From the NCBI RefSeq assembly GCF_039654945.1, contig NW_027361807.1:6386001-6450000 (forward strand): a stretch of 64,000 nt of DNA, given 5' to 3'. Origin of the DNA: Dendrobates tinctorius. Its lineage: Eukaryota. The position numbers and the translations under genes were made by a program. The notes beneath the pieces are model-generated. The model did not search any database. It was not told the DNA's origin and saw nothing but the letters and a program-made list of their open reading frames with translations. Of the stretch, positions 1 through 64,000 are shown piece after piece. Each line of letters begins with the position of its first letter. Position 1 is the first letter of the stretch.

Positions 1-1057
1 GAGAGGGAAAGAGACTTCTCATCAAACTAGAAGGCTTGAAATGGGTCACTCAGAAATAATCCTCAGCAAGTTCAGATTGGTATTACCCAATTATGAAAAA
101 GCATAAATTGTGACCTGAAGAAGACAGGTATGATGCCTACAGCTGCCCATACCAGACAGTGACTGGCACTGTTTGAGCATCTTTAGTTTTTTCCCCTGCA
201 AGTTATTGGAGGTGCAAGTAACACCAAGAGGCAGAGGGGTAGTAGTCAAATCACTGTTGTGGTGGTATTCAAGGTTATGGATTGTAGACTTGAAATGAGT
301 TAAAAAGGCAGTTGCAGCTCTCTATAACTGTAAGGGATGCATCTTAACTCCTTAAGAGCCATTAATGTGTCTCTTTATAGCACACTCAAATAACAGCTGT
401 GCAGAATATTGTGCAGATGAGAGTCAGATGTCCACCTGTTAGAGGAAGCCGGACATTCAGGAGGGAAAAAATAAGCAGTCAATTACTAATTTATGTTCTG
501 AGCCACCAGATACACATCACTTCAATAGCTTGTGATGGTGTGATATGCTATATGGATATCATTTTGTGTATACTGCTATTTCACTGATTTGCATAGTGTT
601 AACCTTGATGCCTTGTATGTCTGCAGCCTGACTTTTATCTATGACTCTTGATGACCCCCTGTAGTGTCATAATCCCCCAGGCACCTTTTGTCAAGTCTGG
701 GAGGCCTGAATACCGCCCCCAGCCTGTTTGACTCCCCCTGGACATAATGAGTGGGCTGGGGAGGACAGGGGCTGGGCAAGTCAGTTGCTGTGTGCAGAGC
801 ATGGTGTGAAGACAGGACTTCAGAGAGAAAGAAGAATATATGGAACATGTTATCCACTATCAGCTGGATTTTGGACTCATCTCCCTGGACATGTTATACT
901 GTTACTGAACTGCATTCAGATTCTGGACCATCTATCCTTTGTGGGGTGGACTGAATATGGACCTTTTTGTATTTTTGCCTGAATAAAGGTCTTGAAATTG
1001 TTCACTCTTCGCTTGCTCTGTTGATTGTGTGATACCAGAGAAGGACCCCGTGACAAC

Positions 1058-1075
1058 TGGTGGCAGCGGTGGGAT
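1058..1075 (+). promoter_or_regulatory. Primer binding site complementary to the tRNA-Leu 3' end
   Basis: TGGTGGCAGCGGTGGGAT lies 2 nt after the 5' LTR and is the reverse complement of ATCCCACCGCTGCCACCA, the 3' end of vertebrate tRNA-Leu(AAG/TAG). Confidence 0.85.
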
Positions 1076-1092
1076 CAACAGAGCGCAACCCA

Positions 1093-2660
1093 ATGGAGAA
1101 CCACCCACAGAGTGAGTACAGAAATTGGACTGTATGCAGTTTACAGGAGAGAGCCAGAGACCTGGGCCTGAACTTCCAGGGACTGACTAAAGAGGCCTTA
1201 ATTGACCTACTGGTGGGTGCTAGTCAGACCACCTACTCCCATATGTCTGAAGGACGAGCACTGGAGACAGGGATCCCCACCCCCAAAAGCCAGTGGGTAT
1301 TGTGGTACGAAGAAGAGATGGCGGTTCTGGGCCCCGGAGTCTCTCAGGAGTATAAGGAAGAAGCTGTCCGCCGAGCACAGCGGAGACAAGAAGCAATGGA
1401 GCTTGAAAGAGGGAGTAATGCAATGTGGAGTGTAACCCCAACAATCCGGGAGCCTGTACGGATCACCCGGACAGAGTTTAAGCCATTTCATGAGGCTTCC
1501 GGAGATGTGGAGGGGTTCTTCAAGGACTTTGAGCAGTAGTGTGCTGTGATGGAGGTGCCCCACTCTAGCTGGATGTGTTTGTTAGTGGGGCTCCTGAACG
1601 GAAGCATGGCGGAGGCTTACCGAACCATTGACGCACAGCGTAATCGGGATTATAACATTGTAAAGCAGACTATCCTGGGTTACCATGCTATTACCCCAGA
1701 CTCATATAGGGCCAAGTTCCGAGACCTCCCATGCACCATGGGGGGATCGTTTAGGATGTATGCACATAAGATGTCCGAGGCATGTCAAAGATGGCTGGAA
1801 GCAGAAAACGCCTTTACTGTGGAAGATGTTATACAGACGTTCCTTATAGAACAATTTCTTGCCAAGTGCCCCGCGGAGGTACGGGAATGGGTCCGGGAGC
1901 GCACGCCGTGTACCGTGGATAAAGCTGCAGTCCTGGCCGATGAAGCCCTTACTATCCGACCGCATTGGGGAGGCTTCTGGACAATGAACCACGGCCTGCT
2001 CCCACGCCCCGTCCCCCTCAGATTATATCTGCCCTTCCACCTAGTCGCAAGCCGCTGACTATCACGCCTCACAATCCTGGGCCCCAACAGTTCCGACCAC
2101 GACCTGGGGGTATCACAGAGAGGAGATGTTATGTGTGTGGGCAACCTGGACATTTGCAGTTTGGATGTCCCTCAAGGATTCAGGGGAAGCCCCACGCAGC
2201 CCCACCTCGTCCAGTGCATCTGGTGCACTCCATCCTGCCTGAGGAAGAGCTACCAACAGCCCCACCAGAGTGGACCACCGACCACGGCACCATAGATACT
2301 CCTCCTGGAGTGTACGGACTTCGGCCTCTGTCCTTTGGCTACCCAGAGCAACGGCAACGCCACCTGCAGGATGTCTTAATTGATGGATACAAAGTGTCAG
2401 GATTCAGAGACACGGGGGCATTTCTGACTATCCCTGACACCCGTGTGGTTCGACCAGAGGCAATTCACCAGGGTGCAGGAATTCCCATTGTCTTGGCGGG
2501 GGGTGTCCGCAAATATATACAGTGAGCTTTGGTGCGTTTGGATTATGGTTTTGGAGAAAAACTGTGCTGGATTGGAGTTATGGGAGGACTTCCTGCAGAT
2601 ATCCTCCTTGGGAACGACATTGGGGAGTTACAGTGTCATTTTGTGGGAGCAGTCACCCGA
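1093..2660 (+). pseudogene. Disrupted Gag-protease (SAP/HeH-like N-terminus, SCAN-like capsid C-terminal domain, CCHC zinc knuckle, aspartic protease)
   Basis: YRNWTVCSLQERARDLGLNFQGLTKEALIDLL; EQFLAKCPAEVREWVRERTPCTVDKAAVLADE; CYVCGQPGHLQFGC; FRDTGAFLT...ILLGND. Stops at 1537 and 2523, frameshift near 1965-1980. Confidence 0.85.
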
Positions 2661-4661
2661 CTACAGGCCCTTCAAGCACCACAACATCCGGACCCCACTG
2701 AGGAGCAATCTGTTTGGCCAGAAGGTCCGTGAGCCTCTCACTCTTCTGAAAGAACAATTGGAGGGAGATATCGCAGACATTGGAATGCCCATCATTCTCT
2801 ACGTTCTAGAGTTCAGAGATAGTTCTAGAGTTCAGAGATCGTCTCGCCCAGCTAGTGGCTAATAATCAACAGCAAATGGCCCAGTCCAGTCAAGAAACCT
2901 GGTATGACCGTAACGCCAGGACCCGGGAATTTATGGAAGGACATCAAGTGCTTATAATTATTGCAACCCCTGCCACTGTACAAGGAACTATAAACGATTG
3001 AGCAATGTGGACTATAGTGAGCAGGCCAGAGGTCTGTGTAGACCTCATAGCGTGCTCACTTATTATGAGGGGAGAGAGGTTGTGATGGTGTGATATGCTA
3101 TATGGATATCATTTTGTGTATATTGCTATTTCACTGATTTGCATAGTGTTAATCATGATGCCTTGTATGTCTGCAGCCTGACAATCTATGACTCTTGATG
3201 ACCCCCTGTAGTGTCATAATCCCCCAGGCACCTTTTGTCAAGTCAGGGAGGTCTGAAAACCGCCCCCAGCCTGTTTGACTCTCCCTGGACATAATGAGTG
3301 GGCTGGGGAGGACAGGGGCTGGGCAAGTCAGTTGCTGTGTGCAGAGCATGGTGTGAAGACAGGACTTCGGAGAGAAAGAAGAATATATGGAACATGTTAT
3401 CCACTATCAGCTGGATTTTGGTCTAATCTCCATGGACATGTTATACTGTTACTGAACTGCATTCAGATTCTGGACCATCTATCCTTTGTGGGGTGGACTG
3501 AATATGGACCTTTTCGTATTTTTGCCTGAATAAAGGTCTTGGAATTGTTCACTCTTCGCTTGCTCTGTTGATTGTGTGATACCAGAGAAGGACCCCGTGA
3601 CAAGCACTATGCACTGTACATAACAAGGGAAGTGAGAATTTAATTTAAAATGAGGACACATATAACGGAAAATTCTATCCTTTTTTTCCTTTTGATCCCT
3701 TTTTGAGCCACTATGTGGCAAACTTGAATCCCACATGTAAAGCATGTTTTGGAGTGTGGGAACAAATTGAATGATTTTTTAATGAAAGAAGTTGTCCACT
3801 TCTTGGACAGCCCCTTCTTAAATGCTGTAGTCTGCCATGTAAATTGAAATCTTTATACTCATCTGTTCTAACAATGTCGGTTGTGAGCACTGTGTTAGCA
3901 GAGCCGGCTCCCCTGCATGAGTATCCTTCCTCCTCAGAGCAGGGACACCGGCGTATTTACTTACTCACCCATGCTATTGCAATGTGTTTTCTACCAGGAC
4001 CTACGCACTGCATGCAGGTCTCCTGGTCTCTTAAAGTGACAGCATGTGCACTTCAGAAAACATCCCCAGCCAATAGCTGGGAGACATCTGATATTTAAGG
4101 AAACCTTCCCTATTGGGAGGTGCCTTAGCAACTTCAGTTATCAGTGTGTTTCATGCTACCTAGATTTAAGGTCACTTTACCTGTGATGCCTGAAGCTGAT
4201 CCTGTCCATTCCATCTGCATCTGATCCTCTCTGAACTTGATCCTGCCTTCCTGCTGTAACCTGTTCCTGAGTCCATCCTGCCAGTACCCAGTCCTGAGCC
4301 TGATCCGACTTGTCTGCACCTATACCGATATCCTCATCTGTCCAGGCTGAACCTACTTCTTTGACCCTGCACCCGAGTCCTCCCTGTATTCCTGAACCTA
4401 TCCTGCCCGTTCCAGATCCACAACCTGTTCTGTCTACCAGCTGTAAAGTCCTGATATTGAACTTGATTGATTTAACCAGGCGAACGTTCTCCTTTTAACA
4501 ATATACTGGCTGATCCTGCCTCCCTGCCCTTTGGGGGTGAGCTGCTGCAGATCCGGAGTTTGTCCTGGAGTAGCACCTGGCGTCTCTGTGGCCACCTTTG
4601 GAAACTGTACATATTCCCTGGATCAAACACCCTTTGACTGGTTAAAATTTTTTTGGACATA

Positions 4662-5463
4662 CTGTGTATACTCAAGTATAAGCCAACCAGAGTATAAGTC
4701 GAGGCACCTAATTTGGCCACGAAAAACTGGGAAAACTTATTGACTTGAGTATAAGCTGGGTATGCATAGTCCCCTCATCCCTATCCTTGTATGCATGGCT
4801 CCTCATCCTATCCTTGTATGCATGGCTCCTCATCCCTGACCTGGTATGCATGGCTCCTTATCCCCATCCTTGTATGCATGGATCCTCATTCCTGTATTGG
4901 TATGCATGGCTCCTCATCCTTATCTTTGTATGCATGGCTCCTTATTACCATCCTTGTTTGCATGGCTCCTCATCAATGTCCTGGTATGCATGGCCTCTTA
5001 TCCCTATCCTTTTATGCATGGTTCCTCATCCCTATACTTGAATGCATGGCCCCCTATGAGAAAAACATAAAAAACCTCCTACTTACCTTCTTATCGTTCT
5101 GGCTTCCAGCAGCTCCTGCGGCAGAATGATCACGTGACCCCGCTCATTGAGATAATGAATATTCACCTCTCTCCACTTGCTCAGCTGCAGGAGCTGCAGG
5201 AGCTGCTGGAAGCCGGAACAACAAGATGTTGCGAGGCAGCTCCGGCTGTAACTGCGCATGCGCTATGAGAGGAATGAATATTCATTGCCAGTGCAGTGAC
5301 TACTCATTTCTCTTTAGCAGCGGGCACAGTTACAGCCGCTGCTTCCTGACTCCTGTGACCCACTGCTCCGCCGCTCCCCCTCCCCCCACTGGCTTCTGGG
5401 ACAATGACTCGTGTATGAGAACAAACGTGCTGAAAAACTCAGTTTATACATGAGCATATACAG
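4662..5463. mobile_element. Non-autonomous TA-flanked DNA element (Tc1/mariner/pogo-type MITE) with an internal minisatellite
   Basis: TA|CTGTGTATACTCAAGTATAAGC ... GTTTATACATGAGCATATACAG|TA. Tandem ~29-bp unit (CATCCCTATCCTTGTATGCATGGCTCCT) at ~4760-5055. Confidence 0.75.
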
Positions 5464-5889
5464 TACTTTAATTTTTTTATGGTTAGTATTACTCGTATAA
5501 TCACCTAATTCACAGTATTTAAAATCAATCACTGGGGATATTTCCATGTGAAAGAATGCAACTATTAAGATTTGCCATATGATAATCAATCACTTACTGG
5601 AAAATATATGTACCTTGTTTCCAGACAAAAATCCAAATAATGAAAGAAATACATATCATCCTACTGCTGGGATTTCCACCGATACCAAGAATAGGGATTT
5701 GAGCGCCCCATTTGAATGGAGAATTGGTTTTGCATGAGCACGATCACTCCATTCAGGTTCTTTGGGACAGACGCAGATAGCTGGGTATGGTGCTCAGATA
5801 GCTATCTCTGTCAGCCACATAAGCAATGGGACAAGTGGTTTTACACATGCTCGATCACCGCTGTTTTTTATTAAGGTTATTATTTGTTA

Positions 5890-6344
5890 CTAGAGGTGGG
5901 CCCGATGCTATCGCATCGGGAGGGCAGTGTGTTTGCACCCCATCTCCAGCACAGCCCGCAAACCGTCTTTCCTGCTGGCTGTGACTGCATGGAGGTGGGT
6001 GGGCAGGCAGCGGCGGGATACGGCGCATGTAGTCAGGTGGCGGCGGGTCCTAGCGGGGGTCCGGCGGAGGGTCCTGGTGGCGGCTTTGGTGGTGAGTCCT
6101 GGCGGGGGTCCGGTGGCGGGTCCAGCGGCGACGGTGGGGGGATCTGGCATGGGTGTCCCAGCGGTGTCCCGCTGTTGGTACTGTGGAAGGGCCTGGTACC
6201 ACCAGCAGGTGCCATATTGGAATACCCATCACTTGGGTATTCCAATATGGTGGTCGGCTTACTTCCAGTGCGGCGCGGTGGATTGTGGGATTCGAGGACG
6301 TCCGGACGGAAGTGAATGACGGAACATTTTAGGTAAGTATATAA
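5890..6344 (-). mobile_element. Non-autonomous Helitron
   Basis: On the minus strand it ends in a perfect hairpin CCCGATGC-GATA-GCATCGGG (5901-5920) followed by CCCACCTCTAG|T. The 5' end TTATATACTTACC is preceded by A, giving the A|T target. GC/CpG-rich body and no TSD. Confidence 0.75.
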
Positions 6345-6505
6345 TAATTTTTATGAACCCGACTGTAGGAATTTCTGGCTGAAGCATGATGGGCACATTT
6401 AGGTGATCAGTTGACCTTTTAAGAACATAGTGAATAGGACTTCACTGATCTACAAATATTTGTCAATAGACAAATACAGAGATACAACAGCAGTGAGAAC
6501 AGTAA

Positions 6506-6851
6506 GGGTATGTGCACACGCTGCGGTTTTGCTGCGGGTTTGGCCCTGCAGAACTGCAGCAGTTCCGCAGACATGGTACTTTACCATGTTAGCCTATGGG
6601 TTTTCAAAACCGCAGTGCTTACGCTGCGTTTTTTTACCTGCGGAAAAGCTGCGGTTTTTTTTCCGCAGCATGTCAATTGTTTCTGCGGATTCTGCTGCGG
6701 TTTGCCACCTATTCCATTGTCCAGGTGTCAAACTGCAGGGCAAAACCGCAGGCCAAACCGCAGCAAAACCGCAGGTCACTTTACCTGCGGTTTTACCTGC
6801 GGTTCCGCAGGAAAAAACCCGCAGGTGAATCTGCAGTGTGTGCGCATACCC
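6506..6851. mobile_element. PIF/Harbinger MITE
   Basis: TAA|GGGTATGTGCACAC ... GTGTGCGCATACCC|TAA, with many internal CTGCGG/CCGCAG motifs. Confidence 0.9.
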
Positions 6852-7980
6852 TAAGAAGGAAATTGCTGATAGAAACAATCCTATACAAAGCTTCAGAATA
6901 AATGTACAGTAGTTATTCACATGGACATTTTGCCTCTACCAGTGTTAATTTAAGTAGGAATTTTATCATTATTGATTGATATTAGGAATGGATTAATGAG
7001 GCTTCAATGTCAAATAAAACTAGATAAATTGTATAACAGTTATAACAAGCATTTTTTACTCCCGTTCAGTGCATTCTGTGATTGGCTTTGTCACTTTGTA
7101 TTTGACCCAGCTTGTTAGCTACGCTGATGCCAACTTGCTCCACTAGCCAGCAGTGGATGGAATCCAAAATTCCTGTCAGCAAAGGCTAGTTCCTTGTGAA
7201 ACGTGAATTCCCTGGACCTGCAAAGTTGAGTGACTAGTGCAAAGACTTTCAGAAGTCCTATTACAAATTGGCAGTTTCCACATACAATACAATAATGATA
7301 AAATTGTAGCTCATGTACTCTAATGAAGCAAGGTTTAAAGAAATACACCCATTGGTTATGAGTTTTTGATCACCTCAAGGTGTCTCACTGGTCCAAAAAC
7401 AGGGCTCTGAAGTTTGTGTGGAGCAGTGTGCAGAATTACTTGCTTTATTGCTTATGAGGCAGACAGAGATAGCTATCTGAGCACTGTACCCAGCCATTTG
7501 CATCAGTCAGAAAGACCAGTAATGGAGTGATGGTGGACATTCAGGACCATTGCGCCATTCAAATGGAGCACTCAAATTCTGTTGCAATATGTTTGGTGCA
7601 ACAACTCCATTTGTGTCTATGAGTGTTTAGTTGCTAAATTTGTATGATGTTCATAAAGTTAGAACAAAAAAAAACTCCCAGAGGCTCACACAGGGAGAGC
7701 ATGTGACTGTATTTCCTGTTTTCCTGTGTCTGTGTATGAGAGAAGCAGCCTGCTGCAGATGCAGCACAGATAGAGACACACACATGATTTATTCCTGATC
7801 TATTAATCTTATCATATATTGTTCCTGATTGTTCCTGAATAAAGAAGCTCTGTTGTCACATGCTTGGAGAGTATCCTGAATAATCTCCTGCCAACAAATT
7901 CTTATTACCAGTATCGGTAGAGATCCCAGTAAATGATGACACAAAGAACAATAGGATGCACAAAGACCTTTCAGAAAAGA

Positions 7981-9382
7981 CATAGAATCACAGAATCATA
8001 GAATCGTAGAGTTGGAAGGGACCTCCTGGGCCATCGGGTCCAACCCCCTGCGCAAAGCAGGATTCGCTATATCATCCCAGACAGATGTCTGTCCAGCCTC
8101 TGTTTGAAGACTTCCATTGAAGGAGAACTCACCACTTCTCGTGGCAGCCTGTTCCACTCATTGATCACTCTAACTGTCAAAAAGTTTTTTCTAATATCTA
8201 ATCTGTGTCTCCTCCCATTCAGTTTCATCCCATTGCTTCTAGTCTTTCCTTGTGCAAATGAGAATAAAGATGATCCTTCTACAATGTGAGAGCCCTTGAG
8301 ATATTTGTAGACAGCTTTTAAGTCTCCTCTCAGTTTTCTCTTTTGCAAGCTAAACATTCCCAAATCATGCAACCTTTCCTCATAAGACAGGGTTTGCAGA
8401 CCGGTCACCATTCTGATCGCTCTTTTCTGAACTTGCTCCAGTTTGTTGATGTCTTTTTTAAAATGTGGCTCCCAAAACTGGACACAGTATTCCAGATGAG
8501 GTCTGACCAAAGAGGAGTAGAGGGCAATAATGAATTCACGTGATCTAGACTGTATGCTTCTGTTAATACATCCTAGAATTGCATTTGCCTTTTTTGCTTC
8601 TGCATCACACTTTTGACTCATATTCAGTTTGTGATCTATTAGTATACCCAAGTCTTTTTCACATGTGCTGTTGCTTAGCCCTATTCCTCCCATTCTGTAT
8701 ATGCTTTTTTATTTTTATTGCCCAGATGTAGTACTTTGCATTTTTCCCTGTTAAATACCATTCTGTTAGTTGCTGCCCACTGCTCTAGTTTATATATTTT
8801 TGAATCCTCTCTCTTCTCTAGTATTAGCTATCCCTCCTAGCTTTGTGTCATCAGCAAATTTAATCAGTTTACCCGCAATTCCTTCATCTAAATCATTGAT
8901 AAAGATGTTGAACAATACAGGGCCCAGGACAGAGCCCTGTGGTACCCCACTCGAGACATTCTTCCAACTGGATGTGCAGCCATTTACGACCACTCTTTGG
9001 GTCCGATCACTAAGCCAGTTATGAATCCACCTAATATTTGCCTTGTCCATTCCATACCTAGTCATTTTTTCAATAAGGATTGTATGAGATACTTTGTCAA
9101 ATGCTTTGCTGAAGTCAAGATATACTATATCTACATCATTTCCCTGATCCACCCAATCAGTGATTCCGTCATAGAAGGAAATTAAGTTAGTCTGACATGA
9201 CTTATTAGTTACAAACCCATGCTGACTCTGTTTAATCACTTCATTCTTATCCAGGTACTGACATACATGTTGTTTAATAATTTGTTCAAAAGATCTTTCC
9301 TGGTATAGAAGTCAGTCTCACGGGCCTATAGTTGCCTGGGTCCACCTTCTTCCCCTTTTTGAAGATAGGAACAACATTTGCT
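7981..9382 (-). mobile_element. 5'-truncated CR1 LINE (RT C-terminal half plus 3' tail), frameshifted
   Basis: ORFs 8790-9239 ([29 protein letters not shown]) and 8067-8693 (RPHLEYCVQFW, WNRLP). (ATTCTRTG)n-type tail at ~7981-8010. Confidence 0.95.
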
Positions 9383-9384
9383 CA

Positions 9385-10405
9385 AAAAGCAGGACGCTTA
9401 TATTCATATCAAGCAGACAGCAACACCAAAGAAGTTTCACTACTTTTACACTTAGGCCTTTAGATCATTACCAGAAAATGCTGTCAATGCCAAAGACAAA
9501 GAGTATCAGTAAGAATCAAATATTGGGATGAAGGCCTAACTCACTGTTGGCTTTAAGTCTTTAAGACAAATTTTCAAAGGTTTTGTGGACTGATGAGTGA
9601 TTCTTGACAGACCAGATAGATGGGCTCGTGACTGAATCAGTAATGGGTACAGACCTCCACTTTGACTCAGGTGCAAGCAAGGTGGAGGAGGGGTAATGAT
9701 ATGGACTGGTATTATTAAAGATTATCTGTTTGGACCTTTTTAAATTGAAGATGAAGTCAAAATCCAATCCCAAACCTATTCCCAGTTTTAGGAGGGAATT
9801 TCTTCAAGTAAAATGTCTGTATCTTTCTTGTTGTATCAAGGTCTGTGTGTCTTGTTTAGTGGTTGCTGGTTTTCACCCTTCCTCACTTTTGGCAATTTTT
9901 CGGAGCACAGAACACCTTGTACTTCTGGGCACTCCAGGGAGGTTGAAGTTCTGGAATATGCCAGCATTGGAGGATATTGGACTCCTGGTCGCTTTAAGTT
10001 TGATTTTTCTCAAATTTTTGGGTGATAATGTGTCTTTTTTTCTCAACATATTTTTGCGACCCTGTTGACTAGTTACAACAAAACATTTGATCGTTTTGTG
10101 ATCATGCCTCAATATCTTAACAATTTCAGAAGTGCTGCTTACCTCTGGAAGACTTTAAGCAATTTTTGACTTTTCCCTTTTTTGACTAGTTTTGCTGGAG
10201 AAAAACAGACTGCCTAATGTTTCTGTAAACCTTAATAAAGGTTGATGATATCCTTTGGCCACATTGTCTCACATTACACAAATACACATTACCTGATATG
10301 CTTCATCTAGTAAGCATTTCAAGCTTATTAACCTTAGAGTTGGAAAATCTGCATAAAATTTAGATGGATGAAATACTCACTTGCCTAATAATACTGCACA
10401 CAGTG
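9385..10405. pseudogene. Decayed, internally rearranged Tc1-like transposon
   Basis: Plus-strand FSKVLWTDE remnant at ~9570-9600. Minus-strand N-terminal HTH remnant (HDHKTIKCFV...PGVPRSTRCSVL) at 9873-10112. Terminal-like sequence at ~10370-10405. Confidence 0.5.
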
Positions 10406-10499
10406 TGTGTGTGATATACAGTATATATATATATACACACAGTATATATGTATATATACTCTATATACAGTGTATATATAGTGTGTGTATATATATATG

Positions 10500-10836
10500 A
10501 GGTTCTTTATTTTATCAGATGGTAAAGCTGCCCACTCTTCTTGACAAAAAGCCTCCAGTTCTTGTAAATTCCTGGGCTGTCTAGCATGAACTGCGCGTTT
10601 GAGATCTCCCCAGAGTGGCTCAATGATATTGAGGTCAGGAGACTGAGATGGCCACTCCTGAACCTTCACTTTGTTCTGCTGTAGACAAGGACAGGTCAAC
10701 TTGGCCTTGTGTTTTGGGTCGTTGTCATGTTGGAATGTCCAAATTCGTACCATATGCAACTTCCAGGCTGAAGATTGCAAATTTGCCTCCAGTATTTGCT
10801 GATAATGTGCTGCATTCATCTTCCCTTCAACTTTGG
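10500..10836 (-). pseudogene. Tc1 DD34E transposase fragment embedded in a (TA)n microsatellite
   Basis: FQHDNDPKH...WPSQSPDLNIIE with 34 residues between D and E. (TA)n/(TATG) runs on both sides. Confidence 0.85.
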
Positions 10837-10870
<34 letters not shown>

Positions 10871-11999
10871 TAAGTTTCTACAGGCGTTCCACAATCACAC
10901 TTGCAAATGTACAATTAATAGACTATTCACAGTTCAGCAGCACTTTTCATATGGACATGGTAATTATTTTATTTGCTAGGCTGATATAGAATACTAATTA
11001 GCAATCAACAGATAGGATTTTCAAAAAGGGGGGGATTTCCCTAAGTGATACTATCCAAATTCCCACAACACTCACTAAATCAAATGGTTAGCAGCATGAT
11101 GAGTTTCAATATTAAAACATAACTTTAATTATTTTTTTCTAAAAAAAAAAAAAAACATCCTTATGCACAGTTTTTGTTTTGTCTACATCACACTGTTTGC
11201 TAAAGAAAGAAATAAGAATTGTACGCATGCACCTAGCTAGGGTATTAGGACAGTGGTCAATGACTTATGGGCACATTTATAACTCTGTAGTCAAAAGCTA
11301 CTATTATCCCTCAATGTATGGTTGCCAGATGTGAACAAATAGAATTGGAAAGATTTCACCAAATCTTTTTGAAGTAGTCTCCTACCGTCAGATATTCCAT
11401 CGGCAACCTGCCTGGATATACAGGAAAAGGGAGGAGGTCTGGGTCTGGCTCTGTTATGCCCTATTCAGTGCTATTTAAACCAAGGGCACCAAGAATCCCA
11501 CCCTTACAAGAGCAGCCCACAGCTAAACCAAGGGCACCAAGACTCCCGCCCTTACAAGCACCTAGACTCCCACCCTTACAAGATCAGCCCACAGCTAACC
11601 CTCATGAGATATTGCCCTATACAGCCCTATGTGCCTCCGATGCATTTCTCGTTCATGAGTCTTCAGGGGAGAACATACAGTATGCACTCTACAAAAAAAA
11701 ACTATATGGGCTTATACCCCCTCTCCATTCATTCCCTGGCTGTGCACCAAATGATATTGGCGATTTTACGTCAATTTCTCACTGTTTTTTAGAATTTGTG
11801 TGTTGGTTATATTGTTTTAATTTAAATTTGCTTAATTAAAAGTTATGTTTTAATATTGATGTGATATAATGTAGATTAGTTCATGTCTTTTTAGCAAGCA
11901 CATACTGCTTTTACTGAATGTTACTCTTTGCCTGGAGACCACATGTCTTGCAACATTTCATCCAGAACAGTTGCGAGACATTCTGTATGGTCTTAGGTG

Positions 12000-13014
12000 T
12001 GTAAGAGGGCGAACTTTGATTTACTGTAGAGCACTAGGACCCTGTGGTGTTTGCCTTCTGCTGCTAAGAGCAGGTGCTGCGAGTGCCCGGGAATCTGTGT
12101 GTGCTGGGGGGTGGGGCCTAGAGTCAGCTGTCTAAAGCTGTAAGGGAAGCTTCTAGAAGAGGAAGAGAGACTGCCCTGAGAGACACTGTGTGTGGAGTAG
12201 CTTGTGAGAAGCAAAGCAACTGAACACTGTAAGAGACTGTGTACTGCAACCCTTCATCTTAGGAGCCTGAGACCTTGCTGTGGAGCAAAGACTGAGCGTT
12301 CCTGAGAGCTGTGTGACTGTGGGGCTCTGTGGAGTCCCTGTTGTGATAAGCTGAGAAGCAATATTGGACAGACATTTTATACAGAAACAGGCGTATTGCT
12401 TCTAGGAGAATTTGTGAGGACTACAGGAGGAGAGACGGCATCTTGAGGCTACAGAACTATAAGTTCCCGGCGTTTGGGCTTGGCATCAGCCGACAAGACG
12501 AGGATCCTTGTATTGCTGCAACTGATTGGCACCGAAGATTTGGGACTGGCTAAAGCCTATGCCATCTATCTGCCTGAGAGAAGACTCACCTTAGGTTAAA
12601 GGTACCATAGTCATAGATACCCGGGTATCACTAGTTGAAGCGCTTAAAGACCTTTGTATTATATTTATATGTATTGTTATTGTAGGTTTGTATAGGTTAT
12701 ACTCTGTGTGCCATTCCAGGGGGTCCCTTGATATCACTACATTCGTTTTACACCTGTTCTTTGAGTACCTGAATTGACCTTTCTGATAGGTAAATTTATT
12801 TCAAATCCCTCTGTAATACACTCTTTAGGGAACCTTGTATTGGCATAGTGATTTCAGCTCCGGCTGAGTGAGTGTACTGGATAAGGGTATTCAATCTGTT
12901 TCGTTCTTATACTAAGTTCTACTTTATCTGCTGTTTGAGTAAAGACTGTTTTGGTATTTCTGCCTGTCTCGGTTTATGACCCACTGAATCTTATTCGGAC
13001 CTCCGGTCATTACA
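12000..13014. mobile_element. Solo LTR (~1015 bp)
   Basis: TGTAA...TTACA termini and a perfect 4-bp TSD GGTG (11996-11999 / 13015-13018). Confidence 0.8.
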
Positions 13015-13210
13015 GGTGTAAGAGCAATATTCAGGTAAAGCTGATAAAAAGGTGATCAAGCTGCTGCCCATTGTTTCGCTGCAATTTAAGGAATACAATA
13101 GTTCAAGATGACGATTTTGCATCCAAATTTCCAAATCCTCAATCTGAAGAAGCATCTTGGATTTCCCAGCTCACAATTTACAGGACTTTAAAGATCTTTT
13201 GCATGTCTTA

Positions 13211-13734
13211 AGGCCCCGTTACACATAACGATGTCCCAGCGATCCCACCAATGATCCGACATGATGGGATTGTTGGGACATCGTTAGGCTGATCGCTGAT
13301 CAGCTGTCACAAGACAGCCCCTACAGCGATCAGGACCAGCGACACTGGACACTGGTTTTCAAGGTAAACATCGGGTATCTAAGAGCCTCGCGACTCCTGG
13401 ATACCTGCTGTTTACCTTGGAAACCAGCGTGTACTCCGGTTTCCAAGGTAAACAGCGGGTATCCTGGAGCCGCAGCTCCTGGATATCCAATATTTACATT
13501 AGAAACCAGCGTCGCTGATCGCTGGTCTCTTGCTGCCACACGCAGCGATGCGAGCTGGCCAGCTGGAGTCCAACGATTGAAAAATGGCCCAGGCCGATGC
13601 TGCACAATCAGTGATAACCGGCAGGGGGGGCGGTCGCTGATCCCCGTCACACACAGCAATCTCACTGGCGAGATCGCTGTGGCGTCACAAAATCAGCAAT
13701 CTTGCTAGCGCGATCACTGTGTGTGACGGGGCCT
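13211..13734. mobile_element. PIF/Harbinger MITE
   Basis: TTA|AGGCCCCGTTACAC ... GTGTGACGGGGCCT|TTA. Same family as 57123-57783. Confidence 0.88.
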
Positions 13735-14541
13735 TTAGTGCATATAACACATGACTCCTTTAGTAGTCTTGTGGATGTGGAGGCCTACACAATGTTATCT
13801 GATGTTATCTGTAAATGAGGTATGGCCTATATGAGAACCTAAAAGAGTATGGCTTCTTCTGCAATTAGATGAGATGATCATATTGCCTCATGTGACAGTC
13901 CAAGGTGTCTCAGGAGGCATAATTTTACCACCACCCTAGGAATGGGATTCAGTAAGTTCCCTGATCTCTGCATTTAGAAGTGAAAACATTTGAAGTTATA
14001 AGTAATGCTGCAGGGGCAAAAGGGCATTAATCAACTCTCTGCACTGACACTCTGCCATGATGAGGTCACTTCATCATGTTGCTGACATCAATGCTACATA
14101 CAAAGGTGGCAAATATGATGGAGAATGTAAGTCCCTCATTTAGCCAAAGATACAGGTGACTTTTATTGTAGACAGGGTGTGTTAATGTGAGGGCACAGTA
14201 TGGCTGGGGGCAGTGTGCATTTTGGGAAAAGTGTGAGAGTGGACGCAGTATGAATAAGGGTTATTATGAGGGCACAGTATGTATAGAGAACCGTGAGAGG
14301 ATAGTGTGGCAGCTATAGCTTATAAGGAGGGCCAGTGTGGTAGTTATAATCCAAAAGGGAGGACTGCGTAGAGGTTATGGTTCATAAGTGCAGACAGCGT
14401 GGCAGTTAGCATTCATAAAAGAAGACAGGCTATTATGCATAAGACCAGACAGTCTTTCAGTTATAAGCCTATAAAGAGAGCACGGCACTCAGGAATAGTT
14501 TAGTTGTTGGTGCTCAAGTCAGGTATCCAACCCATCAATCA

Positions 14542-14673
14542 AAAATGACAAAAATCTTGGCACTCATATGTGAAATATTCAGACACTTTTATTTTGTGCA
14601 TCCAGACAGAAAGGTACCTAAATAAAAGTGTCTGAATATTTCACATATTGAGTGCCAAGATTTTTGTCATTTT
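14542..14673. repeat. Near-perfect inverted repeat (~53-bp arms, ~25-bp loop)
   Basis: AAAATGACAAAAATCTTGGCACTCATATGTGAAATATTCAGACACTTTTATTT ... AAATAAAAGTGTCTGAATATTTCACATATTGAGTGCCAAGATTTTTGTCATTTT. Confidence 0.9.
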
Positions 14674-15934
14674 AGTCTTTCGGTTATAGTTCATAAGAGA
14701 GATTGGTGTGGCAGTTGTAGTTCGTAGGGGCGACGTTGTGGAATTGCTAGTTAATAAGAGAGGACAGTGTTGAAATTTTAGTTTATAAATGCGGGTCATG
14801 TGGAGGCAATATTTTATAGAAGAGGACATTGTTGAGGAAATGTACCATAGGAGGGACCGTGTGGGGGTCATATATTTTGCATGGCGCTTAGTGAGAGGTA
14901 ATTATTTATTCAGGGACAAGCATGTGTAGATATTTTTATAAAAGTGGCATGTATTGTCAGTGGTTTTGTTGCTGTATTCAAGTAATGATGATGGTTTTGG
15001 TGCTGTATTCATGGCGATTGTACAGCTGTATTCATATAGTAATGATAGTTTTGTTGATGCAAACATGTACTGATGGTGGGTCTGGTGCTGTATTCTTGTA
15101 CTTATGATGGTTCTGGTGATATATTCAAGTACTAATATTCCTGTACTGTTTATTGTTCCAGTGATTCATGTACTGATGGTGGTTCTGGCACTGTGTAACG
15201 GTGTAACTAATCAAACGATTGCAGGTTCCAGTCCCCTAACATGGTAAAAAATAATGCAAAACATGGAAAAGGTTTTAGAAATTAAATGAAAATAATTCAT
15301 ATAATCTTCTTCTGTCTCTTATTAAATATAAATAAATGAAAAAATATTCACATTTGGCATTGACGCATCCATAAAGGTCCAGTCCAGTATATCAAGAAAT
15401 AAAATTCATTAACCAGTAAAGTATATAAAACTCAAAATGCCAGAATTAATTTTTTTGCCACCTCTCCTACCTCTGGTTTCCTTCCATTCTCTTAGGGTAT
15501 TTAGATTGTAAGCCCCAATGGGGACAGCAATGCTGATGTCTATAAAGGGCTGTTGAATCAATAGAGCTATTTGAGTGAGTAAGATAAATAAATTTGGGCC
15601 CAACTTTTACTAGCAAGTCTGACCCTTTCAGGAGACATTAGGGACTGCTTGGCACACTTTTGGCAATAACTTATACTTAGAAAAATCACCAGTCTGGGGT
15701 TGGCCACTCTTGAAGAATTAGAATTAGAGTTAGAGTTAGAACTTACCATTGATCTGATCTTCAATACACCAACTTTTCTTACTTTCCTTTTTACCTTATC
15801 TGAAATCATCTGCTTGTATTGGATCTTTATCGGCACACATAATGGAGGATTATATTACTGTAATGTATAATATGAATTCACATAGGCAGTAAATATCAAT
15901 TCTCACACAGGTCCTCTGCTTTCATGGGCATTAA

Positions 15935-16545
15935 AGGGAATCTGTCACCTCATTTTTACCCTATGAGATGTGGCCACTGCCATCAGGGGCTTATCTACAG
16001 CATTCTGTAATGCTGTAGATAAGCCCCCGATGTAACATGAAAGATAAGAAAAACGAGTTAGATTATACTCGCCCGGGGGTCCGGTCCGGTCCGATGGGTG
16101 TTGCGGTCTGGGTCCGGCACCTCCCATCTTCTAGCGATGACATCCTCCTTCTTACTTCTGCTGTGGCTCCTGCGCAGGCGTACTATATCTGCCCTATTGA
16201 GGGCAGAGTAAAGTACTGTAGTGCGCAGGCGCCGGACCTCTCTGACCTTTCCCGGCGCCTGCGCACTGCAGTACTCTGCCCTCAATAGGGCAGATAAAGA
16301 ATGGCTGTGCAGGAGCCACAGCAGAAGTAAGAAGGAGGACGTCATCGCTAGAAGATGGGAGGCGTCGGACCGGACCGCAACACCCATCGGACCGGACCGG
16401 ACCCCCGGTTGAGTACAATCTAACTCGTTTTTTTATCCTTCAGGTTACATCGGGGTCTTATCTACAGCATTACAGAATGCTGTAAATAAACCCCTCATGG
16501 CGATGGTTGCATTTCATATCAGAAAAATGAGGTGACAGATTCTCT
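15935..16545. mobile_element. TTAA-flanked palindromic MITE (T2/Kolobok type)
   Basis: TTAA|AGGGAATCTGTCACCTCATTTT ... AAAATGAGGTGACAGATTCTCT|TTAA. The whole element folds back. A related half copy lies at ~42790-43224. Confidence 0.9.
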
Positions 16546-18609
16546 TTAATTAATACCAAAAGAAAATTACAAACTAATATGTATTAGAGCAAATGTAAGG
16601 AGACTATAACAACAAAAACAAACCAAGAAAAGTGAACAAAAAAAACTTTCCCTATGTAGTTTCATTGTGTTTTTGGTATCCAGCATTGCAAAGTGTTCAT
16701 CTCCTACCTGTTTCCATTGTGTTGTGACTCATGCCTGCCTGCTCGGTTCAGTGCCGCTCTTACTGATTTGTAAGCCTCTACGATACATTGAAGTGCATTA
16801 TGCGCATCACTTTTCTAAGAATGCTATTGAAAAAGGGATTTTTTTTTAATTTTTTTGACCGATGGATTCATTTTTGTTTGCAGTTTTAAAAGTATGGAGA
16901 TTGCTTAAGGCATAGTAAAGATAAAAAGAGGCGATACATGAACAGTAATGTAGTTTTATCAAAGGAAATAATAAGAATGCAATATATAGATATATTTAAT
17001 GGATATGTATTTGACCAATATGCAAGGGGAATTGGAACAATGAGATAAGGAGAACAAGGGAGCAATGACTGATGTAAAATATTGCATTATTATTGGCTTT
17101 AGAGAAGAATAGTATCTGAAAGCTGAAAATCTATTAGCTGATGTTGCTGTTTAACCCCTGTATGACTAAAATTTGCTTTCTTTTTTTTTACTCTTTTTCT
17201 TCCAAAAGCTTTAACTTTTTATTTGTCCTACAACATAACCATATAAAGGTTTGATTTTTATGGGGCAAGTTGTAGTTTAGAATGGTACCCTTCACTTTAC
17301 CATGGAATTTACAGAAAAGGGAGAAAAAAAATCTAAGTGTGACAAAATGGTGAAAAATATATGATTCAGCGATTGTTTTAGGGGGTTTTTTTTAACCGTA
17401 TTCATTATGTGGTAAAATTGACCTGTCAGTATGATTCTCCAGGACAACACGAGTACAGAAATACTAAATTTTTAATTTTAGCTACAAAACTTTAAAAACT
17501 TAAACAAAAAATTCAGGACTTTGTAAAAAAAAAAAAAATCCTTCCCTAACTACACTATCTAACTGCTTTACTTTGCTTTTCACTTTAATGACTCTTCATT
17601 CAAGAATCCTAGTGCATGATGGAATGAACAATTGAGTCGTCATCAGTCTGCAGTCAGTGGCAAAATCTCTGCACCCCTCCCTGAAACAAATCATCATCAC
17701 TAATGTCTGTTTAGGGTCTGGGTTAGTCTCTGCTCTAGTGACCAATGTATGGCCAGTAGGATCTTGTCACTGTGCACTGATCTTTTCCCCTGTGCAGTAA
17801 CAATGCCCTCTGATCAGAAGTGATGAGCTACCAACAGAGCTTACTGTTAGTGTGCATTGTAAGAAGAGATCGAGTGCGCCACAGCCACATGTGACGTCTT
17901 GAACTGAGTTCTTGAACTCAATACATACACCTGTCATAACCACATGACGCAATTTTACAATATGTAGTCATGAACTGGTGAAAGGTTTAAATGATCTTAA
18001 TTTACTAAATTTCAATGGTTGCCTTATGACCAACCCTATCTATTAGCATTATTAAGGCATATGAACATTGTGAAGGAGGTCCTAAACTCTGAATCTCTTC
18101 TCGTTAACAAACAAAAAGATGTTTAGTAAGAGTGTATCTTGCCATGTCAATTTGACCTATCGATGTATTACATGGATCACAATTTATTACATTGCCCATC
18201 AGCAAATCTTTCCCCAGAAAGGCTATCTGTGGCTAATTGGGGTTGTCCACTACTTGGGCAACCCCTTCTCAATCATTATGTTCCCACCCATATAAAATAA
18301 TAACACCTATACTCACCTCCGGTGTCTGTGCCAATCCAGTGGTGTTGGCATAGGCTTTCCTAGGACTCATGTGACATTGCTAAAATTGATTTTATGGAGT
18401 GTCGGATTTTCAGAAAACATTACTTGATCTCACTCAGAACCAGCAATGAATCCATAGCGCACATCATAGAAGGACCACAGACTCCACTGGAACATAATCG
18501 GCATTGAAGGTGACTATAGGTGTTATTATTTTATAAGGGGGAGTCAGTAGTGTACCTACTTGGGGGGCTGAGAGTTCATTCACCCCTGGCCCTGCGCACT
18601 GAGGGGCAC

Positions 18610-19526
18610 TGTTGTGAATTCGCTTTCTGGCCTACCTCTGGTTACTAATGAAGGTAGTGGAGCTTAGCTGGTTATATTGACAGAGGGGTCGCAAGTTCTC
18701 TTTCCGGGCTCCCTCTGGTGGTTACTGGAGGTAATGGAGCTGATCTAATTAACAGAGGCCTGCCACCTGATAATGAGGAGGATGACTGGAGATCTGGAGT
18801 TTCTGACTGGATATAAGACAGCTGACTCCCTCTATCCCTGCTGGTGATTTTTTCCTGCCTCCTGAGGTCTTAGTTTCCTGCTCAGTCCCTGCATGCTCAG
18901 CTAAGTGTTCTTTTGCTATTGTTCACATTTGATCTGGATTTGTCTATTTCAGTTTTGTGTAGTCAGCCAGCTCCGGCTGGGGCTGTGCTGAATTTCCATC
19001 CTTATGTTACTGCTTGTGCCAGTTTGTTTTTGTCCATTATTAGATTGGCCTCTTTTTGCTCTGCTTTCAGAATATAGTAGATTGCTGAGATAGTGGGCGA
19101 AGTCTAGTGACTTCAGTATTTTTCTATCACACGTGTTGGGCATTTTTTGCAGGGTTTTTTGCGTGATTGCAGACAGAGTCTTTCCTTTCCTGTCCTGTCT
19201 AGTTAGTGTGGGCCCCATCGTTTGCTCAGTCTATTTTCCTACCTGCGCTTGTGTTTTCATCTTGTCTCACTGACAATATGTGTTTGGGGGCTATCTATTC
19301 CTTTGGGGTCTGCTCTGGGGCAGTTTAGAATTCCCCTTTCTTGCTTTAGGCTTATTTAGTTCTCCGGCTGTGTCGAGGCGTCTAGGATCATCGTAGGTAC
19401 GCTCCCCGGCTACTGCTCATTGTGTGGATAGGATTAGGGGTCTGCAATCCGCTTAGTTATCAACCTCTCTGGTTTTCTGTGGCTTAGCTTGGTCATGCTT
19501 TCCTCCTCGGTGACCCAATCATAACA
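18610..19526. mobile_element. Solo LTR (~917 bp)
   Basis: TGTTGTGA...TCATAACA termini and a perfect 6-bp direct repeat GGGCAC on both sides. Confidence 0.8.
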
Positions 19527-20472
19527 GGGCACACCCAGAGCTAGGTTATAGTTAGAAGGGTCCATTTTAATCAATAGATCTTGGAATAATAATGACTTCC
19601 ACAATTGGATGTGTTTAAATAAAATGTTCCTGTGCTGAGATAATCTTATAAATGTGCCCCTGCTGTGTACTGTGTAATGGCCGTGTCTCACCATGCAGGA
19701 ACATGGTCTGATCATACCACAGCTCCTGGGTGGGGGAGGGAGAAAAAACATTTACAGACATTACAGCAGGGGATCGCAGATGATGGTAACATCATACTGT
19801 GTATAAGGGAGTTGTATCATATTGTTCAGAGAGGAGCTGTACAGGGGAAGTCTCAGGAGACATTATTAATGTTAAGTGGGCCCTTATTGTTATAGGGGCA
19901 CTTGGGGTATTGTGACTGTCAAAGTGGCACACACTTCTAGGGGGCAAAATGTGAGCACTGGTTCTAGGTCACGTGTAAAGGGCATTAACATATTCTAAAG
20001 GTAAATTTTACCAACTAGTGTGCACAAAGGAGGCATTTTACATTGTAAGAAGCACAGTGGTGACCATTATTATGTGGGGATGTAAGGGTGCTGTTTTGTA
20101 CCCCACACTAGGTGAGTAATAGGGACACGGCAGCAGCGACCCAGTGGTTGCACCAGGATGAAGAGTTTGTGCAGGTTCAGAATAGATGAGGGAATGGGTT
20201 GGAAATGTGAAAAATCAAATGTGTCTTAATTGTAATCTCAATTAATGAGGAATATGGTGGTTCAAAGTCCGCACTGCCCAAGGTTACAAAAATGCAATCA
20301 CACGTGGAGGTGAAGCATGAATGCAGTTTTTTTTGTCAACACGGTCCCAAGGTTTTCAAACTTCTTCATCAGGACGAAACCACAATCTGTTGTAGATGAG
20401 TCATGGCTGGAGAAGTTATCATGCTGTACTGAATGACTCCATCAGAAAGAATGGCAGCTGTAAGTCACTATG

Positions 20473-21933
20473 CAGGGTGGTGTCCAAAAGTAGGTGGACA
20501 GAAAATAATAACATTTATTTTCATTTATATATAAAATTATATTTACTAACACAAGCATAACATTGACAATTAAATTTTATTCTGAACAATAATAAAAAAG
20601 CCCTTAAATGTTATCAACGCAGGTGCTCAAACTGTTTTCCATCCCAATTTGCACAGCTTTGAAGTCTGCCTCTTACGCTTCGACAAACATTTTTGCACAA
20701 GTCTCTTTGGGTATTAATTTCTTGAAATGCATCTCTTATGTAATTTTTCAAATCACTGAAACTTTTTGGTTTTCGAATATAAACTTTGTCCTTGAGTACT
20801 CCCCAAAAGAAAGAATCCATTCGGGGTCAAGTCTGGTGAACGTGCCGGCCGATCAAGTGGGCCTCTTCGGCCAATCCATTTATTAGGAAATGTTTCATCA
20901 AGATACTCGTGGATAACTCTTGAATAATGTGGAGGGGCCCCATCTTGTTGGAAATAAAGGTCATTTGAATTAGGTTGTTGCTGTAACTGGGGAACAACTT
21001 GATTCATTAGAATTTCGAGATACTTATCTCCTGTGACTGTTCCATAAAAAAAAGGTCCAAAAACACCAAAACTTGAAATCCCACCCCAAACATTGACACC
21101 AGGCTCAATTAGTTGTTGCTCTCATGTTAAATGCATGTTCTCATTATACCAGTAAATACAATTATGTCTGTTAATTTGGCCAGATAATTAGAAGCTTCAT
21201 CACTCCACATAATGTTATCTAAAATTGCTGGATTTTCTTCAGTTTCGTTAAGCATAATCTCACTAAATTGCAGCCGCCTGTCTGGATCATCCTCCAATAA
21301 ACCAGGAATTAGACGTGGACGATAAGCTTTCCACCCAATAGGTTTCAGGATTCGCATGAAGGAAGCTCGTGAAATTCCCAATTCTAAAGAGGCTCTTCTG
21401 TGGACTTTTTTGGACTCTGAACAAATGTTTCAGCAACAAGTAGTTTATTATTTTCTGTACAGGCTGTTTTGGGTCGACCAGTTTTTGGAACATTAAGGAT
21501 TGAGCCAGTGGCATCGAATTTGTCACGAATGCCGTAAATGGTTTGTCTCTTTGGGGCTTGAGTACCAAATGTTTCAACCCAATTTGCTCTAACTGTTTCA
21601 GCATTTTGAGATTTCCAATACTCTTTTAAAATCCATTTTCTTTGATCTGTATTTAAATTATTTGCCATTATGGGTTATCTGAATTATCTGAAAAGAAAAC
21701 AGATTTGGGGGAGATTTATCTGTGAAAAGTGGATCTGTGAAACTGACTCAGTTGCCCTTAGCAACCAATCAGATTCCACCTTTCATTTTCCAAAGAGTCT
21801 GTGAAGAATGAAAAGTGGAATCTGATTGGTTGCTAAGGGCAACTGAGTCAGTTTCCCTTTACACCATGTTTGATAAATCTCCCCCTTCATAACCCTATTA
21901 CACATACTGACCACCTACTTTTGGACCACCTTG
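20473..21933 (-). mobile_element. Tc1/mariner DD41D (rosa/Visitor) transposon, full length but frameshifted
   Basis: TIRs CAGGGTGG(T)GTCCAAAAGTAGGTGG / CCACCTACTTTTGGACCACCTTG|TA. Transposase pieces run 21668 to 20614: N-terminal HTH (APKRQTIYGIRDKFDATGSI...GRPKT), WSDEA, QQDGAPPH...ARSPDLTP-x-DSFFWG, giving 41 residues between the 2nd and 3rd D (one position falls at a frameshift). Confidence 0.88.
21707..21885. mobile_element. Small palindromic MITE inside the DD41D 5' region
   Basis: GGGGGAGATTTATC ... GATAAATCTCCCCC, with an internal palindrome. Confidence 0.75.
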
Positions 21934-23502
21934 TACATAACTGTACTGCAACCTCTTGTATGTTCTGCAGGACTGGCATCTACCCCTACATTGTTACCAT
22001 ATGGCGGTAATACTAGTGTTGGTCTTTGTATAGTGATTTTCTTTCAGTAGCAGCCGGGCCAACAGCTGAGTTTCCCCTATAAATATTATTAGGGTGTGGA
22101 ATCATAGTTGTAATCGAGGTTACCTGATTAGGGGCCCACTCAGATGTCCCCCCCCAAGCTGAACCCCTAGCTATGCCTCTAATGAGGAATATACGTATAG
22201 AGAAGGGGTTATCTGAATAGTGGACAACCCCTTTAAAGAGTGATTGTCGTTTTATTTACTATTTCATAAACCAAAAGTGCACATAAAATTAGAAATCTGC
22301 TTTTTCTTCTCCTGTATTTTCATTCACTTTTCTCAATTCACGATTAAAATTTGTATTCAGTGATGACAGATTTTCCCATTACTGAGATAGGAGATGGCAG
22401 TTGGTGCTCATAAAACTATGGAGAGGGAAGAGGAAAGAGGGGCTAGAGGCTGATACTGATATTCTCCTGCAAGTTCTCCTGATTTTTACACTTTAACAAC
22501 TGATCGCTTGGGACTAGTTGATTATTTGACTGGTTTAATTTTAAAAACAAGGCAACCCTTTTATATAGAAGAGGAATACGGTAGTTATTATATTTTTGAA
22601 AGGTCATAGCTATTTTTACTTTTTATTACTGTCATAATTGTGTCACCCGCATCTTTACTGTATCATCTGTATGGAACATGATGTGTATTTAGTGTGGCAG
22701 CATATGTGCTTTATGACAAATAATGTTGTAAAACATATCCATAATAAAAACCAGACAGAAGTAATATGGTTTTTGCAGTGATACTACCTTTTTCAGAATT
22801 AGACACCATAAGAATAACTAGATTGTCAAAAACCGCGGCAGAGCTCCAATACCATTTGGGTTATCGCTTAGCTAGCTATCTCTATTAAATGCAAAGCCAA
22901 TAGTGATCTAGCACGTTTATCACACAGGGTGGCAAGAAAAATTGACAGGCCCCTCCATGCAAATTCTTAGCCGTGAAAGAAACTCAGTGAGGTGTCCTCA
23001 ATTAGGAGAATGCGCTGGGCTACCCAGAAGCACTGCTGTAAATATGACCTTTTCATTCAAAGGATTAAGTAAGAGTGAAGAGGCGGGAGGGGGAAGGTTT
23101 AGCTGTGTATGGCCATTAATGACAATAGACATTATTCAGTGAAAGTAGATATTTATTTCCATTTTCCTTTTCTATGCACACTCAATAGATCATGAATATC
23201 AGTTACTATTAATAGTCAGCTTCTTGCAGGTGTTGTTTGTATCATGATTTTATTACTATGCTACCATTATTATTATAATTAATTGCTATAGTTTATCATC
23301 TACATTTGAACAAGTATCTAGCAAACTATTAATACCGTGTTATTAAGGAAGACTATAAATACTGTAGATTAAAGAAGTTGTCTCATCTTACTAAATGAGT
23401 AAATGTTAGGCACGTGGTTGAGGACCCACTGCTCCCTGTTCCGGTGATAGCATGAAAGGGTGTAACACCTGGTTCTTCACTAAAGACTTGAATCCAGGTG
23501 GA

Positions 23503-24825
23503 TGGGTCGCCCTCCCAGGGCTGTGGGGTACTCGGTACCGGGCCGGTCTCTCAGATGGGAATATCACAGCAGCAGTGACCCAGTCCGTGGCCCTGGGCGC
23601 CCATGTAAAAGGGATTGAGTTGGGAATAGAGTTTCCCGCGCGCTCTTCTCCTTTTGCGCTTTTCGGCTGGCTCCGCCCACAAAGGCCTGCCCCCTTTTCT
23701 TCCCACACGGGATAATGGTGGCAATGGCGCCAACAGTCCACAAAACACTCTCTGGCACAAAGGACCCGGGGATACCGGGCTCCATAATCCGGTTCGTGAC
23801 GCAAAAAAATTGGGTCGCCCTCCCAGGGCTGTGGGGTACTCGATACCGGGCCGGTCTCTCAGATGGGAATGTCACAGCTGCGGTGACCCGGTCCGTGGCC
23901 CTGGGCACCCATGTAAAAGGGATTGAGTTGGGAATAGAGTTTATAAGTGAATGATTCGTGACGCCACCTGTGGAGTTCGGCAAGGGAGGTGTTAAGCCGA
24001 TGCTGCATGCAGATCCTCTGGGACTGATGGTGTAGTGCAGCTATGATGTTGTAGTCGTCCACAGGCAGAGCTGTAGTCCCAGGGCAGTGTAGATAAAGGG
24101 TTAGGAAGAAGGTGCAGTGTTTGACACTGAGATGTAGCAGTGCTGAGGATGTCGCAGGAAGGAGGCAAGGACACGATAGGGTGCAGTTTCTTTACCTTTA
24201 CTTGGCAAACGCAGTCCAGGGTCCTGATTACAGATGGCACAGGAGCAGGCTAGCCTGGAAACAACTCAGGGATCTCTCCATCAGATGGGTTGTGTAGTCT
24301 CCTTCCTAGCGCTGGCTTGAGGGACATCCAGTACTGTGTTACACTGAAGTCTCTCCTTCTTATCTTCTCTTAGAACTACCTCGTATGGCAGACAGCTGTA
24401 GCCCTCTATCTCTCTTGGCTCACCCGTCGATGTTGTGCCTCCGAGTCTTAGTTGGGAATAGAGCATTTACAGCTTCCTATTACTCTGGTTTCTGTTGCAG
24501 GACCTTCAGTATCCATACAACCGTGGAGACCAGACTCCAGATCATGCGCTTTCATTGAGAGGGAGCTCTCTATCCTCAGCTCAACCTCCAGCTTCTCTAC
24601 ACTCGTTGCCCTCCTCACAGTAACTCCTCATTTCCCTTCCTGGCCCTCAGAGAGCACTCCTCCCCCAAATCTGGTTCTGAGCTCCCTCTGCTGGCCTGTA
24701 GTGGGAACTGTGTTGCATGACATGGTTAACTGTTAGAGAGACCCTTCATTGCTTCCAAGCCTGACATCACCCTCCCTGGAGGAAGGCAATGCCTCTGTGG
24801 CGACCATACTATTGGGGGCGCCACA
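23503..24825 (-). mobile_element. Internally deleted LTR retrotransposon (complete 5' LTR 23811-24825, PBS region, ~175 bp of internal sequence, last ~130 bp of the 3' LTR)
   Basis: TSD TGGA (23499-23502 / 24826-24829). 23503-23634 duplicates 23811-23942. Minus-strand LTR reads TGTGGCGCCCC...GGGCGACCCA. Confidence 0.88.
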
Positions 24826-25162
24826 TGGACACAAAGTGCAACTCCCGGATGGACACCTAAAGCTGCGGCAGCTGACTTCCAAGGGGACAGGGAAGTAGGA
24901 CCGGCCAGGAACTGGTTAGCAGTATGTATGAGGCAGGTAAAAGCAGAACTTGTACAGGAACATGGGTTTTCCATAGGTGTGGGATCACTGGTGCAGGTAC
25001 ACAGGAGCAGGTACAGATGGATCAGGAACAGGAGTAGGCACAGGCAGGAAGGGTTAAGGTATAGTCTTAACCCATAGCCTTACAGTGGAAACTTATCTGG
25101 AATAAGCATGATGCTAGATAGTAACAATGCAGAGCAACATACTTCATAAAACAGCCCATAGC

Positions 25163-25434
25163 TAGTGATAAGCAAGTATACTCGCTGCTCGGGTGTCCTA
25201 ATATTCTGGAGTGCTCGGAGATTTAGTTTTCGTCATCTCAGCTGCATGATTTGCAACTGCTAGACAGTTTGAATACATGTGTGGGTTGCCTGTTTGTTAG
25301 GGAATCCCCACATGTATGCAGCCTGTTTACAAGTCGCAAATCGTGCAGATAAGACGACGAAAACTACATCTCCGAGCACGCCAAAATACTCGGAGGACAC
25401 CCGAGCATACAATGAGTATACTCGCTCATCACTA
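25163..25434. mobile_element. hAT MITE
   Basis: TIR TAGTGATRAGCRAGTATACTC and a perfect 8-bp TSD CCCATAGC. Confidence 0.92.
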
Positions 25435-25629
25435 CCCATAGCATAATATAACATGCATATAGCATATGCATAGTAACTTGACAAATTAATCTCCAGTAAA
25501 ACAAAGATAATGGTAGCCAAGCCCGGATTGGCCACTTACCCAACCGGGCATTTTCCCGCTGGGCCGCCATTTTCATACACTTATGGGACGCTGGCTGGGT
25601 GCCCGCTCCTCTGGCCGCTTGCCAGATAA

Positions 25630-25981
25630 GAGCATGCTCAGACCTAAAAAACCTGATCTGGCCACCAGATCCGGCACATTGCGACGCTCATAGACGTGTC
25701 CGGCTTTTTCACCGGAGACAAAAAACGTTACAGTTGCGTGTCCGGCTTTTTCGCCGGAGACAATAAAACGTTACAGTTGCCGTTTTTTCCAGACGCCGGA
25801 TTGCAACACATTGCCGGATCCGGCCAAAACCGGACGAAACGCATGACCATCCGGCGCGATCCGGCACTAATGCAAGTCAATGGGGAAAAACCGGATCCGA
25901 CATTGCATTTCGCCGGATCCGTTTTTCGTAAAAATAGCCGGATCGCGCCTGACGGCGAAAAACTGATGTGTGAAAGAGGCC
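25630..25981 (-). mobile_element. Isolated terminal fragment of the same Harbinger family as 26921-32337
   Basis: Reverse-complement similarity to ~26921-27285. Ends ...GATGTGTGAAAGAGGCC|TAA. Confidence 0.8.
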
Positions 25982-27305
25982 TAATGCGGCCCGAGGGTCG
26001 GCTTCTTTTTTCCTGCCGCCGGCCCTTTAAATTTGCTGGCAAGGCGGCAGGCAGCGCTGCGGCACCCTAGGGGGTTAAGAACGTGCCGCGGTGACGCTGC
26101 ACGTCGTCGAACGTTCTTTGAGGGCGGAGCTGGAAACTGCTGGTCAGGGGGAAAACAGCAGTTGCCGCACAAAGCTGCCACATGGAGAAAGGACCGTGCG
26201 CTCGGCTCACCTCACACCAGCAGCTTGTCCTTGAAGGCCCCGCGGAAGTATTCCTGCTGCTTCGCACTCCATCTTCTCCCCACCTGACAGTGAGTGTCCG
26301 TGGGGGCGGCATTATGTGCTCTACTACCAGCAGCATCTACAATTTACAGTCATGGCCAAAAGTTTAGAGAATGATACACATATTAATTTTTACACAGTCT
26401 ACTGCTTCATTTTTTCTAATGGCAATTTGCATATACTCCAGAATGTTATAAAGTGATCAGCTTAACAGCAATTACTTGCAAAGTCAATATTTGCCTAGAA
26501 AATTAATTTTATCCCCAAAACACATTTCAACATCATTGCAGCCCTGCCTTAAAAGGACCAGCTAACATCGTTTCAGTGATTGCTCCATTAACACAGGTGT
26601 GGGTGTTGATGAGGACAGGGCTGGAGATCAATCTGTCATGATTAAGTAAGAATGACACCACTGGACACTTTAAAAGGAGGCTGGTGCTTGGCATCATTGT
26701 TTCTCTTCTGTTAACCATGGTTATCTCTAAAGAAACACGTGCAGTCATCATTGCACTGCACAAAAATGGCCTAACAGGGAAGAGTATCGCAGCTAGAAAG
26801 ATTGCACCTCAGTCAACAAACTATCGCATCATCAAGAACTTCAAGGAGAGAGGTTCCCTTGTTGCCAAAAAGGCTCCAGGGCGCACAAGAAAGATCAGCA
26901 AGCGCCAGGACCGTCTCTTAGGCCTCTTTCACACATCAGGTTTTCGCCGTCAGACGCGATCCGGCGCTTTTGACAGAAACCGGATCCGGCGAAATGCAAT
27001 GCCGGATCCGGTTTCCCCCCCATTGACTTGCATTTGCGCCGGATCGCGCCGGATGGCCATGCGTTTCATCCGGTTTTCGCCGGATCCGGCAATGTGTCGC
27101 GATCCGGCGTCTGGAAAAAACGGCTACTGTAACGTTTTTTGTCTCCGGCGTAAAAGCCGGACACGCCGGATCCGGCGCGTCCGGCTTTTTCACACAATGA
27201 AAGCCTATGAGCGCCGCAATGAACCTGATCCGGCGAAAGCTGGATCCGGTGGCCGGATCCGGTTTTTTGGGTCTGAGCATGCTCAGTAGCTCTGCCCACA
27301 AGACA

Positions 27306-27315
27306 TATATAAAAG
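27306..27315 (+). promoter_or_regulatory. Candidate TATA box of the Harbinger MADF gene
   Basis: TATATAAAAG about 40 nt upstream of the ATG at 27347, directly inside the subterminal repeat region. Confidence 0.55.
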
Positions 27316-27346
27316 CAAGACAGTGGGACCCACAGCCACACCCAAC

Positions 27347-30137
27347 ATGCCACCCAAGAAAGCAACCAAGCGCAGCAGGAGAAGGCAGGAGACCACTGCA
27401 GCACCATCAGCACCACCACCACCCCAAATGGAGCAGCAAATGGAACATGCTGAGGAGGGGAGGCCAGCAGCAGATGAGAGACGGTAATTATCAAATCCCC
27501 CATTCCTCCAAACTAGGGCTATTGAATATCAAGATATTCATTGGCCCTTTGTTTCTCTTTATTCAACAGCCGCCCAATAGATGCAGCAGCAGCAGCAATG
27601 GCAGCAGGTGGAACACCACCCACAGGCATGGAGTGTGGCCACCAGGAAGACAGCACATCATCTTCTGGGAGCCCTCCCTCGCATCGTCAGCGTTTGACGG
27701 TAAGTTTTTATTTCCAAAATCCATCTTCTCTGTAATATATGTCTCTTCATTGCCTTTTATTTCAAAACAGGATTCACAAGATGAAGAGGAGCTCCCAGAA
27801 GAAGAAGGAAGGGGTGGACAGACACTTGGAGTGGGCTCACAATTGGTAAGTTTTTTGCATCAAACGCAGAAACACAACATCACACTACACACAACACATA
27901 GAAAACAATGTTCTGCAGACCACACACAGCAAACAAATGCCTACATCCAAAGACATAACATTTTTTGTTTTCTTCTCTAGTCTTCCCAATCTGGTGCTCG
28001 GCCAAGAGGTCCTCGCAGTGCCTCCCAGGGTCGTCGGCGACAGCAACGCGGCGGTCACCAGCGTGTAAGTATAAATATTTTTGCTTTGTTTTTTTGCACT
28101 TTTTATTTCATTTCTTTTGTGGAGGCTAATTATGTTATTTTTGTCTTTTTCTTTAACAGCCTTCACAGCGTGCTCCCGACTCTGACGGTGAGGATGGAGG
28201 ACTCGATGTGGACCACCTCATCGATCTCGTCAGAGAAAGGGAGCCGCTCTGGAATATGGCTGACCGCCGCCACGCTGACCTTATCGTTACCCGACGACTC
28301 TGGGAGGAAATCTGTTCGCTCCTTGTGGGCCGCTGGGAGGACCTCGATGTTCGGGCCCAGATTAAAGAGCGTAAGTATATACAGTACCGGTTGCTTGATG
28401 TAAACCAGTGTTTCCCGAACTCCAGTCCTCGTGGTCCCCACGGATCATGTGTTCAGGATTTCTATTTACTATGGAAATCCTGAAAACATGACCCCTGGGG
28501 ACCATGAGGACTGGAGTTTGGGAAACACTGATGTTGTATACTAACCACTTTGTCCTTTCTCGTTTCAGGGAACAGAATTGTGAATCGGTGGCGGTCTGTG
28601 AGGGATCGTTTCAAGAAGGAGTTCAATAAAGAGATGCGGGCCCCGAGTGGATCTGGAGGATGCAGGAGCAAGTACAAGTACGCAGAAGCCCTGTCGTTCC
28701 TCCGGGAAACAATGGTCACTAGAAGGTAAATATTACACACCACATGTGAAAAAAAATGTTAGATGTAAATTTTTTTTTTCAGCCAGGGCCATACCATGTC
28801 AGTATTTTAATTGTTTTTTTTTCTCTTTATTCCACAGCACGGTGAGCAGCACTCGGGAGCCTGCACGATTGGACCCTTCTGAGGCGATCCCTGAGGAGAC
28901 CGGCACCGAGGGACACTTCGACCGCCCCGGTACATCTGCACCTTCCCAGCCTTCCCACACATTCGACCCATCTGTCCCATCCACCAGCACAGGAGCATCG
29001 TGGCCGCCTACATTACATGAAGCTGCTGGTGAGGAGATCGCTTTCCCTTTACCCCACCCTTCTGCCCCTGCCACCTCTAGTACACCTGCGGGTACTGGGC
29101 GGCAGCGGCAGAGGGGTCAGGAAAAGACTTATGCGCCAGAGTTCTTGCATCTGAATGCATCTTTCCAGAACTGTCTAAAAGTCTTGTCAGAGCAAATCTC
29201 AGCAGGCTATCAGCAGATCAACTCCAGCATTCTGGAGGTGAAGATACTTCTGCAAACCATGCATTCAGAAGCAAGATCTTCGCCAAACCACACCTTTTTC
29301 AGGTCTGTTGTGGAGCGCATGGAAACGCTCTCTCCTGCCCAGCAGATGCATGTAATGCATTCATGCCACGCTGCTCTCCAGCAAGTTACCTCCCAACCTC
29401 CTCCTCCCACCACAGTAGTTCCTCCACCTGCACCCCCTCCAGCCACTTTCCATCCTCCCCCTCCTATTACATCTACACCCCCTCCAGCCACTTTCCATCC
29501 TCCCCCTCCTATTACATCTACACCCCCTCCAGCCACTTTCCATCCTCCCCCTCCTATTACATACCATCCACCTCCCCAGCACCATCCACCTCCCCAGCAC
29601 CAGCAACCTCCCCAGCACCAGCAACCTCCCCAGCACCAGCAACCTCCCCAGTACCAGCAACCTCCCCAGTACCAGCAACCTCCCCAGTACCAGCAACCTC
29701 CCCAGTACCAGCAACCTCCCCAGTACCTGCAAACTCCCCAGTACCAGCAACCTCCCCAGTACCAGACATCTCCCCACTTCCAGCAACCTGCCCCGTACCA
29801 GACATCTCCCCACTTCCAGCATCCTGCCTCGTACCAGACATCTCCCCACTTCCAGCAACCTGCCCCATACCAAACTCCTTCCCCATACAACTTGCCATCA
29901 ACATCTTCTGCTCCTACAGTCCCTGCCCAACCCTCCACTCCACCACCCACCACCTCTTCTGCTTCCCACATGTCCACCCATTCTGTAGTTTTTTTCCACA
30001 CCTTCACCTCTAACTGTTCCTTCCCCACCACGATCCCAGTCCTCTCTCCACACTCCCAGTGTCGAAGTGTCCCGCAGCCCCTCCAGCAGTATTTCCACCA
30101 CACACTACACAGATTTATAATGTGTGTATTTAAATAA
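27347..30137 (+). CDS. Harbinger Myb/SANT-like (MADF) DNA-binding protein with a BESS-like motif and a Pro/Gln-rich tail; 7 exons, ~697 aa
   Basis: Exons 27347-27483, 27570-27699, 27771-27845, 27981-28064, 28160-28370, 28569-28725 and 28838-30137, all GT-AG and phase-consistent (2094 nt). MADF: LIDLVREREPLWN...LWEEI...VNRWRSVRDRFKKE...YKYAEALSFL. BESS-like: NHTFFRSVVERMETLSPAQQMHV. AATAAA at 30133. Confidence 0.88.
28406..28530. mobile_element. 125-bp hAT-type MITE in intron 5 of the MADF gene
   Basis: CAGTGTTTCCCGAACTCCAGTCCTC ... GAGGACTGGAGTTTGGGAAACACTG. TSD is eroded (ATGTAAAC / ATGTTGTA). Confidence 0.8.
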
Positions 30138-30342
30138 AAATGACCAGTTTTATGGTTTCAAAGCTTTATTAAACAAGTTTATTAAAATTTTAAAAAAGTT
30201 TACTAAAAAAAACATTTTTCAATAAAAGTTAAATTATTTTACACTGGTTGTCTGTCATTTCTTTCTGCGGCAAAAAAGGTTAAATACAGGGTATTTAAAA
30301 GGTGAAATGGTATTCAAAACTAGGTATATAACTGTGGGTAAA

Positions 30343-30514
30343 TTTTAGCTTTTTGCCACAGTTGTGTTCCTGGTTGTGTTTGAAGCAAAGTATTTCACCT
30401 AAAAAGTTGTGTTTATTGTTGGTGATTTCCTAACAATGTACACAACTTTTGTTAAAAGGTGAAATACTTTGCATAAAACACAACCAGGTACACACCTGTG
30501 GCCTAAAGCTAAAA
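30343..30514. repeat. Long imperfect hairpin between the two Harbinger genes
   Basis: The left arm TTTTAGCTTTTTGCCACAGTTGTGTTCCTGGTTGTGTTTGAAGCAAAGTATTTCACCT...AAAAGTTGTGT..ATTGTT pairs with the right arm, which ends ...GTGGCCTAAAGCTAAAA. Loop at ~30421-30430. Confidence 0.88.
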
Positions 30515-30608
30515 ATAGTAAGACCATGACAAGATAGCCAACTTTGGTTGGCAAAGGTATATACTGTTGGTCCAGAAGGTACACAAGTTTGGTTAGGGCA
30601 CAAATCTT

Positions 30609-31991
30609 TCACACTCTGTCATCCTGCCAGTGTACTCTGCCTAGAGGTGACATAAAGTATATTGCAAAATTGTCCCTCATTACTGAAACCGTCACAGAAC
30701 TTCTAGTGGTAATGTCATGGTAATCTTGCAAGGTGGTTTCTTCAGAGGTGTCCTCAATGGAAATGGGTTCCTTGCAGATAACAAAATTGTGGAGTACCAC
30801 GCACGCTTTGATCACCTCGTCCACAGTTTCTGTCTTGAGGTTGATCGCAGTCAATAGGACCCGCCATTTGGCTGTCAGAATACCAAAGGTACATTCAACC
30901 ATTCTTCTTGCTCTTGTGAGGCGGTAATTAAAAATGCGTTTTGGTCTTGTCAATCCTCTGCTAGAGTACGGTTTCAAAAGGTGTTCTGACAGCTGGAAGG
31001 CTTCATCCCCTACACAGACAAATGGCATAGGTGGACCAGATGTTTGCGGCAGCGGTCTAGGTGGTGGGAACTGGAAGGTGTTTCCATACAGTTTACGCCC
31101 CATGGCAGACAGTTTGAAAACTTGAGAGTCATTGGAGCGGCCATAGGCCCCAATATCAACCGCAATAAATTTGTATTCCGCGTCAGCGATGGCCATGAGG
31201 ACAATTGAAAAATATTTCTTGTAATTGAAATATTCCGATCCCGATCCAGCTGGCTTTACAATGCGGATATGTTTCCCGTCCACAGCGCCCAAGCAGTTTG
31301 GAAACTGACATATCTGTTGAAACTTGTCAGCAATTTCAATCCACCTCTCTGTTGTGGGCTCTGGTAAAAACTCTTCAGCTAAGGAGTCCCACAGTGCACG
31401 GCATGTGTACTTCACAATTCCAGATATGGTGGAAATCCCGAGTCTGTACTGGAAATGCAGTGACGAAAGGGATTCTCCAGTTGCAAGAAATCTGTGGGGA
31501 ATTAAAAAACAATAAATTAGTTTTAAATCACAGCATTACATACCAAAACTGACCTATAACACTTGGAGATACAAACTACCACCAACAAGATTGCAGTGAA
31601 AGTGTGCTCTGATGCGAGCATATCCAATAAATGTGGCTTACCTTAAAGTCACCATCAGACGCTCTGCGGGTGAAAAAGAGAAGCGGCAATAGGTGTCCGC
31701 TTTTCTTATGAGGTGTGCAATGCGCTCCACCAAGTAATCAAAATTCTCCATTTTCATCCTAACATATCCAATAAATTTATCCGGGTTTCGTCGAAGGTCC
31801 ATGCAGAGTGTAGAATAGACCCCACGCGTCATTCTCTTGGCTGTGATGGGGTGGATCCACAAACGTCGTCTACGATGCCTGATGCGCTGCTGTCTCGCTC
31901 TCTCCTTCTCCAGAACAATCACCCTCAAACGATTCGCCTCCGCTATAAAATCCGCCAAATTCTTCAAAATATTTCCAATGACAACATCCAT
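30609..31991 (-). CDS. Harbinger DDE transposase (HARBI1/ALP1-like family), 2 exons, 410 aa, intact
   Basis: Exon 1 31991-31642, GT-AG intron 31641-31492, exon 2 31491-30609. Splicing gives the canonical ERLMVTLR|FLATG. Catalytic motifs GAVDGKH, YFNYKKYFS, VGDEAF, FNYRLTRARRMVECTFG, CVVLHNF. Confidence 0.95.
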
Positions 31992-33446
31992 CTTCGCCAG
32001 TAACTTGCTCTTCTCTCCAACCTGCACTTTCTCCTCTACAACCTGTCAAAGAAGGGCTGTAGGAACATGCTATATATAGTTTTCCAGTAGCCAATCCCGT
32101 TCGGAAGGCCACAAGGGTCAATTTTAAAAACCGGATCCGGCGTAATCCGTCGAAAAACGGATAGAAAAACGGATGAACCGGATGAGACGGATACGGTTTT
32201 GTCTGTCAAGAAAAAGACGGATCCGGCAGAAAACCGGATCCGTCACATCCGGTTTTACGAAACATTTGCCGGATCCGGCGTTCCGGCACGACGCCGGATC
32301 GCGCCTGACGCCGAAAACCTGATGTGTGAAAGTAGCCTTAAAAGTGTGCTCAGGAATGGCAGCAGGCAGGTGTGAGTGCATCTACACGCACTGTGAGGCG
32401 GAGACTCTTGGAGCAAGGCCTGGTCTCAAGGAGGGCAGCAAAGAAGCCACTTCTCTCCAGGAAAAACATCATGGACAGACTGATATTCTGCAAGAGGTAC
32501 AGGGAGTGGACTGCTGAGGACTGGGGTAAAGTCATTTTCTCTGATGAATCCCCTTTTCGATTGTTTGGGACATCTGGAAAACGGCTTATTCGGAGAAGAA
32601 CAGGTGAGCACTACCACCAGTCTTGTCTCATGCCAACTGTCAAGCATCCTGAAACCATTCATGTGTGGGGTTGCTTCTCAGCCAAGGGAATGGGCTCTCT
32701 CTCAGTCTTGCCTAAAAACACAGCCATGAATAAAGAATGGTACCGGAATGTCCTCCGAGAGCAACTTCTCCCAACCGTCCAAGAGCAGTTTGGCGATCAA
32801 CAATGCCTTTTTCAACATGATGGAGCACCTTGTCATAAAGCAAAGGTGATAACTAAATGGCTCAGGGAGCAAAACATAGAGATTTTGGGACCATGGCCTG
32901 GAAACTCCCCAGATCTTAATCCCATTGAGAACTTGTGGTCAATCATCAAGAGACGGGTGGACAAACAAAAACCTTCAAATTCAGACAAAATAAAAGCATT
33001 GATTTTGCAAGAATGCTGGACTGCTATCAGTCAGGATTTGATCCAGAAGTTGATTGAGAGCATGCCAGGGAGAATTGCTGAGGTCCTGAAGAAGAAGGGT
33101 CAACACTGCAAATATTGACTTGCTGCATTAACTCATTCTGTCAATATAACCTTTTGCTACTCATAATATGATTGCAATTATATTTCTGTATGTGATAAAA
33201 ACATCTGACAAACACACATAAAAACCAGAGGCCAGCAGATCTTGTGAAAATATAATATTTGTGTCATTCTCAAAACTTTTGGCCATGACTGTAGCCTGCA
33301 CCCTGGTGCTGCTGGTAGCGTGCAAAGGCTTGTAAGTGATGAGATCACAGTAGGGAAGGTGTCAGGGCCCCCGATCATGTGACCCCTGTCTCCTCCCCTC
33401 CTGTGACCTCATTACAGGTCCTGTGCGCACAGCACAGAGCAGCCAT

Positions 33447-35945
33447 GTATGTGGAGTGCGGCTCTGCGGGTGGAGGTCGGTGCCGGAGGCTCCATTATTC
33501 TCTATGTGGAGTGCGGCTCTGTGGGTGGAGGTCGGTGCCGGAGGCTCCATTATTCTCTATGTGGAGTGTGGCTCTGCGGGTGGAGGTCGGTGCCGGAGGC
33601 TCCATTATTCTCTATGTGGAGTGCGGCTCTGCGGGTGGAGGTCGGTGCCGGAGGCCCCATTATTCTCTATGTCGAGTGTGGGTCTGTGGGTGGAGGTAGG
33701 TGCTGGAGGCCCCATTATTCTCTATGTGGAGTGCGGCTCTGCGGGTGGAGGTCGGTGCTGGAGGCTCCATTATTCTCTATGTGGAGTGCGGCTCTGCGGG
33801 TGGAGGTCGGTGCCGGAGGCTCCATTATTCTCTATGTGGAGCGCGGCTCTGCGGGTGGAGGTCGGTGCCGGAGGCTCCATTATTCTCTATGTGGAGCGTG
33901 GCTCTGCGGGTGGAGGTCGGTGCTGGAGGCTCCATTATTCTTTATGTGGAATGCGGCTCTGCGGGTGGAGGTCGGTGCCGGAGGCTCCATTATTCTCTAT
34001 GTGGAGTGCGGGTGGAGGTCGGTGCCGGAGGCTCCATTATTCTCTATGTGGAGTGCGGCTCTGCGGGTGGAGGTCGGTGCCGGAGGCTCCATTATTCTCT
34101 ATGTGGAGTGCGGCTCTGCGGGTGGAGGTCGGTGCTGGAGGCTCCATTATTCTCTATGTGGAGTGCGGCTCTGCGGGTGGAGGTCGGTGCCGGAGGCTCC
34201 ATTATTCTCTATGTGGAGTGTGGCTCTGCGGGTGGAGGTCGGTGCTGGAGGCTCCATTATTCTTTATGTGGAATGTGGCTCTGCGGGTGGAGGTCGGTGC
34301 CGGAGGCTCCATTATACTCTATGTGGAGTGTGGCTCTGCGGGTGGAGGTCGGTGCCGGAGGCTCCATTATTCTCTATGTGGAGTGTGGCTCTGCGGGTGG
34401 AGGTCGGTGCCGGAGGCTCCATTATTCTCTATGTGGAGTGTGGCTCTGCGGGTGGAGGTCGGTGCCGGAGGCTCCATTATTCTCTATGTGGAGTGTGGCT
34501 CTGCGGGTGGAGGTCGGTGCCGGAGGCCCCATTATTCTCTATGTGGAGTGCGGCTCTGCGGGTGGAGGTTGGTGCCGGAGGCTCCATTATTCTCTAGGTG
34601 GATTGCGGCTCTGCGGGTGGAGGTCGGTGCCGGAGGCTCCATAATTCTCTATGTGGAGTGTGGCTCTGCGGGTGGAGGTCGGTGCCGGAGGCTCCATTAT
34701 TCTCTATGTGGAGTGCGGCTCTGCGGGTGGAGGTCGGTGCTGGAGGCTCCATTATTCTCTATGTGGAGTGCGGCTCTGCGGGTGGAGGTCGGTGCCGGAG
34801 GCTCCATTATTCTCTATGTGGAGTGTGGCTCTGCGGGTGGAGGTCGGTGCTGGAGGCTCCATTATTCTTTATGTGGAGTGTGGCTCTGCGGGTGGAGGTC
34901 GGTGCCGGAGGCTCCATTATTCTCTATGTGGAGTGTGGCTCTGCGGGTGGAGGTCGGTGCCGGAGGCTCCATTATTCTCTATGTGGAGTGTGGCTCTAAG
35001 TGGAGGTCGGTGCTGGAGGCTCCATTATTCTCTATGTGGAGTGTGGCTCTGCGGGTCCGTGCCGGAGGCTCCATTATTCTCTATGTGGAGTGCGGCTCTG
35101 CGGGTGGAGGTCAGTGCTGGAGGCTCCTTTATTCTCTATGTGGAGTGCGGCTCTGGGGGTGGAGGTCGGTGCCGGAGGCTCCATTATTCTCTGTGGATTG
35201 TGGCTTTGCGGGTGGAGGTCGGTGCTGGAGGCTCCATTGTTCTCTATGTGGATTGTGGCTCTGCGGGTGGAGGTCGGTGCTGGAGGCTCCATTATTCTCT
35301 ATGTGGAGTGCGGCTCTGGGGGTGGAGGTCGGTGCCGGAGGCTCCATTATTCTCTGTGGATTGTGGATTTGCGGGTTGAGGTCGGTGCTGGAGGCTCCAT
35401 TATTCTCTATGTGGAGTGCGGCTCTGCGAGTGGAGGTCGGTGCTGGAGGCTCCATTATTCTCTATGTGGATTGTGGCTCTGCAGGTGGAGGTCGGTGCCG
35501 GAGGCTCAATTATTCTCTATGTGGAGTGTGGCTCTGCGAGTGGAGGTCGGTGCTGGAGGCTCCATTATTCTTTATGTGGAGTGCGGCTCTGCAGGTGGAG
35601 GTCGGTGCCGGAGGCTCCATTATACTCTATGTGGAGTGCGGCTCTGCGAGTGGAGGTCGGTGCTGGAGGCTCCATTATTCTCTATGTGGAGTGTGGTTCT
35701 GTGGGTGGAGGTCGGTGCATGAGGCTCCATTATTTTCTATGTGGTGTGTGGCTCTGCGGGTGGAGGTCGGTGCCGGAGGCTCCATTATTCTCTATGTGGA
35801 GTGCGGCTCTGCGGGTGGAGGTCAGTGCTGGAGGCTCCATTATTCTCTATGTGGAGTGCGGCTCTGCGGGTGGAGGTCGGTGCTGGAGGCTCCATTATTC
35901 TCTATGTGGAATGCGGCTCTGCGGGTGGAGGTCGGTGCTGGAGTA
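33447..35945. repeat. 55-bp minisatellite, roughly 45 copies
   Basis: Unit GTGGAGTGCGGCTCTGCGGGTGGAGGTCGGTGCCGGAGGCTCCATTATTCTCTAT (period 33451 to 33506). Confidence 0.97.
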
Positions 35946-36545
35946 CTGCCATCCCCCACACAGTATAATATTCCCACAGTACTGCCATCCCCCACACAGT
36001 ATAATGTTCCCCCAGTACCGCCATCCCCCCCATGCACAGTATAATGTTCCCCCAGTACCCAGTATCAGCCCTTGGTTTATGCAGGACTCTGCTGTCTGTG
36101 CTGGTTCTCATCGTCCTGGATGAGGTGAAGTTTGTGTGGGGTCAGAGAGGGTTTACAGGGTGGATGTAGCAGAGCCGTGTGTGTGCGAGGTGTACGGAGC
36201 GGAGCCGTGTGTGTGTGTACGGAGCGGAGCCGTGTGTGTGTTTGAGGTGTACGGAGCTGAGCCGCACTTGTGTGTGTATGAATCGGAGCTGCGTGTGTGC
36301 AAGGTGTATGGAGCGGAACCGCATGTGTACAAGGTTTACGGAGTGGAGCCATTTGTGTACAAGGTTTACAGAGCGTGGCCACGTGCGTGCAAGGTGTACG
36401 GAGCAGAGCCGCATGTGTACGAGGTTTACGGAGTTGAGCCGTGTGTGCAAGGTGTACAGAACGGTGCCGTGTGTACGAGGCATAAAAAGCGGAACCGTGT
36501 GTGTATGATGTATGCGGTGCCATACATGTACAAGGTGTATGGTGG
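35941..36545. repeat. Degenerate tandem repeats (~33-bp and ~30-bp units)
   Basis: CAGTACTGCCATCCCCCACACAGTATAATGTTCCC x3 (35941-36060). GTGTACGGAGCGGAGCCGTGTGTG-like units (36165-36545). Confidence 0.8.
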
Positions 36546-36929
36546 GGAGCATTCATACCTCCCAGCGGGACAGTCCCGATTTTGAGAGAGATAGCTCCCA
36601 GCCGGGGCAGTTACTTTTTGCGCGGACACAGGAGTACACGGCGGAGCCCCGAGGAGCACTTTAAAATTCGCATGTGACGTTCCACCGGAAGTGACGGGCT
36701 AGAAGCTGACAAGAAATGAGGTAATTTTGGGAGGAGATTGTGACTGAACCATGGAGGCACTTTAGGGAATGCTTCAGATCCATCACCGTGTCCTCCTCCA
36801 ACAGTGCGGACAGCAGGATCACCTTGAACTCGGGGATGCCGGCCATGTGAGCGGATCATGATATGTACTGCATCGGGAGGCTCAGGTGGGCACTACAGTG
36901 GGAGCCGGGCTGCTATAGTATCTTTATAG

Positions 36930-37060
36930 AATCTTTCTTTCTATCTCTGTTTTTTTTTATCTCTCTATTCTTTCTTTCTGTTCTTTCTTTTCTTTCTCTC
37001 TCTGTTCTTTCTTTCTTTCTCTGTTTTCTTTTTTCTCTCTCTCTTTGTTTCTTTTCCTCA
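36930..37060. repeat. CT-rich simple repeat
   Basis: Runs of TTTC/TCTC. Confidence 0.85.
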
Positions 37061-39032
37061 GTACCAGTCAGCGTGCCCACAGTACCAATAGAATAAGGGG
37101 GTAGGAAACTAGGTGGCACTGGTCACTTTGAGCCTCTCATACTTTTGTATAATCATACTGGTGTATAATCATATGCCCTGAGCACCTCCATAAAGTGGGC
37201 CAGCCCCAGACAACAGGGTACAAACAAATCACTATTACTATCAGTCCAAGTGGACAATTATATACGTAAAGTTAATGATGTCCCTGTGCCAAGCAGTGCA
37301 GAGGATCAGAATACACTGAGGAGACTGAGTAGCGGGGTATGGTGAGAAGAATTATATGGGGCCCATTACACTGTATGAAGTAATATATGGTGTCCATTAT
37401 ACTCTATGAAGTAATATATGGGGACCATTGTACTGTATGGAGCATTATATGGGGCCCATTATACTGTATGCAGTAATATATGCGGCACATAATACTATAT
37501 GGAGCATTATGTGGGGATAGGGGATGACTTTCTGTTTGTTGTGGATCTGACCGCTGGGACCCCCATGATCCTGGGAAACATAGCTTTGAAGAGCACCATG
37601 TAAATGGAGCTGTGGTCAATCATACGCACTGTGGTGCCATTCACATGTGGCTCTTCAAATAACTCCTTAAAGAGAGTGATGAGGGGACGACAAAGTATAG
37701 CAAAAATTCACTGATCGGGGTGAGGAGTGCTATAGTTTGTGGGCTGGTGGGGTTTGTGTGGCAGGGCTGCATTTTTGTCCCAGGCCGGCCCTGATGGTTG
37801 CTTATAACAGTAACAAAAGATATGAAACTCCTCCGCAGTCTAGAACTTCACAATGCGGTTCTTATAGCATAAGCTGTTTAGATTTGTTTTAGGTTGGTAT
37901 ACTTGTACTTTATATATGAGCATTGTAGATAGTAATTTTGGAGGAAGCACTATGGCTAACACTGATGGGAGAAACACTATGGTTGCTAATTATGGGAATA
38001 CAGAGGCTATCACTCTTAAAGAATACACTGGTTACCATTCTTGTGGGATATTTGGCATGTTTCCAAGATTGGTTTGGTTTTGGAACCACCTTGGTTTTTA
38101 ATGACTTCTACTTGGATATGAATTAAAAAGGCTCTATACGGGCCCAATAAGAGAAGTTGCTAAAACTCTCACCCTTCTTTGCAACAGCATAATGTTTGCT
38201 GACACATTAGATTTTTCCGTATTTTTTAAGAAATATATCCAAAAATAAACAGAAATTCTTCCCTGAATCTTTTTTGTGAAGTTGCATTTATGAAAGCTAT
38301 TAATACACATCCCTATCTTGGAGAGAAAGCCAGCCTTCCCTTTATTATACTCATTCATTGGGTACAGCCTACTTGTCATTATTAGGCTTTGTGCTCCAAT
38401 TCTAAAGGACAGCTGAATTCTTTCACTAATGTACCCAGATTTCAGCTTCTATGGTGCTTGTAGTTCTGAAAGCAGAGAAAACACTGAATAGTTATAAAGA
38501 GAATAAAGCTCCCAGTGCATTTGTATTAACAAGCCATAAAATAAGTATGATGGGGTTAGTTGAAGGTTTGGAGACCTAAAAACAGAACAGAGTGGCGAGA
38601 TTGAAGGTACTGTGATTATATGTTCTCCCAATTGTGTCTTCTGTATAGTGTCATTTCTAAACATCAGACTGACACAACCGGGATACATTCCAGCTAATTA
38701 GAAGTCAATATCAGCATAAATCCCAGTGGTCTAGCGAACAATGGAAAGGGCAGTGTTCCCCATAGGCTGAGTCTCCTTATCCACTAATCAGGTTAATTTC
38801 CCTTCTTCCTTTCTTTGACAGTTGTTGATTAACAGACTAGATTTTACAGTATCAGCTTGGCTTTAGTCAACCTTTTCTTTTATATTAAGGAACTTAATTG
38901 AAAGCAGCAGCCCATTTACACACGCCGACCACAGCAGTTACACCACCACTAATTGGCAAGATGGTTGCCGGTCAACTACTGGCCTGTTTAGAAAGGCCAA
39001 CAAGAAGTCAATGCACACAGAATGATTGTTAA

Positions 39033-39362
39033 AGGTTAGCCGGCTAAAGTAAGTTATCATATATCCATAAAATAGATGATAACATTGTTGATCAGTTTGG
39101 GTCCGACCATTGGGAATTGCATCAATCGGTCAAACAGGGCACTCATTTTTTCCCTTCAGAATGTAACAGCAGCACTCCATTGATTCTTTTTGGGGCTGCA
39201 GTCACCTTTTTCAGGCAGCCCCTTAGAGTCTAAATGGAGTAGCAGTCTGGCCTCAGACTTGCCACATTATTTTGTAATGGGCATAAATATGATATGTCAG
39301 GAATAAAAATTCCCTGATCAATCCTGTGGATAGGTGATAATTTATTTCTACAGACTAGCCCT
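39033..39362. mobile_element. Old TTAA-flanked T2/Kolobok-type MITE
   Basis: TTAA|AGGTTAGCCGG...TTATCA..TATCCA ... TGGATAGGTGATAA...CAGACTAGCCCT|TTAA. Confidence 0.6.
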
Positions 39363-40075
39363 TTAATGTGAGTGTTCTGTATCCCTAGATTATATTATCA
39401 GGAGCATGTTACCCATTTAAATAGGATAACATGCTGCCTTTAATGCTCTTTTTTAAACATCTGGTTAACGAGCATTTGGCTTTGTGGTTAAGTGATTTCA
39501 GGTCTATTTAGATGGGTCCATAACTGAGAACCCGCAATCCTACAAAACGTTCCTACGGGCTTTTAATCACTACGTAGGCGCCAAACACTAGAGGTGTTGA
39601 GAGACTTAAAAACTGAGGAAGGACAAAGGAAACAAAAACTGATGAAAATGGATACAAAATGGAAACCATCCGTCAAATAAATCCATTTAAAAATGGACAT
39701 ATTTGTTTGTATTGTTTTTTGATTACAGTTTTTTTTTTTTTAACTGGATTCATTACAAAAAGGATCCCAATTAGACATGTGAATATAGCCTCAGAGGTTG
39801 CATGGACAAAGCAGGGAGGGAGTAAGCCATGAGAAATATGCATTGAGTCTTCACCACATTCACCAGACATCTACTATACCAATGCTCAGATAACAGTGTG
39901 AGGGCATGTATACATGGCATCTGTGAGACTTCGGAGCAGCCGTCAAGTTTTCCCAAGTGAATAAACTTCAGGAAAACCAACTTCGGGGGAGGTTTTGATA
40001 TCATTCTATGGTTCTGGTGTCTTTGACTCTATATTGTGAAGTATAGAGCGTAGATGGCTTCCGAGAAGAAGGCCC

Positions 40076-40675
40076 TGTCATGGGAAGCTTACGTAACTCT
40101 AGGCTGAACCCCGGGGCCCCTGCGGAGTCCCTCAGACTAGAGGAAACCCTGACTGTCCCTCAACCCAGGGTTTACACTGAAGGTGTGCCTGCCTGGGCCT
40201 GCACCCTGTCCTTGTCTCCTGTCCAGCCCTAAGCTGAACTCACCACCCTCCACCCAGTGAAGAGACCAAACACCAGAACCAATGAATAAGTATGGACAAG
40301 GGTAAGGGAAACGCACCACACCGCGTACACACAAGAGAAAACAATAAGGTGCAAGGGCAACCAAATAATACCACGCAGGGAGGAAATAATGGCAACAATG
40401 GAATATACTACACCAGATATTGTATGCTCCTAAGATGCCCCCTTCAGACCGGTATCGCTAGCACAAAGCAAGAGCTATAGTCGGCAACGCCCATAGTCAC
40501 GCAGGACAATTTAAAGGCAGGGGGCGTGGCTAAGCCCTCACCCAGACTAACAACCTGGTTAACCCAATCCAAGCCAGATCAGAAGACCAACCGGCGCCGC
40601 TGAGAACAAAGTGGTAGGATGGGGTATTACCGCTGTCTTCCGGACAACCTGGTGCGAACCGTGTCTGACATGACA
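40076..40675. mobile_element. Solo LTR (600 bp)
   Basis: TGTCATG...CATGACA termini and a perfect 5-bp TSD GGCCC. Confidence 0.88.
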
Positions 40676-42514
40676 GGCCCAGAAGTATGACCTGGTTACT
40701 TCTTTAAGCTACTTGGAGGTTTCTGAAGACAAAACATGCTTATTCTATGCTTTTTCTACGCTCTTTCTATACTTTTTCTGGCAGATTCCATGCGTAATCC
40801 ACCTGAAATTGATATTATGTGCACATACCTTAAGACTATTTAGCTGTTTTGTTCCCAAAACCAGAAGGATGGTTGTTTAGAGACAGTGCATTATCAGTTT
40901 TGTCATAAGTTACTGAGCAGTCCACTTCTATCTGTTATCGGATGCATCCAGATGAGGGCGCTGTTCCCTGTATATGATAATAAAATCAGTGAAGCAAGAG
41001 TTCTACTTGAAGACGTGTCCAGTATTTGTATGTGACCAGTCGTCATTTCCGTCTGACAATCCTTCAGCAGAAAGCAGGCTGCCATTTATTAACGCAGGTT
41101 TCCAGAGGACTGTCTGCTCTGCTATCAAACTATGTCTCTTTATGCAAACTATACCTAATAAAGGTTGGTTCACACATGACATTTTCGCAGAATTTTGCCA
41201 TATTATATTTTAATTTTATATTCTAATACCATCAAAGTGAATGAGATTGCTCATGCACATGCTGCTTATTTTTTCCTTGCGGATTCGAACCATCAAAGCG
41301 CTTTTTCGAATCTGCAGCAAATCAATTATTCTTTCAGAGTTTTTGGAATAGGGGGAAAGCGCAAGTAAAAAAATCATCAAGAATGTATGTAAAAGTATGA
41401 AAAAAAAGTGCTGGTTTTTGGTGCAGAAAAAAAAAAAGCAAAAATGCGACGTGTCAGCGTACCCCATTTAGGTGTGGTCTTACCTTTTTGTTCAATCGAT
41501 ATAACAAATTCAAATTTGGAAAACATTAGAAAATGCAAAAAAGATGTATTCTGCAAAGCAAAAAATGTTACATCATCGCCACGTTTTGACATAGTAGTAT
41601 CGGCTTCAAATTTAACGTGCAGATCATGCAGCAGTTTAAAGTACAATGTATTTGGCTGGGAATCTCAATCAGGTACTGCAGAAAAAAAAATCCGAACCAT
41701 AGTCCTTTCTTCTGCAAGATTAGCGGGGGTCCCAAAGGTCAGGCTCTCATTCACTGTGCGCTGCCACCTGTGATTCTTAGGATCATGAAGTGTGAAGTTG
41801 GACCCCTAGAGGTTAGGAATTGATGGCATACCCTAGCGATGAAGCGTTCGCTCTCAGAGTGGAAACGACCCTTTAAAAAATGATGCTATGAAGACACAAT
41901 CTGTTTTATACATAGAAAACACAAACCAACCCACTTATACCTGTGAACCATATACTTTAATGACACGAGATCATCTATATGAAAAAGAAAAAAAAAAGCA
42001 TTGAAAAGCGCGAAGTGACAAGCAGTGACGAGTGGAAGATTATAACACAGAAATGAAAGAATAAATCATGTTAGACATCACACGGCAAAATGTGTATGTT
42101 TCAAAATGAAATGTGAGTACACTTTCAGATAAAAGAGTCTGTGCCAAAGTAAAGCTAGAGGAGAAAGGCTGCAGATCATTATCGCCTTATTGCTTTATGT
42201 GGAGATTTGATTCATACACGGGGGAAAAAAACTAATATTGCAAATATCGAATAATGTATTCCCTTATGTCACTTCTAAATGTTAGCAGGTGTCACTGTGA
42301 AACTCTACAGCCATGGTATATTATAGAGAGAATTTACAGAGAGACATGTTGATTGGCTATCCTTAGGACTGAGACAGTCCAATCTTTGGGGACTTCGTAA
42401 AATATAGGGGGTGCAGGAATGTTAAAAATCTTTTTATATTTTCCTAACACATTTTTACATTCATGAACTGCAATTTATCGCTCATTCACCCCACCAATCA
42501 CACTTTCATAGTTT

Positions 42515-42555
42515 CCCCTGACGAAGCCATACTGGTTACAGCGATACGCCTGGGG
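42515..42555 (+). ncRNA. Degenerate minimal hammerhead ribozyme in a Penelope-like pLTR remnant
   Basis: CCCC-TGACGAA-GC...GC-GATAC-GCCT-GGGG resembles the PLE hammerhead layout, but the core and stem III are mutated. Confidence 0.5.
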
Positions 42556-44372
42556 CCACTTCCTTGGCTACCACTATATTTAGCTGTCTTTGCGGACCTG
42601 TTTGCGTTCATTGGATCATCTTGGGCATTTTTTGGCTTTGTTATTACACGGTCCTATTATTTGGCAGCTGGAGGATCGTTGTTATATCTGAGGCATTGTA
42701 TTCTTTGCCTAGGTTTTGGGGTCCTTCTATCTTTTTGTATTTGTCCTTGTATATTTTTACATCGTAAGGTGCTATTTAGACACCGCCCTCCTATTTCTTC
42801 ATCGCTCTCCGGCATCGCGCTCCTGCGCAGGTGTTCTTATCTGTTGAGGGCAGAGTATAGTACTGCAGTGTGCAGGTGCTGGGCCTCTCTGACCTTTCCC
42901 AGCGTCTGCGCACTGCAGTACTTTGCTCTGCCCTCAACAGGGCAGAGAAGTGCGCCTGCGCAAGAGCGTCATGCAGGGAAGCGATGAAGCAAGCAGGAGG
43001 ACGGCATCGCAAGAAGATGGGAGGCATCGGACCCAGACCTGCAACATCCATCAGAATGGACCGCACCAGACCACGCCCCCCCCCACGTGAGTATAATAAA
43101 ACTTATTTTTCTTATCTTGCAGGTCGGACCGGAGGCTTATCTACAGCATTATAGAATGCTTTAGATAAGCCCTGAAAGGAAGCGGCCACATCTTATAGTG
43201 GCCAAAAGTGGTGACAGATTCTCTTTAAGTCTTCATTTTCCAAACTGAATAACTCCAAGGGTTATCAGGGGTTATTTAACCCCTATTAAGCTAAGAACTG
43301 ACAAACACTTAGTTACTGTCCACCTGCCTGTTCTGCCCGCCACTGGCTCAGATAGGTCACTGACTACTCCTGCTGACAATTCTGCTGATTCCCATTAACA
43401 CAGCAACTCTTCCTCTTCCCCTCTGCTCTATCGACAGGTCGTAACTGCAGACGTGATGCTGATTGACAATTTGCTCCACACAGTTATGTGGTGGGGAGCC
43501 TTCTGACAATCAGCATGACATTGGAAGTCACGCCCTGTCGACAGAGCAGAGGGGAAGAAAAGCAGTTGCTCTGTTGATGTAAAGTCACCGGAAGTCACAT
43601 AATTGCTGGCAGGAGAAGTTTCTGTGATCACTCTGAGCTGGCGGAGGTCAGCGCAGGGCACAACAGGCAGGAATGTAGCAATTATCTGCGTGTAAGTTAT
43701 TAGGCTCATAACAAAATAAAAAATAGCCCAGGATAACCCCTTTAATAATATTTGTTGCTCTTCTCGGCACTAGTACAGCTATGTCCTTCTTTTACACTGG
43801 AGCCCAAAATTATACACAGTATTCTAAGTGTAAGATAAATCCAATGATCATAGTGGGTATATAATAATAATAGAAAATATTAGAATTTCACACCCACAAT
43901 AAGTGCAGACAGAGAAGACCAACTGTAATATTGAAATAATAAACAAAGGGCAAACACAGTCATAAGGTCAAGATAAAACTAAAGAAATTTTATTGATACT
44001 TAAAATACATACAGACAGACAAATGCAAGTGGGGGCTAGAAGATGAAAGGGTTATTCAAACCGCATATGTGAGGCCCAGGGTAGGTTGGTAGGAAGGCAG
44101 AGAAATAATAATATCATGGCATAGGAATCATATATGCACAGTGGCAAAGTGAAGATAAACCGCAGGTACAAGACATCATCAAACAATACAAGTAACCAGC
44201 ACAGAAACCATATGTGCATAATAGCACAGAAAAGCCTGACAAGAGTGAAATCAACAAGGCCTAAATATGGCCATATATGTCAGGTGCATAGATAACAAGT
44301 AGATGTGCTTAAGGAAACACAGGAGTTCAAGTACCTGTAAATAGAGTAGCCGCCTTCCTCCACATCCCACCC

Positions 44373-44410
44373 GCCCCGACGCGCGTTTCGGCGTGCCTTT
44401 ATCAAGGGGC
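44373..44410 (-). ncRNA. Minimal type I hammerhead ribozyme (inverted-arm copy)
   Basis: Exact reverse complement of 46773-46810. Confidence 0.8.
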
Positions 44411-45066
44411 ATAAGATACTAGGCATAGAAATGGTCCTTAAATACCCCCGGACCCGGAAGCCACCATTACAGCCGTGCGGCCATCTGGTGACGTCACGAA
44501 CGCAAGGACGTGCTCATGCGGGCAGCCGAAATCAGAGTCACGCGGGCCCCACGTGACCCGGAAGTCGGCGCACCGCTGAGCTGCGAGCCAGCGACGCGCG
44601 TCAGCAGAGGACAGGCGCATTGTAATGGAGGGCCAGGACGCGCCATGGCCAGTAGTAGCAGGAGAATGGGCAGACACCGAAAACATATAAACCATATAAA
44701 ACATACAACAACAAACATTGTGTATAGATGAGAGGTGCCATATAATAATGGAAATAGGATTATAAAATATAACCCATTTAACAAGAGGGGGGAAAAAAAT
44801 ACCATTCCACAATATAGCCTTAAACAAGGCTGATAATGATTTCCAGACGGGGTACCATAACCATCACCTAATGACATGCATACACTGTCCATAGAGATGG
44901 AAATAACATCCCCACAAAACACAGAATATACACAATGTAAGGAAAACAACCCCAAAATATAATATAAGTGTACATGCATATGGCCAAAAGGACATATAAG
45001 CAGATATACAGTGATATAATTTTAATAGGCAGCAATACATGTATCAAATTGTACATACAATAAAGA

Positions 45067-45786
45067 CAGTATAAAAAACAGGTTAGGTCACCTGAGGGTG
45101 AGAACCAATGTAGATTCATCACCACGTACCATCCATGCTCAGATCGTGTTCGGGCCGCACTAACAAGGGCATGGCCTATTCTACAAGTAGATCCTATAAT
45201 TAAGAAATTTCTGCCTCAACATCCAATGATCACTTTTAGACGTGCTAAGAACCTACGTGATCTCCTGACTAAGAGTCACCACGTGGGGTCACAGCCACAA
45301 ACGTTTCTGGCTTCTTTTGGGGGTGGTTGCTTTCCTTGTGGCCGCTGTGTGGCATGCCCTAACGTGGATAGATGTGATGATTTTTTCAATTCCGGTGGTA
45401 CTAAAAATTTCAGAATTAAAAAACGGATTACGTGTACCACTAGATACGTTATCTATTTTGCCATTTGCCCATGTGGCTTAATCTATGTGGGGATGACAAC
45501 TAGACAACTTAAAGTCCGGATTAGAGAACACGTTCTGGGTATTCAGGCCGCCAGCGGTCACGACGAAACAACCACCCTCAAAACTATTCCCAAACACTTC
45601 AAGCTGTTCCATCAATGTAACAGTGATCTTTTACGTGTACGGGGAATTGATGTCTTGGACATCAATATTAGAGGTGGAAATTTGTCCAAACGCCTTGGTC
45701 AGCTAGAGAGTAGATGGATTTGGACTCTTGATACTGTCCAACCACTAGGACTGAACGAGAACCTCAGCTTTTCGCCATTTCTTTAG
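45067..45786 (+). CDS. PLE ORF C-terminus: linker, Cys/zinc motif and GIY-YIG endonuclease (5'-truncated, RT missing)
   Basis: Open from the inversion junction: RFITTYHP...WPILQVDP...ITFRRAKNLRDLL, CGRCVAC, ITC, VIYFAICPCGLIYVGMTTRQLKVRIREH, HF...H, ESRWIWTLDTVQPLGLNE. Confidence 0.92.
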   Translation, partial: QYKKQVRSPEGENQCRFITTYHPCSDRVRAALTRAWPILQVDPIIKKFLPQHPMITFRRAKNLRDLLTKSHHVGSQPQTFLASFGGGCFPCGRCVACPNVDRCDDFFNSGGTKNFRIKKRITCTTRYVIYFAICPCGLIYVGMTTRQLKVRIREHVLGIQAASGHDETTTLKTIPKHFKLFHQCNSDLLRVRGIDVLDINIRGGNLSKRLGQLESRWIWTLDTVQPLGLNENLSFSPFL

Positions 45787-46772
45787 TCGCTGATTCACTG
45801 TGTTGGTTTTTCTCCTGCATATACTTATTTTATATGGTTTTAACATGTTTTTTGTTACGTTTTAGGTGTTTAATCCCTGAGCACTGTTCCCCGTGTCTGG
45901 TCATCTCTACGGACGCTCAACGCCGGTTACTGACATGACATTGGTCCTTACATCTACAGCCGTCAAAATAACCCCCTCGCTTTCCCAATAATTCCCTTTG
46001 TTATTTGGGGGTATATATGTATATATATATATATATATGCATATGGATCATGTATCATGTATCTTGGTTCCTTATACAATTCTGTGTATTTATACTTTGA
46101 TATTTGACAATAATATGTCTTTACTGTATGTACAATTTGATACATGTATTGCTGCCTATTAAAATTATATCACTGTATATCTGCTTATATGTCCTTTTGG
46201 CCATATGCATGTACACTTATATTATATTTTGGGGTTGTTTTCCTTACATTGTGTATATTCTGTGTTTTGTGGGGATGTTATTTCCATCTCTATGGACGGT
46301 GTATGCATGTCATTAGGTGATGGTTATGGTACCCCGTATGGAAATCATTATCAGCCTTGTTTAAGGCTATATTGTGGAACGGTATTTTTTCCCCCCTCTT
46401 GTTAAATGGGTTATATTTTATAATCCTATTTCCATTATTATATGGCACCTCTCATCTATACACAATGTTTGTTGTTGTATGTTTTATATGGTTTATATGT
46501 TTCCGGTGTCTGCCCATTCTCCTGCTAGTACTGGCCATGGCGCGTCCTGGCCCTCCATTCCAATGCGCCTGTCCTCTGCTGACGCGCGTCGCTGGTTCGC
46601 AGCTCAGCGGTGCGCCGACTTCCGGGTCACGTGGGGCCCGCGTGACTCTGATCTCGGCTCCCCGCATGAGCGCGTCCTTGCGTTCGTGACGTCACCTGAT
46701 GGCCGCGCGGCTGTAATGGTGGCTTCCGGGTCCGAGGGTATTTAAGGACCATTTCTATGCCTAGTATCTTAT

Positions 46773-46810
46773 GCCCCTTGATAAAGGCACGCCGAAACGC
46801 GCGTCGGGGC
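46773..46810 (+). ncRNA. Minimal type I hammerhead ribozyme of the Penelope pLTR
   Basis: GCCCC-TTGATAAA-GGC-AC-GCC-GAA-ACGCGCGT-C-GGGGC: stem I GCCCC/GGGGC, 3-bp stem II, palindromic stem III ACGCGCGT, GUC cleavage triplet. Confidence 0.8.
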
Positions 46811-48252
46811 GGGTGGGACGTGGAGGAAGGCGGCTACTCTATTTACAGGTACTTGTGCTTAAGGAAACACAGGAGTTCATCTATTTGTTATCTATGCACC
46901 TGACATATATGGCCATATTTAGGCCTTGTTGATTTCACTCTTGTCAGGCTTTTCTGTGCTATTATGCACATATGGTTTCTGTGCTGGTTACTTGTATTGT
47001 TTGATGATGTCTTGTACCTGCGGTTTATCTTCACTTTGCCACTGTGCATATATGATTCCTATGCCATGATATTATTATTTCTCTGCCTTCCTACCAACCT
47101 ACCCTGGGCCTCACATATGCGGTTTGAATAACCCTTTCATCTTCTAGCCCCCACTTGCATTTGTCTGTCTGTATGTATTTTAAGTATCAATAAAATTTCT
47201 TTAGTTTTATCTTGACCTTATGACTGTGTTTGCCCTTTGTTTAGTATTCTAAGTGTGTCTTGTATAGAGGCAAAACTATATTCTTTTATGGTCTATCCTA
47301 AGGATCTCATATGCTTTTCTTTTTCCTTTGCGGGAGTTAATCCTTTATACTGTCGACTGCTGTCTGGTAGTCAGAGGCCATTGATTCCTATGAAGATGGA
47401 TCAGCAATGTAGTAACCTCCAACTGATCTGGAAATGAGAAATATTTCCAACAGAACAGTGTGTATTATTTTGATGTGTAAAACAAGAAAAATATTCACAA
47501 TAGAACAGTAATTGAAGCTTTTAAAGAATGTGATAATTATACCGGTAACTGTCACAAGAGGGCAGAGTAGTCAGGAGAGTATGTTGTTTTTAGCATTGAG
47601 ACTTTCATAGTAACTTGTTATGGGGTCGTGTGTCCAAATCTCCATATCCGCAATCTCAGTGATGATATCATGACCTTGACATGGGATACGGGTAGCTGCA
47701 GGGGAAGGGGTTTATACATTCAGTATTGGAATAGAGATGAGGACATGCTCTGACTATTTTACTACAATTGCATTGTATGACACTATTAATAGAGTAAGGT
47801 GATCCAGACTGGATATTGTATTAGAATTGTTTCCCACTGGGCAATCAGGTGTGAAATAATAGCTACTATATGGGCTTAGTTTTCATTCCCCATACTTATA
47901 TATATATTCCAAACGGGTGCCCTTTATAGTGAACGACTAGTATCTTGGACAGCTTGTGGGATGCAAACAGTTAAGCAAATGAACGATTTTTAAACCAGTG
48001 GCGTGTGAATGTGTAACATGGATATAGTTTAATTTAATGTCCGTTGCTTTTAATGCATCTTTTAATGCAACATTTGTCATTGCTTAAAACATGAAAATCA
48101 ATAGCAAGATGAATATAGCAGTGTAAAATAGCTCGCGGCTTGTAGGTGATTGAGAAAGATAAGAAAAGATGTGGAGCAGTGCTAATGCGTACAATGTGCA
48201 GGCAGCAGGCAAGCAATACACTCAATAGCCTCCTCATGTTCTCTGATTTCAG

Positions 48253-48504
48253 GATGCCAGCAGAGCCCGGGGCCAGTGAATCCTTTTCCCATGCCAATGC
48301 CTGGTTCAGCAAGTCTGGGAGGACAAGGAGGGGAATTGCTACCACACTTTCTCCTAGAACCCACGGATGTTTTCATTGTGAAGAACAAGCCGGTGACCCT
48401 GAGCTGCAAAGCGACCCCAGCCACGCAAGTCTACTTCAAATGCAATGGAGAGTGGGTCCACCAGAGTGACCACGTGATTCAGCACAGTGCAGACCGCAGT
48501 ACGG
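48253..48504 (+). CDS. unc5a: Netrin receptor UNC5 (best fit UNC5A), internal coding exon (exon 2, start of Ig1)
   Basis: TTTCAG acceptor and GTAAAA donor, phase 1-1, 252 nt. (G)[10 protein letters not shown]...[57 protein letters not shown] matches the UNC5 Ig1 signature. The GxQQS start and VIxxSxDxSxG end favour UNC5A over B/C/D, but the paralogue call is less certain than the family call. Confidence 0.9.
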
Positions 48505-48984
48505 GTAAAAATACTCATACACTTCCATTTAAATTGTGTCCATTATAATATGATAAAGTCATGTATATTTTGTACAGCAAGCTCCTTGCAAGAAACTCGC
48601 ACGAGTCTCACACGCTAATATCCGGCACTGCCGCCGGCACTTGGATCGGAGCGTTCAGCTGCATGTATTTCTATGCAGCTGAACGCTCTGGACCCAAGTG
48701 CTGGCGGCATACCGGGTATTGACGTGCGAGTTTCTCGCAAGTCTGACATCGGCCTCACAGGAGCGCTAGCTCTGATGAGTACTTCTATGTTCTCTATGAG
48801 AGCGGCACTCTGGAGATTAGAAAAGGATCAGCAGTCTGAAATCAGACTTGCTGGATCCTTAACTCCCCTGACTATCTTCTGTCCTGGGCTTCCATACACA
48901 TGTTGTCCGAAACCCTAAAAATCATCAGGTTTGGCTGATGTTAGTGGCCATTCTGTCCTAAGTGGAAAGCATGAGACAAGCAAG

Positions 48985-50011
48985 TGGGTCGCCCTCCCAG
49001 GGCTGTAGGGTACTCAGTACCGGGCCGGTCTCTCAGAGGGGATTGTCACAGCAGCGGTGACCCAGTCCGCCATGGCCCTGGGCACCCATGTAAAAGGTGT
49101 TGAGCTGGGAATAAAGTTTATAAGTGATTCGTGACGCCACCTGTGGTGTTCAGCAAGGGAGGTGTAAAGCCGACGCTGCAGACAAATCCTCTGGGACAGA
49201 TGGTATAGTGCAGCAATGATGTTGTAGCCCTCAACAGGTAGGGCTGTTGGTCCCAGGGCAGTGTAGCAGAATGTTTAGGAAGAGGATGCAGTGTTTGGCA
49301 CAGAGATGTAGCAGTGCTGAGGATGTTGCAGAAAGGAGGCAAGGACACAACAGGGTGCAGTTTCTTTACCTTTACTTGACAAACGCAGTCCAGGGTCCTG
49401 GTTACAGATGGCACAGGAGCAGGCTAGCCTGGAAGCAACTCAGGGATCTCTCTATCAGAAGGGTTGTGTAGTCTCCTTCCTAGCGCTGGCTTGAGGCACA
49501 TCCAGTACTGTGTTACACTGAAGTTCCTCCTTCTTATCTTCGCTTAGAACTACCTCGTATGGCAGACAGCTTTAGCCCTCTATCTCTCTTGGCTCACCGG
49601 TCGCTGTTGTGCCTCCGAGTTTTAGTTGGGAATAGAGCATTTACAGCTTCCTATTCCTCTGGTTTCTGTTGCAGGACCTTCAGTATCCATACAACCATGG
49701 AGACCAGACTCCAGATCATGCGCTCTCACTGGGAGGGAGCTCTCTATTCTCTGCTCAACCTCCAGCTTCTCTCCACACGTCTACACTCGTTACCCTCCTC
49801 ACACTAACTCCTAATTTCCCTTCCTGGCCCTCAGAGCGTGCTCCTCCCCCAATTCTGGTTCAGAGCTCCCTCTGCTGGCCTGGAGTGGGAACCGTGTTGC
49901 ATGACATGGTTAACTGTTAGCGAGGCCCTTCATTGCCTCCAAGCCTGACATTCACACTCCCTAGGAGGAAAGTAATGCCACTGTGGCGACCATACTCCTG
50001 GGGGCGCCACA
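48985..50011 (-). mobile_element. Solo LTR, same family as 23811-24825
   Basis: TGGGTCGCCC...GGGGCGCCACA with TSD CAAG. Confidence 0.92.
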
Positions 50012-51654
50012 CAAGCAAATATCATATATATTCATTACAAAAATATAAAGCTGGCCCCAATTCATTAAGACCAGCGTTGTTCATGCCGGTATTGATGGTT
50101 GAGAGAGGTGGAATCAGAGGCTCCTGATTCATTAAGGAACACATTTCTCTTAGTGAATCAGGCACTGCTTAAAAGTGGCGTACACCTTTGCGCACCTCAT
50201 AACATGCCTAAAATAGGTCAGAGATTGGAGTAAGATTTGTAGTATAACGTACAAAACTAATTGTCATGCATTAGACAATCGACCATTGCCATGGCCCATT
50301 CCACCCCTCTCCCACCACAGCTCCACACATTTTCACAGAACTAACTTAAAATGGTGTGAAAATGCTAAAAGTAACAAAATTTTAGCCAAACTAAAGGTTG
50401 GCGCCTTTTCAAAGTGTTTCACCCATAAACACTTTGATAAATCGGGGCCAAAGAATATTGCTCAATCTTAGTTTCATTGAATACTGCTGGTTTAACACAC
50501 AATTAGGTTAGGGTCACATGACCATATGTTCTCCATCCTAGAAAATTGGTCAAGTTATGCTAATTACACACTAATATCACACTAGTAGAAACCAATATGT
50601 AATAAATGGTCCCAAAAATGGGTACTCGCTGAATAAAAATATATCTTTATTGTAAAGACAATTAAAAACAAGATTACAAGTAAGGTGCTAGATCAAACAA
50701 TTACACACTGATCAGAGTAAGATCCAATTTTCTCTTTGGATGTGTAGAATGAAAAAAAAAATCTCCATTTTTTTTTTACCACTCAGGCTGTTAGATGTCA
50801 TCCAAGTGTGGTCCGATGTTTTTCCTTGGACCCATAAACATGAATGGGCAAGTTCCCTCCGATTATCAGGTGTAAATCGTGCGTGCATGCAGCGAAATTT
50901 TTTCTCAGGCCATTAAGTTTGAGGAAAAAAATCGAACATGTGCATTGCCCCATTGAATAACATTGGGACAAGTGCCATCCATCAATACCCTGAATTGCAC
51001 TCTTCCGAGTTATACAACCGTTTGTATGAGCCCTTCATGTGCTTCATTAAATGCCATACTACAAAGGTATTCTCTGCTAGACGTATTGCTTCTATGTCCA
51101 TAGCACAGTTCCATATGGAGACGACATACTGCAGAGCCTATGGCTCTAACCGTATGAGGCTGTGGGACATGGGCTCAGCCACAGGCTCTGTGTACTCACT
51201 TTACTCTTTTCACAAGGCCTAGTGCAGTGGATTAGGGTTAGTGCTGGTTCATACAGTAGATCCATACTTTATAGATCTTATATACTCTGTAGAATGACAG
51301 GCACTATTTGTTATGGTTTTATATATTTTGCTATCTTTCATTCTATGGGGACTTTTTATATTTTAAACTGAAGAATGTAAATGATAAAAGTACATACTAT
51401 TATCCAAATCTGTAAAATCCTTTACATCCATAGTAAAGAAAGAAATATTATAATAACTCCCACATGTGAATATACTGTACATTACAATTCCCTATATCAC
51501 TTTAGGAAACTATAAAACCTTACAGTTGTATAATATAAATTATTCAGCTGAACAACAGTTTTACAATTGTTGAGACCTCTGAGGTTATAATTCACACTAG
51601 TATCAAAGGGGCTTCAATCCCTTTAATAATCAACCACTACACATATGGTACATG

Positions 51655-52895
51655 TGTGGCGCCCCTGAGGCTCAGTCGCCACAGATGTACTGCACCTTCT
51701 CCTAAGGTGTAGTGCCCCACCGTCTGGGTAAGTTGGGAACTCCTTTCCACGCTCCAACACTCGCACCCCACACAACAGGGTAGTTCTGCACAACCACATT
51801 GCGGCTCATTGTTTAGAGAGTAGCAGAGCACCTCTGGTGATTCCCTGCTTGGAACACTGGATGTGTTGGGAGGTTGGTGGAGTTTAGTTCCATATATAAG
51901 GTTGGGAAGGTTTAGAATTACAGGTCAGTCTGACGGGAGGTCAGTCTCAGATCAGTCTGAGAGAGAGAAGGACAGTCAGGAGAGTCTGAGGACGGGTCCG
52001 AGGAGAAGGAGAGAGACGTAGAGCTGTAACCTAAGCATCCATAGGAAGGAGAGTCAAGTACGAAACGAAGGAGTAGAGAACAGAGAGGAGACATGGGTTG
52101 GAAGAGGAACCCTGCCTATAGGTTCTCAGCGCAAGGCCGGGGCCCGGTCCCCGAGGTTGTATGGACACTTATGATTCTGCAGCAGACACCGGTGGAGTAG
52201 TTGGCTGTAAATGCATTACTTCCATCCAAGACTTGAGGCACAACAGCAACACAGATAGAGAGCCAGGAGTGAGGCGTCCCCGAAGCAGGCTACAGCTGTC
52301 TGCCGTGCAAGTAGAGTTCTAGGAACATCTCTTAGGAGGCATTCCAGGGTTACTAAGTACTGGAGTGCTTCACACCACAAGGCGCATTGACGGAGTCGTT
52401 CAGGAAGGTACATGTTGGCGGAGTGTTGGAGAGGAGAGCCCTGACTTGCCTGGGAGGTTAGTTGAGTCTTTACCCCGGAGGACACGGCACGGAGGCAGGC
52501 ACCAGTGTGTACCACGAACTGTGAGTAAAGCTTTGAAACTGCAGCTCTGGTGTCCTCCATTCATTTGTGCGCTAACACCTTCAGCACCGCTACATCTGGG
52601 TACCAGCATCCATACCATCCTGCGCCTCTCCTCATCAATAGCACCTACACTGCCCTGGGACTACAGCTCCACCTGTGGGGAGCTACACCATCTTTGCTGC
52701 ACCACACCATCAGTCCCAGCGGATCTGTATGCAGCGTCGGCTTCAGGTGGCGTCACGAACTATTCACATAAACTACATTAAAAACCACCATTGATTTGGG
52801 CGCCCAGGGCCACGGACCGGGTCACCGCTGCTGTGACACATCCCCCTGATACCGGCCTGGTACCGAGTACCCCACGGCCCTGGGAGAGCGACCCA
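51655..52895 (+). mobile_element. Solo LTR, divergent subfamily (1241 bp)
   Basis: TGTGGCGCCCC...GCGACCCA with TSD CATG. The 3' ~300 bp is similar to the other copies; the 5' part differs. Confidence 0.88.
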
Positions 52896-53825
52896 CATGC
52901 TTATTATTCTGTGTCACCAGCCACCGCAGTCAATTAGCTTGCCTATAGCAGATGTAATAAGCTCCAATTTCTGCACCTGATTTCTGGGTTATCTGTGTAT
53001 ACCCTTTCCCCCTTACTGGAAATTGGCAGCATTACTGAAGATTTTTTTCTTTTCTGAGCAATAGATGAGTCTTCTAGGCATCGACAGTTCATTGTCTTCT
53101 TTTATATATTATTCCCACCCCCTCCCCATACACACAACCCTCTCCCACCTTGTTCTCCTTACAATAGGGAGAAGAAGACAGAGGTTCACGGGCTCGGAGC
53201 TTGACAGTTGACAGTAACTGGGAGCCATGCCACTAGGCTCTGCCTTTTTCTTTATCATATTCCACAATGCTATACCGAGGAGAGAAGAAAATGAGGGGAA
53301 GGGATGAGCATAGAAAGTAACAGGTTTTTGTTTTTCTCTTTTGTTAATTAATTAAACTCTAAATAAGACCATTTTGCCACTCACTTAGCCTAGAACAAAA
53401 GACAGGCAGAAGAAAGATAGGCATAGGGAATATAGGGCACAGCAGCTACCTCTCACCTTTTTCCTACTACAAAAGACTTTAAGGCAAGCAGCTGGTGGAC
53501 GTTGAGTAGTTCGCCTGCACTCACTTGATAAACCTGTGCTCTTTCCTTGATTAGCAATTTGCAGAAAATCAAACCAGAGAATAAAAATTCCCCATACATA
53601 TCTTAAACTATTTATTTGATTGTCACTATAAGTTTTATTGTAACTTTTCAAATAGTTTAGATTTTATTTAAAAAATAAATTCCTGTGTTTTTTGGTGCAT
53701 CTAATTCCTATACAGACTTATGTGATGATTATACAGACTATAAACAACAATATATTAATTGTCATGAAGACTGCAAACATTGAGGGGTTATCCTATAGGA
53801 AAACAAGTGTCTCCTGTCCTTTATA

Positions 53826-54393
53826 GGGTTTTCCCATGAACAAAGTTAATTTTAATAAACATTTTAATCAATAGATATTTTAATAATAATATGTTTCACA
53901 GCCAGATATTTTTTTTTAAAAATGTTCCTGTGCTGAGATAATCTTATAAATGTGCCCCTGCTGTGTACAATGTAATGGCTGTGTATGACCGTACAGGGAC
54001 ATGTTCTGATCATACTACAGCTCCTGAGCAGGGGAGGAAGCAAAAGAAAGTATACAGACATTACAGCATGGAATCGCAACTGATTATTTCTTTGAGGTAA
54101 AATATTGTTTAAATGAAGGCAGGGAAATAATTAGCTTCACAAAAAAATCAGCTGTGATCCCATGCTGTCCTGTCTGTATATTATTTTGCTTCCTCCCCTG
54201 CCCAGGAGCTGTGGTATGACCAGACCCTGTCCCTGTATGGTCAGACACAGCCATTACACAGTACACAACAGGGACGCATTTATAAGATTATCTCGGCACA
54301 GGAACATTTTTTTTTAACACATCCAGCTGTGGAACTTATTTTTATCCCAAGATCTATTAATTAAAATGTACTTTATTCTTGGAAAAAAAACCT
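53826..54393. mobile_element. Palindromic T2/Kolobok-type MITE
   Basis: AGGGTTTTCCCATGAACAAAGT ... ACTTTATTCTTGGAAAAAAAACCT|TTAA, with long internal inverted arms. A half copy lies at ~19555-19785. Confidence 0.75.
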
Positions 54394-55005
54394 TTAAAAG
54401 AGGTGATAAACGTATGATAATTGGGGGCTGAACTAGAACATCCACCGATGAGTGTAATAGATGGCTCAAGTCCCCATTCTAGAGGAACTGTATAAAGGAT
54501 GTCTAGCAAACTGATGGTCTAATATAATAAGGCTCGAGCCACGTGGTGCAGGTAGATGTCGTTCCATCAGAGGAATAAAAGGAAATTCAAACACGTAGTC
54601 TGGTTCACACTCAGGTTCCTGCCAGTCTAGTGTGTGAATGCTTTACTTATACAAAGTTAGATCAATATGCCTCAATGGAGAATTACTAAGTCATGTCAAG
54701 TAACATATACAAGTTCAATTAATTTCTGCAAGCTTATTCTTATCATCATAGACAGACTACTGCTTATGACGTATACAGTTTTGATGGTATCAGCTTGTGT
54801 TCGACCTTTTCTTGGAAATAGAAGGGAGTAGCTTGGACTTAAGCTATGTGAGGTAACATTTTCTTCTTCTTCTTCATTGCACACAAAGAAATTCAAACAC
54901 AAAATGGAGTCTAGATCCAAAGTCTCTAAAATGGCTGCTGAACTGAAGAAGGACTGATGCCTCCTTCATCAAGACGTGGAACCTGCCACTCTGTTCATTG
55001 TACAC

Positions 55006-56015
55006 TAGGAGTATGGTCGCCACACTGGCATTGCCTTCCTCCAGGGAGGGTGATGTCAGGCTTGGAAGCAAGGAAGGGTCTCTCTAGCAGTTAACCATGT
55101 CATGCAACGTGGTTCCCACTCCAGGCCAGCAGAGGGAGCTCTGAACCAGAATTGGGGGAGGAGTGCTCTATGAGGGCCAGGAAGGGAAATTAGTCAGTTA
55201 GTGTGAGGAGGGCAACGAGTGTAGACGTGTGGAGAGAAGCTGGGGGTTGAGCTGAGGATAGAGATCTCCCTCCCAGTGACAGCGCATGATCTGGAGCCTG
55301 ATCTCCACGGTGGTATGGATACTGAAGGTCCTGCAACATAAACCAGAGGAATAGGAAGCTGTAAATGCTCTATTCCCACCTAAGACTCGGAGGCACAACA
55401 GCGACGGGTGAGCCAAGAGAAATAGAGGGCTACAGCTGTCTGCCATACGAGGTAGATCCAAAAGGGAAGAAGAAGGAGGAACTTCAGTATAACATAGTAC
55501 TGCATGTACCTCAAGTAAGCGCTAGAGAGGAGACTACACAACCCATCTGATAGAGAGCTTCCTAAGTTGCTTCCAGGCTAATCATCTCCTGTGCCATCTG
55601 TAATCTGAACCCTAGACTGCACTTACAAGTGAAGGTAAAGAAACTATATTCTGCTGTGTCCTTGCCTTCTTCCTGCAACTTCTTCAACACTGCTACATCT
55701 CTGTGCCAGACACTGCACCCTTTCCCAACACCTATCTACACTGCCCTGGGACTTCAGCCCTACCTGTGGAGGGCTATAACATCACTGCTGCACCCCACCA
55801 TCTGTCCCAGAGGATCCGTCTGCAGCGTCAGCTTAACATCTTCATTGCCGAACACCACAGGTGGCGTCATGAATCACTGATAAACTTTATTTCATCACTC
55901 AACCCCCTTTTACATGGGCGCCCAGGGCCACGGACCAGGTCACCGCTGCTGTGACATTCCCCTCTGAAGGACCGGCCCGGTACCGAGTACCCCACAGCCC
56001 TGGGAGGGCGACACA
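55006..56015 (+). mobile_element. Solo LTR of the same family, 5' tip missing
   Basis: Reverse-complement similarity to 48985-50011. Ends GGGAGGGCGACACA. Confidence 0.88.
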
Positions 56016-56269
56016 CTTTCAATTTGTTTTTGCGGACTTTGCAAATTTTTCCTTCCAAAAATTGAGTTCTGGCGAAAAAATTTTTGAGAGAATTTCAATA
56101 CTGGAAAGCATGTAATTGGTCATAAAGGGGACATAGCGGAAAGGATAAAAAGAGAGAGAAAACCCAGCTGACTATGAGAGATTACACTGTGAAACAAAGA
56201 GAGAACCTCGCTGCACATAAGAGCTTACATTATACAGGAAAAAGAGGGAGAGGACCAAGCTGACCATAA

Positions 56270-56894
56270 GGGTGTGTGCACACGTTGCGGATTCTGCTGT
56301 GGATCTGCAGGGGTTTGGGCCCCGCGGAACCGCAGCAGTTTCTGCTGTGGTGTACAGTAGCATTATAACCTATGGAAACCGAAAACCGCAGGGCAGACGG
56401 TGCGGATTTTTCTGCGCGGATTTGCTGCGGTTTTCAATCCGCAGAAAGAAATGACATGTCAATTCTTTCTGCGGATTTCGCTGCGGTTTGCCATCTGCTC
56501 CATTGTAGAGATGATAAACCGCAGGGCAAAACTGCGCGGATTTTACTAAATACCTGCAGATTTTACTAAATCCGCGCAAACAAATCCGCAGAGCATTCCG
56601 CAGCGTGTGCACACACCCTAAGGGTGAGTGCACACACTGCGGATTCACCTGCGGATTTGCAGGTAAATCCTCAGGTAAAGTGGCAAACCGCTGCGGAATC
56701 CGCAGAAAGAATTGACATGCTGCAGATTTAAACCTGCAGCAAATCCGCGTGGAAAAAAACGCAGCATGTGCATAGCGGATTTGAAATCACATTGGCTAAC
56801 ATTGTACTGTACTGTGTCTGCGGAACTGCTGCAGATCCGCAGGTCCAAATCTCCTGTGGATCTGCAGCAGAATCCGCAGCATGTGCACATACCC
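56270..56894. mobile_element. Two abutting Harbinger MITEs (56270-56618 and 56622-56894) sharing a TAA
   Basis: TAA|GGGTGTGTGCACAC...GTGTGCACACACCC|TAA|GGGTGAGTGCACAC...TGTGCACATACCC|TAA. Confidence 0.9.
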
Positions 56895-57122
56895 TAAGAA
56901 CGTACTCTGTATAAGAGAGAGAAGACACCAATAACCATAAGAGTTTACATTGTAGAGAACAGACCACTGATAATAAGAGAGGACACACTACAATAGAGAG
57001 AGAGGACCCAGCTAACCATAAGAGATTACTCTCTACACGAGATACAGAGTTGACCCAGCTAACCACAAGAGATTACTCTCTACAGGAGATAGCGAGAGAG
57101 GACACTACAGACCATACTGTAA

Positions 57123-57783
57123 AGGCCCCGTCACACTAAGCGACTTACCAGCGATCCCGACACCGATATGAAGGTGTCAGGATCGCTGGTAAATCGATAT
57201 GTGATCGCTGGTGAGCTGTCACACAGACAGCTTCACCAGCGATCAGCACAGCGATGCCGAGCGCCCGGCATCGCTGGCCATCCTGTAAAAAATAGAATCA
57301 AAATAAAAAATATAGTTATTCTCACCTTCCGACGTCCTGTTCAGTCATCCCGCCTCTCTCCACGCTCCGGTCCCAGTGATCCTTTGCACGAATGACCGCG
57401 AGATGTCACAGTCTCGCGGGATAACAAAGTCTCGCGGTCATTCGTGCAAAGGATCACTGGGACCGGAGCGTGGAGAGAGGCGGGATGGCTGAACGCGACG
57501 TCGGAAGGTGAGAATAACTATATTTTTTATTTTTTTTATTATTTTTTACACCTGATCGCTGGTCTCCCGCCTGTCACACACAGCGATGCGTGCTGGCCAG
57601 CGGGAGACCAGCGACCAAAGAAATGTCCAGAGATTTCTTGCAGCGATCAGCGATACCGGCAGGGGGGCCGCTCGCTGATCGCTGTCACACACAGCGATCT
57701 CGCTGGTGAGATCGCTGTTATGTCACAAAAGCTGTGACTCAGCAGCGATCTCGCTACCGAGATTGTTTAGTGAGACGGGGCCT
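57123..57783. mobile_element. PIF/Harbinger MITE
   Basis: TAA|AGGCCCCGTCACACTAA ... TTAGTGAGACGGGGCCT|TAA, with an internal palindrome at ~57300-57540. Confidence 0.9.
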
Positions 57784-58304
57784 TAAGAGCTTACACACTA
57801 CAGAGGGGAGAGAGAGAGATAAGATCCTGCTTACCATAAGAGCTTACATTCTATAGAAGAGACTTAACCAGTGACTCTGAAGAGGGCAAACAACTCTGCT
57901 GTACAAACTGTTCTCCACTGATCTGTGATGGCCCAGGAACTGACCATCACTGTACAAGGTATAATAATCCGCTAGATGTCATAGCTGCAGGACATTATGG
58001 AGAAGCCCAGGTGACAACACAAAATGAAGTTTCTCAGGTCTGTAATGCTTCAGCAGTGTGGTAAATGGTGCTTGGCAAGCTGTCTTTTTTTTTTTAAATT
58101 GAATCTCAAAATGTTTGAATTCATGTGAAACCGTGAATTTCAGGAAATTCGACTGGAACTTGCTCCTCCACGGATAGATCATTTCATCCTTACCTAAAGC
58201 CTCTGGTATGGTGATGAATGCCTATACCAGCTATCGTGTCTCTGTGTGTTTTTAGTGGGAAACCCCAAAAAGAAAGTTACTGAACTACCAGTATACAATC
58301 CCTA

Positions 58305-59931
58305 GGGGCTTTTTCCCACATCCTGATATTTCCGGTACCTGAAAAAACAGTACCAGAGTCCGTGTGTTAGTGTGTACGTGTGTGTCATTCTTGTGGCAAC
58401 TGTGTGCCCCCCCGTGTGCCACATCAGTACCACACGTTCCAGAGCCTGGGAAGCAGCGGTACGGTTTGCGCTGTTCCCCGACACCAGGTGCTGAAGACTG
58501 CTCTCATCATTCTCACCTGCTGGCATTGCGATCACAGGGAATGTTGAGAGTTGTACTCAGCTGCAACAGCGAGAGCATGCGGCAGCTGATTAGAGTATTT
58601 TCAGCTGCCATCTGCACTATAAATAAATGAAAAAAAAGTGTTGGTTCCCCTGTATTTTTGATAACCAGCCAGGAAAAAATGACAGCTGCGGGCTGCCACC
58701 CTCAGCTGTCAGCTTCAGCAACAGCGGTTATCAAGAATAGAGGGGTTATCAAGTGTTTTTTAAAATTATTTAAATAAATAATTTTAAAAAAATGGGATCC
58801 CCCCGTTTTTTGACAGCAGACGGCTGGGGGCTAGTATTCTCAGGCTGTTAAGGGGAAAGGGATATTGACCCTTCCAGCCTTAAAACAGCAGCCTGCGGCC
58901 GACCCGACCAGGCAAGTCTATTCTGGCGCTAGTCTTTTATTTGAAATAAAAACAAAACACACTTTTCCATTTTTATTTAAAAATAAACACAGTTTACTCA
59001 CCTAATGCCCATTCCATTGAAGCCCTCGCTTCTTGCAATAAAACAAAAATTAAAAGCAACCATATCCCTCACCTGTCCGTCATTCTGTCCCACGCCGTTA
59101 TCTATGTCTGGGGACAAATAGATTTCACCCTGGACGGTGACAAGATGTGACCATCCAGGCCATCATTGGCCAGCGGTGACCATTCTCACAGTGATCTGCG
59201 GTTAACTCACTAAGCTGAACTGTGTTGAACTCAGTGACTTCTCATGATGTTGAGGTTACCGCCGTTCAGTATGGCTGGGAACGCAGCCCCAGTGACCGAC
59301 GGTAACCTTGATGATGTCATCGCTAGTTACTGATGCTGTCAGCCCGCAGCTGACATTTTTGTCTGGCTGGTTAGCAAAAATATAGAGGAAACCAAAATAT
59401 TTTTTAATTTATTTATTCGTTTATATCGCAGGTGGTGGCTGATAAATACTCCCATCAGCCAGTGCCTGCTCTGTTATTAGCGACAGCAGGTGTTGGCTGA
59501 TGGGAGTAGTAGTCGAATCAGCTGCCCCCTGCTCTCACTTTTATCAGTTAAATGTAACTCTCAACATTCTCCCCTGCTAGAGCAGATCTCAGAGTGAGCA
59601 GGGGAGAATGATGAGAGCGGTCTTCAGCACCTGCACCAGGAAACAGCGCTAACAGTACTCCTGATTCCCTGGCTCAGGTAATTGTCACAATGATGAGACA
59701 TCATCTCTGTGTGTCATCCATGTATGTGTGTGCGGGACATTTTGCGGCCCATGCTGCTGTTATAAAAACGGACACGTCAGCGTATTTTGCCAATGGACAC
59801 ACGTTCCGTGGAAACACACTGACATGTGCACAGACCCGCTCACTTGAATGGGTCTACATGTGTCAGCGTCTCAGGTACGTACGAAAACTGTCACCACACA
59901 TACCGGATACACTGAACTCTGAAAGAGGCCT
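58305..59931. mobile_element. Older non-autonomous Harbinger-type element
   Basis: Degenerate ends GGGGCTTTTTCCCACATC and CTCTGAAAGAGGCC|TAA. Internal inverted segments at 58480-58640 and 59380-59660. Confidence 0.5.
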
Positions 59932-61500
59932 AATGCTGTACCAGTTGGGTATATCTATATTAGAACAGTATTACATTGCATTTGCATCAATTTAAAACAA
60001 GAAGTATAAATGACAAACAACTGTAATATTATATGTTTCAGTGAAGCTGAGCCCTTGCTTGATAGTGCTGCGGTAGAGATGAGCGACTTTGCCTTTTTTC
60101 GGGTCGAGTCGGGTTTCATGAAACCCGACTTTCTCAAAAGCGAAGGCAATCGGCCAATTATCACGAAAAGTGGAAGGCCAACTGAAACACGAAACCCAAT
60201 GCAAGTCAATGGGGAACCAAGGTCGGCAGTGAGTGGAGGACAGGAAACACACCTACAGTGCCCATTTTAATGCCAAAAACATCAATTCTTATTACTTAAG
60301 CTTGTCAACCTTAATTTACTTTATAATAATAGTTAGGCATTGAAAACTGGGGGTTATTTGGCTAAAGTTGTGGGGGGGTAGTGCTTGCTCCAGATTTTCG
60401 TGGGTCCTGGGCCAAAGAGTGTCACTGGGCTCCTTTAACATATGCCACAATTCATGATCCTCTGATACGGCAGAGAAAAAGCGGTACAGTCCAATGAAAA
60501 ATACTTCACTTCTTACATCTCATGACTGATATCCATTTTAAATTCTCCAATAGCTCCAAAAACGGACAGTATATTACTCCATACAGTATTATGGCCACCG
60601 CATAGTGCGCTATACACAGTAATGAGGCCCATATACTTCTCCATACACAATCATTGGTCCCATATAATGTTTGAAACAGTATATGATGAGCTCCACATAA
60701 TGCTACAGTATATGTTGGTCCCCATGGATGAAGCTCCACTATCTTATGGACCCAAATAATGCTCCATATATTATGGGCCCCATTTCTAATGCTCCAGTGT
60801 ATAATGGGCCCTGTAAATGCTGCTCCAGTGTCTGATGTCCACCTTTGGAATGCTCCAGTGTATGGTGGGCCTCATATATCATTCTCCAGAGTATAGTGCT
60901 CCCCAAAAATTGCTGTCCCAACATTGAAATCAATTAAATAAGTCTCATCGCTAGGGAATCCCTGTACTAGTCTGGACTCCTCGTCGTCCCCATCTTCCAT
61001 CTCACTGCACTTGGACTGTTTGGACAGAGGGCGTACAGACGTGATGTCATCGCGCTCTCTGACCAGAATGTCACTGTCAGGAAACGCGGAAGACATCACG
61101 GCGGTGGAGCAGGGAGAGGTAAGTATTTCAACTTTGCAAGTGCTGTGATCCTGAGCAAGCAGGGGGGGCCACTCGTTGGCGATGGCATTGGCACATGGCC
61201 ACTCATAGTACGGCGGTGTGTCTGACGGCGGCTAGGCCCTCCCACCGGCAGAGACACTTTTGCATACTATGAGGGGCCCTGTGCTAGTGCCGTCGCCCAT
61301 GAGTATGCCCCCCCACCTGCTCAAGGAACCTGCACTTTCATCTGCACCTTTTTCTTTGTAACCGTTTAAGGTGGTATAGTATGCGGGAAGGGGAACCTGA
61401 GTTTCATCAGGGTCAGATTCTGGCTGTGTAGAGTGTGTGGGGAATGTAGTGGTCTGGGTCAATGTACCAGCAGAATCATCTAGTTGGGCATCAGTGCATT

Positions 61501-62500
61501 TGTGGCGCCTCCAGGAGTATGGTCGCCACAGTGGCATTACCTTCCTCCTAGGGAGTGTGATGTCATGCTTGGGAGCAACGAAGGATCTCTCTAGCAGTTA
61601 AACCAACACACAACACAGTTCCCACTCCAGGCCAGCAGGGAGACCTCTGAACCTGACTACTGAGGAGCTGCTCTCTGTGGTCGGGAGGAGGTAAGATAGG
61701 GCAGTATGTGAAGGGAAGGGGAAGTGTGTGGACGTGAGAATGGGAGTTGGAGGATGAGCAGAGTTAAGGCTCACTCCTAGCTGGAGCGCATGGTCTGGAT
61801 TCTGGTCTCCAAGTTTGTAGGGACACTGACGGTCCTGCAGCAGAAACCGAAGGAAGTAGCAGCTGTAAATGCTCTGTTCCCAACTAAGGCTCGGAGGCCC
61901 CAGCAGCGACGTGTCTGAGCCAGAAGGAAAAGGTTATGGCTGCCTGCCATACGAGAAAGTTCCAAAAGAGAGTCAACAGGGGGAACTTCAGTGAACTCAG
62001 TACTGCAAGAACCTCAGATAAGCGCTAGAACGGAGGCCACACTACCTATCTGCAGAGAAAGAATTCCAAATTTGCTTCCAGGCTGACCAACTCCTCCATC
62101 TGTACTCTGGGTCCTGGAGGGCACTTATCAAGTACAGGTAAAGGAACTGCACAACTGTGTCTGTCATCTTTCTCCTGCGCCTGGTGCACGGCTCTGCTAC
62201 ATCCTGCACTGCACACCATCTACCAACTCTTTCATCTTCCCTGCGACTACGGCCCTACCTGTGCAGGGCTTCTACATCTTAGCTGCACCACAACATCTGT
62301 CCTAGAGAAGCGACACTGCAGCGTGGGTCAATCTGATCAGAAACCACAGGTGGCATCACGTATCATTCACTTATAAATGTTATTCATCCCTTTGCATGGA
62401 CACCCAGGGCCACGGAACGGTTCATCACCACTAACGTGACACATCCCTCTGAGACACCGGCCCGGTACCAATTAACCCCACTGCCCTGGCTGGCCACCCA
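61501..62500 (+). mobile_element. Solo LTR, older copy of the same family
   Basis: TGTGGCGCCTCCAGGAGTATGGTCGCCACA ... GGCCACCCA, with flanks CATT/CACT. Confidence 0.85.
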
Positions 62501-63054
62501 CACTCCATGTCATCTTGGACTGGGGAATTCACGATTTGACTTGATAACTCAGGCATGGTATGATAGAAAGAGCTACATGGACTAATGTGAAGTGTGGCCT
62601 GCTGCATCATTCACTTTTGGTGGGGGTGAAGGAAACAAGGAAAGGGGTTCTTCCTGACCAGGAGCCAGCATTTGACGACTCAGTGCTTGCATTTTTTGAA
62701 ACTTCAGAAGAGGAGGGCATATTTGCTGGAGTCTGTTTCGGCAATGTAAGCCAAAATCAGTTCCTGATGCTCCGGCTTTAAAAGCGGTTAACCTACTCCC
62801 AGAAAAGGTAGCCTTCCAGGCGTTCTGGAGCCAGATGGTGACGCAGGCTCAACATCTCCTGCCTTAGCTGCTATTGTGCTTTTGCCACTACTAGAAGATG
62901 CACCACCACCATCAGCACCAGCTGGCCCCCCAATGCCCACGTCCGCGGCCTCTTCCACCAAACTTCAAAATTTTGCAGAAAATGAACCCAAAATAACATC
63001 AGATATATGGTACTGTATCAGAAGCGAACAGCTCTATACAGTCGAAGGATAATT

Positions 63055-63740
63055 GTAGCAGGAGGATCAGGAGGCAGTCAGCACCCATACTTCTCAGTAA
63101 CCAGTACCAGGCTCTTACACAGGAGAGCGATGAAGAAATACATCAGGATAAGACTTTGCCCACAAACAGCAACCTTGTACGCCTTCAGAGTCCTCCTGGA
63201 TGGAGAAAGAAAAATGTTGTGAAGAAGAAACGGAGAGTGGTGGTCATGGGGGATTCCCTGTTGAGAGGAACAGAGGCCGCTATCTGCAGACCGGATATAA
63301 CTTCAAGAGAAATGTGCTGTCTTCCAGGTGCAAAAATTAAAGATGTGACTGACAGGATATCAGGACTCTTCAGACCTACAGATGACTACCCATTCCTGCT
63401 ACTACATGTGGGGACAAATGACACTGCAAGAAACGACCTGGAAACCATCTGCAGAGACTTTGAAGACTTAGGCAAGAAAGTGAAAGAACTGGGAGCGCAG
63501 GTGGTCTTCTCTTCCATCCTCCCAGTGGATGGCCATGGAACAAGGAGATGGAATAAGATTCTGCAGGTGAACAACTGGCTACGTCGATGGTGCCGTCAGC
63601 AACAATTTGGATTTATGGATCACGGAGTGAATTACTTTTATGATGGACTACTTGCTAGAGATGGGGTGCACCTTACGAAGACTGGAAAACATGTATTTGG
63701 AAGTCGCCTTGCTACACTTGTAAGGAGAGCTTTAAACTAG
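63055..63740 (+). CDS. CR1 LINE ORF1 C-terminal part, SGNH/GDSL esterase domain (5' boundary approximate)
   Basis: LLSNQYQAL upstream in frame; VVVMGDSLLRG, CCLPGAKI, LHVGTND, DGVHL, ending RRALN*. Confidence 0.92.
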
Positions 63741-64000
63741 AACAACATGGGAAGGGAAGCAAAAGACCAGAAAAAGCCATACATCTGAAAAATGCTATTG
63801 AGAACTCTGCTATTAGAAGTGGAAAGGAAGAACAAAGACAAAACAATCTAAATAATAAAAATATTGGAGAAAGAGAAACCAATCACAAACTAAAATGTTT
63901 CTATACTAATGCACAAAGCATGGGCAACAAACAAGGAGAATTGGAACTACTAACACAGGAAAAGAAATATGATGTCATTGGAATCACTGAAACTTGGAGG
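63737..64000 (+). CDS. CR1 LINE ORF2 N-terminus (APE-like endonuclease), runs off the window
   Basis: In the -1 frame relative to ORF1: LKCFYTNAQSMGNKQGELELLTQEKKYDVIGITETW. Confidence 0.9.

What the first reader, a model, noticed from the sequence alone, without database searches (positions are those of the whole stretch)
63659..63925. CR1 ORF1/ORF2 junction is an in-phase U_UUA_AAC slippery site: candidate programmed -1 ribosomal frameshift making an esterase-EN-RT fusion
Seen: ORF1 ends GCT TTA AAC TAG, so 63731-63737 is T_TTA_AAC in exact X_XXY_YYZ phase, immediately followed by the stop. The -1 frame (TTT AAA CTA GAA...) is the ORF2 frame. It is open from 63659 to the window end, and its first ATG (63920) lies after the conserved APE motif-I Asn (YTNAQS), so initiation there would clip the endonuclease. 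Known: UUUAAAC is the canonical coronavirus -1 frameshift heptamer, and LINE ORF2 translation is usually explained by termination-reinitiation (L1). Inference: this CR1 may make ORF2 as a Gag-Pol-like ORF1-ORF2 fusion. I see no obvious downstream pseudoknot (the region is A-rich), so the adjacent stop may be the stimulator. I cannot confirm whether this has been reported before.
Basis: partly seen in the sequence, partly recalled or inferred. Interest (0 to 1): 0.8.

Follow-up and report, generated by a model that had tools for sequence, protein, structure and literature searches.

The report
Conserved frameshift signal in CR1 retrotransposons
The two genes of this frog CR1 jumping-gene copy meet at a classic ribosome-slipping signal (UUUAAAC followed by a stop) that is conserved letter for letter in CR1 elements of frogs, turtles, lizards, snakes, crocodilians and birds, so these elements very probably make their copying enzyme as a fusion protein by programmed -1 frameshifting.

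Summary
ORF1 (esterase) ends GCT TTA AAC TAG, so T_TTA_AAC (63731-63737) is in slip-site phase. ORF2 (endonuclease/RT) is in the -1 frame, and its first AUG (63920) lies after the endonuclease motif-I Asn.

The window copy is a dead, 5'-truncated insert that starts at 63057.
- Junctions from 13 diverged CR1 lineages, plus four sub-family representatives from a metagenome, all carry TTTAAAC followed directly by a stop, with ORF2 in the -1 frame.
- Nine ORF1s share 39 invariant amino-acid columns with degenerate codons. Only the last three (GCT, TTA, AAC) use a single codon.
- The stop codon and the preceding codon vary. In a distant clade the residue before Leu-Asn is S, Y, C or F (TNT codons), so only the slip-site T is kept.
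- No conserved AUG precedes the endonuclease. The -1 frame is closed 3-81 nt upstream of the heptamer.

No conserved RNA structure follows the heptamer. The only other invariant element is a G tract 10-11 nt downstream.

Programmed -1 frameshifting is the best explanation (about 0.8), but no experiment shows it. I found no prior report in the searchable literature, and the 1993-2003 CR1 papers are not held. The scan noted the same motif on another piece of this genome (s1-389158).

The parts
63057..64000 (+). 5'-truncated CR1 LINE copy; it runs off the window end
   Evidence: blastn to the full-length element L001:4280-5220, 97.2% identity, homology starts at 63057; loose ends at 63057 in thousands of contigs
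63057..63740 (+). Remnant of ORF1 (SGNH/GDSL esterase domain), ending ...VRRALN-TAG
63731..63737 (+). Slip-site heptamer T_TTA_AAC, in phase with ORF1
   Evidence: invariant in 17 aligned junctions; only single-codon columns in the ORF1 codon control; no variant at 5% share or more among the contigs laid
63738..63740 (+). ORF1 stop codon (TAG) directly after the heptamer
   Evidence: the position is invariant while the identity varies (TAG/TGA/TAA) across lineages
63749..63756 (+). Conserved G tract (GGGAAGGG) starting 11 nt after the heptamer; candidate linear stimulator
   Evidence: GGG is invariant or nearly so in alignment A2; codon 7 of the ORF2 frame is GGG in 15 of 17 junctions against a 0.28 baseline; no pairing partner found
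63659..64000 (+). -1 frame (ORF2 frame), open from a stop at 63656-63658 to the window end; the linker and the start of the APE endonuclease
   Evidence: the same frame runs 973 aa (APE + RT) in the full-length relative L001
63902..63922 (+). Endonuclease motif I (YTNAQS) followed by the first in-frame AUG of ORF2 (63920)

Best explanation
The ORF1/ORF2 junction of CR1-type LINEs is a programmed -1 ribosomal frameshift site. Most ribosomes translating ORF1 terminate at the stop directly after U_UUA_AAC and release the esterase-type ORF1p. A minority slip back one base on the heptamer. This happens either by tandem slippage of tRNA-Leu and tRNA-Asn, or by P-site slippage of tRNA-Asn while the stop occupies the A site. 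Those ribosomes continue in the ORF2 frame and make an ORF1p-endonuclease-RT fusion whose junction peptide in the frog family is ...RALN-LEQHGK.... This would set a high ORF1p:ORF2p ratio, as Gag:Gag-Pol frameshifting does in retroviruses, and would tether ORF2p to ORF1p on its own RNA. The heptamer, the adjacent stop and a G tract 10-11 nt downstream form the conserved signal. No conserved hairpin or pseudoknot is needed or seen. The conservation and the geometry are shown here. The slipping itself, its efficiency, and the roles of the stop and the G tract are inferred. The window's own copy is a dead 5'-truncated insert that merely preserves the signal of its master element.
For: (1) Junction DNA came from 13 diverged lineages: frog L001; turtles L002, L007, L010; lizard L003; snake L009; alligator L004; birds L005/L006 and L008; a metagenome contig L011; and distant-clade loci L080, L092-L094 and L095. 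All read NNT TTA AAC + stop with ORF2 in the -1 frame. ORF2 is intact (961-978 aa) in L001, L003, L005/6, L010 and L092-94. (2) Codon control: 9 ORF1s at roughly 40-55% amino-acid identity share 40 invariant residue columns. All 36 other degenerate columns use 2-5 codons. Only the last three use one codon each (GCT, TTA, AAC), which gives 3/3 against 0/36, P about 1e-4. Family-wide usage is GCT/Ala 0.22, TTA/Leu 0.07, AAC/Asn 0.61. (3) The flanks vary: the stop is TAG, TGA or TAA, and the codon two before the heptamer's Leu is AGA, AGG, CGG or GTG. In the distant clade 106 of 120 ORF1 homologues end x-[S/Y/C/F]-L-N, with TCT, TAT and TGT verified in DNA. The residue is therefore free, but the third-base T that forms the X of the slip site is kept. 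(4) A sample not conditioned on the C-terminus (query trimmed by about 14 aa) gave 62 mostly decayed bird-type copies. Of these, 51 keep TTTAAAC at the expected offset, 9 carry single-base changes and 2 carry a deletion. (5) The -1 frame is closed by a stop only 3-81 nt upstream of the heptamer (3 nt in swift, 6 nt in L092), so entry into ORF2 must occur at or after the heptamer. There is no AUG between the heptamer and the endonuclease Asn in 7 of 11 lineages. (6) In a 117-nt alignment of 17 junctions, the only invariant columns are TTTAAACT and a G of the G tract 11-13 nt downstream. (7) About 85 of 120 ORF1 homologues from frogs, turtles, squamates, crocodilians and birds end ...RALN. (8) U_UUA_AAC is an established efficient eukaryotic -1 slip site (coronaviruses; general knowledge, and PMC5009743).
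Against: There is no experimental evidence: no fusion protein, no transframe peptide, no reporter assay. No conserved RNA structure follows the site: RNAalifold finds no pairs, single-sequence MFE z-scores run from -1.6 to +1.5, and the G tract has no preferred partner within 150 nt (mean z -0.04). Unstimulated heptamers usually shift at only about 1% or less. The G tract lies further away (10-11 nt) than a classic stimulator (5-9 nt). Other LINEs (L1, SART1) use termination-reinitiation for ORF2 (PMC3894237, PMC2881922). The zebrafish L2-clade esterase ORF1p appears to end differently, so the signal is not universal among esterase-bearing LINEs.
Confidence: 0.8

Rival explanations
1. ORF2 is translated by termination-reinitiation or another unconventional, AUG-independent initiation, as proposed for L1 and SART1. 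Under this reading the conserved TTTAAAC-stop-N7-GGGG block is the reinitiation signal (for example by tethering the post-termination 40S subunit) rather than a slip site.
For: Termination-coupled ORF2 translation is the accepted model for other LINEs (PMC3894237, PMC2881922, PMC3708506). The stop is always directly at the motif. No strong frameshift-stimulating structure is present. The G tract loosely resembles the UGGGA core of calicivirus TURBS (my recollection).
Against: It does not explain why the conserved block is a perfect X_XXY_YYZ heptamer in exact phase with ORF1, nor why only the third base of the preceding codon is kept. There is no AUG overlapping or near the stop, and no conserved near-cognate start. 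TURBS elements lie upstream of the stop, not downstream.
Confidence: 0.12
2. The block is conserved for a reason unrelated to ORF2 translation, such as an RNA element for packaging or ORF2p recognition, or a constraint on the ORF1p C-terminus together with the ORF2p N-terminus. ORF2 would then be expressed from a separate or internal initiation event.
For: The Leu-Asn end of ORF1p and the FKL start of the ORF2 frame are both conserved as peptides. Some lineages do have AUGs in the linker.
Against: Peptide constraint cannot fix synonymous positions: TTA is 7% of Leu codons and GCT is 22% of Ala codons. The -1 frame is closed a few codons upstream, so there is no dual-coding overlap to constrain. 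The linker AUGs are not conserved and are absent from 7 of 11 lineages.
Confidence: 0.06
3. Chance: the heptamer at the junction is a coincidence of one young frog family.
For: TTTAAAC is common (11 in the window, 10.6 expected). Within the frog family, 10 invariant bases are unremarkable when about 5% of sites vary.
Against: The heptamer is identical, in the same phase, in lineages separated by more than 300 million years and saturated at every other synonymous site.
Confidence: 0.01

Closest known systems
Coronavirus/arterivirus ORF1a/1b -1 frameshift signal (U_UUA_AAC + pseudoknot)
   Same: It has the identical heptamer in the identical phase. The downstream ORF encodes the polymerase and is made only as a fusion.
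   Different: The viral signal depends on a pseudoknot 5-7 nt downstream and has no adjacent stop. The CR1 site has no conserved structure, has a stop directly after the heptamer, and has a G tract at 10-11 nt.
Gag-Pol -1 frameshifting of retroviruses and LTR retrotransposons (e.g. Rous sarcoma virus A_AAU_UUA followed by the gag UAG; recalled from memory)
   Same: A structural or RNA-associated protein and the RT are made from one RNA in a fixed ratio. In RSV the upstream ORF's stop directly follows the heptamer, and G-rich sequence follows the stop.
   Different: CR1 is a non-LTR element with no Gag, protease or integrase. The review literature I could read does not credit any LINE with frameshift-made ORF2 (PMC3894237, PMC2881922, PMC5009743).
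Luteovirus/dianthovirus replicase frameshift (BYDV G_GGU_UUU_UAG, RCNMV G_GAU_UUU_UAG; recalled from memory)
   Same: The slip site is immediately followed by the ORF1 stop codon, and the polymerase is made as a low-abundance fusion.
   Different: Those sites need an adjacent bulged stem-loop and, in BYDV, a long-range kissing interaction. Nothing comparable was detected here within 150 nt.
Protein-stimulated frameshifting in arteriviruses (nsp1beta/PCBP on a C-rich motif about 11 nt downstream) and cardioviruses (2A on a stem-loop 13-14 nt downstream)
   Same: A conserved element lies more than 10 nt 3' of the slip site. This is the distance class that PMC5009743 associates with trans-acting factors or linear RNA stimulators.
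   Different: The CR1 element is a G tract, not a C-rich motif or a stem-loop, and no binding protein is known. This comparison is a hypothesis only.
L1 and SART1 ORF2 translation (termination-reinitiation; UAAUG coupling)
   Same: Both are bicistronic LINE RNAs, ORF2 depends on ORF1 translation, and ORF2p is scarce.
   Different: L1 has an inter-ORF spacer and makes separate proteins, and SART1 has an overlapping UAAUG. CR1 has neither a spacer AUG nor UAAUG, but does have an in-phase slip site.

Membership tests
Canonical eukaryotic -1 programmed ribosomal frameshift signal | X_XXY_YYZ heptamer in phase with the upstream ORF | tested here: met
   T_TTA_AAC at 63731-63737 is in ORF1 phase, and the same holds in all 17 junctions aligned
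Canonical eukaryotic -1 programmed ribosomal frameshift signal | The downstream ORF is in the -1 frame, overlaps only around the heptamer, and lacks its own conserved start | tested here: met
   ORF2 is -1 in every lineage. The -1 frame opens 3-81 nt before the heptamer. There are no AUGs before the endonuclease Asn in 7 of 11 lineages
Canonical eukaryotic -1 programmed ribosomal frameshift signal | The heptamer is conserved at synonymous positions among diverged relatives | tested here: met
   GCT, TTA and AAC are the only single-codon columns among 39 degenerate invariant columns. Only the T is kept when the preceding residue changes
Canonical eukaryotic -1 programmed ribosomal frameshift signal | A stimulatory hairpin or pseudoknot 5-9 nt downstream | tested here: not met
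   There are no consensus pairs, MFE z-scores centre on 0, and the G tract has no partner. Pseudoknots and long-range pairings were not searched exhaustively
Canonical eukaryotic -1 programmed ribosomal frameshift signal | A demonstrated transframe product | not testable with these tools
   This needs a reporter assay, an immunoblot, mass spectrometry or ribosome profiling
CR1-clade LINE (esterase-type ORF1 + APE/RT ORF2) | ORF1 encodes an SGNH/GDSL esterase domain | tested here: met
   Pfam PF13472 E 2e-7, 32.1 bits against a cut-off of 32.9. PDB 4c1b ZfL2-1 ORF1p esterase E 3e-22. 129 homologues, many named SGNH hydrolase-type esterase
CR1-clade LINE (esterase-type ORF1 + APE/RT ORF2) | ORF2 encodes an APE endonuclease followed by a reverse transcriptase | tested here: met
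   The full-length relative L001 has Exo_endo_phos E 7e-16 and RVT_1 E 1e-35. The window holds only the first 90 codons
CR1-clade LINE (esterase-type ORF1 + APE/RT ORF2) | Placement in the CR1 clade by RT phylogeny; 3' UTR hairpin and microsatellite tail | not tested
   No reference TE library is available here. The assignment rests on ORF1 and ORF2 homologues from bird, turtle and crocodilian CR1-rich genomes
Termination-reinitiation signals (UAAUG/AUGA overlap; TURBS) | The restart AUG overlaps or lies within a few nt of the upstream stop | tested here: not met
   The junction reads AAC TAG AAC AAC ATG, and that ATG is in the ORF1 frame and is not conserved (A>G at 63747 in nearly all contigs of run X17, organism C). 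No ORF2-frame AUG lies near the stop

The most novel reading that the evidence does not exclude
CR1-group LINEs, the dominant retrotransposons of most non-mammalian vertebrates, express ORF2 solely as an ORF1-EN-RT fusion through a -1 frameshift signal more than 350 million years old. The signal works without RNA structure. The invariant G tract 10-11 nt downstream would be a linear, protein-dependent stimulator bound by a host G-tract-binding protein or by ORF1p itself, which would give autoregulated ORF1p:ORF2p stoichiometry. That would be the first frameshift-dependent LINE and a new class of vertebrate frameshift stimulator.
Probability: 0.2. Interest if true: 0.92.

Novelty: new variant of a known kind. 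Interest (0 to 1): 0.8.

Why it matters
How LINEs translate ORF2 is an acknowledged open question; a dedicated review calls it "an interesting-and important-question" and never mentions frameshifting (PMC3894237). CR1-group elements are the main retrotransposons of birds, reptiles and many amphibians, yet they have no established expression model.

A deeply conserved, in-phase U_UUA_AAC at every ORF1/ORF2 junction makes the question directly testable with a 150-nt reporter. If confirmed, it would have several consequences:
- It would extend the Gag-Pol frameshift strategy from retroviruses and LTR elements to non-LTR elements.
- It would predict a roughly 150-kDa esterase-EN-RT fusion as the active enzyme, and so change how CR1 ORF2 is annotated. 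Gene callers currently start ORF2 at arbitrary downstream codons.
- It would add an abundant, structure-less cellular frameshift signal with an unexplained G-tract element to the small list of vertebrate examples.
- It gives a simple criterion (heptamer intact, ORF2 in -1 phase) for scoring potentially active CR1 copies.

Tried and rejected
- A downstream stimulatory structure was sought in three ways, and none found one. Single-sequence folding of 90 nt after the heptamer in 17 lineages gave z-scores from -1.6 to +1.5. RNAalifold on the 17-sequence alignment gave 0 pairs. A duplex search between the G tract and the next 150 nt, compared with shuffles, gave mean z -0.04. A general G-quadruplex was rejected by eye, because the frog and the distant clade have only one or two G runs.
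- No other junction copy lies in the window. Only a 3' CR1 fragment was found, at 7987-9383 on the minus strand.
- The within-family read evidence shows no variant at 5% share or more at 63723-63745. I judged this uninformative on its own, because only about 5% of sites vary in this young family.
The papers most likely to have noted it are not held: Haas 1997 and 2001, Kajikawa 1997, Kapitonov and Jurka 2003, Burch 1993. Prior mention therefore cannot be excluded.
- The large representative-protein search was not run, because the claim does not rest on the absence of relatives.

Full report
**What is in the window**

The sequence at 63720-63760 reads ...AGG AGA GCT TTA AAC TAG AAC AAC ATG GGA AGG G....
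- The ORF ending at 63740 is a GDSL/SGNH esterase (Pfam PF13472, E 2e-7, just under the curated cut-off). The full-length relative matches the crystallised ZfL2-1 ORF1p esterase, PDB 4c1b, at E 3e-22.
- TTTAAAC occupies 63731-63737 in X_XXY_YYZ phase, and the stop follows directly.
- The -1 frame is open from 63659 to the window end. It encodes FKLEQHGKG...CFYTNAQSMGNKQ..., the start of an APE endonuclease.
- Its first AUG (63920) lies after the motif-I Asn. In the full-length relative, the Pfam Exo_endo_phos match reaches that Met only at profile position 13.
- The heptamer as such is common: 11 in the window against 10.6 expected. Only its position and its conservation can carry the argument.

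**Status of this copy**

- The best ORF1 homologue (97% identity) is annotated Dendrobates tinctorius.
- A full-length element from that assembly (L001) has a 320-aa ORF1 with an AUG and a 973-aa -1-frame ORF2 with APE and RT domains.
- The window copy aligns to L001:4280-5220 at 97.2%, and the homology starts abruptly at 63057.
- Contigs from four sequencing runs show thousands of copies that continue upstream of 63057 with other sequence.
- The window therefore holds a dead, 5'-truncated insert of a very abundant, young family. Its junction reflects the master element.
- Among the contigs laid, no variant reaches 5% share between 63723 and 63745. With only about 5% of sites variable, this is weak evidence by itself.
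- The scan's index lists the same motif on another piece of this genome (s1-389158).

**Comparative test**

- About 85 of 120 ORF1 homologues from frogs, turtles, lizards, snakes, crocodilians and birds end in ...RALN.
- I fetched the DNA of ten such lineages, at 41-97% ORF1 identity to the query. All read GCT TTA AAC + stop with ORF2 in the -1 frame. ORF2 is intact (967-978 aa) in frog, lizard, swift and softshell turtle.
- The flanks vary. The stop is TAG, TGA or TAA, and the Arg/Val codon before Ala is AGA, AGG, CGG or GTG.
- Codon control: nine ORF1s share 40 invariant amino-acid columns. Every one of the other 36 degenerate columns uses two to five codons, so synonymous sites are saturated. 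The last three columns use a single codon each: GCT, TTA, AAC. That is 3/3 against 0/36, about 1e-4 by exact test.
- TTA is only 7% of Leu codons and GCT only 22% of Ala codons in these ORF1s.

**A sample not conditioned on the C-terminus**

- A metagenome scan used an ORF1 alignment trimmed of its last 14 residues or so. It returned 80 loci, almost all host contamination from one sample with bird-type CR1s.
- Of 62 loci with sequence beyond the match (a few are duplicates), 51 have TTTAAAC at the expected offset. Nine differ by one base and two carry a deletion, as expected for decayed copies.
- Positions 1-2 of the preceding codon had changed in 13 copies, but its third-base T was kept.

**A distant clade**

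- One locus (L080, 33% ORF1 identity) led to a large clade in an unnamed ENA assembly. Its ORF2 is 40% identical to the frog ORF2.
- There, 106 of 120 ORF1 proteins end x-[S/Y/C/F]-L-N.
- The DNA reads TCT, TAT or TGT, then TTA AAC TAG. ORF2 is in the -1 frame and intact at 961 aa in three identical copies.
- The amino acid before Leu-Asn is thus free, but the T that forms the first letter of the slip site is not. The constraint acts on the nucleotides of the heptamer, not on the protein.

**Geometry**

- The -1 frame is closed by a stop 3-81 nt upstream of the heptamer: 3 nt in the swift, 6 nt in L092, 15 nt in turtles.
- Seven of eleven lineages have no AUG between the heptamer and the endonuclease Asn, and the AUGs that do occur are not conserved.
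- Ribosomes must therefore enter the ORF2 frame within a few codons that contain the heptamer, without a conserved start codon.

**Downstream context**

- In a 117-nt alignment of 17 junctions, the only invariant columns are TTTAAACT and a G within a G tract 11-13 nt further on. Two neighbouring Gs are nearly invariant.
- Codon 7 of the ORF2 frame is GGG in 15 of 17 junctions, against 28% GGG among Gly codons elsewhere in ORF2. This element too is conserved as RNA.
- I found no structure. RNAalifold predicts no pairs, MFE z-scores scatter around zero, and the G tract has no better-than-random partner within 150 nt.
- Pseudoknots and long-range pairings were not exhaustively searched.
- The spacing of 10-11 nt is longer than for classic stimulators. 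It falls in the class that the Atkins et al. review links to linear or protein-bound stimulators (PMC5009743). This is a lead, not a finding.

**Interpretation**

- The simplest reading is programmed -1 frameshifting at U_UUA_AAC, yielding an ORF1p-EN-RT fusion. I give it about 0.8.
- Tandem slippage, or P-site slippage with the stop in the A site, would give the same junction peptide (...ALN-LEQ... in the frog).
- Low efficiency would suffice, since LINE ORF2p is needed in small amounts.
- The main rival is a termination-reinitiation signal, as in L1 and SART1. It does not explain the exact slip-site pattern and phase, and it lacks any nearby AUG (about 0.12).
- Other nucleotide-level functions, or peptide constraint, are less likely (about 0.06).
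- Chance is excluded.

**Novelty**

- Ten literature searches found no paper that combines CR1 with a slippery site, TTTAAAC or ribosomal frameshifting of ORF2.
- The following do not mention it: the 2026 survey of CR1-group elements (PMC13343379), Suh et al. 2014 (PMC4316615), the ORF1 studies (PMC4120745; PMC3905857), two reviews of non-LTR protein biogenesis (PMC3894237, PMC2881922), and the held part (first 300,000 characters) of the 2016 recoding review (PMC5009743).
- The original CR1 papers of 1993-2003 are not held, so an early remark cannot be excluded.
- I class the finding as a new variant of a known kind. The mechanism and the heptamer are known. The host (a non-LTR retrotransposon clade) is new, and the context (adjacent stop, G tract, no structure) is unusual.

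Noticed in passing
window 7987-9383 (-): A second CR1 fragment of the same family: the 3' part of ORF2, 95.7% identical to L001. It is a 5'-truncated insert on the minus strand.
   Followed up: partly
window about 63000-63056: A different high-copy repeat abuts the CR1 copy. Many contigs match up to 63039-63052 and then continue with other sequence (...AAATCTCCGTATATAT...). The CR1 copy therefore inserted into, or next to, another repeat (loose ends).
   Followed up: no
L002:19066-19073, L010:5092-5099, L007 and L003 at the equivalent place: A near-consensus 5' splice-donor sequence (AGGTAAGT or AGGTAAT or AGGTAGG) lies about 33 nt after the heptamer in the turtle and lizard CR1 lineages. It is absent from the frog. 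It could be chance, shared descent or a real donor.
   Followed up: no
window 63747: The ORF1-frame ATG just after the stop (63747-63749) is not conserved. Nearly all contigs of run X17 (organism C) have G at 63747.
   Followed up: no
window 33336-35324 and beyond; 29490-29921; 4754-5081: There are tandem arrays of 55-bp units (44 copies), 18-bp units (17 copies) and 28-bp units (9 copies).
   Followed up: no
proteins P0028, P0126, P0092: Some CR1 ORF1 esterases are filed in public databases under bacterial names (Klebsiella pneumoniae; a Gammaproteobacteria MAG) or as 'Replicase polyprotein 1a' (Varanus komodoensis). These are probably contamination or mis-annotation.
   Followed up: no
L092, L093, L094 (ENA ERZ21939214): Fifteen contigs carry an identical 429-aa ORF1, and the three places fetched (L092-L094) are followed by an intact 961-aa ORF2. 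This looks like a very young, apparently active CR1-like family in an unidentified host. The gene caller starts ORF2 3 nt after the ORF1 stop.
   Followed up: partly
PDB 4c1b: The zebrafish ZfL2-1 ORF1p esterase chain ends two residues after the position aligned to ...LVR. It does not align to an ...RALN end, so the L2 clade may lack the signal.
   Followed up: no
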